DNA of 64,000 nucleotides, taken from IMG/VR virus record IMGVR_UViG_3300045772_000033, positions 1 through 64,000 of that record; one strand, given 5' to 3'. Positions 1 to 64,000 of this stretch are shown piece after piece; within the stretch, counting starts at the first letter, position 1; every line of letters starts with the position of its first letter. This DNA is from a virus. The notes under the pieces are model-generated. The model was not told where the DNA came from. It did not search any database and saw only the letters and a program-made list of their open reading frames with translations. The position numbers and the translations under genes were made by a program.

Positions 1-52
1 TGAATTTTTCTCTTGCAAAGATTGCAACCAACGTGCTATTCTCCTTTTCGTA

Positions 53-439
53 ATGACTTCTCCCTCCCCCACCAACGGCCCCCAAGTCCTCCGTCTCGAC
101 CCCTCCCCCTCCAAGGTCTTCTCCTGGCTCGAATGGAACCCTGCCGCCGAGGAACTCCGGGACGAGGCCTCCGGCCGCATCTCCCGCCCCGCTGGTCCCA
201 CTCTCCACGTCCGTTACCGCAGTACCGGCGCTGAGTGGGAGTTCTGGCCGGTGAGCGAGCTGGAAGCCCGCACCGTTTTCAATCCCGGCCCGATCTACGA
301 CTACAGCATTGGCCACGCATTCGGGTCGATCATCAAGGCGCACAAGTCAGGCCGGCTCGTGAAGACCGGCGACCGCCAGGCGACCCAACAGCAGCGCGCG
401 GAGGTCGAGCAGCGCGCCGGACGGAGGTGGTTAGTATGA
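53..439 (+). CDS. KTSC-domain-like protein
   Basis: Pattern S..FSWLEWN...TLHVRY.STG.EW.F..V......F.....SIGHAF...IK resembles the KTSC domain. Confidence 0.5.
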   Translation: MTSPSPTNGPQVLRLDPSPSKVFSWLEWNPAAEELRDEASGRISRPAGPTLHVRYRSTGAEWEFWPVSELEARTVFNPGPIYDYSIGHAFGSIIKAHKSGRLVKTGDRQATQQQRAEVEQRAGRRWLV

Positions 440-723
440 TCACGGTCAGATTTCCAAGTGGTTTTTCGGTGCAGTACAATTCGCTCAATAAAATCGCGTG
501 GGACAACGCTGGCTCCCACGGGGCTATGCTCTATGGGTCTAACCCGGACGGCACACGCAATACCGGCTGGAGCGTCCACGTCCCGGCGGAGTGCATTGTT
601 GAATTTATTCGGCCTTGCCGCACGTACCAAGCGGCCAGCGAATCAGCCGAGGCTGAGATGAAGCAGGAAATCGCCGCGCTGAGGAAAGAAATCCGGGCGT
701 TGACGCGGAAGGTGGGCAAGTGA
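436..723 (+). CDS. hypothetical phage protein
   Basis: ATGA overlap with the upstream gene, GGAGG RBS, C-terminal coiled coil. Confidence 0.6.
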   Translation: MITVRFPSGFSVQYNSLNKIAWDNAGSHGAMLYGSNPDGTRNTGWSVHVPAECIVEFIRPCRTYQAASESAEAEMKQEIAALRKEIRALTRKVGK

Positions 724-862
724 TTCTCACCCCCACCGAGCGCCAGGAGATACTTCGCCGGCTCAAGCACGGCCCAACTCTTCCCAAAGACGAACTGGTC
801 AAGTACGCGAACAAGTTGCGCCGGGAAGTTCTGGCTCGGCGAATAGGAAAGCAGGAAGCACA

Positions 863-1222
863 TTGAGCCCAAGACCCCGTCTCCCCAAAACGCAGTGGAA
901 CGAAGATAGCATCCGTGTCGAGGTCAAGGCCGCAGGTCTAATCGACGAGCCGGAGAACGTCAAGGTCTTTGAGGCTTGCCACGCTGAGATGGGCGCCGTG
1001 AGACTCCGGTTGATGCTGGGCTGCTACGGCCCTGGTACGACAACCAAGCCTAAGCCAGCCTACCGATGGTTACTTGGAGAGAGCGCAACAGTTCTTTGTC
1101 GCGATCTGGAGGTCTGTGATTGGTTTCGCTCAGAACTGTTGGCGTGGCTGAAATCTCTGGATGGCATTCAGTTGGCGAGAGTTGATGATGATGATGAAGC
1201 GGGAGAGAATACACTTCGATGA
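863..1222 (+). CDS. hypothetical protein
   Basis: ORF coupled to the downstream GT by an ATGA overlap. Confidence 0.5.
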   Translation: MSPRPRLPKTQWNEDSIRVEVKAAGLIDEPENVKVFEACHAEMGAVRLRLMLGCYGPGTTTKPKPAYRWLLGESATVLCRDLEVCDWFRSELLAWLKSLDGIQLARVDDDDEAGENTLR

Positions 1223-1827
1223 CATTGCCTTCGCCCACTCCCGTCTGTACCTTCGTCGTCTCGGCCTTCAATCGTCCGGTCGAACTGAAGCTATGCTTGC
1301 TTTCGCTTGTTTGTCAGAGTCGTGTTGACTGGTCGGCTATTGTGACGGACAACGCTATGGATTCAACCTACCGTGATCTGAATCGGGATGCGGTTGAGTG
1401 GGTAGGTGATCCGCGAATACAATATACCTACACCGGGGATCAAGCAAAAAACTGCTACATCTCGGCGAATGTTGGCGCGCAGGAAGCTGAGGGTGAATGG
1501 CTGGCGTTTCCCTCCGACGACGGATATGTTTGCCCTTGGTATCTTGAACGGATGCTCCGGCGCGCCGCCGATCTTGACCTGGTCTATTGCGATATAGTGC
1601 TTGGCTCTGCGCAGTCACATCGCGTTCTAAGCCAGCAACCGCGTTGTTGCGAAATCGACAAGACAGGGTTCAGCGTTCGACGGGAATGGTTCAATCGAGT
1701 CGGTGGATTCGTGATCGAGAACGTGGATGGCGGCGCTTCGGCGGCTGACGGCCAGTTCATTGAGCGTGTGGTGGCTGCCGGAGCGAGGTACGGCAAGGTA
1801 GATGAAGTTCTTGTGGTTCATAACTAG
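1219..1827 (+). CDS. glycosyltransferase family 2 (GT-A fold)
   Basis: VVSAFNRP...CLLSLVCQ...IVTDN, NVGAQEAEGEWLAFPSDD (DxD-like), ADGQFIERV. Confidence 0.85.
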   Translation: MTLPSPTPVCTFVVSAFNRPVELKLCLLSLVCQSRVDWSAIVTDNAMDSTYRDLNRDAVEWVGDPRIQYTYTGDQAKNCYISANVGAQEAEGEWLAFPSDDGYVCPWYLERMLRRAADLDLVYCDIVLGSAQSHRVLSQQPRCCEIDKTGFSVRREWFNRVGGFVIENVDGGASAADGQFIERVVAAGARYGKVDEVLVVHN

Positions 1828-1861
1828 GAAAGGGAAAGGGAAAGGGAAGGGAATTATACAC

Positions 1862-1890
1862 TTGACTTCCGTAAGGAACTCAAGTATCTT
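1862..1890 (+). promoter_or_regulatory. sigma70-like promoter of the transposase (probably leaderless mRNA)
   Basis: TTGACT-17bp-TATCTT, ATG 6 nt downstream; the -35 box lies within the left IR. Confidence 0.55.
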
Positions 1891-1896
1891 TAAGTT

Positions 1897-2814
1897 ATGA
1901 GCAAGAGTACAATCAGCACGTTCGAGTTGTTTGCCCTGATTCCTGACGCGGAAACCGCAAGGCTCTATCTGGAGTCGAGACTTTGGCTTAATGGCGTTAC
2001 CTGTCCGACATGCGCGGGCCGTGAGCGCATTACCAATCGCAAGGGTGATTTTTACCGTTGCAACCGTTGCGAGACCACTTTCACGGTTCGTACTGGCACG
2101 ATCTTTGAGCGGTCGCATGTGCCGCTCCATAAGTGGATTTACGCCATGTACCTTGGGGTTACTGCGCGGAAAGGTATCAGTTCGATGCAACTTTCCAAAG
2201 AGATCGGCGTGACTCAGAAAACCGCGCGGTTCATGTTGCAGCGGCTTCGTGAGGCTTGCAGCGGGAAAATAGACAAGCTGTTTGGCTTGATCGAAGTTGA
2301 TGAGTGCTTTGTTGGCGGCAAGGAAGCCAATAAACATGAGTCCAAAAAACTCCGGGCCGGTCGCGGATCGGTGGGCAAGACTGCCATAATCGGTCTCAGG
2401 GAACGGGGAGGAAGGACGATTGCCTTTCCAGTTGAGAACACTGACAAAGAAAATCTGCAAGGCGCGATCCTGAATAACGTAGAGATTGGCTCTCAAGTTA
2501 TGACGGATGAGGCCAGCGGCTATCAGGGCATGGACGGCTTGTTCTACTCTCACGCGACGGTCAATCATAGCGCTGGCGAGTACAGCCGGGGCGATGTGAA
2601 CACGAACTCTATTGAGTCCGTGTGGGCATTGCTCAAGCGTGGCGTCTACGGTACTTGGCATCACATCAGCGCCAAGCATGTTGCTCGGTACGTCAATGAA
2701 GTCACCTTCCGGCTTAACGCGGGCAACGTGGCTAATCACACTTTTGACCGTCTGGACTCGTTCATCCGCGCAGTTGACGGACAACGTCTGACTTACGAAA
2801 GGCTTACAGCATGA
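1897..2814 (+). CDS. IS1595-family DDE transposase
   Basis: Zn ribbon CPTC...CNRC, FTVRTGTIFE, IEVDECFVGG, VMTDE, VNHS...TNSIESVWALLKRG. Confidence 0.95.
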   Translation: MSKSTISTFELFALIPDAETARLYLESRLWLNGVTCPTCAGRERITNRKGDFYRCNRCETTFTVRTGTIFERSHVPLHKWIYAMYLGVTARKGISSMQLSKEIGVTQKTARFMLQRLREACSGKIDKLFGLIEVDECFVGGKEANKHESKKLRAGRGSVGKTAIIGLRERGGRTIAFPVENTDKENLQGAILNNVEIGSQVMTDEASGYQGMDGLFYSHATVNHSAGEYSRGDVNTNSIESVWALLKRGVYGTWHHISAKHVARYVNEVTFRLNAGNVANHTFDRLDSFIRAVDGQRLTYERLTA

Positions 2815-2939
2815 AAGAAACTCCGCAAGTGTTGGACGTGATAACCGATGTAGTGTTGGCGTACAGGCCAACACCGAAGTCAAAGGCAGCGAAGAAGAGA
2901 AAACGGAAAGCGGACAAAAATGCAAAAACTTCTCGTTAG
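2811..2939 (+). CDS. small basic IS-associated ORF (42 aa, MKETPQVLDVITDVVLAYRP...)
   Basis: Read from sequence; overlaps the transposase stop and the next start. Confidence 0.5.
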   Translation: MKETPQVLDVITDVVLAYRPTPKSKAAKKRKRKADKNAKTSR

Positions 2940-3732
2940 CTTTTCGGGGGGTCGATCCTCCGCTTACATGGCGTGGCGTATTAAGAATGAATGGGCCTCT
3001 ACCCACGAACTTGCTTTTGTCTTCGCCAACACAGGTAAAGAACGAGAAGAGACGCTTGTTTTCGTGCAACGGTGCAGCGATGAATGGGGTCTGGGAGTTG
3101 TATGGGTTGAGGCTGTGGCTCACGCCGAACGAGGAATTGCTTCGACTCATCGCATTGTGGATTTTTCCACTGCATCCCGAAACGGAGAGCCGTTTGAAGA
3201 CGTTATCAAAGTCTACGGTATTCCGAATATGAATTACTTGCACTGTACCCGCGAACTCAAAGCCAATGCTATTCGTAGCTATATGCAGAGCATCGGCTGG
3301 AAAGGGTATCTGACCGCCCAAGGAATTCGCATTGATGAGCCAAAGCGCCTCAAACCGAAGGAAGGGGTCATTCGACCTTTGGCAGAGAATTGGCCCACGA
3401 CCAAACCGGAAATATTAGATTGGTGGAAAGATCAAAGGTTCGACCTGGGTTTGAAGGACCATCAGGGGAACTGCGACTGCTGCCACAAAAAACACATTCC
3501 AAAACTTGTTAGGATCGCGCAGGAAAACCCCAACTCCTTTGATTGGTGGGGCCAAATGGAGCATCAATATGGGCTGGCCGGACATAATGAAGACGGTACC
3601 CCTCGCACCTTTTTCCGTGGTCATAGGTCGGCCTCCGATATTGTGGAGATGTCCAAACTCATGACCCTTCCACCCCTTCCCGACGAAGATGAAGACGCCG
3701 GATGCAGCGAAAGCTGTGAGGCTTTCGTATGA
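2920..3732 (+). CDS. PAPS-reductase/DndC-like PP-loop protein (IS passenger)
   Basis: SFSGGRSS PP-loop, ANTGKE, CTRELK, GIRIDE, GNCDCC, C-terminal CSESC. Confidence 0.85.
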   Translation: MQKLLVSFSGGRSSAYMAWRIKNEWASTHELAFVFANTGKEREETLVFVQRCSDEWGLGVVWVEAVAHAERGIASTHRIVDFSTASRNGEPFEDVIKVYGIPNMNYLHCTRELKANAIRSYMQSIGWKGYLTAQGIRIDEPKRLKPKEGVIRPLAENWPTTKPEILDWWKDQRFDLGLKDHQGNCDCCHKKHIPKLVRIAQENPNSFDWWGQMEHQYGLAGHNEDGTPRTFFRGHRSASDIVEMSKLMTLPPLPDEDEDAGCSESCEAFV

Positions 3733-3779
3733 AATCGAAAAACGGAAGTCAAGTATATAAATCCCAAAGGGAATTGACA

Positions 3780-6122
3780 ATGACCCTCGCCATCCACGCC
3801 GCGCGGTACTTTACCTCTGCCACGATTCTTGACGTGACTGCGCTGGTTCGTGAGTTGGCCGCGGTATCAGGCTCTGCGTCTCTTTCTCTTCAGGTGACCA
3901 ATCAGACTTTTCGTACCGATCCCCATCCCGGTGTGCAGAAGCATTTCTTCATCGATTACACGTTGGCTGGCCGGCGCGCGCAGCTCACGGTTATGGAGGG
4001 CGAAGCAGTTGTGATCGGAGAACCGGCCAACCGGACAGTCCGCCAGGCCGCCGTGCGTCCCGCTCACTTTACTGACATCATCATCCCGACTTACAACAAT
4101 GTGGCCCTGACCGCGGCGTGCTTTCGGTCGATCAAAGCCAACACTGCGCCGGGAACCTTTCGTGTGATCTGGGTGGACAACGGCTCAGCGGCTTCCCCCG
4201 CCGCCGAGGACATGACTGCCGCGTCCGTCGAACTCGATGGTGTGGACCGGATATGCGTCTATCTACCCACGAACCTCGGCTTCGTTGGCGCGGTGAATGA
4301 AGGATTGCGGCTTTCGGATGCCCCGTCGGTCTGCTTCCTGAACAATGACACTGTGGTCACCCCCCGTTGGTTGGAAAAGCTGACCGCCGTCCTCTATTCC
4401 CCTTCTTCCCCCAGCCTCGGCATCGTAGGCCCGATGACGGCCTACGACCGCCCTGGATTCTGCGACTCGCCTCATAATCTGAACCTGCACTCCGGGCTTC
4501 TTCCTGAAGAGGCCCGCCAGTGGACCCTGGATCGGCTGAGTGCGGAACTGGAAGCGCGCTACTCCGGCCAGTCTCACCCAACAGAGTTTGTGGCCTTCCT
4601 CTGCGCTCTCCTGAAACGCGAGACTATCAGCCGTGTCGGCTATCTTGACACCAGGTTCGACATGGGGATGTGGGATGACGTGGACTACAACCGATCAGCT
4701 ATAGCTAGTGGCTACTCGGTCGCACTCGCCCTCGACACGTGTATCTATCACCGGGGTCGCAGCACTTTCGCGGTCGTCGAGCAGTCAGAGAATTTGGACG
4801 TGGGCGGACTGCTGAGCCGAAACAAGGCGTATCTCGACGAGAAGTGGCGGGACTACACTCCCGGTACGTGGACTTTACGGAAGAAGGCCAAGGCGGTGAT
4901 GCTGGCACTCTACCCGTATCAAGGACAGGGACTTGACGCGTGGATCGATCATGGGGCGGGAATGACCTACACGGCTGCCAAGGCGGCTGGAGCCGACCTG
5001 GACTTCATTGATATGAAATCCCTCCGCGACGATGAAGATCTGCGGCATCGCTTGCGCGGGTATGATCTTGTCTGCTTCGGACTGAAGTCCTCCTATTACG
5101 CGCTGGGGATGAAGATCGCGGACATCGCCAAGGAGCAGGGATCGCGAGTGCTGGTTGGGGGATACCACGTAACCGCTGCTCCTGAGCAACTCCTCGAAAA
5201 CCCCAAGATCGACTGGGTGATGCACGGCGAGAGTGAGATTACTTTTGCCAAGTTCCTCGCTGACCCGGACTCGTTCCCCTGCGAGTTCTGGGGCGAGAAG
5301 CCCGCTGATCTCGATGCGCTCCCGTGGATGGACCGCTCGATGTTCCGTGACCCCACTGAGCCAGTCGAGGGCTGGTGGTATCCAGTGCCAGGGCAGCGGC
5401 GCGCGAAGATGGTAAGTGTAATGGCTGCAAGGGGTTGCCCGTATGGGTGCCTTTTTTGCCAACCTATCGAACGCAATCATTTTGGTCTGAAACTTCGTCG
5501 GCGCTCAGTGGACAGCATGATCGCGGAAATGCTCATGCTCAAGGAGAAGTATCAGCCCGACTGCATCATGATCCACGACGACACTTTTTTGCTCCAAAGA
5601 AAGTGGATCGAAGAGTTTATTGAGAAATATCCCCAGGTTGGGCTGCCATTCTGGGCCGCGGGCCGGGCCGACGGTATCTGCCGTGATCCTGACCTCGTGA
5701 AAGGTCTGATTGGCGTTGGGTGGGAGCTAATCTCCGTTGGGTTTGAGTCCGGCAGTCAGCGTATTCTGGATCTTATGAAGAAGGGAACGACGGTTGAGCA
5801 GAATCTGGAGGCCGCGCGGATTGTGCATAGTCTGGGCGGGAAACTTTACGGGAACTACATGCTGGGGACTCCGTGGGAAACTCATGAGGACACGGATGCC
5901 ACTATTCGCATGGCTCAAGAGATCAACGCGGAGATGCCTTCGTTCGCCGCGTTCGCGCCGTACCCAGGAAGCGGTCTAGGCCAGCGGTGCATCGACGAAG
6001 GGTTGTCATTGCTTGATAGGAACAGCTACGACCGTTGCCCGTCCGGGATAAAGTGCAGAGGTGTGGACTACGAATTCGTTTACGGGCGGTTAGCGGGATT
6101 TCACCGCGGGGTGCGAATCTGA
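3780..6122 (+). CDS. fusion: small N-terminal domain + GT2 glycosyltransferase + B12-binding radical SAM
   Basis: IIIPTYNN/VDNGS/NLGFVGAVNEG/FLNNDT (GT2); LVGGYHVT, GESE (B12-binding); RGCPYGCLFC, DDTF, GFESGSQRIL (radical SAM). Start placed at ATG 3780, outside the IS. Confidence 0.9.
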   Translation: MTLAIHAARYFTSATILDVTALVRELAAVSGSASLSLQVTNQTFRTDPHPGVQKHFFIDYTLAGRRAQLTVMEGEAVVIGEPANRTVRQAAVRPAHFTDIIIPTYNNVALTAACFRSIKANTAPGTFRVIWVDNGSAASPAAEDMTAASVELDGVDRICVYLPTNLGFVGAVNEGLRLSDAPSVCFLNNDTVVTPRWLEKLTAVLYSPSSPSLGIVGPMTAYDRPGFCDSPHNLNLHSGLLPEEARQWTLDRLSAELEARYSGQSHPTEFVAFLCALLKRETISRVGYLDTRFDMGMWDDVDYNRSAIASGYSVALALDTCIYHRGRSTFAVVEQSENLDVGGLLSRNKAYLDEKWRDYTPGTWTLRKKAKAVMLALYPYQGQGLDAWIDHGAGMTYTAAKAAGADLDFIDMKSLRDDEDLRHRLRGYDLVCFGLKSSYYALGMKIADIAKEQGSRVLVGGYHVTAAPEQLLENPKIDWVMHGESEITFAKFLADPDSFPCEFWGEKPADLDALPWMDRSMFRDPTEPVEGWWYPVPGQRRAKMVSVMAARGCPYGCLFCQPIERNHFGLKLRRRSVDSMIAEMLMLKEKYQPDCIMIHDDTFLLQRKWIEEFIEKYPQVGLPFWAAGRADGICRDPDLVKGLIGVGWELISVGFESGSQRILDLMKKGTTVEQNLEAARIVHSLGGKLYGNYMLGTPWETHEDTDATIRMAQEINAEMPSFAAFAPYPGSGLGQRCIDEGLSLLDRNSYDRCPSGIKCRGVDYEFVYGRLAGFHRGVRI

Positions 6123-6160
6123 TTCTGTTGCTTTAGAAAATCTTCTATCGGAGGCTAAAA

Positions 6161-7009
6161 ATGGCTGACTCAAAAATTCTTCTTGGTTTTCTCTCGGCAT
6201 ATCACCCGTCCCGCTGGCATCGTCGCCAAATCCTGCGGGACCAGTGCCTCAAGAACTCTCCCCTCCCTTACAAGTTTGTTTTTGGCGACGAGCCACATCC
6301 AGGAGATCGAGATCGCTGCGGAATACCTGATGATGAAATCCTTCATGCGCCAGGGTCCGACGCCAAGAAGTTTTTGCATTTGAAAGATCAAGCCCTTTTT
6401 CGCTACGCATTGGAGAATGGGTTCGATTACTGCCTACGCTGTACAGACGATACGTGGGTTTACCCGGATCGCATCATCAAGGCCGGTCTTGAAGCCTTCG
6501 ATTACGCTGGAGCGTTTCCCTGTAAGTTCAAACTCGGCGGCACTTTCCCGATCCCATTCAAGTACCTGAATTTCGCCCACGGGGGATGTGGTGTGTGGCT
6601 TTCACGTAAGGCGATGGAGATGCTGGTCGCGGATGAGTGGAACGAGCACTATTTTGAAGACTGGCCGGAGAAGATTGATGTCGGTTTTGGACTGACTTAC
6701 TCACGTCCCGATCATCTGTGGGATGATTTGTGGATGGGAGAGGTTCTCCAGGGCAACCTCACTTATTCGGACCCGCTGCGTGGCCAACCGTGGGACTCAT
6801 ACCGCGCCAACGGCATCGCCGTCTTTGAAGATGAAATGCTTTTTTGGAACGATGATCCTAAGCGCCCGCTGACTATTCACGATCCGGGGGTGAGCAAGCC
6901 AAACGCGCCGGAGATGGATGAACTGGAGGCGCAGGCCAAGCAGCGTGGTGTGGCGATGAGCATGGCAATGAGGCGTCAGGCCAGCGCCGAGGAGGTTTCC
7001 AATGTTTGA
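6161..7009 (+). CDS. GT31/galactosyltransferase-like glycosyltransferase
   Basis: R..LRDQ, FVFG, L.LK, FDYCLRCTDDTWV, GGCGVWLSRKA, DDLWMG. Confidence 0.75.
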   Translation: MADSKILLGFLSAYHPSRWHRRQILRDQCLKNSPLPYKFVFGDEPHPGDRDRCGIPDDEILHAPGSDAKKFLHLKDQALFRYALENGFDYCLRCTDDTWVYPDRIIKAGLEAFDYAGAFPCKFKLGGTFPIPFKYLNFAHGGCGVWLSRKAMEMLVADEWNEHYFEDWPEKIDVGFGLTYSRPDHLWDDLWMGEVLQGNLTYSDPLRGQPWDSYRANGIAVFEDEMLFWNDDPKRPLTIHDPGVSKPNAPEMDELEAQAKQRGVAMSMAMRRQASAEEVSNV

Positions 7010-7544
7010 AAACGACTTTTCTCCGCAGCGCCAGGTTCAGCGCGTCGGTGATTTCTTCGATCTCCGCAAGGAATACCGGCTGAACGCTCTGCTCTCTTTG
7101 CGCCGGCGCGAAGGTCTGCCTTCTCCTGTTGACGCTGAGGGCCACCCTCTCGAAACTCGCATGGACGATCTTGGCAACGCGACTTACCACAGTGCCGACG
7201 GCAAGCAGGTCAACCGCGTCTTCTTTGCCGGTGCCGGGCGCGACGGCAAGCCCGGTGCGTTCGCGGTTGGCCAGCGGAAAGGGATGGACAAGGCCGAAGC
7301 CGATGCCCAGTGGGGGTCAATCGACGGCGTCGGCGAATTTCAAATTCTGGATGTGGCAGAGGACGGCCGCAAACTCGCCGGCGAGATGCTTGATCTCAAA
7401 CGCGATGCCGGAGCCTTCGAGATGGCCGAACGCATCAACTTCGGCCCGGCCGGCGAGCAGGCGCCCGGATTCGAGTTGGATGGCACTTCGGACGCGGAAG
7501 TGGACGCAAGGTTGCAGGAGTATTTGAAGAAGGGACCACAATGA
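7002..7544 (+). CDS. hypothetical protein
   Basis: GGAGG RBS, overlap coupling, GC3-rich codons. Confidence 0.65.
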   Translation: MFENDFSPQRQVQRVGDFFDLRKEYRLNALLSLRRREGLPSPVDAEGHPLETRMDDLGNATYHSADGKQVNRVFFAGAGRDGKPGAFAVGQRKGMDKAEADAQWGSIDGVGEFQILDVAEDGRKLAGEMLDLKRDAGAFEMAERINFGPAGEQAPGFELDGTSDAEVDARLQEYLKKGPQ

Positions 7545-8320
7545 ACCAAGAAATTGAATCCGTAAAACCGGCAATATCCGTCGTCCTCGATGACGGTGAC
7601 TTCATCATCAACTCGGTTGGGCCGATTGGCAAGGCCATGGCCCAGGCCATTCTTCCCCTCGCCTCTGCCGCGCGCAAAGTCACGATCATCTGCGATGGCT
7701 CGATGACAGTGATGAAGCGCGCTGCGGACGGCTTCGGACGGGTGCCGGAGCCATCGGGTTTGGCTGGCGAGCGACAAGCGGCATCACAGCAACAGGCCGC
7801 AGAGGCCAGACGGCCTGCGCTACCGTCTGCCCCTGACATCCAAGACCAGTTCGCTTCCGATCTCGAAGCGGGCCTCACAGGTGAACAGGCGATGGGAGAA
7901 TCTCCGGTGCCAACCCCCGGTCCCAGTGATCCGATCAAGATTCCCGCAACTCGGCGCAAGCCGCAAATCTTCCAGGATGCTGCCGCGCCGCCCGCGCCGG
8001 AGTTGGCTGAGGCTGAGATGGCTCAGCTTCTCGCCGAGGCAGCCCAAGCTGAGCAGGACGCGGCCAAAGTTACTGAGGACCGCCGATTTCAGGCGCAGCA
8101 GGCGGTACAGGCTGGACAGGAGCCTGCTGATGAGCCTGCTGAAGCCAAGCCCGCTCCACGCAAGCGTGAACCCAGGAAGCTTGCCACTACAGGCCGGCCT
8201 TGCGGACGTTGCGGCGGCGGTGGACAGATTGCCGGCGAAAGCGGATTCTCCGGGGCTTGCCCGGTTTGCCACGGTGAAGGCCAGGTCAAGACCTGGGACC
8301 GCGCGCTGAAGGTGATGTAA
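7541..8320 (+). CDS. hypothetical protein with C-terminal DnaJ-type Zn finger
   Basis: CGRCGGGG...CPVCHGEG. Confidence 0.65.
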   Translation: MNQEIESVKPAISVVLDDGDFIINSVGPIGKAMAQAILPLASAARKVTIICDGSMTVMKRAADGFGRVPEPSGLAGERQAASQQQAAEARRPALPSAPDIQDQFASDLEAGLTGEQAMGESPVPTPGPSDPIKIPATRRKPQIFQDAAAPPAPELAEAEMAQLLAEAAQAEQDAAKVTEDRRFQAQQAVQAGQEPADEPAEAKPAPRKREPRKLATTGRPCGRCGGGGQIAGESGFSGACPVCHGEGQVKTWDRALKVM

Positions 8321-8323
8321 GCG

Positions 8324-8656
8324 ATGAACGGCGAAGATTGGACCAGTTACGAGTTTCAGCCCGCGCCGCGAGACCTGCTGTGCCAGTTCCGCGGTCATGC
8401 AGGGTTCGTGAAATCGGATGGCGTTTTTGTTGGCCCAGTATGCACAGGCTACGCCAAGGACTTTTCGCCATACTGCAACGTCCATGGCATCGAATGGAAT
8501 TTGACCGGGATTGCGCGCGAGCAGTTGGATCGGATGCCAGAAGAGGTCAGGCGGCAGGTGATGCCTTTAGCGGGTTGGCGGCAAATGCTGAACGGCCTGG
8601 TGGGAAACGAGCTGGCACCTTCACAGGCAGAGGTAGATGCGATGGTGGCGATATAG
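8324..8656 (+). CDS. hypothetical protein
   Basis: ORF in operon context. Confidence 0.5.
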   Translation: MNGEDWTSYEFQPAPRDLLCQFRGHAGFVKSDGVFVGPVCTGYAKDFSPYCNVHGIEWNLTGIAREQLDRMPEEVRRQVMPLAGWRQMLNGLVGNELAPSQAEVDAMVAI

Positions 8657-8758
8657 CAGATGTGCTGCGTGTCTATGCTCATGGGTGTGTTTTCTGATTG
8701 CTTGGGCGGAATGCGTCTGTCCAGATTGTGGTATTCTTAGTTGCGAACGAATAAGAGG

Positions 8759-9370
8759 ATGATCTCCCCCATGTCCACCGTCTCCGAATCCGCTCTCCCC
8801 CACTGCACGAACCCGCAGCACCCCCGTGGTATGCCGACGCGCATGATCTTTCTCCAGACAAAGGACCATGCGCACGTCTTCGGCTGCCAGGCTTGCCGCG
8901 ACGTGAATCACAAGCTCTCAATCCGGGTGATGACCGAGCAGTTATACAAGCGGGAGGTTCGGAAATCGCTCGCTCCGGGACAACTATTGCAAGGGCCAAT
9001 GCAGCGCCGTCGGCGTTCGCCGTACGAGATCGACCGGATGCGGGAGATGAGCTTGGACGCTCGGCGGGTTCGCGAGGCGGTCCAAGCGTTTGACTGGGAC
9101 TCGGAGCATAACCGCACGAAGGACGGCAAGTACGAATTGGTCGAGTACCGCCAACTAGGCAACGGCGCGGTTCAGATACAGATGGCGGTCGGCGGCAAAC
9201 TTTGCCCGCAGATGGACGACCACATCGCCAGCCGGGAAGAGTTCCGAACCGAGGAAGCGTACTGGCGCCGTGTGGCCCGTGGATCGGAAACGATGCTGCA
9301 TCTCTACGGCGACCCCAGAAATCCGCTGTCGCCGGAAGAGTCAGCGCAACGAGAGAAGGAGACGTATTGA
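8759..9370 (+). CDS. hypothetical protein with C/H-CxxC motif
   Basis: CTNPQH...FGCQAC; paralogue of the next gene. Confidence 0.6.
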   Translation: MISPMSTVSESALPHCTNPQHPRGMPTRMIFLQTKDHAHVFGCQACRDVNHKLSIRVMTEQLYKREVRKSLAPGQLLQGPMQRRRRSPYEIDRMREMSLDARRVREAVQAFDWDSEHNRTKDGKYELVEYRQLGNGAVQIQMAVGGKLCPQMDDHIASREEFRTEEAYWRRVARGSETMLHLYGDPRNPLSPEESAQREKETY

Positions 9371-10007
9371 TATGGCAAACATGAGCAGGCGTTTGTTTTC
9401 GCAGTTGATGGCAACAGGAATTGTCAGCCTAGCCGGTTCAGCAAGCGGATTTGCTGGTGCCCAGAAGTTATCCGGTGATTCGCAATCAAAAGCGCCCGAT
9501 TGCACTAGCGATAAGCATCCGATTGACTCCCCCAGAGAAATGATGTTCTTGGGGAACGAGGGTCACGTTAATGTCTATGGGTGCCGTGTGTGTTGGGATA
9601 CAAATCGTGAGCAATCCATTCGTGTGGTGACTGATCCAGAGTACCAGCGATACGTTAGGGGTAATCTAGCCAAGCAAGGTCGGTTGTTGAATAAATTACA
9701 CGTGCGCGCGATACCCGGTAAGCGCCCAAGCGAACTGTATGTTAGTGGGCGCATACATGGTAGCTTTGGCCCAATTTCCTGAAGAACTGATTCGGCGCAA
9801 CGAGAGAAGGAGACGTACTGAGATCGAAGTTTGCCGGGGACCGATGGTTCCGGGAGATAATTCGTGAAAGGGCTTAAGAGTACCGGGTTAGCCCGGAGGT
9901 TGCAGCAAGTGGCCCGCACTGCCACCCACCGAACCGCTGTGGGTGTAGCTCAGAAATCACGATACCCGGCAAGCAATACGCAGTGCGAACAGGAGACGTA
10001 TTGAGAT
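9344..10007 (+). repeat. dispersed direct repeat (3 copies)
   Basis: gcgcaacgagagaaggagacgta at 9344 and 9795; aggagacgtattga at 9991. Confidence 0.8.
9372..9782 (+). CDS. paralogue of upstream gene with Tat-like signal peptide
   Basis: AAGGAG RBS; MANMSRRLFSQLMATGIVSLAGSASG; CTSDKH...YGCRVC. Confidence 0.6.
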   Translation: MANMSRRLFSQLMATGIVSLAGSASGFAGAQKLSGDSQSKAPDCTSDKHPIDSPREMMFLGNEGHVNVYGCRVCWDTNREQSIRVVTDPEYQRYVRGNLAKQGRLLNKLHVRAIPGKRPSELYVSGRIHGSFGPIS

Positions 10008-10201
10008 GAAGCATCCAAAATTTGTTCAACTGGTGTCGTTTGGTTACTCAAACGCAACCGCGCCAGAATCCGGAGTTGTGCCTTCTGTCGCGCTACGTCG
10101 CGATGCTCTAATAGCCCCTGGCTGAAGATGGTTCAGTATGGCATTGGTTAGGTCGTGAATGGCAATACTTGTGTGATGATGACAAGTCACAAACAACGTG
10201 A
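10006..10201 (+). pseudogene. small frameshifted gene
   Basis: AGGAG RBS + ATG; removing one C from gcccct (~10115) gives ...LIALAEDGSVWHW... Confidence 0.4.
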
Positions 10202-10229
10202 AGAAGAAAAGTGCTAAGGAGAAGCGAGT

Positions 10230-10460
10230 ATGAAACCAAAAATAAGTTGGGCCGAGTTACACAAAATCTATGACCGCAATTGTGAAATCTGCGGGTCACT
10301 CATTGAGCTAAAGGACTGCCCGCCTGGTCCGTGGGAGGGTGGAAAAGCATTGAGCCATCCAAGCGGTTCTTGCGAACGCAGCGGCAAGTGGTTTGCTGGT
10401 CTGGAACATAAACCGGGCCTGGGCGGGTGCCCAGGGCTGGTGGAATTGAGGATGAGGTGA
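10230..10460 (+). CDS. hypothetical Cys-rich protein
   Basis: AAGGAG RBS, CEICG. Confidence 0.5.
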   Translation: MKPKISWAELHKIYDRNCEICGSLIELKDCPPGPWEGGKALSHPSGSCERSGKWFAGLEHKPGLGGCPGLVELRMR

Positions 10461-10467
10461 TTTGAGT

Positions 10468-10713
10468 ATGACTTATAAAAATGGACGCGAAGCAAAGAAC
10501 GGCGACAGGGTAATTTGGTTGCCACCGTATAGAGGCGCAAGACTAGCCCCTATATTCGATGTCACTGAAGATAGCCTGCATGGCCACGCAAAATTCATTG
10601 TGGAAGATCCGTTGCCTTTGTATGTAAACCTTGGGGAATGCCTCCATGTTGACGACGCGATAGCGGCATTGTCAAAAGGTGTGCCGGACGTAACCAAAAT
10701 TGCAGAACTCTAG
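10468..10713 (+). CDS. conserved hypothetical phage protein (MTYKNGREAKNGD...)
   Basis: GAGG RBS; N-terminal motif familiar from small phage proteins. Confidence 0.6.
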   Translation: MTYKNGREAKNGDRVIWLPPYRGARLAPIFDVTEDSLHGHAKFIVEDPLPLYVNLGECLHVDDAIAALSKGVPDVTKIAEL

Positions 10714-10737
10714 CCATCAACCCTGAAAGGACCAACA

Positions 10738-11310
10738 ATGTCACGACTCGCAGCAGTCACCACAGGCCAGCCCACGCAAGGGCTGGGTGCCGTTCCGGCC
10801 CGCCAGCAGCACGCATCCCCTCTTCTCGCCCAGTACGCTGAGGCCAAGGCAGCCGAAGAATCTGCTGCTCCGCCCGATCTTTCCCTCCCGGCCAACTCCC
10901 CGCGCAATCACTACGCGGCCCAGCGGTTTTCCGCCGCGGCGACATGGCTGTCGCTCACGGCGACGGAGCTGGAAGTCAGGCAGCATTTCAAGTCGATTCC
11001 CGTCCAGACCGGCCTGGAGACGTTGGCCCGGATGCGCCACCAGTGCAATCTGGCGGCCGAGACGTTGCAGGGCCGGATGGACGAGCAGAACACGGAGCGC
11101 TGCACCGGCTGTGGAAAGACATTGGAAGAGTGTCACAAATCAGCGTGGTTGATGCAGGGCAGTGACATGGACGCCGAGACGGGCGTGCCTGTTCCGTATC
11201 GCTTTTGCGGCCCACTCTGCATTCGTGAGCGTAATCGTGAAAGGATGCTTCCACCTGAACAGCGCGAAAAGAAGCGGTTTGACGGCCAGGAAATGGGAGA
11301 CATTTTGTGA
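10738..11310 (+). CDS. hypothetical Zn-finger protein
   Basis: AAGGA RBS; CTGC...FCGPLC. Confidence 0.65.
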   Translation: MSRLAAVTTGQPTQGLGAVPARQQHASPLLAQYAEAKAAEESAAPPDLSLPANSPRNHYAAQRFSAAATWLSLTATELEVRQHFKSIPVQTGLETLARMRHQCNLAAETLQGRMDEQNTERCTGCGKTLEECHKSAWLMQGSDMDAETGVPVPYRFCGPLCIRERNRERMLPPEQREKKRFDGQEMGDIL

Positions 11311-11873
11311 GTTTTCCGCTAAGTCTCCTACACACGTTCAAGAAGCTGATTCCTGTTCGCAAAGGGTGGGTTGCCGATGGCATCGGTTACATCCCTCTGA
11401 CCAAGGGACTGCTGGCTATCGTCGATCCAGAGTGGGTTCCGTTGCTGGAGCAGTATAACTGGTGTGCGGTATTAGATGCCAGATCAGGAGGGTATTATGC
11501 CAAGAGGACACCTTCCAGGAGTTCTGGGTTGCCACGGCAGCACATAAACATGGCTCGCGTGATTCTGGGAATGGACCTTTACAGTACGGATCTTGTGCCA
11601 GATCACATCAACAAAAACAAACTGGACAACCGTAGCGTCAATCTACGAGTGGCCACTAAGGCTGAAAATTTAAGAAACCGAGGCATCCAAAGAAACAGCA
11701 CTACTGGTCTCACGGGAGCCTACCTTGACAAGCGGTGGAACCGATACACCGCACGAATAAAGTTCAACCGCAAGTACATACACTTGGGCTGCTTTGCCAC
11801 TGCGCAAGAAGCCCACGAACGGTATTGCGAAGCAGCCCGCAAACTTCACGGCGAGTTCTACTGTGCCGGTTGA
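11307..11873 (+). CDS. HNH-AP2 homing endonuclease (free-standing)
   Basis: IPLTKG..AIVD, DHINKNKLDNRSVNLR, AP2 domain YTARIKFNRKYIHLGCF...AARKLHGEF. Confidence 0.9.
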   Translation: MSFPLSLLHTFKKLIPVRKGWVADGIGYIPLTKGLLAIVDPEWVPLLEQYNWCAVLDARSGGYYAKRTPSRSSGLPRQHINMARVILGMDLYSTDLVPDHINKNKLDNRSVNLRVATKAENLRNRGIQRNSTTGLTGAYLDKRWNRYTARIKFNRKYIHLGCFATAQEAHERYCEAARKLHGEFYCAG

Positions 11874-11888
11874 GAAAGGATAAACAGT

Positions 11889-12206
11889 ATGAACGGTGAT
11901 CCAGATCGGTACGCCCCTCCCGCTTGTATGACGCTCATGCAAGATCGCGTCGCTAAGCTCTCCCTCGGTCCCAATGATCTCATCATTGTGAGGGACGAAG
12001 GTGATATGTCAACTTTCCTCGAAATGACGCAGCAGGGCGTCGGATTCTCTCCCTTCGCGAATCCGGTCATTTTGGTCCGCGGCGGGCTGGAGAAGGCGAC
12101 GCGGCAGGATTTGCTGGAGGCTCTGTCGGTGATCGATCAGACAACTGAGGGAGTTAGCCGGATCATCACGGATTTGAATGCGCCTGCGTTGAAAAGGGTG
12201 CAGTGA
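11889..12206 (+). CDS. hypothetical protein
   Basis: AAAGGA RBS. Confidence 0.6.
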   Translation: MNGDPDRYAPPACMTLMQDRVAKLSLGPNDLIIVRDEGDMSTFLEMTQQGVGFSPFANPVILVRGGLEKATRQDLLEALSVIDQTTEGVSRIITDLNAPALKRVQ

Positions 12207-12496
12207 TGAATTCTGTCTCTCCGGTTCTCACCAGCGCAGAAGTTCCCGTCGAGCAGGTCATTGCGCTCGATCAGCCTCAGTATTTGCCGATTATCGTCGC
12301 GCGGACCTGGTTCACCGGGGGCGCCCCCATGACAGGTTCACCGGCGTCATTCACGCGCTACAGGCTGTCACCCGCCGAGCGCGCACTTGTCGCCGCTGGA
12401 GCCGATTTGATTTTGGGCCAGCCCCACCACGGGCTAATGATGCCGGTTTCGTTGCAGTTGGCTATGCCGGGAGAGTACCCTGAGTCAAATCAGTAA
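12203..12496 (+). CDS. hypothetical protein
   Basis: Overlap-coupled ORF. Confidence 0.55.
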   Translation: MMNSVSPVLTSAEVPVEQVIALDQPQYLPIIVARTWFTGGAPMTGSPASFTRYRLSPAERALVAAGADLILGQPHHGLMMPVSLQLAMPGEYPESNQ

Positions 12497-12508
12497 AGGA
12501 GCATTCTC

Positions 12509-15394
12509 ATTCCCCTCGATTTAAATCACGTTGAGAAATTCTTCCGGCGGCTCAAAATTCGTGACCGTGATGACGGGGCTTTTATCCCATTTACGCTTCG
12601 CCCGCAGCAGCAGGAAATTTTTCAACTCGCTAAGGAGCATCTAGCGCGTCGTCGGCGACTATACATCATATTCCTCAAAGCAAGGCGTTTAGGAATATCT
12701 ACGATTGCGACGGGCTTGGGGCAAGCGCACTGTATCGCTCACCCAGGCTCCATGGCGCGTTGTGTTGCGCAAAACGCTAAGGTAGCCGCTGCCAATTTCG
12801 ATATGGCCAGTAGCTTCTTTAAAGACTGCCGTGATCTTTATCCTGGCGCGCCTAAGCCCACCAAGTCAGTCTTAATATGGCCACATTCCGATGGGCACGA
12901 CTCAACCTTTGAGCATCATACAGCGGCTACCGTCCATGGCCAGCGTGGGCTCACTTCCTCGTTTCTGCACATGACTGAGGCCGCTTTCTACGAAAGGGAA
13001 GGGGTTTTTACTTCTCTGATGAACACGTTGAGTATGGATAAAAATAACATCTGCTTAGTGGAGACTACAGCTCACGGAATGGAAGGGCCGGGTGAGGCGT
13101 ACTATCAATACTGGGAAGCGGCGATGGCCGGCGACAACGAGTTTCTTCCTATTTTTCTTCCGTGGTGGGAAGATCCTGCGTACATTCTTCCTGCTGAGTT
13201 AGCTCAGGATGCCCCGCGTGACGAGTATGAAAAGTTTTTGATGAGCGGCATCAAGCATTGGAAGACAGGAAAAACAGTTTACCTCGGTAAGGATCGCATT
13301 GCCTGGTTCCGTGAAACTCTTTCGGCACGGTGCGAAGGAATCTTGGAGAAGTGGCGTGAGGAAATGCCCTCGACTCCAGAAGAAGCCTTTGTTGCTACCG
13401 GCAACCCGGCTTTCACCATCGAGGAGATGCAATTCGCGCAGAATGCCATTGTAAAAATCCCGTGGCAGGGCCGGTGTGTGCTGACCGCCGATCAAAAACA
13501 CGGCCAACTTCAAAAAGGAACAGATGGCCCGCTTGTCGTCTATGAGACCCCACAAAAAGGTCATCATTACTTCGCCGGCGTGGACTCAGCGCGCGGCGAA
13601 GAATCCACGATGGCTCCCGGCGATTATGCGGCAATAGTGGTCTGGAACGCTGAAACTGGCGACTTAGCGGCAAGGTATGTGTCGCGTGTTTCTCCGGAAG
13701 AGTTGGCCCCTGTGTCCGCCGCACTCGGATATTATTTCAACGGTGCGATGCTGAACGTTGAGCTGAACAACATCGGATACGTGACGATGAAGGCTTTGCG
13801 CGACACCTACTATTACCCCAATCAGTATCTCTGGAAAGGTCGCGATGATCGTAAGGACAGGTCAAAACAAGGCCAGGCTTACGGCTTTGAGACCAGTGAT
13901 CGCTACCGCAAGATGATGTTCTCGCTGTTTCGCACAGCGTTGCATGAAAAAAGAGTTGTGACCAAAGACAAAATCTTCGTCGATCAGATGAAGAAGGCCA
14001 AGCTGGAGATGAACTGGCGGTGGACTGTTTCGGTTGGCCACGACGATGTTTTGATGTGCCTCAATCCAAAGGAGTTAGTGGAAACTGAGGCCGGTTTTAA
14101 ACCTATAAGCGAGATTCGTTCGAGTGATCTTGTGCGGACGCACACAGGTGAAATTCATCAGGTTCAAGGTGTCATGTCTCGTGAAGTGAATGAGGAGATG
14201 GTTCACGTCGGAGTGATGGGAAATTCTGAACCTGTGCGAACGACGGGCAACCATCCTTACTACGTGTGCCGGTACGAGTGGACCCGGCTGAAGGGCACGC
14301 GTAAAGTCACCAAGAATCAAGTTGAGTTCGCATCGTGGAAAGCTGCCGTAGACTTGCGTCTAGGGGACTCGGTCCTGTTTCCAAAGCGGAAGAGCTTGCC
14401 GTCGGCCAGACTCCCCGGCGATCAGTTGTGGATTCTCGGTTGGTATTTAGCCGAGGGATCGTCTTGTCCGCGTACTCGCAAGGGGAAGATGGGCCGTGGA
14501 GTTGCGTTCAGCCTAAGTTCAGCAGAACGAGATGTGGCGAAACGGCTATGTGAAGTGTTGCTCAAATACGATCCACCTAGCCGCTCTAACCAAAAGCCTC
14601 CACGTGTTCAAGAGATAGCGGGTAAGAACGCAATTCGAGTGGTCTACTCTTCGCGCTATTGGCACGGTTTCTTTACGAAGCTCGCGGGAGGATTGCAACA
14701 GGTTCGGAAAATTCATCCCTCTGTTTACAATTGCTCCGGGCTGTTACCGCTGGCGGGAGCGTTCATGTCAGGCGATGGATCACAACCGAGGGGGCAACGC
14801 AACGCGATCCATGCGAGTAGTACCTCGCGTGTACTAATTCATCAGATCAGGCAGATATTGATCGATGAGGGAATCTGGGCCACCATCAGCAAGCCGAAGA
14901 GCCAGGACATTTGGACTCTATGCGCCTCCGCCGAGTTCATCGAGCGATTTGTTGGCATATCGAAGTTTCATTCTGTAGAGCGGAAATTTCACAAACGGCA
15001 CGTTGTTGAGACGGACGAGGGCTTCTGGGCGCCGATCAAATCTCTGGAACTGGTTCCTTACTCAGGTCCGGTGTTTAATCTCGACGTTGAGGGGGATCAT
15101 ACTTATCAGGCACAGGGAGTGGCGGTTCACAACTCAGGATTTCTCGGTTGGATCGCTTTAGAACAAAATCACCCGGCCCCTTGCCGATCCATCGCCCCCC
15201 GTAATGTCATGCTCACCAAAGAGGAGATTGAAAACGCCGGTTTCTCTCCGGTGCGCGGTCAGATGCCTGAATGGTTGCGAGATCCGAGTGTGACGGGTTC
15301 AGGGATGCTGCTGACCAGTGGGAACGATCACCTGAAGAAGCTGGAAATCTACAGTAAGAAAAAGCAGCAGCGAAACCGCCTTGAATGGGTCTAG
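12509..15394 (+). CDS. terL: terminase large subunit (intein-containing; probable ATT start)
   Basis: Walker A LKARRLGIST lies upstream of the first TTG; LHMTEAAF (Walker B), VETTAHG, FLPWW, AGVDSARG, VELNNIG, GHDDVLM. Confidence 0.9.
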   Translation: MPLDLNHVEKFFRRLKIRDRDDGAFIPFTLRPQQQEIFQLAKEHLARRRRLYIIFLKARRLGISTIATGLGQAHCIAHPGSMARCVAQNAKVAAANFDMASSFFKDCRDLYPGAPKPTKSVLIWPHSDGHDSTFEHHTAATVHGQRGLTSSFLHMTEAAFYEREGVFTSLMNTLSMDKNNICLVETTAHGMEGPGEAYYQYWEAAMAGDNEFLPIFLPWWEDPAYILPAELAQDAPRDEYEKFLMSGIKHWKTGKTVYLGKDRIAWFRETLSARCEGILEKWREEMPSTPEEAFVATGNPAFTIEEMQFAQNAIVKIPWQGRCVLTADQKHGQLQKGTDGPLVVYETPQKGHHYFAGVDSARGEESTMAPGDYAAIVVWNAETGDLAARYVSRVSPEELAPVSAALGYYFNGAMLNVELNNIGYVTMKALRDTYYYPNQYLWKGRDDRKDRSKQGQAYGFETSDRYRKMMFSLFRTALHEKRVVTKDKIFVDQMKKAKLEMNWRWTVSVGHDDVLMCLNPKELVETEAGFKPISEIRSSDLVRTHTGEIHQVQGVMSREVNEEMVHVGVMGNSEPVRTTGNHPYYVCRYEWTRLKGTRKVTKNQVEFASWKAAVDLRLGDSVLFPKRKSLPSARLPGDQLWILGWYLAEGSSCPRTRKGKMGRGVAFSLSSAERDVAKRLCEVLLKYDPPSRSNQKPPRVQEIAGKNAIRVVYSSRYWHGFFTKLAGGLQQVRKIHPSVYNCSGLLPLAGAFMSGDGSQPRGQRNAIHASSTSRVLIHQIRQILIDEGIWATISKPKSQDIWTLCASAEFIERFVGISKFHSVERKFHKRHVVETDEGFWAPIKSLELVPYSGPVFNLDVEGDHTYQAQGVAVHNSGFLGWIALEQNHPAPCRSIAPRNVMLTKEEIENAGFSPVRGQMPEWLRDPSVTGSGMLLTSGNDHLKKLEIYSKKKQQRNRLEWV
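14057..15133 (+). mobile_element. intein with LAGLIDADG homing endonuclease (359 aa)
   Basis: Starts CLNPKELV, block B TTGNHPY, LGWYLAEGS / GAFMSGDGS, ends VFNLDVEGDHTY...VHN followed by S. Confidence 0.95.
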
Positions 15395-15404
15395 GAGAGT
15401 GGAG

Positions 15405-16421
15405 ATGACCAATGATCGAGCAACAAGACCGCAAGTTAATCCTGACCTTTCCGACGCCGGACTCGGCGACGACCTTCGCAGCTTTCTTGCGTCAGATGTT
15501 CAGCCTGGCAGAGTCGTCCTTGCCGGCGGATCTGTCATCGACGACCGCGTTGAGCGGGGCACAGGCCGACAGCGCAATCTCCTCGCCACCTTCCGAGCCG
15601 TCCCTGGAGACCGTGCAGCCACCTCTGGTTTCCCCGGAACCCGAACTTTTGCCCCAGGCCGCGTTTCGCTCGCGCCACACCGTTCTGACCCCGGAGCGGC
15701 AGGATCAACTGTTCAACCAGCGGGCAGCGGGGATGTCGGCCAACCAACGCCTGCTCCGGGCTCAAACGACCTTGAGGGATGGCGTGCTGCCATTCAGCAA
15801 GCCGGGGCAGACTCCCGCGCCATCGGGCCAGCCGTCGCCGCGGCAGAGAGCGCAGACGGAGGGAGGCTTCGCGGATGGGGCGCCGAAGGCGCCCGCACTG
15901 CGGCTGGCAGTGTCGGCCAATCCCCCAGTGGGGCCAAAGGCGCTGGTCGAGGAACCGCGAAGAAGCCGGCTAAGGCCGGTCCTGCACTCCCCAAGGACAT
16001 AGCGAAGCTGATTCCTAAAGACGCTGGCGCCGCAGCTCCTCGCGTGATTGTTCCCACCCCCACGGAACGCGCCACAGCCGCCTCTCTCTTCCGCGAGATC
16101 GGAGATCGATTCAACACCAATCGGAAGAAGAGCAAGACGGCGGCCTACGCCGGCTACCGTCACGATCTGATGGCCAACCTGGACACGCTGGTCATGGGCG
16201 GCGCGCTCGATCTGAAGGATGCGACCACGATCATCACCAACCTGGAGCAGTACACCAAGGAGACCGAGGCGGAATCGACTGAGACCCCGGCGACGATCCT
16301 GGGCCGCTGGCTCAGGATGAGCGCGGAGGAGGTGGCCGGGTTGGAAGCTCCTGTGGAAGAAGTTGTGGAAGATGAGGAAAAAGTCGAGGAGGAAGAAGAG
16401 TTAGCTGAAGAGATCAACTAA
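15405..16421 (+). CDS. hypothetical protein with acidic C-terminus (start uncertain)
   Basis: AGGAG-7nt-ATG; the C-terminal part has clear coding bias. Confidence 0.55.
   Translation: MTNDRATRPQVNPDLSDAGLGDDLRSFLASDVQPGRVVLAGGSVIDDRVERGTGRQRNLLATFRAVPGDRAATSGFPGTRTFAPGRVSLAPHRSDPGAAGSTVQPAGSGDVGQPTPAPGSNDLEGWRAAIQQAGADSRAIGPAVAAAESADGGRLRGWGAEGARTAAGSVGQSPSGAKGAGRGTAKKPAKAGPALPKDIAKLIPKDAGAAAPRVIVPTPTERATAASLFREIGDRFNTNRKKSKTAAYAGYRHDLMANLDTLVMGGALDLKDATTIITNLEQYTKETEAESTETPATILGRWLRMSAEEVAGLEAPVEEVVEDEEKVEEEEELAEEIN
15412..16002 (+). CDS. hypothetical protein nested in a different frame of the previous ORF
   Basis: GGAG-7nt-ATG, GC3-rich codons. Confidence 0.6.
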   Translation: MIEQQDRKLILTFPTPDSATTFAAFLRQMFSLAESSLPADLSSTTALSGAQADSAISSPPSEPSLETVQPPLVSPEPELLPQAAFRSRHTVLTPERQDQLFNQRAAGMSANQRLLRAQTTLRDGVLPFSKPGQTPAPSGQPSPRQRAQTEGGFADGAPKAPALRLAVSANPPVGPKALVEEPRRSRLRPVLHSPRT

Positions 16422-18593
16422 CTGAATCCTCTTTCCAATCCAGGTCATGCAAGGAACAGCCATCGAATTTCCTAACGATTTATAAACTGGGCCGTCGGCC
16501 GGGGGCTTGCCGTTGATTCGGATCTGGCTGAAGTAGTTGTCTGGAAATCCTTGTAACCGGCAGCATTCAAGCTAAAGCGGGGTCAGCCGACGGACTTGCA
16601 TGGCTGACCCCTGACCTCCGATCACAGAAGTTTTCCTCGGCGTTTCTGCATCGCGTGTTTGCTGCAGTAGCCGTTTGCATGGTACTTCAAGTTGCAATTC
16701 TGGATTACGCATGTCCTTTGTGGATTCGATTCTGTTTCTTTCCTCGCAGTGACAAATTGATTGTCCTTGAGGATCAACGGATCGCCCCACTTCTTGAAGC
16801 GTTGATAGTGCTTGTCGCAGTATCCCAAGCCCTTCTGAGGCTGTCCACAGACTATACAAAAACGTGAATTGTGATGTCCTTTCATGTGGCAACTTCGACA
16901 AAGTCGTTCCAAGTTCTCTGAATTGTTGTTCTGCCAGTTTTCGTCTTTGTGGTGAACATCCACATTTTCTGAAGACCCACAGCGCGCGCAAGGTCCAGGA
17001 GGGCAAATTTTTCTCGCTCTGCGATGCGAGGCCATCCAGCCTACTTTTGTTAGTTTCGGCTTGGCCTCGGTCGCTTTTCCAAAACATATCAGATTGCAGT
17101 ATTTCTTCTTGCCGAATGAGGTTAAGCATTCCAAGTCCCCATTCAGAGAACGACGTCTCTCCAACTTCTTTCCGCAGGATTCGCAGAATTTCAGTGGAGT
17201 CGGTTTTAAGTGTGCGCTCATTGAAACCATCATAATCCAAGGTATCAAGCAATGCAACCCGCGCTGGTTGTGATTCGCCTTCGCGCCCACGGAGGTTGAA
17301 GGCTACTGCCTGCGGCACCTGTCGCGCTTCGACTGTGTATGCCTGGTCGTCGGTTCTGATTCCCACGCCATCGGGACCGGCCAGCGGATTCTCGCAGATG
17401 GCGCGCTCCTGAATGGCGATTGCCACGCACTGCGGTTGCCCTCCTCCAGTTGGGGATTGCTTGGCGATTGTGAGCGCGCAATTGGCATTGAATTTTGGTG
17501 TTTGCTCTGTCGTGAATGCCACTGCCACCTGCCCGCCGGCATTTGCGTGGCTGCCGGAGAAGTTCATCGAGCGCAGGGTCGGGGAAATTTCTCCGGAGTC
17601 GAGGCCTGAGTCTTTGCAGGAGAAAGCGATTGCGTGAACGTCATGCCCGTGCATCGCGTTCAGTGTGAAGCTAGGCCCATCTTCCTGAGCGACGCTGTTG
17701 CCCTTGCTGCCCTGCATATTTAGCATGGCCACCGGCACCAGCGGCGTCCCAATTGGCTGTGCCTCTTCTGCTTCGTTCCAGTATCCTCTACCCGAAGCGA
17801 CGAAAGTCTCGCTCTCGAAGTCCAGCCGTCCGTTTGGACCGCCATGCGCGTTGCAGGCCGTGGCTACGTCAATAGGTCCGCTAGTGTTGTTGCCGCCGAA
17901 GCCGGTGGGGACAAGGCAGTCCTGGTCGCGGGTGTCGCCGGGTCGGTCGAAGCCTCGGCCACTTGCTCCAATGCAAGGCGCAAGGTCATAGGTAGGGCTT
18001 TCCCTCTTTTCTCGGCTCGGCGGAGTATCCCCCGACAGGCTTTGGCGCTCAAATAGAACCGCTGCGGCACGGCGCCAGTCTCCAAGATGTCCGACAAGGA
18101 AGACGCGACGGCGGCGCTGTGGAACTCCAGCGTATTGAGCGTCACAAACGCGATAGGCGAACCCATACCCGATTTCCCCCAACGCCCCGATGAAGGCTCC
18201 AAACGTCCGTCCTCCATCAATTGACAGGACACCGGGGACGTTCTCCCAGACCAGCCATCGGGTCCGTAAGCGTTCAGCAAGTCGAGCGAATTCAAGGGTG
18301 AGGTTGCCACGAGGGTCAGCCAGTCCAGCTCGGAGACCGGCGACGGAGAAACTCTGGCAGGGGGTTCCGCCAACGAGGATGTCGGGGCGGCAGGGGAGAT
18401 CGTCGAGCGTGATTTTCGTGAAGTCGCCATAGTTCTTTACTCCTGGGTAATGATGAGCGAGGACTGCGGAAGGAAATTTGTCGATTTCGGCAAAGCCAAC
18501 AGGTTGCCAGCCGAGCGGCCCCCAGGCAACCGAAGCTGCTTCGATTCCAGAGCAAATTGACAAGTAGGTTAGTGGATGGAAGCCTTCTGGCAT
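16401..18593 (-). CDS. C5-cytosine DNA methyltransferase, interrupted by an in-frame TAG at 16572-16574
   Basis: CSGIE (motif I), GGTPCQSFS (IV), WENVPG (VI), QRRRRVF (VIII); motifs IX/X RRLTPL*LECCRLQGFPD...YKSLGNSMAVP continue in frame after the stop. Confidence 0.85.
16622..17221 (-). CDS. HNH endonuclease nested in an alternative frame inside the MTase
   Basis: CARCG...DVHHKDENWQNNNSENLERLCRSCH plus Zn fingers; own promoter TTGCAT-17-TATGAT 7 nt before the ATG. Confidence 0.85.
   Translation of the reverse strand: MSAHLKPTPLKFCESCGKKLERRRSLNGDLECLTSFGKKKYCNLICFGKATEAKPKLTKVGWMASHRRARKICPPGPCARCGSSENVDVHHKDENWQNNNSENLERLCRSCHMKGHHNSRFCIVCGQPQKGLGYCDKHYQRFKKWGDPLILKDNQFVTARKETESNPQRTCVIQNCNLKYHANGYCSKHAMQKRRGKLL
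17864..18430 (-). CDS. alternative-frame ORF resembling the M.EcoHK31I beta polypeptide
   Basis: SSGRWGKSGM...SLSDILET...FYLSAKAC.GILRRAEKRGK.LP..L..AL. Confidence 0.65.
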   Translation of the reverse strand: MATSRKSRSTISPAAPTSSLAEPPARVSPSPVSELDWLTLVATSPLNSLDLLNAYGPDGWSGRTSPVSCQLMEDGRLEPSSGRWGKSGMGSPIAFVTLNTLEFHSAAVASSLSDILETGAVPQRFYLSAKACRGILRRAEKRGKALPMTLRLALEQVAEASTDPATPATRTALSPPASAATTLADLLT

Positions 18594-18602
18594 AATGCTC
18601 AA

Positions 18603-18631
18603 AGTTTATTGCAAACTTAGCCAGAAGTCAA
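18603..18631 (-). promoter_or_regulatory. sigma70-like promoter of the MTase
   Basis: TTGACT-17bp-TAAACT on the minus strand. Confidence 0.55.
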
Positions 18632-18720
18632 ATTTTTCATTGGTGTTGTGTCTCAATTTCCCGCCCCATCTCTTTTTCAACTATCCTTCCCCTAGCACCG
18701 TTTTCGGAGGCACCCGCCTT

Positions 18721-18924
18721 ATGTCCACTGCCCGCGCCAAGTATCAGACTACCGCACCTGCTGAGTTTTCTTCAGCCCTCCCTGAGAACCCACGCAAGGA
18801 TTACACCGATCCTGACGCACGCCCCCCTGGCCGCTCCGGCGGCGGCCCCCCGGTTTCCACGCCTCACCGCGTCTCGACCTCGCGCCGTAAGACCGCGAAG
18901 AAAGCGAGCCGTCGCCGTGGATGA
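18721..18924 (+). CDS. small basic protein
   Basis: GGAGG RBS; K/R-rich C-terminus. Confidence 0.55.
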   Translation: MSTARAKYQTTAPAEFSSALPENPRKDYTDPDARPPGRSGGGPPVSTPHRVSTSRRKTAKKASRRRG

Positions 18925-19276
18925 TTACGATTCTGCCCCTCCCGAAGTGACCATCGAGCCGGCTGACAACGGGTTCGTCGTCCGCCACCAGCAACGCGGC
19001 AGCAAGAAGGACGAGCCAAGTCGTACCGTCCGCCGCGTAGCATCCTCTGCCGACGAGGCTTTGGACCACGCCCGAACGGCGATCAGCGGCGGCAGTAAAT
19101 CGTTCAAGAAAAGATCAGTTAAACGAGATGGGCAATCAGGCGTGATGTCAGACGCCGAGGGGGAGTCAGGCTCGGCCTCCTCCCCCGCTGCCCATGCGGC
19201 GGCTGCCCACGCAGCGCGCGCTCCCCGCCGTGGCTCAGCCCGGCGCCGTCGCCCCAGAATCGGAGGTCGTAGATGA
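18917..19276 (+). CDS. hypothetical protein with basic tail
   Basis: VTIEPADNGFVV; overlap-coupled. Confidence 0.6.
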   Translation: MDDYDSAPPEVTIEPADNGFVVRHQQRGSKKDEPSRTVRRVASSADEALDHARTAISGGSKSFKKRSVKRDGQSGVMSDAEGESGSASSPAAHAAAAHAARAPRRGSARRRRPRIGGRR

Positions 19277-19413
19277 AGAAGGAAATTTGCACACCAGAGA
19301 AGGACGAGACACCTGAAATGGAAGGTCGCAGTCATCCGGCCAGCTTTCTTCGCAAAGCAACCCGCGTGGCCGAGAAGAAGTCCGGCAAGCGCGCGGCCAA
19401 GAAGCGGGGCTAG
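19273..19413 (+). CDS. small basic protein (46 aa, MKKEICTPEK...)
   Basis: GGAGG RBS, ATGA overlap. Confidence 0.5.
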   Translation: MKKEICTPEKDETPEMEGRSHPASFLRKATRVAEKKSGKRAAKKRG

Positions 19414-19416
19414 TTT

Positions 19417-19602
19417 ATGCCCTGGACCGCAGCCGAGGCCACCAAACATGACCGTGCGGCGAAGTCGCCGAAGCGTAAGAGGCAGTGGGCCAAGACGGCC
19501 AACGCCATTCTCAAGCGAACAGGCGATGATGCCCGTGCGATCAGGGGAGCGGATAGCGCGGTGAAAAAGTCTCAGGCCAAACGCGCACGCAAGCGGGCAT
19601 GA
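19417..19602 (+). CDS. small basic ChaB-like protein
   Basis: MPWT...KRQWAKTANAIL...DDARAIR.A. Confidence 0.5.
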   Translation: MPWTAAEATKHDRAAKSPKRKRQWAKTANAILKRTGDDARAIRGADSAVKKSQAKRARKRA

Positions 19603-19636
19603 TGCTAAGATAGATTGCAGCAACGCTGAGGGTTAG

Positions 19637-21409
19637 ATGTCAAATTTGGTCTTCATTGGCGCGAACAGGAAATCCGCGAAGCAGGAGTCCATCGACCCCA
19701 GGAGCCGTCATGTGCAAGATTGGGTAGAGGCTTCAGATTCTGCCCGCAATAAAGCCCTTGGCGAATCGTTTGCAAAGAATGCCGAAGACCTCTACAACCT
19801 CCAGGATGCGATGACCCCCGGCCCAGTGTATAGGCCATCCCTCTCAATCCCGATGTTGCAGCGGATCATGCTTGAAGAGGCGAACCAGGTCTCGAACCTT
19901 TCGCCGAGGATGTATGTCTTTCCTTCAGCCGGCGCGGGCGACCCGTCCTATTCCGGCGCCAAGCAGGCCGATTCCTCCCTCAATCCTGCCTCAGCGCGCG
20001 ACCTCGCCCGTGAAGTCTCCCTCCAGGCTCAGTGGCAAATCTCGAAGATGAATCTGCATCTGCTGATGGCAGGTTTGACCGCGCGCTATTGTGGCGCGGG
20101 CTGGATAGTAGCCGGATTTGACCCGGACCTCAGTCGCGCCCGCGGCGGAATGTGGGCACGCAGCATCGATCCTCGGTTGGTATTCTTCGATCCCGGAGCC
20201 GACTACACCTGGAATCCCAGCTACGCAGGCTGGGGCACATGGATGAATCTCGAAGATGTCCGGCTGAAATGGCCGGAGACTTCGCGCGCGATTTCCCCAA
20301 GGCATACGTCCGGCGGCTTCCAGCCATTCTCCGGCGACTCTGGTTACGGGATATCCCAGCCGCAGGGGCCGATGTCTTCGATGCCCAACGTCTCCGGCCA
20401 GAACGCCCGCACCCAAAGTTCTGAATGGCGTGTGTTGGTTCGACACTGCTTCTGCCGCGACTATACGCGCGAAACGGTCGAGAAAGACGATGTTCCCGCG
20501 ACATCTCTGATTGACCCGGAAGTTCGTTTGAAATATCCCAACGGCCGCTGGCTTGTCGAGTGCGAAGGGGTGATCCTGCAAGATGGCGACAACCCCTACC
20601 CAAAGCGCCGTGATATTTCCGCGCCTCGGTTCCCCATCTTCCCCAATTACGTTCTCCCACCTCTTTTCGGCCCGTGGGGCATCCCCGTCACACGCATGAC
20701 CGAGAATATGCAGCGGCTGGCTCAGCGGTTCTATTCTCAGATTTTCGAGAATGGCCTGCGCATGAACAACGCGCTCTGGGTGATTGAGGAGAATACGGGG
20801 ATTGACATCGACGGGTTTGGCGGGCTGCCGGGCGAGGTGGTAACAATCAAGCCGGGTAGTAAGCCGCCGACGCCGATTACGCCCAACGCCCTTGGCAACG
20901 GCGCGCTCCAGGGTGCCGAGAAACTCCTCTCACTCCAGAATGACGTGCTTGGATTCTCAGCTTCGCGCCAGGGTGACCCCGGCGCGGGCAATGTTTCAAC
21001 CGACCTTTTCGACAGTGCGGTGCTTCAATCTTCCGGCCTGCTCCAACTCGCCGGCCGGTTCCTCACTGAGACGGCGCAGATGGCTGGCGAGTTCTTCTTC
21101 GATACGATGTGCAAGTATCAGCAGAAAACGACTCTGCCTTACCGCGGGCCGGAGGGGATTACTCTTGCAGCGTGGAATGGCCAGATTGATCCCTCAACAT
21201 ACGATGTTGCGCTGGACGAGGCCTCTGTCCGGCCTCTGTCCGAGGCGATAGTCCGCAAGATCACGCCTGATTTGATGTCAAAGGGAGTTGTTGGGCCGGA
21301 GCGTGGATTGCGGACTCTTGGTTATCCTGATCCCGAAGGAATTGCCCAGGAGCAGCAGACGAGTCAAGCCCTGGCCGCGCTGGCAAAAGTAAAGAGTGGC
21401 CGTAAGTAA
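19637..21409 (+). CDS. portal protein (P22-like)
   Basis: 590 aa, downstream of the terminase; SIDPRLVFFDPGA, P.FP...PWG.P.....Q pattern. Confidence 0.75.
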   Translation: MSNLVFIGANRKSAKQESIDPRSRHVQDWVEASDSARNKALGESFAKNAEDLYNLQDAMTPGPVYRPSLSIPMLQRIMLEEANQVSNLSPRMYVFPSAGAGDPSYSGAKQADSSLNPASARDLAREVSLQAQWQISKMNLHLLMAGLTARYCGAGWIVAGFDPDLSRARGGMWARSIDPRLVFFDPGADYTWNPSYAGWGTWMNLEDVRLKWPETSRAISPRHTSGGFQPFSGDSGYGISQPQGPMSSMPNVSGQNARTQSSEWRVLVRHCFCRDYTRETVEKDDVPATSLIDPEVRLKYPNGRWLVECEGVILQDGDNPYPKRRDISAPRFPIFPNYVLPPLFGPWGIPVTRMTENMQRLAQRFYSQIFENGLRMNNALWVIEENTGIDIDGFGGLPGEVVTIKPGSKPPTPITPNALGNGALQGAEKLLSLQNDVLGFSASRQGDPGAGNVSTDLFDSAVLQSSGLLQLAGRFLTETAQMAGEFFFDTMCKYQQKTTLPYRGPEGITLAAWNGQIDPSTYDVALDEASVRPLSEAIVRKITPDLMSKGVVGPERGLRTLGYPDPEGIAQEQQTSQALAALAKVKSGRK

Positions 21410-21414
21410 GAAAG

Positions 21415-21687
21415 GTGGACGAGAGAGTGGCGACGAAAGCAGCATCCCCCCAAATCGATCTGGTTCCAGTTCCAGATCGCGCTACCTCTGCACGTTCCGT
21501 TCCCGGCTACAACTGGCACGCACACTGGCTGACTACAACTGAGTTCGCCCGTATGATGGGCCGCAGCCCGTGGACCGTGCAAACATGGCTTCGGAACGGC
21601 ACGTTGGCCGAATTCGGATTTCCTGTATGCCAGTTTCGCAGCGGTGGGCTGCATTCAGGGCGGACTTTTATTCAGAATATCTTCTGA
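21415..21687 (+). CDS. HTH DNA-binding protein
   Basis: WLTTTEFARMMGRSPWTVQTWLRNG. Confidence 0.7.
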   Translation: MDERVATKAASPQIDLVPVPDRATSARSVPGYNWHAHWLTTTEFARMMGRSPWTVQTWLRNGTLAEFGFPVCQFRSGGLHSGRTFIQNIF

Positions 21688-21814
21688 TCACATTCTCTGC
21701 TTAGACTTGGTGTTGTGGAGACGGGGTTCCATTCCGCCTCTTTCCGTTCTATCCTCTCCTTAATCGCACATTCCTCGGCCTCACGGCCCTGGCTCGTGCA
21801 AAAGGAGAAACACC

Positions 21815-21856
21815 ATGGCCAAGCGTCACGTTCGCAAGGAAAAGAAGCGGAAGTAA
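21815..21856 (+). CDS. basic microprotein MAKRHVRKEKKRK
   Basis: AAGGAG RBS, followed by a hairpin. Confidence 0.5.
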   Translation: MAKRHVRKEKKRK

Positions 21857-21960
21857 TCAGCGCAGGAGCTGGGCAGCGGATTATTTCCGCTGCCTACGCC
21901 TCCTGGCCTGATTCCTCCCTGCCTTAGTCGCGCACCCACTCCCGAAAGGAGACCATCCCG

Positions 21961-22092
21961 ATGGCCGGAACCCCCTCGAAATCAGATTCTCGTCTCATCA
22001 AGGACTTTGGTCAGCCCCGGAAGTTTCTGCGCGACGCGCGTGCCAAGATCAGCAGCCGAGCGAAGAAGTCCAGCTCGGCCCGCCGGCCCTGA
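21961..22092 (+). CDS. basic microprotein (43 aa)
   Basis: AAGGAG RBS. Confidence 0.55.
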   Translation: MAGTPSKSDSRLIKDFGQPRKFLRDARAKISSRAKKSSSARRP

Positions 22093-22211
22093 CTCATCCC
22101 GGAGACGGCGCTGCTGGCCTTCGCGCCCCGTCTTCTTAGCCGCCGAGAGGTCAGCTTCAGGTCAACTTCTGACTGACTCCGTCTCGGCACCCCGGAGCGA
22201 AGGAGGTACGC

Positions 22212-22271
22212 ATGGCACAGCGCGGAGGAAGACGGTCCGTTCGGCGTCGGCGCACCGCCGCTCGCAAGTAG
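22212..22271 (+). CDS. protamine-like microprotein MAQRGGRRSVRRRRTAARK
   Basis: AAGGAGGT RBS. Confidence 0.55.
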   Translation: MAQRGGRRSVRRRRTAARK

Positions 22272-22437
22272 GACTAAACTGGTTCGCCAGCGTGGTCCGT
22301 TCGGCGGCAAGGGTGGGAACTGGTGGGGGACTAGACCTCACCCCTCTCCGCCGAAAGCGTTCGATGCGCAAGACAGGAAACGGCAGGGGAGGTGGCGGTA
22401 ACCTCGCTCTCCTGCCGAATCCCAAGGAGACGTGAGC

Positions 22438-22518
22438 ATGAAATCGACAGGCGCAATTCCCCGGATGACCAAAAAGGTTGACCGGCGCGTGGGCAAAACA
22501 AGGGTAGGCAGGAAGTAG
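22438..22518 (+). CDS. basic microprotein (26 aa)
   Basis: AAGGAG RBS. Confidence 0.5.
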   Translation: MKSTGAIPRMTKKVDRRVGKTRVGRK

Positions 22519-22591
22519 CCTAGCCAGTCAATTCGCCCGATAGACCAACCAGTACGACGACCTCAGACCCCGGCACCAAGGAGAAACGGCA

Positions 22592-22780
22592 ATGGCAAAG
22601 ATCAAGGAAGCGATGGGCAACACCTTCAACGAGGAGATTTTGAAGTCCCCCCTCACTGTTGGCCGTGTCGGTAACGAACCCGGCCCTGACGTACACAACA
22701 ACCCGATTGCCCAGCCGCGCGATCCGCTTGGCCTGATTCCCGAAGGCGGCGACAAGCCGTACTGGTCGGGCAAGAAGTAG
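22592..22780 (+). CDS. small hypothetical protein
   Basis: AAGGAG RBS. Confidence 0.65.
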   Translation: MAKIKEAMGNTFNEEILKSPLTVGRVGNEPGPDVHNNPIAQPRDPLGLIPEGGDKPYWSGKK

Positions 22781-22822
22781 GCAGCGAACAAGCAGTCTAA
22801 AGGGTAGATGAGAAGGACTCAG

Positions 22823-23353
22823 ATGGCAACCGCACCTCCAGCCTTAGCACAAATGATGGCCAGGCAGTTGATCGGTAAACTTGCCGGTGGCGGGCAGGGT
22901 GGCCCTGGCGGACCCCCTTCCGGACCTGGGGGTCCGATGCCTCCGCCGCCTGGGATGATGGGCCAAGCCGGGCCAGGCGCTCCAGGAGCAGGCGGCCCTC
23001 CCGGACCTGGTGGCGGTCCTCCTCCGCCCGGACCCAATGCTCCGCCTACGACTCCGGCCGGCCTTCAACTCTCTCAGCAACTGGCTGAACTCCAGGGTGC
23101 CGATCCCGATGCGATGGTGAAATCTCTGACATCGATCAAGACGGTAGCGGTTCAGCTTTACACACGCGCTGCATTCACCATGCCTGGTGTTACGCGCAAC
23201 CTCGCCAACGTCGTCAAGTATCTCGACAACTGCATTCAAGAAGCGGAGAAGGCTGCGGCGACTACCGCTGCTGCCGGACCCATTGCCAACAACGCAGCCA
23301 TCCCTAACCCCGCCGGTCAGTCAGGTGGGCTGGGATCACAACCAGGCGCATAG
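22823..23353 (+). CDS. Gly/Pro-rich head-module protein
   Basis: AAGGA RBS; located between portal and scaffold. Confidence 0.65.
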   Translation: MATAPPALAQMMARQLIGKLAGGGQGGPGGPPSGPGGPMPPPPGMMGQAGPGAPGAGGPPGPGGGPPPPGPNAPPTTPAGLQLSQQLAELQGADPDAMVKSLTSIKTVAVQLYTRAAFTMPGVTRNLANVVKYLDNCIQEAEKAAATTAAAGPIANNAAIPNPAGQSGGLGSQPGA

Positions 23354-23374
23354 TCGCCGAAGGAGTCCTCCCCC

Positions 23375-24349
23375 ATGGCTTTAAGCGACATTCTCAAGAA
23401 CGGCAAGTATCCCGACGACATGGTGCTGAACTTGCCGGACGGCTCGACCGTCAATGTGGGTGAAATTCGCGCCTTGCCCGCCGCCGAGCGCCAAGCCTTG
23501 ACTGCACAGATTGAGCAGCGGCAGAGCGCCCTTGGCCAGGCCGAATTAGCTTTTGCGGCCAAGTTCCAGCAAGCGATTCAGTCAGGCTGGATGACCCAGG
23601 ACGGCACAGTGGTCGCTCCTCGGCAGCAAACCCAGCAGGTTGCTCAGCCGACCGTGGCCCAGGTTCGCGCCGCTGCCGCAACCGAGTTTGGCCTCGACGA
23701 AAATGACCCCCTGCTTGGGCCAGTAGTGAAGCTGGTCAAGCAGGAATTGGCATCCCGCGATGCCGTTATTGCCGAGCTTCGCGCCAAGCAGGACGCAATG
23801 CCCGGCCAGTTTGATTCCCTCAAGACGACCCTGACCGACGGCCTTGGCCGCGTGACTGGCGTCGTCAACACATCAGTTGGGCGCTATCTGAACGACCAGT
23901 ATCAGTCGCAGTTCGCCGCTGCGACCAAAGACCTGCCCAAGGGCGTCACGGTGGACTACGAGACGGCATACAAATATGCCTCCGACCACCAGCTCAAGGA
24001 CAAGGATGGTTTCCTTCAGGTCGCTGACGCAGTGGATCGGCTGACTTGGAACGACCGCAAGAAGGCCGAACTGGCCGAGGAGCGCGCGGCACTTGTAGCC
24101 AAGACCACCCGCGAACTGGAGGACAAGAACAAACTCGCCAGCCTCACTCCCCCCTCATCGCGCAATCCTCTTCACACCACCCCAGTCAAGGACGGTGAAT
24201 TCAATCCCTTCAACGAGCGGACGAATGCCAAGGGCGAGAAGGTTCGCGAGGTCAAGTCTTTCGAGGAAGCGATGTCCGCGGCAATGGGCGACGAAGACGT
24301 GATGAAGTCAGCAATGTCGTCAGCCAGTCTTGGCGGCGGCGTGAACTAG
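23375..24349 (+). CDS. putative scaffolding protein
   Basis: Helical/coiled-coil character; immediately upstream of the MCP. Confidence 0.55.
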   Translation: MALSDILKNGKYPDDMVLNLPDGSTVNVGEIRALPAAERQALTAQIEQRQSALGQAELAFAAKFQQAIQSGWMTQDGTVVAPRQQTQQVAQPTVAQVRAAAATEFGLDENDPLLGPVVKLVKQELASRDAVIAELRAKQDAMPGQFDSLKTTLTDGLGRVTGVVNTSVGRYLNDQYQSQFAAATKDLPKGVTVDYETAYKYASDHQLKDKDGFLQVADAVDRLTWNDRKKAELAEERAALVAKTTRELEDKNKLASLTPPSSRNPLHTTPVKDGEFNPFNERTNAKGEKVREVKSFEEAMSAAMGDEDVMKSAMSSASLGGGVN

Positions 24350-24448
24350 ATCAAGTTTCTCTGGGAGAGGCGTAGTCAGCCTCCCCTTTAACATCAACCT
24401 TTAACCCGTCGGCGACCTCCCCCGTTTGTCCGACCAGGAGAACCTCCC

Positions 24449-25435
24449 ATGGCTCAGAGCGTGGTTGGACTGGGACTTGCATCGCCGCCGGTACAGCTTT
24501 CAAACACCGTGAACGCGATCTCCCAGAAATTTATCGTCCCTGTCCTCGGCGACAACGTGTTCAAGCCCAGCCCAGTCTTTTGGGCCTTGACCCGCGAGGG
24601 CAAGCGGTTCGGCGCCGGCGAATTGATCTTCCCGGAAATCTATCAGGAAGAGCTTCCCGGTGGCGCGTACTACGGTGACCAGCTCCTCGACACTTCGGTC
24701 GTGGACTCGGTGCAGCCGGCGAACCAGCAATGGAAACCCTACCGCCAGCCTGTGGTCATTCCGATCACCGACATCATTCTCAATCGTGGCGGCAGCAACA
24801 ACCTGGACATCATCCGGGCCAAGTTCCAGACAGCCAGCGGCAGCCTCCTCCAGAAGCTCTCGCGCGCGCTGTGGCACACATCGCCGCAGAATACGTCCCT
24901 TGACGTGGACGATCTGAACTCGTGGGTGGTTTCGACGACCAACACCATCGCCGGAATCAACCGCGCCAGTTCCGCGAATGCCTGGTGGTTGCCCGCAACT
25001 GTTGCCGCTGGTGGCGGCGGCGCCTTGACCTCGGCCACTGCTGAGCCCGCTTATCAGTCTGTCACCTGGGGCTATGACGAGCCGGATCTGTTCGTGATGA
25101 ACCGGACCAGTTACGCCGCGTTCAAGAACAACTTCGTCAACAACATTCGTTTCGGTCAAGGGATGCAGGATGACGAGGCCTTGCAGGTCGGTTTCCGCAA
25201 CCACTTCCTGTTCAACAACGCCGTGACCGTGGCCGACTTTTTCGCGACCGCGAACCAGGCGCTTCTGTTGAACTCGAAGTACATCTTTCCGGTCTTCCAC
25301 GAAGCGGATTACTTCAACGTCGATCCGTTCCTGAAGCCCTCGAACCAGCGCGTTCTGGTCTCGTGCATGTACCTGACCTGGAACCTGTCGTGCATCAGCC
25401 CGCGCATGAACGTGGCAATCACGCCGATCACGTAG
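24449..25435 (+). CDS. major capsid protein
   Basis: 328 aa, strong codon bias, N-terminal AISQKFIVPVLGDNVFKPSP, position in the head module. Confidence 0.75.
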   Translation: MAQSVVGLGLASPPVQLSNTVNAISQKFIVPVLGDNVFKPSPVFWALTREGKRFGAGELIFPEIYQEELPGGAYYGDQLLDTSVVDSVQPANQQWKPYRQPVVIPITDIILNRGGSNNLDIIRAKFQTASGSLLQKLSRALWHTSPQNTSLDVDDLNSWVVSTTNTIAGINRASSANAWWLPATVAAGGGGALTSATAEPAYQSVTWGYDEPDLFVMNRTSYAAFKNNFVNNIRFGQGMQDDEALQVGFRNHFLFNNAVTVADFFATANQALLLNSKYIFPVFHEADYFNVDPFLKPSNQRVLVSCMYLTWNLSCISPRMNVAITPIT

Positions 25436-25515
25436 GACCGATTCAGGAGGAGGCGGGCAGACTGGGCTAGGCCCAGATTCAGCCTTCCTCCTCCCACACC
25501 CCAAGGAGATTCCCA

Positions 25516-25947
25516 ATGGCTCTTCCTTTTGCAAATCCAATCTCGCAAGCTATGCCGGGGTTCGGTTCGCCTTCGTGCTACGGTGCGGCGACTCAGACTC
25601 CGACCACCACGGCCGCAGTGACGCTGACCATCGGCGCGACGGCCACCACGCCGAGCACCGGCGGCACGGCATTCAATCTCAATGGCGGCCCGGCGCCGAG
25701 TTCAGGCAAGTGGCACCTGCGTGTGACCAATGCGACCTCAACCCTGACCACGGCTCTGACTGTTCAGGTCTCCGATGGCACGAATACCTGGACCGTCGCC
25801 ACGGTTCCGGCTTCGGCTGCAACCGGCTATGTTGACTACACTGGCGAGTTCAAGACCGACCTCGCGATCACTTCAGTGATCTTCGCTGTGACTCCGGGCG
25901 GGACCGCTTCGAGCATTCCGCTGGATGCTGAAGTCTCACTCGTGTAG
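25516..25947 (+). CDS. putative capsid decoration/cement protein
   Basis: Thr/Ala-rich beta protein after the MCP and before a terminator. Confidence 0.5.
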   Translation: MALPFANPISQAMPGFGSPSCYGAATQTPTTTAAVTLTIGATATTPSTGGTAFNLNGGPAPSSGKWHLRVTNATSTLTTALTVQVSDGTNTWTVATVPASAATGYVDYTGEFKTDLAITSVIFAVTPGGTASSIPLDAEVSLV

Positions 25948-25992
25948 CTTCTGATTTGGCATCGTCGCCTCGGCTGTGCGCTGCCCACTGAC

Positions 25993-26031
25993 GGCGACCG
26001 CTCTACCTGACCGGGAGCGGTCGCCCTTTTT
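25993..26031 (+). terminator. intrinsic terminator
   Basis: ggcgaccgctc...gagcggtcgcc + ctttt. Confidence 0.7.
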
Positions 26032-26047
26032 GTAGGAGGAAGTAGCC

Positions 26048-27331
26048 ATGAGCCAATGGTCTTTGGTCGGTGATATTTTGATGGCCTTGCGCGAGCAGGC
26101 GGCAGATCCCCCGTCTTCGCTTCCCGCGCCTACCTCGGTCACAGTTACCCCGGTCCCGACTGGCTCAACATCGATCTGGTTCACGGTCACGCAGCTTACC
26201 CCCTGGGGCGAGTCTCCTGCCTCAGCCGAAGTTGCCCTGACCAACGGCGCTATCGGCTCGACTTTCACCGTGGCTGGTAATTGCTCCTTCGCTGCAACAA
26301 CCATTCTCATCTACTTTACTCTCGGCGGCGCGGGCGGCGAGGACCGCTATCTCCCCTACACGATCCCAGCCGGCGGCGCCGGTGCGTTCTCGATTCCCTT
26401 TACCCTCTCCACCGCTGGAATCACGCAGGGATTCCCGCCGGCGCGCAGCTCGGCCTGGCTGCCTGACACCGACGGCACGGCGCTCTCGGCGGCGGCTTTG
26501 TACAGGTGGATCAATGAGGGGCTGGACGCCTGCACTGCGATCACAGAAGGCATTCGGGACGTAACCGGAATCCCCTCGACCGCGGGCCAAGCACAATACC
26601 AGGTCATCGGCAACTGGCGCTCTCTAACCTCCGGCTCATACGATGGCTGGCCCTTCACCTTTGGCAACAAGTCCGATATTTTCCGGCACTCAAACGTCAA
26701 GGGGATCAGCGGAACAGCGGTGATGAACCAGGACTCCGTGGTTCAGCAGATCGAACTCTATCCGCAATCGTCCCGGACCTCTGGTGTGGGTGTGCTCTCC
26801 GGCCCTCTGGCCGCTGCGGCGACCGCGATTCCTTATACGCCTGGTAGCACAGGCTGGGTTCTGGGATTCGGACTGGCGCTGCTCGGTCCTTACCCATCTG
26901 ACCCCTCGCTCAGCGAGCTGGTCTACTATTCCAGCAACGTCTCGAACCAACTTGCACAGGTCACCCGCGGTATGGGCGGAACTGTGGCGCAAGCATGGCC
27001 CGCTGGCACTCCGATCTCTGAGTGCAACATCTACATGTCCGGCATCCGCTATCCGATTCACTACCAACGGGGGCAAGCTACGGTCCAACTCAGCCTTCCT
27101 CCGGCGTGGATTGACGCCTTGCGCGACTATTTGTCAGCGCGGTTCAAACAGGCTGAGCAAGACACCGAGGGCGCGCAGGCGACGCTCAAGCAGTTCGAGC
27201 AGAAGTGCCAGGGGATCAAGGGGAATCGGCAGGTGATGTCGCCGCGGCGGGTGCAGGCTGGTGGAAGCAGTGGAGTTGAAATCGCAGGCGGCGGAACCGG
27301 AGGATTTTTTGGAGGCGTGATTTTGCCATGA
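26048..27331 (+). CDS. putative head-tail adaptor protein
   Basis: LYRWINEG... and LPPAWIDALRDYL.AR helices; position. Confidence 0.55.
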   Translation: MSQWSLVGDILMALREQAADPPSSLPAPTSVTVTPVPTGSTSIWFTVTQLTPWGESPASAEVALTNGAIGSTFTVAGNCSFAATTILIYFTLGGAGGEDRYLPYTIPAGGAGAFSIPFTLSTAGITQGFPPARSSAWLPDTDGTALSAAALYRWINEGLDACTAITEGIRDVTGIPSTAGQAQYQVIGNWRSLTSGSYDGWPFTFGNKSDIFRHSNVKGISGTAVMNQDSVVQQIELYPQSSRTSGVGVLSGPLAAAATAIPYTPGSTGWVLGFGLALLGPYPSDPSLSELVYYSSNVSNQLAQVTRGMGGTVAQAWPAGTPISECNIYMSGIRYPIHYQRGQATVQLSLPPAWIDALRDYLSARFKQAEQDTEGAQATLKQFEQKCQGIKGNRQVMSPRRVQAGGSSGVEIAGGGTGGFFGGVILP

Positions 27332-30036
27332 GCGCCAAAGTCGTCAGTCAAAAAAAGTTCGCTAAATTAACGGCCAGCGCGGGAAGCCTGAGCCAGCCGC
27401 CCGGCGCGCTCTCCCGCCTCTCGAACCTTGCCTTCACGCAGCGCGGCAGCCTTCAGATCGCCGATGGCTCTCACTCCATTGGCCAGCTTCCATCTCCCTT
27501 CCTGACTGCTCGTGCTCTTGCGGTATTCACCAAGTTTGCATCAGGCAATTATCCGCTCTATCCAGTTCTTGCTGCTCCGGTCGGCGGTTACCTTCTGGCC
27601 AATCCACAGAACTTTACTCTCAGCGTCGATGCCTCCGGGTCCACTCCTGCCGGAACGTATTACCTCGCTATCGTTGCACAGGCCACTGTTCAAGGAGTGA
27701 CGGTAACCAGCGGGCCTACCATCACGTCTATTACCGTCGCCCACGGATTTACACAGATGAGTTTCCAGTGGTCCCCGGTGTTGTTTATCGGGGGGACTCC
27801 TTCGTATACGATCTACTATCTGGGGTCAACTCCAGCCGCAGTGGGCTATGTTCTCCTGTCCGGTGTCAGCGGTGTACTAATTGGGGGGTTCCTTACTGAT
27901 CTCTACAACGGAGCCTTTTCTCACGGTACTACTCCAATTCCACAGACCAACGCCTCAGCCCTGGTTCAACTCTTGATCGGCAACGTGACTCCACCTTCGC
28001 CGGTGGTAGCTTTCACTTCAATTTCGTCCGCGCCATTGCCGGGCACCGCGCCGCAGCCGGCGCAGTTAGCCCCCGGCGATCCAGCTTTTGTCTTTGACAC
28101 CATAAACACCAATCAGCAGACCTTATACCCTTCTGCATCGGGTGGTACAGCCAGCGCCATCGCCAACTCAGGTACTCCCTCGGCTACACAGACAGTGTCA
28201 GTAGCGTCGGGGTGGGCCTCTGCGGCCACAGTTACAGGTCAACAAGCCACAATCTACATCACCGTTACCGGAACTAACTCGCTCTCCGCCCAAGGAGGCG
28301 GGTCTGTTCAATATCAATACTCGACAGATAGCGGTTCAACCTGGGTTAATTTCGTTTCGTTTCCTTCCAGCACAGCAAACTGGAATCAAAACCTTTCTTT
28401 CTCGGTTGACGCTTCATCCTTGACCGACTTTTCTCACCTCCAAATCCAAATTGTAGCTACTGCACAATGGGGGCACGGACTAGGGAATATCTCCATCTCC
28501 GGTTCCGCCAGCGCAGGGTCTGTCTATCTCTCCACATCCACTTCAGCATCCTTCTCTCCATACGGAGGCATCCCCGGCCAAGTCAACGTGATTCCGCAAC
28601 TGGTTCAGTTCGCCGGGCTGGAAATCCTAATTCTGGGCAACGGTTACGCGCCTCAGTCTTGTGACCCCACCAAGGTAGCCAACGCAACGCTGACACCGCT
28701 CGCCAATACCTTCCAAGCCGCCTATCCGACTTGGCAATCCGCTGTGGATTGGATCACAGGCGCGCAGGTCACCGACGGGACCAACCACTACACTGCGACC
28801 CAAGGTGGTGTCTCCGGCTCTACCGCCCCTTCATGGAATACCGCCCTCGGCGCTGAAACCTCTGATGGCTCGGTCATCTGGACTTCGCAAGGTCCGATCA
28901 TCGCTTCCACCGCGCCCCGTGGCGCCGCGCACGCTGTCGCCTACGCTGGTTCCCTCTGGCTGGCCAACACGTCTCCGACCAATACCGCTGACGGGATCGA
29001 TGGTCCTTCCTGCCTGAAGATGTCCGACTCGAACAATCCGAACTCGTGGAACCCGGTCAACACCGCGTTCATCGCAAGGCAGGACGGAACGCAGATTACA
29101 GGCATTTGCTCATTCACTATCGCTGCCCTTGGGATTTCTCCGACTGGTTCTCTCTGCGTTTTCAAGGAATTCACGACCTACCAGGTGATTGGCGTCTTTG
29201 GGTCCACTTCGTTCGAGATACAGCCGGCGCAGACCAACCTCGGCTGCATCGCCGCGTGCTCGATCCAGTTCCTCCCCGGCTTTGGTGTCGTTCGATTCAC
29301 CCACTTGGGCTTCGCTGTCTTCGATGGGATCAATGACAGGCTGATTTCGGAGGACATCCGGCCTTACTTGTTCGGAGGAGTAGACTCTGAACACGATCTG
29401 ACCCCAGTGGACCCGACATACGTCTACCTTTCGCAATCGGCTCAGACCATTGCCCCGCCGATGTACCTGTGTGCGATGCCCTTGGCCGGCGCAAATGGCG
29501 CGCTCACCCGCTTGTTCTGCTATGACCTGGTGATGAAAGCCTGGACCGTGCTGGACTTGCCGTGGGCAATCAGTTCGATGGGGACCGTCTCGGCCGGGGA
29601 AGGATACCCGCTGGTCCTCGCCGGCAAATCCGACGGTACGATCCAGCGGTTGCAATCCGGTGACTTGAATTGGGACCAGGGGGACGTGAATCAGTCAACA
29701 GTCCAGTGGTCCTTTCGCAGCCCGGAAGTATTCGGTGAGGGCGGTTCGCAGCGGCTTTTTTATCAGCAGGCTGTGATTCGGGGCTATGGCAATTCGGCCA
29801 TGGTTCAGTCGATCGTTGCAAAGCTCTGGCTGGACGGTGTGCAACTCGGCTCGCAAGCGATCGATGTTGTGCCTGTGGGGGGCAACACCTTCGAGGCCAA
29901 CGTCAAGATTTTTCTCAACGGCCAACGGGCGCATCTGGACATCAGCGGAAACAACGGTGGCGCGACCGGGGTGATCGACGGCATCGACTGGGCTATCGTA
30001 CCAAAGTCGCCGCTGGCCAGGAGGGTGATTTCGTGA
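27328..30036 (+). CDS. putative tail nozzle/stabilisation protein (P22 gp10 / T7 gp12-like)
   Basis: Beta-propeller-like C-terminus (GSLWLA, MSDSNNPNSW, LCVFKE, LGCIA, YDLVMKAW). Confidence 0.65.
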   Translation: MSAKVVSQKKFAKLTASAGSLSQPPGALSRLSNLAFTQRGSLQIADGSHSIGQLPSPFLTARALAVFTKFASGNYPLYPVLAAPVGGYLLANPQNFTLSVDASGSTPAGTYYLAIVAQATVQGVTVTSGPTITSITVAHGFTQMSFQWSPVLFIGGTPSYTIYYLGSTPAAVGYVLLSGVSGVLIGGFLTDLYNGAFSHGTTPIPQTNASALVQLLIGNVTPPSPVVAFTSISSAPLPGTAPQPAQLAPGDPAFVFDTINTNQQTLYPSASGGTASAIANSGTPSATQTVSVASGWASAATVTGQQATIYITVTGTNSLSAQGGGSVQYQYSTDSGSTWVNFVSFPSSTANWNQNLSFSVDASSLTDFSHLQIQIVATAQWGHGLGNISISGSASAGSVYLSTSTSASFSPYGGIPGQVNVIPQLVQFAGLEILILGNGYAPQSCDPTKVANATLTPLANTFQAAYPTWQSAVDWITGAQVTDGTNHYTATQGGVSGSTAPSWNTALGAETSDGSVIWTSQGPIIASTAPRGAAHAVAYAGSLWLANTSPTNTADGIDGPSCLKMSDSNNPNSWNPVNTAFIARQDGTQITGICSFTIAALGISPTGSLCVFKEFTTYQVIGVFGSTSFEIQPAQTNLGCIAACSIQFLPGFGVVRFTHLGFAVFDGINDRLISEDIRPYLFGGVDSEHDLTPVDPTYVYLSQSAQTIAPPMYLCAMPLAGANGALTRLFCYDLVMKAWTVLDLPWAISSMGTVSAGEGYPLVLAGKSDGTIQRLQSGDLNWDQGDVNQSTVQWSFRSPEVFGEGGSQRLFYQQAVIRGYGNSAMVQSIVAKLWLDGVQLGSQAIDVVPVGGNTFEANVKIFLNGQRAHLDISGNNGGATGVIDGIDWAIVPKSPLARRVIS

Positions 30037-30503
30037 GCCCTGCCGTCCGAGTTCGCAACCTTCGCGCAGGCGAGCAGGCCAGCCTCCCCGCTGCTTTACG
30101 CGACACCGGAATGTTTTTCTTGGCCGAGGAGTGGGTCTGGGTCGTAGAACGCGCAGCGTTGCCTTCCCCGCTCGGTCCGTTCGGTCCTCCGCCTCCCGCT
30201 CCTTTCGCCATCGTCGTCTGCTCTTTCGCCCACGGGTGGTTGGTGTTGTGGAGACTTTTGTCTATCTCGCCACTTTCACCCGGAATACCGCTAAACTGGT
30301 TCAAGGAAGCCTTGCCGCAGGTCTTCGCCGAGGCGCGTCTGCGAGGGTGTGTCGGATTTCTTACTCTGCTCGCTGACAACCGTCCCGCAGAGGTGAAGAT
30401 GGCCCGGATTATTGCCTCTCTGCCGGGTGCGACTCTGCTGCCGTTCCAGGGGTCACTGGGGGTCGGATTGCTGAGCGAGGCCGGGAAAGGGGAATCACGA
30501 TGA
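30033..30503 (+). CDS. hypothetical protein (possibly GNAT-like)
   Basis: Overlap-coupled; position after the nozzle gene. Confidence 0.5.
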   Translation: MSPAVRVRNLRAGEQASLPAALRDTGMFFLAEEWVWVVERAALPSPLGPFGPPPPAPFAIVVCSFAHGWLVLWRLLSISPLSPGIPLNWFKEALPQVFAEARLRGCVGFLTLLADNRPAEVKMARIIASLPGATLLPFQGSLGVGLLSEAGKGESR

Positions 30504-30967
30504 TCGTTGCTGAGGCTCAGGTCACCATTCTTCCCGTATCCGTCGATACAATCTTCGACGCGCCGAATGCCACTGCTCTGTTTCGGGCCAACGCTGAAGA
30601 ATGTCTTGTCCCGGAGGCTGATCCGCAACGCGCATTCTATTTGGCAATGGAGCAAGCCGGAGTGCTCAAATGCTTTGCATCTTACGCGGGCGTCCGACTC
30701 GTTGGCTTCAGCGCGATTCTTTGCACAGATATGCTCGATCACCCTGGCAAGAGGCTTGCCACCGCCAAGAGTATATTCGTCGATCCCGACTATCGCGGCA
30801 CAGGAGCAGGCGATCTTCTGCTTGATGCCGCTGAGCAGTACGCAACGGAAGCCGGTTGCATGGCTTTCACCGCCTCAGCACGAGTTGACAGCGCGTTTGA
30901 CAAAGTTCTTTCTCGACGCGCTGGATACACGCTAACCCATTCGCAGCATACGAGGTGGCTGGCATGA
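30500..30967 (+). CDS. GNAT acetyltransferase
   Basis: IFVDPDYRGTGAGDLLLDAAEQYA. Confidence 0.85.
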   Translation: MIVAEAQVTILPVSVDTIFDAPNATALFRANAEECLVPEADPQRAFYLAMEQAGVLKCFASYAGVRLVGFSAILCTDMLDHPGKRLATAKSIFVDPDYRGTGAGDLLLDAAEQYATEAGCMAFTASARVDSAFDKVLSRRAGYTLTHSQHTRWLA

Positions 30968-31434
30968 GCGATTTAGCCATCCCGCTTCCCACTATCGCCG
31001 CGCTTGTGCCCCCTTCGCCCGCGACTCTTGACAAGCTGGCTCAGGCTTTGGAAATCATCAAAGCACAGCCACAAGTCCCTCTTGCCACTGAGCATCTTTT
31101 TCATGGGGGGATGTACGCGCGCACAATCCGGCTGATCCCTGGCGAATGGATGATAGGATCTCGGATTAAATTGCCAACCGTACTAATCGTCCATGGCAAT
31201 TGCACAGTCTTACTCGGCGACGAGACAGTCAATTTGTCTGGTTACAACATCATCCCAGGCTGTGCGGGAAGGCAGCAGCTATTTCTAACCCACAGCCCGG
31301 TCGAGATGACACTGATCTTTCCCACTTCGGCTGTGACTGTTGAGGAAGCGGAGAATGAAGTGTTTGCCGACGCTGACCAACTGATGTCGCGTACAGATGC
31401 TAGTCGAGACACGATCACTATTACCGGCCAGTAA
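30964..31434 (+). CDS. cupin-like phage protein
   Basis: HLFHGGMYARTIRL.PG...G..IK.PT.LIV.G. Confidence 0.6.
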   Translation: MSDLAIPLPTIAALVPPSPATLDKLAQALEIIKAQPQVPLATEHLFHGGMYARTIRLIPGEWMIGSRIKLPTVLIVHGNCTVLLGDETVNLSGYNIIPGCAGRQQLFLTHSPVEMTLIFPTSAVTVEEAENEVFADADQLMSRTDASRDTITITGQ

Positions 31435-31457
31435 GGCCGAGGAAAGGAGACAGCGCG

Positions 31458-31997
31458 ATGGCAGGAACTTTAGCGACAGCGTTAGCAATCGCCGGCATTG
31501 CGGCTGGCGCCGCAGGAACTGGAACAGCCATCTACGAAGGCGATAAAAACCGCGACGCATCCGCTGCCGCTACTACCGCGCAGCAGACTGCTCTGCTCAA
31601 GCAGCAGCAATCTCAGGCTAACCAGGCCAACCTTTCCAAACAAGAAGCGGTTATGGGTGCGCAAGGCCAGTCGCAGCAGCAAACTGGCGGATCGCTGACT
31701 GACGATGGGACTTCGGCTATGACTGCCTTGCTGGCCGGGTATCCGGGGTATCAGGCGGGAGCGAGCGGATCTGGTACGAGCACAGGTGCCGGGATTGGCA
31801 GCAGCGGAGTTTCCGGCAGCGCACCTGCGGCCGGCTCGACTGGAACCCCAGACATTGCAGCACTTCTGAAGACTCTAAGCAGCGGCGCGGGCGGCGGCCT
31901 TGGCTCCAATTCCCCATCTTCGATTTCCGGCGGCAACTGGCAAACACAGCCCTCTGCGCCGCAGTCCAGTTTTGAGTTGGCTAACCCGGTCGTCTAG
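31458..31997 (+). CDS. putative ejection/internal virion protein
   Basis: G/A/S/Q-rich with hydrophobic N-terminus; position. Confidence 0.55.
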   Translation: MAGTLATALAIAGIAAGAAGTGTAIYEGDKNRDASAAATTAQQTALLKQQQSQANQANLSKQEAVMGAQGQSQQQTGGSLTDDGTSAMTALLAGYPGYQAGASGSGTSTGAGIGSSGVSGSAPAAGSTGTPDIAALLKTLSSGAGGGLGSNSPSSISGGNWQTQPSAPQSSFELANPVV

Positions 31998-32017
31998 CCG
32001 GAAGGAAGGATTTACCC

Positions 32018-32734
32018 ATGCCCGAAGGACTCACAAGCGCGCTCCAGTCAATCCAGCCTGAGCTTCAGGCTGGCACCGAGGTCGCCGGCCTCGGCTCGAC
32101 GGCCTACAACATGTACAACCAGTACCAGAACCAGCAATACCAAAACCAGCTCCGCTCCTTTGCGCAAGACCCGGCGAAGATGAACGCCTACGCTGCCCAG
32201 TTCACGCAGCCGCTGACTGCCGGGCTGCAAACCGGCGTGGCCAACAATACTCAGGCTTATTTGGCTCAGCGCGGGCTCTCGGACTCGCCGGAGATCGCGC
32301 AGCAGGTGCAGGCCCAAGCCATCGCCCCTTATATCCAGCAAAATCAGCAGAATGGGTATCAGAACGCTTTGCAGGCGCTTCAGGTCGGCGGCGGAGCGGT
32401 CAATCCGAATACTCAATCGGCAAACAACATCTCTGCGCTGGCCAAAGCGTTTGCGGCGCTCAGCGGACCGGGGTCAGCAGGAACACTTATTACTCCTGCC
32501 CAAATCGCAGCCATGACGCAGCAACTGAACGCACCGCGGCAATTGCCCAATATGTATCAGCCGATAGCAGCCGATCCGGGGCCAACGGCGATTGACTCAA
32601 GTGGACTGTCCCCGGCACCTGACTTGAGTGGGCTGTTCCCGACGAATCAGCCAAACGTAACAACCGACTTCACGCCAGACCCTACCGACAGCTTTGTAGC
32701 GGCGCCAGCGTGGTCCGGCGTCGGAGCGAGCTAG
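32018..32734 (+). CDS. putative ejection protein
   Basis: Q/A-rich, LAQRGLSDS motif. Confidence 0.55.
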   Translation: MPEGLTSALQSIQPELQAGTEVAGLGSTAYNMYNQYQNQQYQNQLRSFAQDPAKMNAYAAQFTQPLTAGLQTGVANNTQAYLAQRGLSDSPEIAQQVQAQAIAPYIQQNQQNGYQNALQALQVGGGAVNPNTQSANNISALAKAFAALSGPGSAGTLITPAQIAAMTQQLNAPRQLPNMYQPIAADPGPTAIDSSGLSPAPDLSGLFPTNQPNVTTDFTPDPTDSFVAAPAWSGVGAS

Positions 32735-32767
32735 GCGGCTGGCAGCTAGACAGCAAGGAGGCACGAC

Positions 32768-34126
32768 TTGGGATTCTGGAACGCACTTTCGGTACTCGCA
32801 CCTGTCGCGCCGGCGATGTCGGACGCGCAGGATATTCGCGCCCAGCGCGCGCAGGATCAACAGGACTTGGAGTTGAAGAAAGCGCAACTGACGACGCAAC
32901 AGTTCGCGGCACAGAATGAACAGCAACGTCTTCGCGCCGGCACACAGCCCATGTTCAAGGCTGGCAGCCAGCCTGAGTTTAACCGCACATCCGGTACATA
33001 TCAGCAGCCGGCCTGGGACGACAAGAAGCAAACTTACGCGATGGTGGACGTACCTGGCGTTTCGCCAGAAGCCCAGCAGAAGCAAGCACTGGAGTCTCTC
33101 AAGCGAAACCGTGCCGCCGCGAAGGAGCTGATGCCCCCCGGCACGTCGGACGAGAACCTGGATTACCTCGCGTACACCCTCAGCGGAATGAATCCCCCGC
33201 CTAGCACCAAGGTCACTCAAATGACCGGCGACGCAGGCAAGCCCTTCAAAGGCAACGACGGCCTGTACTATGTCAAAGGCAAAAATGCAGACGGCACCAG
33301 TGTGGATATACCGATGGGGCCTAACTACACGCCCCCGGCACCGAAGGCGCCTACTTCTCCCACTTCGCAGTACGCCAATCTCCTGACCAAGCAGATCCTC
33401 GCCAACAGGAAACAAGGGCCGCCGCTGACCAACGAGGAGGCAGCGCAGTTACCAGCACTCCAACAGGCTTTAGACGGTCCAAACATCGCTCGTATGAAAG
33501 CAATGGCCGAGTATAACGCGGCAAACCGTCTGTTTATGGCGACGGACCCAAGCACAAACATGGAAATCGCTGTTCCAATATCCGCTGGAGTTGCCGCGTT
33601 CGATCAAGGGACTCCTTTCCTCGCTGGTGCGGTTTCTTCCCCGACCGGAACAGAAAAGAGTAGGCAGGACTTCTCTAATTCAGGAATACTGCAAGTAAAC
33701 ACGATGCGCAACATCATCGGTAGAAACAGCGGCCTGTTCGGTCCGGGAGCGGGCCGGTTGCAGAACTTTGTTAATTGGGTGGGGTCCAACAGTCCTGACG
33801 CACAGAGATTCCGCACAGCGGCACTCATTTTGGCAGATCACTCGGCAGGCTCATTTGGTGGACGCTCTGTGAAAACGGTGGACGAATTGAAGGACACCAT
33901 AACAGCCATGAAGCTAACCCCCGAAGCGTTGCTTGCCGGATTAGACCAGGACGAGATGACGTTCAACGCTCTGATGAACGCCAGTGGAAGGCTGGGGCCG
34001 AGGACGGGCGGAACAGGCGGTGCCGGCGGAGGCCAATTCGTCGTGATTGATCCGGCCGGTAAGCCTCACCGCTTCGATACGCAAGCCCAAGCGGACAACT
34101 TCAGAACTCTGATTAGGCCCAAATGA
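32768..34126 (+). CDS. putative ejection protein
   Basis: AAGGAGG RBS, helical Q-rich. Confidence 0.55.
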   Translation: MGFWNALSVLAPVAPAMSDAQDIRAQRAQDQQDLELKKAQLTTQQFAAQNEQQRLRAGTQPMFKAGSQPEFNRTSGTYQQPAWDDKKQTYAMVDVPGVSPEAQQKQALESLKRNRAAAKELMPPGTSDENLDYLAYTLSGMNPPPSTKVTQMTGDAGKPFKGNDGLYYVKGKNADGTSVDIPMGPNYTPPAPKAPTSPTSQYANLLTKQILANRKQGPPLTNEEAAQLPALQQALDGPNIARMKAMAEYNAANRLFMATDPSTNMEIAVPISAGVAAFDQGTPFLAGAVSSPTGTEKSRQDFSNSGILQVNTMRNIIGRNSGLFGPGAGRLQNFVNWVGSNSPDAQRFRTAALILADHSAGSFGGRSVKTVDELKDTITAMKLTPEALLAGLDQDEMTFNALMNASGRLGPRTGGTGGAGGGQFVVIDPAGKPHRFDTQAQADNFRTLIRPK

Positions 34127-36639
34127 GCGGACAAAAGCCACAGATCGACTATGACGCACTGGCAGACCAAGCCAGAAAACAAGCTACGTCCGCAGTTCCC
34201 GTCCCCAAAAATGCGGCGCAGCCCACTGCCGTCGATTACGATGCGCTGGCGGCGCAGGCGAGACAAGCGCAAGTCCCTGCGCCACCTGCTCCTACTGTTG
34301 CGGCGCCAGCGCCTCAAGAAGGCTTCTGGGCTTCCGCTGTCTCCCCTTTCGTGGGAATGGCTCAGGGTCTCAAATCGGCTGTCTACGAGGGTCCGCAGAA
34401 TCCTACTGAGGCTGCAATCGTAGGCGGACAACCGGGAGTGAGCTTGTGGGACGATGCGACCCCTATCATTGGTCGGGCGGTCTTGGCAGCAAAGAGGATG
34501 CTGGTCGATCCACAGATTGATCAAGGGAAACAGGCGGCGAGTGCATTCAAGCAGGCGGCGCCGCTGTCTCTGCATCCAACTCCAGGGCAATTGGAGCAGC
34601 GACAGCTCGCGCTTGGGCACGGTCTCGCTGCTGCAATTCCTATGCTGGGGCCGTGGGCCGCAAATGTGGGCGAAAAGGAAGGCGAACAGCTCGCGGCTGG
34701 AAACTACCTGGGTGCTACCGGCACAGCGTTTGGCAACGCTGCGCTCGCGCTTGCACCCAAAGGAATATCCAAAATGGCGGGAGCTGCTCCTGAAGCCGCA
34801 CAAGGCCTTGTTCGCGTCGCCACCGGCACTGGTACAGGCCCAGTCAAAGAACTCGTCAAACAGCGCCGGATCGCCAACGCAGGCATCGACGAGGCCAATG
34901 CCGCGGCTGACAAAGCTCACGCCGGTAACACGCAAGACGCACTGCATGAGCAACGGGGCCGCGAGATCGAATATCAGATAGCTGTTGACAGCAAGACTCA
35001 GGAAATTGCTCAAGCAGATCAGTCCGAGGCTGGGCAACTTGCTGCCAAGCAGTCCGCTGCCGAGCGGAAGGTCACCGCGGCCAATGAAGCCATCAGGGCT
35101 AAGCACCAGGCTGTTGCACAGAAGGTGGCCGACGCCAACCGTGCCGCCGAAAACGCACTTGAACTTCGACGTCAGCTTGAGCAGACTTATCAGAAGGCTA
35201 CCGCAGACCACTACGCCAAAGAGCAGGCTACCGACACGCAAGCCAAGGCTGAAGAGAATACCGCCTGGCAGGGTTGGAGACAGAAGACCGCGGGAAAGAC
35301 TCTCGATGGTGGGCTGATCGCCGAGCCACTTCAGAAACTGCGCCTTGACTCACCTGAAGTGGACCGGACGCTAAATCAACTTGAACCCCGCGGCGATGAA
35401 GTTCCGCAGGAATCGCCTTACACACAGATACGCGCGCAAGCAGCACAAAAGCAATTCGGCAAAGACTACGAATCTCTCATCCCGGTCAAGCAAGACGAAA
35501 TTGATGACTTGCTTCATTCCAGCGGATATTCTCCGGAGCCGATTGCGTTTGACCCCCAAGCTGGGCAGCCGATTTCCATCGATCGAGTGCAGCGTGCGTC
35601 TTCTATCCTTCAGCGATATATACGCAGCGGCCGATTTGAGGGGCCGCTGCTCGGAGAAATGAAGCAAGTGGCGAAGGTGTTGCGTAATGCCGTGACGCGG
35701 GCCTCTGCCGATGCTGGAGCTACTCCTGAGCTCGATGCCGCGCGCAACTCTACCGTTACCTATCAGAATGCCTTCGGCCGGGAACGTAATATGCCCGCCA
35801 CTGCGCGCACCATTCGTGAAAAACAACTCAATCCGGAGGCCTTTCAAGAGCGCGCGGACGAAGAGCGCTTAGCCAAGGCGCGTCGTTACGACCCCACCCT
35901 GGTCGATTCTTACCGCCAGGTCAAGGCCGCGCGCAAGGCGCTGGATAGCCTTTCTCCTGAAGATCAGATTCGCAAGAGATTGCGCCAAGTGCCCCCGCCT
36001 CCGACCGTGAATGATCCCCGACCTGGGTTCCGGCTGACCGCTCCGCCGCAGCGCACTCCCGCCCGGCCGGCATCTGGTTCCCCTGCCGAACGCGCGTTTC
36101 AATCGGTGGATCAGCCTTCACGTCCCAATTTCCCTGATCGGCCTATTCCTGATCCTCATCAGACCATCTCTGCCGGCGACATTGCTGCCGCCAAGAGAGC
36201 GGCCGTTGAAGCCAGCGCAGGAAAGTGGTGGACTCGCGGACGCTGGGCAGCAGCCGCCCCGATCATTTGGGCCATGCGTGGATTCTTCGGCGGGCACATC
36301 CCTTCTATCCCCATGGCTGGTGCTGAATCCGGGGGCATTCTGGCTGCCACTCACGTTGGGGTATCTCTTCTTCGCTACCCGCCGTTGGTTGATTTCCTGG
36401 TCAAGGCCCGACCCAAAGACGTTGCGGTTATTCCGTTGGAACTCCGTGGTGACTTACCTGGTCTGGTCTCTCAAGCTCAGCGACAGGGGATCAAGGTATC
36501 TCCGGCACTGCTCGCAGCGACAGGAGGGGCGCTGGCTGCCCAAAAGAAAGAAGGGCCTCAAGGCCTTCAATTACCCATTCCAGTAGCGCAAGCCTTACAA
36601 GCTATGCAACCTACCTTCTCGCAAGGAGCAACTCAATGA
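34123..36639 (+). CDS. large putative ejection protein
   Basis: Repeated DYDALA.QA N-terminus, Ala-rich helical. Confidence 0.55.
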   Translation: MSGQKPQIDYDALADQARKQATSAVPVPKNAAQPTAVDYDALAAQARQAQVPAPPAPTVAAPAPQEGFWASAVSPFVGMAQGLKSAVYEGPQNPTEAAIVGGQPGVSLWDDATPIIGRAVLAAKRMLVDPQIDQGKQAASAFKQAAPLSLHPTPGQLEQRQLALGHGLAAAIPMLGPWAANVGEKEGEQLAAGNYLGATGTAFGNAALALAPKGISKMAGAAPEAAQGLVRVATGTGTGPVKELVKQRRIANAGIDEANAAADKAHAGNTQDALHEQRGREIEYQIAVDSKTQEIAQADQSEAGQLAAKQSAAERKVTAANEAIRAKHQAVAQKVADANRAAENALELRRQLEQTYQKATADHYAKEQATDTQAKAEENTAWQGWRQKTAGKTLDGGLIAEPLQKLRLDSPEVDRTLNQLEPRGDEVPQESPYTQIRAQAAQKQFGKDYESLIPVKQDEIDDLLHSSGYSPEPIAFDPQAGQPISIDRVQRASSILQRYIRSGRFEGPLLGEMKQVAKVLRNAVTRASADAGATPELDAARNSTVTYQNAFGRERNMPATARTIREKQLNPEAFQERADEERLAKARRYDPTLVDSYRQVKAARKALDSLSPEDQIRKRLRQVPPPPTVNDPRPGFRLTAPPQRTPARPASGSPAERAFQSVDQPSRPNFPDRPIPDPHQTISAGDIAAAKRAAVEASAGKWWTRGRWAAAAPIIWAMRGFFGGHIPSIPMAGAESGGILAATHVGVSLLRYPPLVDFLVKARPKDVAVIPLELRGDLPGLVSQAQRQGIKVSPALLAATGGALAAQKKEGPQGLQLPIPVAQALQAMQPTFSQGATQ

Positions 36640-46462: not shown

Positions 46463-46807
46463 TCAACCGGCAGCGCCTTCGCAAGAGGGCGCATCATTGC
46501 CGCCCGCCTGCGCGCCCGTGGGCGCGTCCACGGCCTGAGCGCCTTCGATAGCAGGAAGGGGCTGTTCTGTGTCAAGAATGAGGTATTTAGTCGATTGCTC
46601 CATCCACTTACCGACTATGGAATGTACGCAGACCTGTCCACATAGATGCTTCATGTCCGGCTGGTCATGGTAGCCAGGACTCTGCGGAACATCCCACGGG
46701 GCCAGCATCAGGCACCCATTGGGCATAGACCACGCGAGAAACCAGTGGTTCGCATCTTTGCGCGTGGCTCCGCATACATCACACACGTAGGTAGGCTTCA
46801 CGCTCAC
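46463..46807 (-). CDS. Zn-finger hypothetical protein
   Basis: CDVCG...NHW...HLCGQVC. Confidence 0.65.
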   Translation of the reverse strand: MSVKPTYVCDVCGATRKDANHWFLAWSMPNGCLMLAPWDVPQSPGYHDQPDMKHLCGQVCVHSIVGKWMEQSTKYLILDTEQPLPAIEGAQAVDAPTGAQAGGNDAPSCEGAAG

Positions 46808-47034
46808 AGCTTCGGCCCTCCCTTCGCTGCCGCCGGCTCGTGCGGATTTGGTGTGTGGGCTGACTCAAACGCGCAGTTTGCACAAATGAAGGCATACTTC
46901 ACGCCATCGATCAGCACTACATGGCAGGTGCAGTGCGGGCCGGTCCACAGCGGCAACGGCTTGCAGCCTTCGCTTGTGCCGTCGCTCAGACCGCCCTCGT
47001 GGTAGCCGGATGCTTGAAACGGTATGCGGCTCAT
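46804..47034 (-). CDS. hypothetical protein
   Basis: GGAG RBS, overlap-coupled. Confidence 0.5.
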   Translation of the reverse strand: MSRIPFQASGYHEGGLSDGTSEGCKPLPLWTGPHCTCHVVLIDGVKYAFICANCAFESAHTPNPHEPAAAKGGPKL

Positions 47035-47207
47035 CGTAGTATCTCCAGAACATCGTTGGTTACAACAAAAACGCCAGGGTTGCCATCATCAGCAGCCCCA
47101 CGATGCAGGCGGCATCACGCAACTGGTCTGCCCGCCGCAAGTTGTCAATGAGCAGCGGCAGAGATTCGTCTAGTTCGACATTCAGAGCCTCATAGGGACA
47201 CATTGGG

Positions 47208-47762
47208 TCAAACCTCGTCAATTTCGATGTACTTTCTGCAAATGTCTGCACTGAAAAGCAATGACGCGGCCCTAGCAGCAGCAGCGGCAGCCCTGGCAGC
47301 AGCGTAGTCGGCAGCGTCGGCAGCGTAGGCAGCAGCGCGGGCAGCGTCGGCAGCAGCGTCGGCAGCGTAGGCGGCAGCGTCGTCGGCGTCGTCGGTAGCG
47401 TAGGCAGCGTAGGCAGCAGCGTAGGAAGCAGCGTCGGCAGCAGCGTTGGCAGCAGCGCGGACCTCTTCAATAGTTGCGTCGTCTTTCAGCCAGCGGCGCA
47501 CCACTGCGATAGTTTGGGTAGGAAGTGGATCGGTGGTAAATGCAAGAGCGGGTTCCACCGCGTCACAGGCAATAGCGACAATGGTTTTCAGCGGAACGTC
47601 ACCATACCTAGCTGCAAGCCACAGCATCCAATCTCCGCGATGGCAGGTCTTCCACACCTCAGCAAGAGATTTACCTTTGGCCCACTCTCGTGCCTGGTTA
47701 CACGCATCCAATCTGCCTGATGCCAGCAATGATTCAAAATCTTCTGCATTAAGATTCTTCAT
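47208..47762 (-). CDS. Ala-rich repeat protein, copy A (Imm5-like core)
   Basis: CHRGDWMLWL...P..TIAVVRRWL + A/Y/D repeats. Confidence 0.7.
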   Translation of the reverse strand: MKNLNAEDFESLLASGRLDACNQAREWAKGKSLAEVWKTCHRGDWMLWLAARYGDVPLKTIVAIACDAVEPALAFTTDPLPTQTIAVVRRWLKDDATIEEVRAAANAAADAASYAAAYAAYATDDADDAAAYAADAAADAARAAAYAADAADYAAARAAAAAARAASLLFSADICRKYIEIDEV

Positions 47763-48415
47763 TGTTCCTCCCTCTCGTTGTCAATGTCAATTTCGATGTA
47801 CTTTCTGCAAATGTCCGCACTGAAAAGCAATGACGCGGCCCTAGCAGCAGCGTCGGCAGCAGCGTAGGCGGCAGCGTCGGCAGCAGCGTCGGCAGCAGCG
47901 TCGGCAGCCCTAGCAGCAGCCTCAGCAGCGTAGGAAGCAGCGTCGTCGGCAGCGTCGGCAGCCCTAGCAGCGTCGGCAGCCCTAGCAGCAGCGTCAGCAG
48001 CCCTAGCAGCAGCGTAGGCAGCAGCGTCGGAAGCAGCGTAGGCAGCAGCCCTAGCAGCAGCGTAGGCAGCAGCGTAGGAAGCAGCGTTGGCAGCAGCGTA
48101 GGAAGCAGCGCGGACCTCTTCCAGAGTCGCCGCGCCTTTCAACCATCTGCGCACTACAGCAATCGTTGCTGCCGGACGCGGATCGGTCGTGAATGCAAGT
48201 GCCGGTTCCGCACAATCACAAGCAATCGCCACAATGGTTTTCAGCGGAACGTCACCATACCTAGCTGCAAGCCACAGCATCCAATCTCCGCGATGACACG
48301 TCTTCCACACCTCATCGAGAGATTTACCTTCAGCCCACGCTCGTGCCTGGTTACACGCATCCAATCTGTCTGATGCCAGCAATGATTCAAAATCTTCTGC
48401 ATTAAGATTCTTCAT
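47759..48415 (-). CDS. Ala-rich repeat protein, copy B
   Basis: Tandem paralogue with a longer repeat tract. Confidence 0.7.
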   Translation of the reverse strand: MKNLNAEDFESLLASDRLDACNQARAWAEGKSLDEVWKTCHRGDWMLWLAARYGDVPLKTIVAIACDCAEPALAFTTDPRPAATIAVVRRWLKGAATLEEVRAASYAAANAASYAAAYAAARAAAYAASDAAAYAAARAADAAARAADAARAADAADDAASYAAEAAARAADAAADAAADAAAYAAADAAARAASLLFSADICRKYIEIDIDNEREEQ

Positions 48416-48433
48416 TGTTCCTCCCTCTCGTTG

Positions 48434-48655
48434 TCAATCATTGAAGTCGATGGGCGTATTAGCTGCCCGTTGCGCGGCCAGGTTCTCGCGTCTGAGCGCC
48501 TCGGCCTCGATCTCCTTGTTTTGTGCATCTTCGAGTGCGTCCTTGATGATGCGCCAGCCGATCCAAATTAGGAATAGGCAGAGCGCATAGACGACAGCGC
48601 CCAGGAGGTAAACGGGCCAGTCGGCGATGATGGCGTCTGTCAGGCGGTCAATCAT
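48434..48655 (-). CDS. small membrane protein
   Basis: One TM segment. Confidence 0.55.
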   Translation of the reverse strand: MIDRLTDAIIADWPVYLLGAVVYALCLFLIWIGWRIIKDALEDAQNKEIEAEALRRENLAAQRAANTPIDFND

Positions 48656-48950
48656 GGCTGCTCCCGTCCGGCGCGGGCGGGTTGATGTGGCGAAAGTGCG
48701 TCCAGCCGTCGCGTACTAAGTCTTCATAGGGCGAGATACCACCAGCATCGCAGACAACGAAGAAAGACGGGTCGTCAAACCAAGAGCCGAGTTCATCGCC
48801 CATTTTAGGCAAGTTCTCCGGCGTTATCAGCGCCCACGCCGCAGCCTTAGACACTTCCGCAACGTGGTCGCCATAGAGTACCATTTCGCCATCGTCAGAT
48901 TTGTGCGGCACGTCCGCATCATTCCGATCAATCCAGTATCGCTGAATCAT
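48648..48950 (-). CDS. hypothetical protein (DDGEMVLYGDH motif)
   Basis: AGGA RBS, overlap-coupled. Confidence 0.55.
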   Translation of the reverse strand: MIQRYWIDRNDADVPHKSDDGEMVLYGDHVAEVSKAAAWALITPENLPKMGDELGSWFDDPSFFVVCDAGGISPYEDLVRDGWTHFRHINPPAPDGSSHD

Positions 48951-49513
48951 TTCGCATCCTTCCTGCACTTCGGGCACTCGCCGCCAGTGTCGATACGCCA
49001 ACTGTGATCGCATGACGGCTGTACTACTGGCAAGGTTGCACGTTCTTGGAGCATGGCGTTCATGGCCGCAAGAACGTCTTTGTGCGTGGGTTTGTTGACG
49101 TCCTCATGCAACATCGAAATGACGAAGTGTAGCTTGTCCACATCACGCTCGGTAAACGGCGCTGTCAGCCGCTCGACCTGGGCCTCTGCTTTCTCGGCGC
49201 GGGCCGTGAGAGCCTTTATCCTTTGTGTTGCCAGTTCTTCCCATTTTTCACACGCTTGCCATTTCTGCTCCACCAGTTCGATAAACTGTTCTGCCGTCAG
49301 AGGTTCATCAGTGAAGCCTCCCATAGCATCTACAGCGTGTGCGATGAGCGTTGCGTTCTCAGCCTTGAGCGCGGCGACTTGCGCTTCCAGCACATCCAAA
49401 TACGCGGATGCTTCCATAGATTCAAACTCGCTCAGAGAGCAAATAGACTTTCTGAGAAAGTCGAACATCTCTGCGGTTGTGATTGGGCGGCGTGTAACTT
49501 TCAACTCAGCCAT
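48947..49513 (-). CDS. coiled-coil hypothetical protein
   Basis: GGAGG RBS. Confidence 0.55.
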   Translation of the reverse strand: MAELKVTRRPITTAEMFDFLRKSICSLSEFESMEASAYLDVLEAQVAALKAENATLIAHAVDAMGGFTDEPLTAEQFIELVEQKWQACEKWEELATQRIKALTARAEKAEAQVERLTAPFTERDVDKLHFVISMLHEDVNKPTHKDVLAAMNAMLQERATLPVVQPSCDHSWRIDTGGECPKCRKDAK

Positions 49514-49515
49514 TG

Positions 49516-49971
49516 TCAATCCTCCAACTTGAAACTCGTTGTGCGGTAAGCTGCTTTGTTGCGCAGGAGGATGGCCGCTCCGGTAAAGGTCACGCGGGTC
49601 AGCTTCCACACCTCTGCCCGCATATCTTCCACCAGCGCGTCGGCCATCTCGTAACTCATGCCATAATCCGCTGATGCCGAGATCGAATCAATGATAGCGG
49701 CGCAATCGCGCTTGAACAGGTATCCAGCGATGATAAGCTCATTGCCGCGAATCTCAGCGGAGTCGATAACGCCAATTTTGTGGGCAGCATCGTGTCCTGT
49801 CCAATCGCCGCGGCTATTGACGCCCATCCCGATCAGAGATTCCAGAGCGTCTTTTGCTGCTTGCTTGGTAAGTAGGACACGATGTCCGCGACCGCCAGAA
49901 GGCGCCGTGTCGCTGGGAGTATCTAAAATCGTCAACACTCCCGAAAACGGTGCTTTGTTCGGATGAGTCAC
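49516..49971 (-). CDS. prohead-protease-like domain protein
   Basis: GHDAAHKIGVI..AEI....L...GYLF, GMSYE, FTGAAIL...AAY. Confidence 0.55.
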   Translation of the reverse strand: MTHPNKAPFSGVLTILDTPSDTAPSGGRGHRVLLTKQAAKDALESLIGMGVNSRGDWTGHDAAHKIGVIDSAEIRGNELIIAGYLFKRDCAAIIDSISASADYGMSYEMADALVEDMRAEVWKLTRVTFTGAAILLRNKAAYRTTSFKLED

Positions 49972-50083
49972 AGCCACCTCCACAGCGCCCAGATGATGAG
50001 CGCCGCCCACATAATCAGGCTAATGATGCAGCCGAAGCAGATGCCACGAGCCGCGCTGAGCGGGTCAGGGTAGATTCCAGGTG

Positions 50084-50290
50084 TCATTTCGCGCCTCCGT
50101 GCGCTGTGCCGGATCGTCCGGCGGGCGTGGGCTGGCCGTCTATGCGGCGCTTATGCTCATCATTCACGATGATCCTGATGCAATCTAAATCGCTTTGCCT
50201 CATCTCGTGAATGTTCCCGATTATGAGCGTCGATCCCCAATCAGCCTTTTCAGCGGCAGTGCGCTGCATAAAGCCCATGTGTTCTTTCAT
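50084..50290 (-). CDS. hypothetical protein
   Basis: GGAGG RBS. Confidence 0.45.
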   Translation of the reverse strand: MKEHMGFMQRTAAEKADWGSTLIIGNIHEMRQSDLDCIRIIVNDEHKRRIDGQPTPAGRSGTAHGGAK

Positions 50291-50599
50291 TTTTTGTTTC
50301 CTCCCTTGAGAGCGATCACCTGTTTAGCTAGGATGAGCGCCGCCGCTTTCATTTGCATATACGGCATAAGCACGAGGCCAGGGTGTTCGGTTACGGCCTG
50401 TTCAACGGCCTCCTGCAAAAGATTGTGCGATTCGTGATCGTATTCCATTTTTTCTGCTCCTTATGCGGTTGAGTACCGCTGTCCTGATGGTTATGCTTGA
50501 GCAACGCCGAAAATCTGCGCGTAATAGTCTCCAAGGCTAGGAGCACCATCAACCTCGTAGTGGTATCCCTTGCGTCCATACGTGCGCTCGCGCGCCGGG

Positions 50600-50794
50600 C
50601 TATCCACGGCGGGTCCATAGCGCCAGCGCAGTTGCCCGGTCCTTCTGTGAGTTGATCGTGCAGCCGCATTGAAGGTTGTTGCACTTGACCCAGCAGACAG
50701 AATCACCATATCTGGGCTGATCCTCGTGCAGGAACGCCTCGTCTCCGCACAACGGACAGGCTGCCGCTTTTGCGCGTGTCACTACAATTTTCAT
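50600..50794 (-). CDS. Lar-family restriction-alleviation-like Zn-finger protein
   Basis: CPLCG...VKC...CG........A...W.RR. Confidence 0.6.
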   Translation of the reverse strand: MKIVVTRAKAAACPLCGDEAFLHEDQPRYGDSVCWVKCNNLQCGCTINSQKDRATALALWTRRG

Positions 50795-50806
50795 CGATCT
50801 TCCTCC

Positions 50807-51028
50807 TCATCCTTCTCTCAGAACATCGTCCAAACCCTGCCACGTCGCCTGAGTCCGGCTCTCGTGGTCTTCGTCCCAGGCGCCGAGCATCGAGACCAGA
50901 TCCCTCTCGGTCGCCGGCGCCCCGCCGTGCCCAAAGAATCGGGCCTCGTGCTTGCGCAAGGCGGCGACCCATTCGGGCGGGCTAATCGGCGCCGGCGGGG
51001 GCGTGGGATAACCGTGTTGTCTGGGCAT
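50807..51028 (-). CDS. hypothetical protein
   Basis: Operon context. Confidence 0.45.
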   Translation of the reverse strand: MPRQHGYPTPPPAPISPPEWVAALRKHEARFFGHGGAPATERDLVSMLGAWDEDHESRTQATWQGLDDVLREG

Positions 51029-51221
51029 CAGGAGGCATCCTTGGTCTTTGCTGTCTTCTCTGCCTTCTCCGCCCGCTCTGCCCGCTCATCAGCCAGCTTC
51101 TTCTGGATCGCCTGGACCTTCCCGACCACGTCCGGCCAATTGACTGGCGGCCGCGCGCCGGGCGGATCTGCCGGCTGCGGCGGAGCAAGAATGGAATCGT
51201 TTGGGCCATTGATTTGATCGG

Positions 51222-51485
51222 TCATTTGTATGCGTGCCCAACGCAAACTGGCCTCCGAGAGCTCCGATCGATCCCGCCACGAAGGTCCGCAGCATAGCCA
51301 TAAAACTCCGCGCGGTTGACTCTGACGACTTGACTGTTCTTCACGTCGTCCAGGCAGTCCAGGCAGTCCTGGCAATCGCGACGAGTAGCCTGATCCGGCA
51401 TTGGCTCGAAATGAACCGACGGACGATGACGCCCGGCCTCGAACTTCTTCTTCTTCTTCTTCTTCTTTACTGCTTTGACTTTCAT
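51222..51485 (-). CDS. hypothetical protein with N-terminal (AAG)8 poly-Lys
   Basis: GGAGG RBS; first gene after a promoter. Confidence 0.55.
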   Translation of the reverse strand: MKVKAVKKKKKKKKFEAGRHRPSVHFEPMPDQATRRDCQDCLDCLDDVKNSQVVRVNRAEFYGYAADLRGGIDRSSRRPVCVGHAYK

Positions 51486-51504
51486 ACCAGTCCTCCAATT
51501 CCTT

Positions 51505-51534
51505 AACGCTATCACCCTTTTTCATTCTTGTCAA
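51505..51534 (-). promoter_or_regulatory. sigma70-like early promoter
   Basis: TTGACA-17bp-TAGCGT with an A-tract upstream. Confidence 0.55.
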
Positions 51535-51536
51535 TA

Positions 51537-51743
51537 CTATCTCACAATTTTTCTTGGCCGGACGAATTCCACGGCAACGCGGCGGTCGTTCTCGTATCGC
51601 TCCACATCCTTCTCGCGGTAGACCACGCGCCGGCCCAGCTTGACGTAGGGGCAGCCCTTCCCCTGGCTGCGCAGGTTGGCGAGGTAGCCGCGGGAGGTCA
51701 GCCAACGTGCTGCGAGCTGATCAGATGTGAGGATATGGCTCAC
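51537..51743 (-). CDS. excisionase/AlpA-like HTH protein
   Basis: LTSDQLAARW...LANLRSQGKGCPYVKLGRRVVYR. Confidence 0.8.
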   Translation of the reverse strand: MSHILTSDQLAARWLTSRGYLANLRSQGKGCPYVKLGRRVVYREKDVERYENDRRVAVEFVRPRKIVR

Positions 51744-52324
51744 GAGAATACCTCCGCGAGAAGACGCGGTTTTTTGAGCGGACAGTAGATTGTCTCGCCC
51801 TCATAGCACTCTTTCCATTCGATGTTTATCCAGACCGTCCATAGAACTTCCATCGTAGGACTGCCTGACTTCGCCCCAAACAGGAAATCCGGCCTCCAAG
51901 TCAAAGGTAAAACCATCTGCGGCTGAATCTCTTGGAAGAGTTTTAGACGTGATGCGCTGTGCCAGTATTGACTCTTGAGCAAGAACGCAAACCCACAACG
52001 AGGCTTCAACTCCTTTGCATGACGAATAAACTCCTCGGCTGCACAGAATGGCGGGTTGGTAACGATGAACGATTCAGGACACTCCTTTGTCTCCAAAAAG
52101 TTTGTCCCAGTCTGAATGTCCGTGCCTCGCACATTATAACCATTGCCCCGAAGTACACCCACCATCTTCCCATCGCCACAAGCCGGTTCCCATATCGTGT
52201 GTTCCTTGGGAATATCAAGAAAGTCGATTAATGCCTGCGTCACATTGGAGGGAGTAGGAAAGAAGTCGGTTGCTGGCCGATCACGCCAGTTAGCAGAGGA
52301 TGAATTAGCTAAAGTCACTGTCAT
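51740..52324 (-). CDS. DNA amino-methyltransferase (N6-adenine type)
   Basis: DFFPTP, WEPACGDG, VTNPPF. Confidence 0.8.
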   Translation of the reverse strand: MTVTLANSSSANWRDRPATDFFPTPSNVTQALIDFLDIPKEHTIWEPACGDGKMVGVLRGNGYNVRGTDIQTGTNFLETKECPESFIVTNPPFCAAEEFIRHAKELKPRCGFAFLLKSQYWHSASRLKLFQEIQPQMVLPLTWRPDFLFGAKSGSPTMEVLWTVWINIEWKECYEGETIYCPLKKPRLLAEVFS

Positions 52325-52484
52325 ACGCAACCCTCGAATTCTCTTAAACGAGGAAAAGACTTTTGGATGATGGCCCAGGCTTCAGCATCCGCTGCTTCCT
52401 CGGTGCCGCCGCCGTTAATTGCATCAGAAAAAGATTGCACCCACAGTGCGTTTTCTTCTTCCGTCAAAACTGCTTTCGCCAAGC

Positions 52485-54689
52485 TCATTCCGCCCATGGA
52501 ACTTCACCCCCGATGTATTTTTCAAATTCCTTGCGCATGGTATCCAGAGACCCTTTGAAGTACGCATAGCTCGTGTCACCTTCCTTCAGGCGCGCGCCGC
52601 CGATCTTTTTCTTCTCGAAGCTCGGCGCCATCTGGCGGAGGATTTTCCCGAAGTTCACGTCGTTGGGCAGGCGGCCCTTGATGTTGCGATTCCCAACCCA
52701 TCGGCGAAGGGCATCCCTGAGCCGGTTGGTTGGAATTGAATCCGGCCATTCCCCACCCCAGTCGCCGCCGGCGATCAGCCCGGCCGCCAGGGTGTCGTAC
52801 CACCACTGGGGAACAGGCTCCAGAGACGATATTTTCTGAGAGACGAGGCCGACCGTGTTGGGTGCCAGGTTCACGTCCTGGGTGATCTTGTAGTCCATCA
52901 GGTAGCGCAGCAAATGCGCGGCTCCGCCGCGCTCGTCCAAGCCCAGGCGCATCTCCATGAAATACTCCCTGTCCTGCTTGCGGCCCTCGCCGACCTCGAA
53001 GACCGCCCAGCGGCGCTCGTCGGCACTGGCCGGCACCAGCCACTCCTCGTTGCCAATCACGACCACCCTGGTCAGGTTCCGAACCGTGAAGGACTCCTTG
53101 CCTTTCAACTCGATCAGGTGTTCCGTGCCGGTCACCAGATCCTTGACGACGCCCTCGGCTTCTTTGTCTCCAGACCAAAAGGCCTCGTCGAGAATGAACA
53201 GCAAGCACCGTTGCAAATGTGAGGTAAAATTGCCAACCAAATACCGGCGGCGGGATGTGGTCATGGCATGGCCGCCCAGCAGCTTGCTGACGCGCTCGAC
53301 CAGCGCGTTCTTGCCCACACCCTTGCCGCCGCGGAAGACAACCGCCACCAGAGGCTTCTCGTAAGGCTTCTGGATCAGGTGAGCGAACCAGCAGGTGAGC
53401 CAATCGGCCAGATTCTTGTCCCGGCTGCAAATGTTCTCGAAGAGGTGCTCTTTCCATCGCTCGACCATTGGGTGCAGAGGCACGCCGGAACCTGCCGCGG
53501 CGGACGCGGGTGCCGGTTCCACGGCGAAGCCGCGCCACAGATTGAACCAGCGCGGCCCAGCGTCTATCTCAGGCTCGAAGACCAGGCCGTCGAAGTTCCT
53601 GCGGCCCTTCCACTCCATCCACATCTGGGCAGTGGGTTTGGACTTGTCGCCGCACTGCAACTTGTTGGCTGCGTGAATGTCCAGAAAGGACTGCTTGTTC
53701 ATCAAATGGAAGGCATAGTCGCCCTTGCGATCCGTGGTCTCCCAGAGGATGTTCCCGGTGCCCCCGGCAAAAACGAAGGCGAAATTCTTGTTCAGCTTCG
53801 TGAGGGGGTGAATGCCCTCCGGCTGGTCGCTTTCAGGTGTTTCCTCCACTGGAGGAAACACAGCTTCCGGGGCTTGTATGCCTTGTGGCTCTTTTCCGTA
53901 TCGGAATGCGTTGCGAACTTTCGTTTCGAGTTCTTCGTGGCTCCATGGGGGAAAGCAACGCTCGTTCCAAGGAGCCATCAACTCAAGCGCCTGGTCGGCA
54001 TCGCAGCCAAGATCCTTCAGATGCGCAGCCACCTTGAAGGTCTCAGCGTCGCCGCCCTGGCCTTCGGTCGCTATTGGGGCATAGGCTGCGAGCCATGCCT
54101 GAGCGCGCTGCGCGGCGCGCTCAGGCTCGACGCCGGGGAGAGGCTCGGCTGAGGCGTCGGCGCGGCTGCGGGCGGCGCCAAGGCGGGCGACAAGCCAGTC
54201 TGGGGCCGGTACGGGAGGAATCTTGTTAGTAACCTCGTAGGGCTTGCCGTCGATGATACTGCCTGGGCCTAAAACATATCCGCCGAGGCTGCGGATGTCG
54301 AGGCCTTGGCCGAGGGTGTCGGTGCCCTGCCTCAAGGCCTTGGGAGTCCGGTAGTACAGGTGCTGGCCGCCCGATGGTGTGGAAACAGTGAACGTGGCGG
54401 GCAGCTCGAATCCTTCAAGATCGAGGTTGAGGAGGCTCAGGTCGCCGCGCTTGCCGGCCTTCACGTCCACGTCCACGACCACCAGCGCCTCGTCCGCAGC
54501 GAAGTGGGATGTGGAGATGCCCACGTTTTTCGGACGTCCGTTCCACCAGGATTCGACCCGCTTCGGGTCCGTGGTCGCCCGATTGGGGAAGTCCTTGATC
54601 GCTGGCAACTTGCCATTTTCAGCGCATGGGAAAACCTGAAACCCACTGGCGGCCAGACGCAACGCGAATTCTGATTGAGGCGTGGTCAT
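52485..54689 (-). CDS. bifunctional prim-pol primase / helicase (DUF5906-like NTPase)
   Basis: VFPC..K.P, VVDVD, TPSGGQHLYY, DIRSLGGYV; GGKGVGKN, ILDEA, ERRW. Confidence 0.9.
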   Translation of the reverse strand: MTTPQSEFALRLAASGFQVFPCAENGKLPAIKDFPNRATTDPKRVESWWNGRPKNVGISTSHFAADEALVVVDVDVKAGKRGDLSLLNLDLEGFELPATFTVSTPSGGQHLYYRTPKALRQGTDTLGQGLDIRSLGGYVLGPGSIIDGKPYEVTNKIPPVPAPDWLVARLGAARSRADASAEPLPGVEPERAAQRAQAWLAAYAPIATEGQGGDAETFKVAAHLKDLGCDADQALELMAPWNERCFPPWSHEELETKVRNAFRYGKEPQGIQAPEAVFPPVEETPESDQPEGIHPLTKLNKNFAFVFAGGTGNILWETTDRKGDYAFHLMNKQSFLDIHAANKLQCGDKSKPTAQMWMEWKGRRNFDGLVFEPEIDAGPRWFNLWRGFAVEPAPASAAAGSGVPLHPMVERWKEHLFENICSRDKNLADWLTCWFAHLIQKPYEKPLVAVVFRGGKGVGKNALVERVSKLLGGHAMTTSRRRYLVGNFTSHLQRCLLFILDEAFWSGDKEAEGVVKDLVTGTEHLIELKGKESFTVRNLTRVVVIGNEEWLVPASADERRWAVFEVGEGRKQDREYFMEMRLGLDERGGAAHLLRYLMDYKITQDVNLAPNTVGLVSQKISSLEPVPQWWYDTLAAGLIAGGDWGGEWPDSIPTNRLRDALRRWVGNRNIKGRLPNDVNFGKILRQMAPSFEKKKIGGARLKEGDTSYAYFKGSLDTMRKEFEKYIGGEVPWAE

Positions 54690-54787
54690 GAGAGGATCTC
54701 CGCGAGAATGCGCTTGTGGGCCAGAGCGATGTAGTCCGGGTTCAATTCTATGCCGATAAAGTCCCTTTGGTGGCGCAGGATCTTCAT
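54686..54787 (-). pseudogene. C-terminal remnant of a beta-class DNA methyltransferase
   Basis: MKILRHQRDFIGIELNPDYIALAHKRI. Confidence 0.55.
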
Positions 54788-55062
54788 CACTCACCCTGAG
54801 AAAAGTAAAATTCGAGCATTGCATTGAAAGCAACTGCCCCTAAATGCCCCTGCAAATCCCCCGTTTTGTCGTGCCTCATGCCGTCCTCGTAGAGCCACAG
54901 GTGCTGGTGGGCGTGGCGCAGGATCTCCGCCTTCTGGTGGCGCGGAATCCTGCGTTGCGGGCCACTCGCTTCAAAGGCGTCGGCGCCGAAAGCCTCATGG
55001 CCGATGCGGCCGATGTCATTCATAAGAGCGAGAAAATTGGGATCGAGGAATTCGTAGGTCAT
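54787..55062 (-). CDS. dATP/dGTP diphosphohydrolase-domain (DUF5664-like) protein
   Basis: Y.FL.P..L......G...FG...RHA..HL.....G...D.....HL.AVAFNA. Confidence 0.55.
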   Translation of the reverse strand: MTYEFLDPNFLALMNDIGRIGHEAFGADAFEASGPQRRIPRHQKAEILRHAHQHLWLYEDGMRHDKTGDLQGHLGAVAFNAMLEFYFSQGE

Positions 55063-55391
55063 TTTCCACCCACTTCCATAAACTCAACCGGAATGCCGAG
55101 CCCTTGAGCGATCTGAATCTCAGCCTGAACGCCTCTTGACTCCAGCCAGCCATCCATCTTGGCGACAATTAACTTTTCGCTTGCGCGGATGAACTCATGG
55201 TCGAACTTCTGCCAATAGTCCCAGCCGCGGGGCAGATCGCAGCGCACGGCAATCGGGTGCGTGTGCGCGATTGGGCAAAAGACGACAAGCCCTTGGGCCA
55301 TCAGGCCGCCGGCGATTCGGCACGCCTCTTCAAAGCGGGCCTCCTCGACGTTCTTATCGGGGTGCGAGTATGGGGTTGCGAGATAGATCAT
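55059..55391 (-). CDS. DUF1937 (nucleoside deoxyribosyltransferase-like) protein
   Basis: IYLATPYSH, VFCPIAHTH, GWLESRGVQAEI..A..LGIPV. Confidence 0.8.
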   Translation of the reverse strand: MIYLATPYSHPDKNVEEARFEEACRIAGGLMAQGLVVFCPIAHTHPIAVRCDLPRGWDYWQKFDHEFIRASEKLIVAKMDGWLESRGVQAEIQIAQGLGIPVEFMEVGGK

Positions 55392-55546
55392 TGAAACCCC
55401 TTCTTCGGGTCCGGCTTGTACCGCTCCCCACATTTGCTGCAATATGCCTCGCGCTCCTCGAAGTCAAACAGGATGCGCTCGCCGGGGTCTATGTCGCGGG
55501 TACAGGAGACGCATTCTCCTTTGAATTTTGCTGTGATCCAGTTCAT
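55388..55546 (-). CDS. small Zn-finger protein (52 aa)
   Basis: GGAGG RBS; AKFKGECVSC...YCSKCG. Confidence 0.55.
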   Translation of the reverse strand: MNWITAKFKGECVSCTRDIDPGERILFDFEEREAYCSKCGERYKPDPKKGFQ

Positions 55547-55659
55547 CGATTTTTGTCCTCCGTTGCCATGATGAATTTGTGCGTGGCCACCGCTTCCTTT
55601 TTTCGGATAGCCGCTTTAGCTCGCTTTGCCTTGCGATTTCCCTTGTACATCTCGGCCCC

Positions 55660-57714
55660 CTACTTGCGATACCTCTTTGCGTGGAACCCTTCTGCGGCCA
55701 GCGGCAGTCCCTTGGCCCAGGCTGGCGCCACAGACATCAGCGCTGTCATTCTTTCCAAGGCATAAGTTGCCCTGAACTTCTGAACTTCGACCACGATTTC
55801 ATCGTGAACGTGGAAAATTATTTCCAGTCCCTCAGCCTCAACAGCGCGCATCGCATCGGCCAGCAGATCACGCGCGATCGCCTGGGTCATGTTCTCAGCG
55901 AGCGACCCGCCGTAGGTGGAGACCCTCTGCCATTTGCCTCGCGAATTCGGATCGGGCAGGATCTTGGCCTTCTTTTTCTGAGTCATGTCCACCACGGTCA
56001 TGAAGGTGAGTTGCTCTTTCTCCTCGCCCCATGGCGTCGTGACCATTCTCAGCTCAGGATAGGGGTAGCACAGAGCGCGCCCGCTGGGCAGCAGAGCCCA
56101 CAGGAAGGAACCGGCCTTCCTGAACTTCACTTCCCTGCCGCGTGCGCCGGCGCTCGTGACGCTGCCATTCTTCATCGCGCCAAGAACTGCTTCTTCCAAA
56201 TCGTACCAATACTGCACGATGCGCTGGTTGACCGCTCGCCAGGCTTTCTTGATCTCGTCAGCTTCTTCATCCGTGATCTTCACGTTGTAAGTACGTGCCA
56301 TGGCCTGAAAGCCGCCTACACCTGAGCCGAATCCTAAAGCGAGGATCGCGACCTTACCTCGTTGCCTCTGGTCCTTCGTTACTTCATCCAGAGGCACGTG
56401 GTAAATGCTTGACGCCGCGTGTTCGTAGATTTTGCCGTGAGTACGGAAGATTTCAAGAACCGACTCCTGCCCAGCCAGCCACGCCAAAGCGCGCGCTTCA
56501 ATAGCGGAGAAGTCACAGGCAACCAACTCATTGCCTTCGCCAGCGATCAGCATCCCACGGATGCAGTCAGTAATGGCGTCCATGCTTGGGCCATAGAATA
56601 AGTCGAGTTTCTCCTTATCATCCAGCATCGAGAACATGGCCTCAACATCTGCGTAAGTGTTTCCGGGTCTCCCTCTAAAAAGATTCTGGATCTGCACTCC
56701 CCGCCCGGCCCAGCGGCCCGTGGACGCGGCGTGGAACTGGTGCATATTGCGGACGCGCCCATCGGCGGATGCCTTCTCGCGCATGGCGATCAGCTTCGCG
56801 GTCGAGGACTTCGCAGCCTCCTGGCGCAACTCCAGCGCGCGGCGGACTGCCGGGGGCATGATCTTCGCCCACGGCGGGAGTTCGCCTGCCTCATCTGCCT
56901 CTTTGTTCACTACGTCGGCGGCCAGTGCATTCAGCACGTCGGCCTTGGCCAAGCCGTCCATCTCGACGCCCTGGGAGGCGATCCATTTGCCGAGCATCTG
57001 GACTTCGGTGCAAGCCCCGACCACACCGCCGGTGACGCGCAGCATCTCGCCGTCCAGCCGCTTCTTCTCCGACTGGATGATTGTGATCGCCTTATCGACA
57101 CTGGCGAGGTCGCATAGCACGCCGCGATTGTTGATCTTGTAGTCCAGTTCCCACAAAAGCGTCTCCGATGGAGACAGTTCCATCAGCCGGTCGAGACAGG
57201 CCAGCTCCGTGCGCACGTCCTGTTTGTTGTAACTGTAGAGATTAAGAAACTTGTCGAGGTCGTCTTCCCGACGCCACATCGAGCCATCTTTTTTGGGTTT
57301 GCTGAGTTGCAGCATGACCCGGTGGCCCTCAGCGTCCTTGCGCTGGTCCACGCCGAGCGCCGGGGCTGCGTCGTCCAGCGCGCCGGGCAGCGCCATCGCG
57401 TAGGCCCGCACCATGGAGCAGCGGACCTGACGGATGGGGAGGGGAGGCCAACCATATTTCTTGACGCAGACCTCGTTCCAGATTGCCAACTCGAAGGCTG
57501 CGTTCCAGGCCGTGATAATGCCGCCTTGGGTTATGTGATCTGCGAGATCCTGGGGGAAGGGCTCGCCTTCGACCCAAGTCCTGACACTGTCAGGACTTGA
57601 ACCGTAAGAGAGGCAGTGGGCCCCGGTGGAGGGATCTGTGGCGTAGTTATGGAGACCTGCTTTCTTCAGGTCTATTTCGGAATAGGTTTCAAAATCTGCG
57701 CCGAGGCTTTGCAT
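55660..57714 (-). CDS. family A DNA polymerase (APSE/SPO2-like)
   Basis: DFETYS, AWNAAFE, YNKQDV, TGRWAG, DFSAIEAR, RQRGKVAILALGF, HVHDE. Confidence 0.95.
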   Translation of the reverse strand: MQSLGADFETYSEIDLKKAGLHNYATDPSTGAHCLSYGSSPDSVRTWVEGEPFPQDLADHITQGGIITAWNAAFELAIWNEVCVKKYGWPPLPIRQVRCSMVRAYAMALPGALDDAAPALGVDQRKDAEGHRVMLQLSKPKKDGSMWRREDDLDKFLNLYSYNKQDVRTELACLDRLMELSPSETLLWELDYKINNRGVLCDLASVDKAITIIQSEKKRLDGEMLRVTGGVVGACTEVQMLGKWIASQGVEMDGLAKADVLNALAADVVNKEADEAGELPPWAKIMPPAVRRALELRQEAAKSSTAKLIAMREKASADGRVRNMHQFHAASTGRWAGRGVQIQNLFRGRPGNTYADVEAMFSMLDDKEKLDLFYGPSMDAITDCIRGMLIAGEGNELVACDFSAIEARALAWLAGQESVLEIFRTHGKIYEHAASSIYHVPLDEVTKDQRQRGKVAILALGFGSGVGGFQAMARTYNVKITDEEADEIKKAWRAVNQRIVQYWYDLEEAVLGAMKNGSVTSAGARGREVKFRKAGSFLWALLPSGRALCYPYPELRMVTTPWGEEKEQLTFMTVVDMTQKKKAKILPDPNSRGKWQRVSTYGGSLAENMTQAIARDLLADAMRAVEAEGLEIIFHVHDEIVVEVQKFRATYALERMTALMSVAPAWAKGLPLAAEGFHAKRYRK

Positions 57715-57758
57715 AATGGGGGATTCTTTCTTGATGAGTGGTGATCTGATCTTACCGC

Positions 57759-58985
57759 TTAGGACAACGGATCGACGCCACCTGGCAGAGCCAGCCCTGC
57801 CGGTTCTGGCAGCGCCTTGCCTGCGATGCCTTGCAAGTCACCGAATACACCGCTGGTGGAAGTGAGCACGCGCTCGATCTGCGCGGTGCGCTTGGCCCAC
57901 TGGCGCTGCATAGCCTTCTGCTCCGCCGTCAAGTCTTCTTGCATCGTCGTGAACGCTTCAACTAGAGCCTCGATGCGACTTTTGAACTGTGGGCCGGTCA
58001 CGTAGCCATATACCTCTTCGGCCTTGGTGGCCATGCCCGCCTGTACCTGCCGGGTATTATGCACCGCCAGCAAAGTCGCCCGGAGCGCAAACGCTACTGA
58101 GATGGCCGCGACCGGAGAGCATACCCACACGCTGTCGATGCAACCGAATTGCGATGTGCCGAGTTCTTCCGGCAGCGCAGCGGAGACGATCACCAGTGCG
58201 TCAGCGTGGGCTTTGCGCCCATCGTCGCGGAGCTTCGACAGCCAGCCGTCGCTCCAGTGCTTCGTACGCTTGGACTCCCACAGGACCATGCCGCACGCGG
58301 CACCCGACGGCGCGCTCACGCCTTGGGTGATGTCTGCGCCGTTCACACCCTTGGCAACTTCGTTGATGGTGTCGTAGGGGAACTTGCCGCGCAATTGCTG
58401 CTCCAGATCAAGCTCCTGAACCTCACCTTGAAGCTGCTGGCTGCCCTGTTCGATCTTCTGTTGCAATTCGTTGATCTTGGTTTGCAACGATTGAAGGGTA
58501 GTGTCCTTCTCAAGCAACTTGAGACGGTTGGCATCCTCGGCATCGCGGCGCGCGGCTGTGCGCGCAGATTCAATACCGGCGCTGACCTGTTTTTCAACAG
58601 TCAATTCCAACTCGCGCTCTCGATCCGCCAACTCGCGCTCTTTGCGCATCGCTTCAGCCTGAGCCTTCTGAGCAGTGGCGATCTTCATATCCGCAGCGGA
58701 TAACTGCGCGCGCAGGCCAACCTGTGCGTTCACGGCTTCTTCGGCCTTTTGCTGTGCTGCTCGAATCTCTTCGGCTGCTTCAGCCTTGGCGGCGATCTTC
58801 CCTGACGCTGCGGCTTCGATGCGCGCTTTGGTGACGGCATCATCGGCGCGTCTATTCGCGGCGGCAAGGTCTTCGGCTGCCTGTTTCTTCGTTGCCTCCA
58901 GCAGCGGCCCCGCTAGGGCGGCTACATCGAGAGCAAACACCTCTCCGCATTTAGGACAAGTCACACCTGAAAACTCGTTTGCCAT
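57759..58985 (-). CDS. DUF2130-family protein
   Basis: CPKCG, QGSQQLQGEVQE, KGVNGAD, LWESKRTKHWSDGWL.KL. Confidence 0.8.
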   Translation of the reverse strand: MANEFSGVTCPKCGEVFALDVAALAGPLLEATKKQAAEDLAAANRRADDAVTKARIEAAASGKIAAKAEAAEEIRAAQQKAEEAVNAQVGLRAQLSAADMKIATAQKAQAEAMRKERELADRERELELTVEKQVSAGIESARTAARRDAEDANRLKLLEKDTTLQSLQTKINELQQKIEQGSQQLQGEVQELDLEQQLRGKFPYDTINEVAKGVNGADITQGVSAPSGAACGMVLWESKRTKHWSDGWLSKLRDDGRKAHADALVIVSAALPEELGTSQFGCIDSVWVCSPVAAISVAFALRATLLAVHNTRQVQAGMATKAEEVYGYVTGPQFKSRIEALVEAFTTMQEDLTAEQKAMQRQWAKRTAQIERVLTSTSGVFGDLQGIAGKALPEPAGLALPGGVDPLS

Positions 58986-59016
58986 TTTGTTCACCTGTCG
59001 AACTGCGTTTGATGTG

Positions 59017-59093
59017 TGGTGGACGCGGTAGGACTTGAACCTACAACCTGTCGGTTAAGAGCCGAATGCTGCTACCAATTGAGCTACGCGTCC
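59017..59093 (-). tRNA. tRNA-Lys(CTT)
   Basis: GGACGCG-TA-GCTC...TTCGG-CT-CTT-AA-CCGAC...GTAGGTTCAAGTCCTAC-CGCGTCC-A-CCA. Confidence 0.92.
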
Positions 59094-59122
59094 AAAAAAT
59101 CGGGGCGGCCGAGACCGCCCCA
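59094..59122 (-). terminator. intrinsic terminator after the SSB gene
   Basis: ggggcgg-tctcgg-ccgcccc followed by a T-run on the minus strand. Confidence 0.6.
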
Positions 59123-59136
59123 GGCTGCGTCATGGG

Positions 59137-59718
59137 TTATCCAAAGATGCTGGTGGCAGTCTTCCCGCCGCCGTTGCCGGCTGCCGCGGGCACATCGACA
59201 GGCTCGAAGGCCTTGGATGCGGGAATGCGACCACTGCCAATCGGGTCGTCGTCGCGCAGCTTCTGCACGTTCTGGAGGCCGAAGCTGACGCCCTTGTTGC
59301 CGGCGTTCTCGTAAGCGAAGGCGCGGACCTGAGCGCGATACCAGGCGCCGGAGTACACATCGCTGTCGTCGATGATGTCCTGCAACTTGGCGTCCACAAT
59401 GCCGGGGCGCCGGTCTTCGTTCGCAGAGAAGCTCATAATGACCCAGTCGTCTCCGATGCCGACGATGGGGTTCTCCAGTTCTTCGTTGAGCCGGAACGGG
59501 CTGCGCAGGGTCTTGGGGATCTTGTCGCCCCACTTCTCCTGTGCGGCAAGCAAGGCTTCCTTCTTGAGCGCGTCGAGCTTCGCTGTGGGCGGGAAGGCTG
59601 CGCGTATACTGTACTTCGGCTTGTTGACCGATCCGTCAGCATTCTTCATGCTTGTGGCCTTGAAGACGCTGATGAAAGCGGCGCGAAATTCCGGTGTGAT
59701 CTGATTGTCTGCGGGCAT
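59137..59718 (-). CDS. DUF2815 ssDNA-binding protein
   Basis: PKYS, RPGIVD, VYSG.W, GNKGVSFGLQNVQKLRD. Confidence 0.85.
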   Translation of the reverse strand: MPADNQITPEFRAAFISVFKATSMKNADGSVNKPKYSIRAAFPPTAKLDALKKEALLAAQEKWGDKIPKTLRSPFRLNEELENPIVGIGDDWVIMSFSANEDRRPGIVDAKLQDIIDDSDVYSGAWYRAQVRAFAYENAGNKGVSFGLQNVQKLRDDDPIGSGRIPASKAFEPVDVPAAAGNGGGKTATSIFG

Positions 59719-59808
59719 GTATTGCTCCTTTGTGAGTTGTCGGTTGAGGGTTGTGGTTGTCGATTATCGGCTGGGGAGCGTGGTGCTCGTGCCTTACGAA
59801 AAAGTTGG

Positions 59809-61155
59809 TTAGTCCAGAATATTGACTCCCGCTGCAATAGCCGGAGTCTCTGCGGAGCCTGTATCCGCAGCCAAAGCGCCGAACGCCGCCTTGGCGTCGA
59901 TCCGTACAGGTTCCCTCTTGTCGCTGACGTGGACCAGGGTGTGACCGCTGGATTCGCGCTTGACGAATGGCTCGATTACGTCGTCACGTTCCTTGGCGTT
60001 CTTGCCGGGAGCGAGCTTCACGGCGTCGCCGATGTTGATCAACTCGGCCGGTTTGAAAAGTTCAGTGGCCTCCACCCCAAGAGCCTTCGCGACGCGCGCC
60101 GCAACGACATCGTCTTTCCACTTGCGGACAGCAGTCTTCTCGACCAGTTTGTAGTCGGGGATATTGTTGCCCTTCTCGGCCTCCTGATAGGCGAACTCAC
60201 GGGTGTTCTTGATCCAACCTTCCAGAATCGGAAGGAAATCGAGAGTGCGCGCGAGGGCCAGCGGGTCGTAGTATGGTTTGGCCGCGAGACATGTGCTGTT
60301 GGCGGGGGGCAGGACTTCACCCACCGGAGCCACGGGCACAGGCTCCCCAAAAAATACCTGCTTGGCGAGTGCCTGGGCTTTGTTCTTGAGCGCGGGGCAT
60401 TTGGGAGAAGCCAGGCACCAGCGGCAGCCTTTTTCGGATGGAGTGAGGAAAGCTGCGTCCCAACCTTTCTGGCCTTGAGATGTTTGCACCTCGGCCATGT
60501 TCACTCTCTGCACCGCTTCGACGACATCGGCGTGCAGGTCCAGGAGTTCCGTGGTATCGAAGTCGATGCTGCGCACCAGGCCGTCGGGGTGGTCGTACCG
60601 CGGTTGGACGATGCCAATGTTCACGACCTTCGCCGGCAACTTCATGGTCATCAGCGCGGCCAAAGCGTAAATACGGAGTTGGGTGTTCCGTTCGACAGAC
60701 ACGGAGACGCCTTCGCCATACTTCAGATCACGCACGTAGATGGTGGCTGTGCCTGGATGCCACGCGATGAAGTCCGCGGTCCCATAAACATCTTCGTTGA
60801 CCTTGACCTTCTTCTCGATGAAGACTCCGGACCCCTTGATTGCAAGGCCGACGCACTCGTCAACGTATATCTTGACGTGCTTTTTGATCTCCACTTCTTC
60901 CGGGGTAGAGGGGGTCGGCTCGCTGCCATGCTGGGCGAAATGCAAGGTGAGCCATCGCTCGGCAAAAGCATGGGCTCTGGTGCCTTCCGCAGCATACTCG
61001 GAATCGGATTGGGGCATTCCTTCGCTCAGGACGACCGAGCCGGGGCAAGTCATCCAGCGTTCTGCTCCTGACGGAGGCAGTTTGGAGTGCTCCGAGGGGC
61101 CGGTGGCGGGTGTGGGGACGGAGTTACGGGTCGCCCCGGACCCGTAACTACCCAC
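59809..61155 (-). CDS. DUF2800 PD-(D/E)xK (Cas4-like) nuclease
   Basis: HSKLPPSGAERWMTCPGS, EGTRAH, GTAD, DLKYGEG, QLRIYALA, CRWC...CP. Confidence 0.85.
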   Translation of the reverse strand: MGSYGSGATRNSVPTPATGPSEHSKLPPSGAERWMTCPGSVVLSEGMPQSDSEYAAEGTRAHAFAERWLTLHFAQHGSEPTPSTPEEVEIKKHVKIYVDECVGLAIKGSGVFIEKKVKVNEDVYGTADFIAWHPGTATIYVRDLKYGEGVSVSVERNTQLRIYALAALMTMKLPAKVVNIGIVQPRYDHPDGLVRSIDFDTTELLDLHADVVEAVQRVNMAEVQTSQGQKGWDAAFLTPSEKGCRWCLASPKCPALKNKAQALAKQVFFGEPVPVAPVGEVLPPANSTCLAAKPYYDPLALARTLDFLPILEGWIKNTREFAYQEAEKGNNIPDYKLVEKTAVRKWKDDVVAARVAKALGVEATELFKPAELINIGDAVKLAPGKNAKERDDVIEPFVKRESSGHTLVHVSDKREPVRIDAKAAFGALAADTGSAETPAIAAGVNILD

Positions 61156-61771
61156 GGAGCGCCTCGGCGAGCTGGTTCAGCTTTTCCGGTTCCAGGGAGA
61201 GGGCTTCGGTGACACGGTTGCAGCCGAACGCCTTGAGTTGGCTGATCGCATCTTCCATCGAGTGCTTGGCGATGTAGCCGTTGAGCAAGGAGCGGAGGGT
61301 GCCTGCATCGACGGGCTTAGCAGGAGCAGTGGATGGCTGCGCAGTTGCAGACTGTGTGGTGCCGCTGGCCGCCGCATTGGGTACAGCGGAGGCGTTCGTA
61401 GGGTCCGCTGGCGTGGCCTGGGTGCTGGGCGTGGGGGCTGTCTGAGTGGTAAGTCCTTGAGCAGCCTTCGCCACGGCAGCTTCGTCGGCGGCAATCTCAG
61501 CCTTGGTGCGGCGAGTGCGCCTGGCGGATTCGGGTGCGAGATGGATGATGGAGACGGGAGCAGGAGCAGAATTTGGCGCCGCCGGCTCTGCCTGGACAGA
61601 AACGCCGAAGATAGCTTGCTCCTCGTTCGCGGGTAAGATGGCTAGGGGTTGGGGAACTGGGCCTTTGGGCGCCGGGCCGGCTGTGGCTGTGGGAAACAGA
61701 GAGGACAGAAGTGAAATAAGCCCTTGTGCCTCCGCCTGACCGATTTGTGAAGTTTCAAATTGAATGTTCAT
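61148..61771 (-). CDS. hypothetical protein (replication module)
   Basis: RRTRRTKAEIAADE motif; upstream promoter. Confidence 0.65.
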   Translation of the reverse strand: MNIQFETSQIGQAEAQGLISLLSSLFPTATAGPAPKGPVPQPLAILPANEEQAIFGVSVQAEPAAPNSAPAPVSIIHLAPESARRTRRTKAEIAADEAAVAKAAQGLTTQTAPTPSTQATPADPTNASAVPNAAASGTTQSATAQPSTAPAKPVDAGTLRSLLNGYIAKHSMEDAISQLKAFGCNRVTEALSLEPEKLNQLAEALRG

Positions 61772-61816
61772 GTTTGATGTGCCTTTCAGATTTGCGTAGC
61801 TTGTGACTTCCAGATA

Positions 61817-61845
61817 ACTGTAGATAACCATAGCGGGTTTGTCAA
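61817..61845 (-). promoter_or_regulatory. sigma70-like promoter
   Basis: TTGACA-17bp-TACAGT with an A-tract upstream. Confidence 0.6.
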
Positions 61846-61871
61846 GAACTATTTTTGAGGTGTGCTGGCCA

Positions 61872-63254
61872 TCACAAAATCTTGGCTAACTCCTTCATTT
61901 TACGTGCTAAAACCTCAGAAATTCTTTCGTCCGATGAATTGAACAACGAAAAGACTCTGACGCGAACAGGGAATTTCTGGTTAACACCTTGAAGACGTTT
62001 AACAGCCTGAGCGTTGTCCCCAGGGACGAAAGAGCATTCGAGAAGAACGCATTCAATACAGGGCGTAAGATCGATACCCACTCCGGCCGCTATCAAATTT
62101 CCAATAAAAACTCGGACTTTCGGATTGGTGCGAAATTTGTCGATATTCTCTTGGCGCTTCTTGGCGGGCGTTTCCCCGTAGAGTGTCACCACGCCGAACT
62201 TTTTGAGTCGCTCGGTCATCCATTCCACACCCACCTTGAACACACAGAAAATTACGATCTTGTCAATCTCCCCGCTTTCCAGATCGGCCTCAAGTTGATC
62301 GCCGATTGATGGCAGCTTCATCATCAAAGTGAATCGCCTTAAAGTCGTCACGCTGCTCGCGGTGCGTTCGATCATGCTGACCTGTTCATCAGGCGCAAGA
62401 GCGGCCAGAGCCGCTTGAAGGTCTTTGTCCTGCTGGGCAATCTGAGGCATTAACGGGATGAACTCCGGGTCCAAGGCGGCGTCCGACCGCGGCACGGTGA
62501 CAGTCTCAAAAATGACAGGGGGCAGGTCAGGCATAACCTCCGCGAGAGTGCGCCTGCGCATGAACCCGGAGAGGCGCGCTTTCAATTCATCAAGGTTTTT
62601 TGATCCGGTAATCTGAAAACCCCAATTCGTGTCAAACCCAGAACAGAAATGAAACGTAAAGTCCCAGTAACTCTCCGGCGACAGGCCGGCAGAATGGAGG
62701 TGGGTCCAGAGTTCTGACACATTATTTGGGCACGGGCTGCCACTGAGACGCCATACACGCTTCGCGCTCGCGATGATGCCAAGGGATCGCTTGCCGTAAC
62801 CATACAATGCCTTCGTGCGCGCGGCGGTCCTTTCTTTTGCCAGGTGAGCCTCATCCGCCACGACCAGATCCCATTGGACAGACCTGAGAAGTTCTTTGTG
62901 AGTCACAAGCGTGTCGTAACTAATAATAACCACATCAGACGTTCGCGGGGTGTCTCCGGGCATAACTGCCTGAGTTGGGCGGTCGAGCGGGGAGAATCGC
63001 TGGAGTTCTCTTGCCCAGTTGACTCGTACCGAAGCCGGAACAACTATTAGGCAGTTCTTCAAGCCGAGTGTGTCGATTGCCCTGATGACGGCCGGGGTTT
63101 TTCCAACTCGCATCTCATTGGCCAAGAACGCGGAAGTCTTGGAAGCGAGCCATTTTGCGTCTTCGATTTGAAAAGGAAACGGCGTCAGGAGTTCGGGGTG
63201 GAAATCCGCGGCGGGGATCGCGGGTGTGCTAACATTCTGTTCTGGGGTTGCCAT
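61872..63254 (-). CDS. SNF2-family helicase
   Basis: LANEMRVGKT, ADEAH, LSGSP, AAGVGIDL, QAVKRL. Confidence 0.85.
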   Translation of the reverse strand: MATPEQNVSTPAIPAADFHPELLTPFPFQIEDAKWLASKTSAFLANEMRVGKTPAVIRAIDTLGLKNCLIVVPASVRVNWARELQRFSPLDRPTQAVMPGDTPRTSDVVIISYDTLVTHKELLRSVQWDLVVADEAHLAKERTAARTKALYGYGKRSLGIIASAKRVWRLSGSPCPNNVSELWTHLHSAGLSPESYWDFTFHFCSGFDTNWGFQITGSKNLDELKARLSGFMRRRTLAEVMPDLPPVIFETVTVPRSDAALDPEFIPLMPQIAQQDKDLQAALAALAPDEQVSMIERTASSVTTLRRFTLMMKLPSIGDQLEADLESGEIDKIVIFCVFKVGVEWMTERLKKFGVVTLYGETPAKKRQENIDKFRTNPKVRVFIGNLIAAGVGIDLTPCIECVLLECSFVPGDNAQAVKRLQGVNQKFPVRVRVFSLFNSSDERISEVLARKMKELAKIL

Positions 63255-63315
63255 CGAACGGCCCTCCATTGGCCTAGAGATGCGTGGCGCTGCCCGCGCC
63301 CGCAACCCCATAATA

Positions 63316-63858
63316 TCAGATCCAGCCCTGCTTCGTGCAGAAAAATCTTGCCAGCAGCGCACTTTCTGCCCGGCCGTCGTCTTTCGCGCGGGCGAACAAG
63401 GCGGCACTCTCAGGCCACAGGCGGCTTGCCAGCTCGCGCGCTCTCGTCTTGGTTTGTGCCTGGGCCTCGTTCGTGAGGCGGTGCAATCCGGTCGCGCCCT
63501 TCCAGACGTTTGGACTCACGAGGGTAAATGGAATTTGTAACGCGCCCAGCACTCCGTGGATGACGCCGGCGGAGACGCCGAAGTTGAAGGCGCCAGCTTG
63601 GCGCGGCATTGAGGAAACTAGTTCGACCGCGGCGTGGGTCGTTCCCTGGAGTTGGCACATCCCGACGATTAAAGCGAGGCGGGCGGGGTCCACGCGACCT
63701 TGGATGACGGGCATATCGTGCAGGGATTCGATGGCTCTGGTAGACACGTTCAACAGCGCCAGCGCGCCGCCGAGACCTGGATCGATGCCCAGGATATGCG
63801 CCGGCGCCGGCGCCTGAACCGGCGCGTGTGTGGCGGACTTGGGTTTAGGAGTTCTCAA
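63316..63858 (-). CDS. RuvC-like Holliday junction resolvase
   Basis: ILGIDPGLGGALA, AVE.V, FNFG, P.VWK, DDGRAESALLA. Confidence 0.85.
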   Translation of the reverse strand: MRTPKPKSATHAPVQAPAPAHILGIDPGLGGALALLNVSTRAIESLHDMPVIQGRVDPARLALIVGMCQLQGTTHAAVELVSSMPRQAGAFNFGVSAGVIHGVLGALQIPFTLVSPNVWKGATGLHRLTNEAQAQTKTRARELASRLWPESAALFARAKDDGRAESALLARFFCTKQGWI

Positions 63859-64000
63859 CTCTTCGCCTTCCCAAGAACCTTGACGCGGAGCCAGGGGTCT
63901 TCGTCTGTGATTTGAACAATCCAGCCGGCCTTTGCTGCCTCGGCGTGGATTGTTGCCGGGGGGAACTTGGCCTTGGGTGTGCGGAAGACAGAGCCGGGGG

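Follow-up and report, generated by a model that had tools for sequence, protein, structure and literature searches.

The TAG codon that interrupts motif IX of a viral C5 DNA methyltransferase (MTase) gene is rather probably part of a conserved recoding module. By a hairpin-driven hop of the ribosome, the nine nucleotides CUU-UAG-CUU would be translated into one leucine. This reading was deduced from sequences, without protein data. The insert is real, and conservation of the stop, of the matched codons and of the hairpin, selection on the segment after the stop and linkage of the module to an HNH gene were all observed. The window, i.e. the whole stretch of DNA analysed, has a length of 64,000 nucleotides; in the 77.9-kb genome no second site of this kind was found. 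At the site the following features were assigned:

16575..18602, minus strand: C5 DNA methyltransferase, first segment, an ORF of 676 aa (PF00145, E 3.7e-40)
16575..16577, minus strand: proposed take-off codon CTT (Leu); CTT or CTC in all 20 Leu-type representatives
16572..16574, minus strand: in-frame stop TAG, over which the hop is proposed; 21 of ~25 lineages have a stop as middle codon
16569..16571, minus strand: proposed landing codon CTT (Leu), followed by GAA TGC; always CTN, never TTR
16401..16568, minus strand: C5 methyltransferase, second segment, with the remainder of motif IX (ECCRLQGFPD), motif X (GNSMAVP) and the stop TAA (16403-16401)

The MTase frame on the minus strand reads ...MQVRRLTPL*LECCRLQGFPD...YKSLGNSMAVP... 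until this TAA, and matching CTT codons stand directly on either side of the in-frame stop. Thus, the CTT-TAG-CTT behind a perfect 10-bp hairpin in motif IX, described in the first-pass annotation, was seen as reported there. The first segment comprises motifs I-VIII, the target-recognition region, about 200 codons across an HNH cassette and the first part of motif IX (...VRRLTPL). Its start codon is likely ATG 18593, judged from the near-identical relative P0046, which begins with MPEGFHP. The Pfam profile of C-5 cytosine DNA methyltransferases (PF00145) matches on both sides of the stop, with the N-terminal catalytic motifs (residues 12-176, E 3.7e-40) and with the C-terminal motifs IX-X (56 aa after the stop, E 3.1e-6). 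At least 75 related viral MTases all have VRRLTPxECxRLQGFPD, with one-residue spacing and without the two extra codons. Reassignment of TAG or a suppressor tRNA was rejected: the sole tRNA is a tRNA-Lys(CUU), TAG terminates 19 of 69 long ORFs and relatives use TGA or TAA at the site. An RF2-type +1 frameshift was rejected as well; motifs IX-X continue in frame 0.

The contigs spanning the insert come from independent peat and lake studies. Contig X3, from an independent study, covers 16244-18102 with no change listed at the insert site, and contig X5 (16378-16652) showed 0 differences. The lake variant X12 (16230-16696) had 0 gaps and 10 differences in 467 nt, the letters at the TAG not being displayed. 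With 0 differences, contig X16 from an RNA library (16476-16626) retains the 6 nt as well. Hence, the 6 nt are kept in independent metagenome assemblies and in one RNA-library contig, and the assembly artefact that the first-pass annotation had left as an alternative is refuted.

Viral contigs were scanned with a pattern allowing three unconstrained codons between LTP and EC. A two-codon insert at exactly this site was found in 35 contigs of about 25 lineages: 19 with Leu-stop-Leu, one with GTT TAG GTT, one with GTT TAG GAT and four with Arg-sense-Arg. A Leu-sense-Leu allele was not met among these 35 contigs. All three stops, TGA, TAG and TAA, are used as middle codon. The flanking codons match in 23 of 25 lineages, being Leu/Leu (CTY/CTN), Val/Val (GTT/GTT) or Arg/Arg (CGA/CGA or CGC); those of lineage L102 (GTT TAG GAT) are unmatched. 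The four lineages with a sense codon in the middle have CGA CAA CGA or CGA TTA CGA/CGC, i.e. the minority codon CGA as flank in 4/4 lineages and CAA or the rare TTA between. The base after the stop is C in Leu alleles and G in Val alleles. Every gap found is in frame, +6 apart from a single +9 variant in L119 (CTC TGA GGA CTT), again with Leu codons at both ends. The search for NNN-stop-NNN in homologous MTases, suggested by the first-pass annotation, was positive.

The choice of codons is narrow. The restriction of the take-off codon in the Leu-type representatives has P ~1e-11 against each gene's own Leu codon usage, that of the landing codon P ~1e-5. For the RRLTP leucine, these genes use all six codons. 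Since the lineages are only partly independent, these P-values are upper estimates of significance. The closest relatives, P0001/L083 (the contig of P0001 is L083, recovered by the pattern scan), P0046 and L097, carry the stop, L097 with TGA at the position of the TAG of the window. The finding that all close relatives were uninterrupted would have refuted the first-pass proposal; it was not made.

The segment after the stop is under strong purifying selection, with an omega of 0.08-0.24 or saturated dS, in line with the dN/dS comparison proposed for this segment by the earlier annotation. Between the window and L097 omega was 0.10; between the window and L083 dS was saturated at 80% amino acid identity. 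A dead or dying gene, carrying an inactivating 6-bp insertion and possibly a repair scar of the HNH nuclease, could not be excluded from the window alone, and L102 with its unmatched flanks may be such a case. However, the same type of insert occurs in about 25 lineages, omega downstream is far below 1, the stop switches among TGA, TAG and TAA but is never sense in Leu alleles, and a co-evolving hairpin is specific to the insert alleles. The inactivating insertion, another alternative of the first-pass annotation, was refuted in this way, and for gene decay in general only the slightest chance is left.

Upstream of the take-off codon two further features were identified:

16579..16611, minus strand: hairpin with 5' arm GGGGTCAGCC (16611-16602), 13-nt loop (16601-16589) and 3' arm GGCTGACCCC (16588-16579)
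16615..16619, minus strand: Shine-Dalgarno-like GGAGG, shortly behind the HNH stop, with 3 nt between it and the 5' end of the hairpin

The hairpin has 10 perfect base pairs, and a single G (16578) separates its 3' arm from the take-off codon. This arm consists of the last bases of an Arg codon and of the Leu-Thr-Pro codons of motif IX. In the window the folding energy was -25.7 kcal/mol (z = -2.7 versus shuffles). A hairpin was present in 29/29 unique insert-bearing sequences and in 0/54 uninterrupted relatives; the median fold of the region was -20.1 versus -8.8 kcal/mol (p = 1e-8). In insert-bearing alleles the distance from its end to the take-off codon is 0-2 nt, mostly 0-1 nt. As the arms were left unaligned by MAFFT, the take-off codon was used to anchor the alignment for counting covariation. 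Compensatory changes were found at synonymous positions, namely the third bases of the Leu and Thr codons (GC12/TA10/AT3/CG3/GT1 and CG20/AT5/TA2/GC1). Additional structure 3' of the stop was not detected: the 60 nt downstream fold no better than those of uninterrupted relatives (p = 0.77). A stimulator would thus be on the 5' side, the side favouring forward slippage. The upstream peptide VRRLTPL is motif IX of the MTase itself, hence its conservation cannot be assigned to a nascent-peptide signal.

Programmed readthrough of the stop has to be weighed against the hop. A near-cognate tRNA would fill the stop, and the MTase would gain two residues (LTP-L-X-L-EC) where the motif IX helix begins. 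Since all inserts are in frame, frame alone cannot exclude this. The stop is usually UGA and usually followed by C, a weak termination context and the leakiest one (PMC5009743). Moreover, ordinary decoding must give a protein with two additional residues in the four lineages where the middle codon is sense (R-Q-R, R-L-R), so that such a protein may be tolerated. But the CGA flanks around CAA or the rare TTA in these alleles look like a hop over a slow codon. Readthrough also gives no reason for matched flanks in Leu, Val and Arg alleles alike, and leaves the CUY-only take-off and UUR-free landing in low-GC phages unexplained. Known readthrough stimulators are located 3' of the stop, whereas the conserved structure here is 5' and nothing special was found 3'. 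Finally, Leu-sense-Leu alleles are missing, though a sense codon would raise the yield. We regard readthrough as unlikely, but it remains the rival to be taken seriously.

An enzyme of two chains, or a re-initiated one, was also considered. The gene would end at the stop, and the piece with motifs IX-X would be separate, as with M.AquI and M.EcoHK31I, or be made by termination-reinitiation. In those two enzymes the coding sequence of the C5-MTase is broken before motifs IX-X, too. The GGAGG upstream of the hairpin, with similar sequences 2-5 nt 5' of it in most lineages, and an ATG in the hairpin loop of some lineages fit such a start. However, the second gene of M.AquI and M.EcoHK31I has its own start, while here none follows the stop: between stop and motif X no ATG, GTG or TTG occurs in frame, motif X itself contains the next in-frame ATG, and the stop is directly followed by CTN. 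A chain started at the loop ATG, which many lineages lack, must still pass the stop. The break is inside motif IX, not between domains. A two-chain or re-initiated enzyme is thus highly improbable.

The HNH gene named above ends shortly before the hairpin:

16622..17233, minus strand: HNH homing-endonuclease ORF, 199-203 aa (ATG 17233 or 17221, TGA 16624-16622), with HNH motif and weak PF13392 match

This ORF overlaps the MTase gene in its +1 frame (overprinting), and the MTase frame is free of stops throughout the overlap. When the HNH ORF of the window was shuffled synonymously, the MTase frame stayed open in 0/500 cases; the third frame has 13 stops. At 18 other loci, too, an HNH ORF with 42-84% identity is found in the +1 frame. 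The gene was found directly upstream in 15/24 insert-bearing lineages versus 4/77 uninterrupted ones (Fisher p = 1e-8), with 26-80 nt between its end and the take-off codon. In the alleles of L087, L114 and P0046 only the module is present and the HNH gene is absent; this is compatible with a resistant allele outliving the nuclease gene, the target of which has not been shown. By analogy with T4 mobA/gene 60, we infer that the 6-nt insert, placed where the DNA of the gene is most conserved, probably shields its carrier from the HNH nuclease without cost for the protein. The neighbouring HNH gene, a main part of the story, had not been linked to the site in the first-pass annotation.

It could also be supposed that the 6 nt have been eliminated or made harmless by the time of translation, through processing or editing of the RNA or through a reversible DNA deletion between the 3-nt repeats, or that the hairpin is a nuclease signal in DNA unrelated to decoding. 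Direct repeats flank the stop, and inverted repeats can act in DNA. In contrast, the RNA-library contig and all DNA contigs retain the 6 nt, though contigs hide rare variants. A group I intron or other RNA family was not found around the HNH gene, i.e. there was no Rfam match and no intron-like element, and the hairpin is retained in alleles without the HNH gene. In the arm pairs G:U exceeds A:C mismatches, but only by 14 to 6, and the hairpin could still act at the DNA level. Altogether we attach hardly any weight to removal before translation or to a mere DNA signal.

A programmed +6 stop-hop remains the favoured reading: with a stop kept in about 20 distantly related phage lineages between mostly matched codons, after a co-evolving hairpin, it is most likely that ribosomes hop. 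On arrival of the ribosome at the stop, peptidyl-tRNA-Leu would be paired with CUU in the P site, and termination would be slow. Codon-anticodon pairing would be released, the mRNA would shift by 6 nt and the same tRNA would pair again with the second CUU. With decoding restarted at GAA, motif IX would have its canonical form, RRLTPLECCRLQGFPD, and the MTase its full length. As driver we infer the conserved G+C-rich hairpin. Its 3' arm, the Leu-Thr-Pro codons, would occupy the E site and the exit channel; for the stem to close, the mRNA would have to be pulled out of the ribosome, and the zippering of the stem would push the ribosome forward. This driving role is an inference, because the ribosome covers the 3' arm at take-off, which is not the case with the 5' stem-loop of gene 60. 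The module would travel with, and outlive, an HNH cassette that is translated through in the second frame.

In E. coli constructs, stop-hops between matched codons on either side of a stop are functional (Weiss, Dunn, Atkins and Gesteland 1987; O'Connor et al. 1989; reviewed in PMC5009743), and according to this review no natural in-frame stop hopping is known, only synthetic constructs. Both have matched codons around the stop and Leu CUU beside UAG; in our module, too, 9 nt would stand for one amino acid, and the hop product would differ from the readthrough product by two residues. The synthetic sites were engineered, of low efficiency and without stimulator, whereas the present module is natural, found in about 20 lineages and equipped with a covarying 5' hairpin.

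The T4 gene 39/mobA/gene 60 element combines an HNH homing endonuclease with a 50-nt translational bypass (Bonocora 2011; bioRxiv 10.1101/2022.08.31.505936). Take-off and landing codons are matched there as well, the stop comes immediately after the take-off codon, mRNA structure is involved, as inferred for our module, and the element is positioned just 3' of an HNH gene in a conserved host gene, with protection of the host gene as presumed role. In contrast, the gap of our module is 3 nt (6 nt in one variant) and in frame instead of 20-50 nt, it contains no stem-loop, and the MTase is not split but its frame runs through the HNH gene in another frame. A relation of the HNH proteins to MobA has not been shown. 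Bypassing in gene 60 is driven by pairing of the exiting mRNA (PMC5009743; bioRxiv 10.1101/2024.12.09.627546, 10.1101/2022.08.31.505936). The supposed role of the hairpin on the exit side resembles the one proposed for this pairing and also the tension of the SD duplex at the CUU-UGA-C site of RF2.

The +1 programmed frameshift of RF2 (prfB) takes place at CUU UGA C, preceded by an SD (PMC5009743). Most often, the module has this core CUU-UGA-C as well, with tRNA-Leu on CUU in the P site, a slow stop and a 5' helix near the P site, thought to push the mRNA forward. But the downstream frame is 0, not +1, and the helix is an intramolecular hairpin instead of an SD:anti-SD duplex. The GGAGG of the window is too far from the take-off codon (~38 nt) for a prfB-like action.

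Other gap lengths were investigated in the viral contigs. Inserts of +1 to +5 nt, +3 included, were not detected. With +7 to +26 nt there were 49 hits, all of them chance occurrences of ACCCC upstream of normal genes, and with +9 one case, L119. The two variable-gap scans (+1 to +5 and +7 to +26 nt) required ACC CCN for Thr-Pro, so other Thr-Pro codons were missed. A gap of tens of nucleotides with a take-off stem-loop, as in gene 60, was not met; the gap was 3 nt (6 nt in L119). In a genome collection of 185,579 species the first pattern had 0 hits and a looser one 4 chance hits, none in an MTase, and no prophage example or named host was obtained there. When the read-through C-terminus was compared with cultured phages by tblastn, the best hits were too short for the insert, or uninterrupted in the two cases inspected (Faecalibacterium phage FP_Toutatis and an uncultured human-fecal phage scaffold). 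The cultured-phage collection could not be scanned by pattern, hence absence there is not shown.

The CUU-UAG-CUU stop-hop with adjacent hairpin proposed in the first-pass annotation is supported, since each prediction of a hop at the sequence level is fulfilled in the relatives, namely matched flanks, CUY take-off, a stop kept as TGA, TAG or TAA, a covarying 5' hairpin and a +9 variant landing on CUU. The product has not been shown and readthrough is not excluded. The efficiency of expression is unknown, so the low-level expression assumed there is unproven. In a wider reading, which we believe and doubt about equally, the sites are the first natural family of programmed stop-hops. Driven by hairpin zippering, they would be spreading among phage cytosine-methylase genes as self-protection of an HNH cassette that is neither intron nor intein, and Arg-UUA-Arg and Arg-CAA-Arg would be hops over slow sense codons.

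To our knowledge, very few natural systems use translational bypassing, namely T4 gene 60 with its relatives and the yeast mitochondrial 'byps'. In the best reading, the module is a natural stop-hop of a type so far shown in engineered constructs only, and a short counterpart of the T4 mobA/gene 60 cassette. With about 45 nt, its conservation and a clear covarying candidate for the stimulator, it would be a minimal natural system for the study of hopping: the release of peptidyl-tRNA, the distance over which the mRNA slides and the contribution of a helix on the exit side could be examined. Annotators should not dismiss a gene as a pseudogene when it is 'truncated' at X-stop-X behind a hairpin, and many phage MTases annotated as one long protein also hide an HNH gene in a second frame. 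If the reading is true, homing endonucleases repeatedly recruit recoding to hide the disruption of their target sites in essential motifs.

The perfect hairpin directly ahead of CTT-TAG-CTT in the MTase frame, described in the first-pass annotation, was seen on the minus strand:

16611 down to 16563, minus strand: GGGGTCAGCC, a 13-nt loop, GGCTGACCCC, G, then CTT TAG CTT GAA TGC

Around the stop the MTase frame is translated as ...GGQGSAMQVRRLTPL, stop, LECCRLQGFPDNYFSQIRINGKPPADGPVYKSLGNSMAVPCMTWIGKRIQLVDLFS, stop. Two separate matches to PF00145 (C-5 cytosine methylase, Pfam) fall in the 676-aa ORF before the stop and in the 56-aa piece behind it. The motif VRRLTPxECxRLQGFPD occurs in at least 75 related viral MTases, and its spacing in these relatives shows that the window carries exactly two extra codons. 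The virus record is a 77.9-kb IMG/VR contig with 57% G+C, and the phage is present in peat, permafrost and lake metagenomes (~14 studies). The site is covered by four contigs matching the same phage, all retaining the 6 nt:

X3, 16244-18102: independent study, no change listed at the site
X5, 16378-16652: identical to the window
X12, 16230-16696: 10 substitutions, gap-free
X16, 16476-16626: RNA library, identical to the window

Thus, the insert is real and its removal from RNA is not visible. An assembly artefact, considered in the first-pass annotation, is contradicted by these contigs. Removal of the insert at the RNA or DNA level is likewise contradicted, by the 6 nt in the RNA library (X16) and in X3, X5 and X12. 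Rare variants can hide in contigs, and an RNA library may contain DNA. Code reassignment does not agree with the data either: TAG terminates 19 of the 69 long ORFs of the record, hence the standard genetic code is used, and the sole tRNA is tRNA-Lys(CUU).

The nearest proteins in a collection of 5.8 billion, P0001 and P0046, both terminate after ...RRLTPL. P0001 shows 60% identity across the last 247 aa; P0046 has an N-terminus near-identical to that of the window's MTase, and a different insert content. Scanning with the pattern L-T-P, three unconstrained codons, E-C-x-R-L-Q-G-F yielded 4 viral and 30 metagenome contigs (35 with the window). Lineages were defined by clustering 55 post-insert aa at 80% identity, which gave 24 clusters and one contig too short to cluster. 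The NNN-stop-NNN arrangement that the first-pass annotation proposed to look for in homologous MTases was found, as Leu-stop-Leu and as GTT TAG GTT:

Leu-stop-Leu, 19 lineages: TGA is commonest, TAG and TAA also occur
GTT TAG GTT, 1 lineage
GTT TAG GAT, 1 lineage: the outlier L102
Arg-sense-Arg, 4 lineages: CGA CAA CGA; CGA TTA CGA or CGC

No Leu-sense-Leu lineage appeared among the 35 contigs of this unconstrained-codon scan. Uninterrupted motifs in all close relatives would have refuted the proposal, but two members of the window's clade share the stop site, L083 with the same CTT TAG CTT as the window and L097 with CTT TGA CTT. The post-stop segment is intact in every insert-bearing sequence. 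Its dN/dS, also proposed as a check, indicates strong constraint: omega was 0.08-0.24 where dS could be estimated, and in many pairs dS was saturated while amino-acid identity was still 60-89%. A pseudogene, or the inactivating insertion named as an alternative in the first-pass annotation, is contradicted by this constrained, intact segment and by the stops conserved across lineages. A stop preceding a selected ORF and outlasting the saturation of synonymous sites is, on this comparison, to be read as a recoding signal and not as a lesion. We regard a conserved recoding site as very probable, although all evidence for it is comparative. A +1 frameshift and a separate second chain were both contradicted by the data.

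The type of recoding was inferred from the codons around the stop. In a +6 stop-hop, 9 nt would be decoded as one Leu; readthrough would add two residues. The codon before the stop is only CTT or CTC in 20/20 Leu-type representatives (P ~1e-11 against each gene's own Leu usage), and the codon behind it is only CTN, never TTR, in the same 20 (P ~1e-5). Three codons earlier in these genes, the Leu of RRLTP is encoded by all six Leu codons. The P-values overstate independence because the lineages share ancestry, yet elsewhere the genes are saturated at their synonymous sites. CGA, which makes up only 10-19% of the Arg codons in the respective contigs, is the take-off codon in 4/4 Arg-type lineages; the middle codon of these alleles is TTA (1.5-4% of Leu codons in the contigs) or CAA. 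Matched flanks in three amino-acid classes together with the codon restriction are what re-pairing of the P-site tRNA would predict; selection on the protein would predict neither. The alleles with a sense middle codon are found in:

L084, L085/L115/L116, L095 and L113: high-GC contigs with the same hairpin module

CAA and TTA are one mutation away from TAA. These modules may hop over a slow codon or may have reverted to ordinary decoding. Readthrough remains possible, since every gap is in frame, C usually follows the stop, and the four Arg-sense-Arg lineages imply a viable enzyme with two more residues, unless those alleles hop too. However, it leaves the matched flanks, the restriction to CUY and the absence of Leu-sense-Leu alleles unexplained.

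In 29/29 unique insert-bearing sequences a hairpin was detected in the 40 nt that precede the take-off codon, with a median stem of 9 bp and a median loop of 14 nt. Its 3' arm, made up of the last Arg base and the Leu-Thr-Pro codons, stops 0-2 nt short of the take-off codon (0-1 nt in 27/29). The 40-nt stretch folded at a median of -20.1 kcal/mol, compared with -8.8 in 54 uninterrupted relatives (Mann-Whitney p = 1e-8); the window's hairpin has a folding energy of -25.7 kcal/mol (z = -2.7). No excess of structure was measured in the 60 nt downstream (medians -11.7 and -12.3 kcal/mol, respectively; p = 0.77), and this structure on the 5' side only is a further point that readthrough does not explain. 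Synonymous changes in the 3' arm are matched by compensating changes in the 5' arm. At the third position of the Leu codon the pairs number GC12/TA10/AT3/CG3/GT1, and at that of the Thr codon CG20/AT5/TA2/GC1. A 5' arm fits the 3' arm of its own sequence at 7.5/8 positions, versus 5.3/8 for arms taken from other sequences. The 14 G:U pairs against 6 A:C mismatches weakly favour the sense RNA as the putative acting strand. An Rfam search gave no family match. In most module-bearing loci a conserved GGAGG-like sequence is located 2-5 nt from the hairpin on its 5' side (16615-16619 in the window), and some lineages have an in-frame ATG within the loop.

Recoding by a hop is the reading we lean towards, with reservation: only comparative evidence is available, and product and yield are unknown. 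When CUU occupies the P site and the stop the A site, the G+C-rich base of the hairpin (CCCC:GGGG) would lie in the E site and exit channel, unable to close. Its closure would pull the mRNA about two codons forward, tRNA-Leu would re-pair with the next CUN, and decoding would resume with RRLTPLECCRLQGFPD restored. A single +9 variant, CTC TGA GGA CTT, was found in L119 (9004-9047, plus strand), a close relative of L104 (CTC TGA CTT); the extra GGA creates an SD-like GAGGA just before the landing codon. For this variant a hop, predicted to leave the product unchanged, fits better than readthrough with three added residues. Stop-hops with matched codons around the stop have been described for E. 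coli constructs, and a natural case is unknown (PMC5009743). RF2 genes contain CUU UGA C, where C weakens termination and a nearby 5' helix stimulates forward slippage (PMC5009743). For T4 gene 60, pairing of the mRNA exiting the ribosome was proposed to drive forward bypassing (bioRxiv 10.1101/2024.12.09.627546). In the literature covered, which does not include all journals, no report was found of C5-MTases with a motif IX stop, nor of a natural stop-hop. The module was not found in a cultivated phage or named host by a pattern scan of 185,579 species or by tblastn of cultured phages, which were not pattern-scanned.

HNH homing-endonuclease ORFs are overprinted on the MTase gene, in the window upstream of the module:

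16622-17233, minus strand: HNH ORF, read in frame +1 relative to the MTase (cassette region 16622-17290)
L001 3007-3489; L009, L037, L041, L060, L083, L088-L090, L094, L095, L100-L102, L109, L112: other +1-frame HNH cassettes

In the window the MTase frame is stop-free over the 199 codons of the HNH ORF. The same overlap is present in gp45 of Staphylococcus phage CUB-EPI_14, annotated in GenBank as one 601-aa methyltransferase; compared with the window, its HNH frame is 49% and its MTase frame 34% identical. The MTase frame is open in 18/19 cassettes. After synonymous shuffling of the HNH ORF it stayed open in only 0-5% of the trials, and the third frame holds 3-13 stops. The cassette is located before motif IX in most loci, but L041 and L060 carry it between motifs IX and X; two different sites indicate that it is mobile. 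From these comparisons it appears to be a mobile nuclease, neither intron nor intein, that is translated through. The distance from the end of the HNH ORF to the take-off codon is 26-80 nt, with the ORF invariably in frame +1, in 15/24 insert-bearing lineages versus 4/77 uninterrupted relatives (Fisher p = 1e-8). The stop and hairpin are kept where the HNH gene is absent or a decayed remnant (L087, L114, L093, L084, L113, L105, P0046). Hence, the hairpin does not serve HNH expression.

The MTase gene is a hotspot for nuclease insertions. P0046, a 670-aa ENA metagenome protein ending at the RRLTPL stop, lacks the +1-frame cassette except for its last ~15 codons after a QQ junction, and has an in-frame NUMOD4/HNH_3 nuclease domain fused within the target-recognition region. 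L099 carries a different nuclease-like ORF (~500-1280, +2 frame) and two MTase-frame stops just upstream of the module; here a separate gene may encode the C-terminal part. The otherwise near-identical X3 differs from the window by a substitution cluster and 6 extra nt, in frame, at 17272-17288, shortly before the HNH start and at the cassette's 5' border, which suggests alternative junctions in the population. L086 apparently has two tandem cassette copies. In the low-GC loci L086, L090, L096, L100 and L103 the MTase C-terminus continues into a second MTase N-terminus (LFDGIGGF). The large terminase subunit of the window (892 aa, 12716-15394, plus strand) contains an intein-like insert that spans roughly residues 454-806 and includes a LAGLIDADG domain (PF14528, E 2e-7; matches to Intein_splicing and HINT fall short of the curated cut-offs), which would give this phage a second selfish element.

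The bypass of T4 gene 60 belongs to the mobile MobA HNH element and is presumed to guard against the MobA nuclease (PMC5009743; bioRxiv 10.1101/2022.08.31.505936). The window's module resembles it in adjoining an HNH gene. The position of the insert, within the gene's most conserved DNA and beside a homing nuclease, suggests by analogy with T4 that the insert may protect the putative target site of the nuclease.
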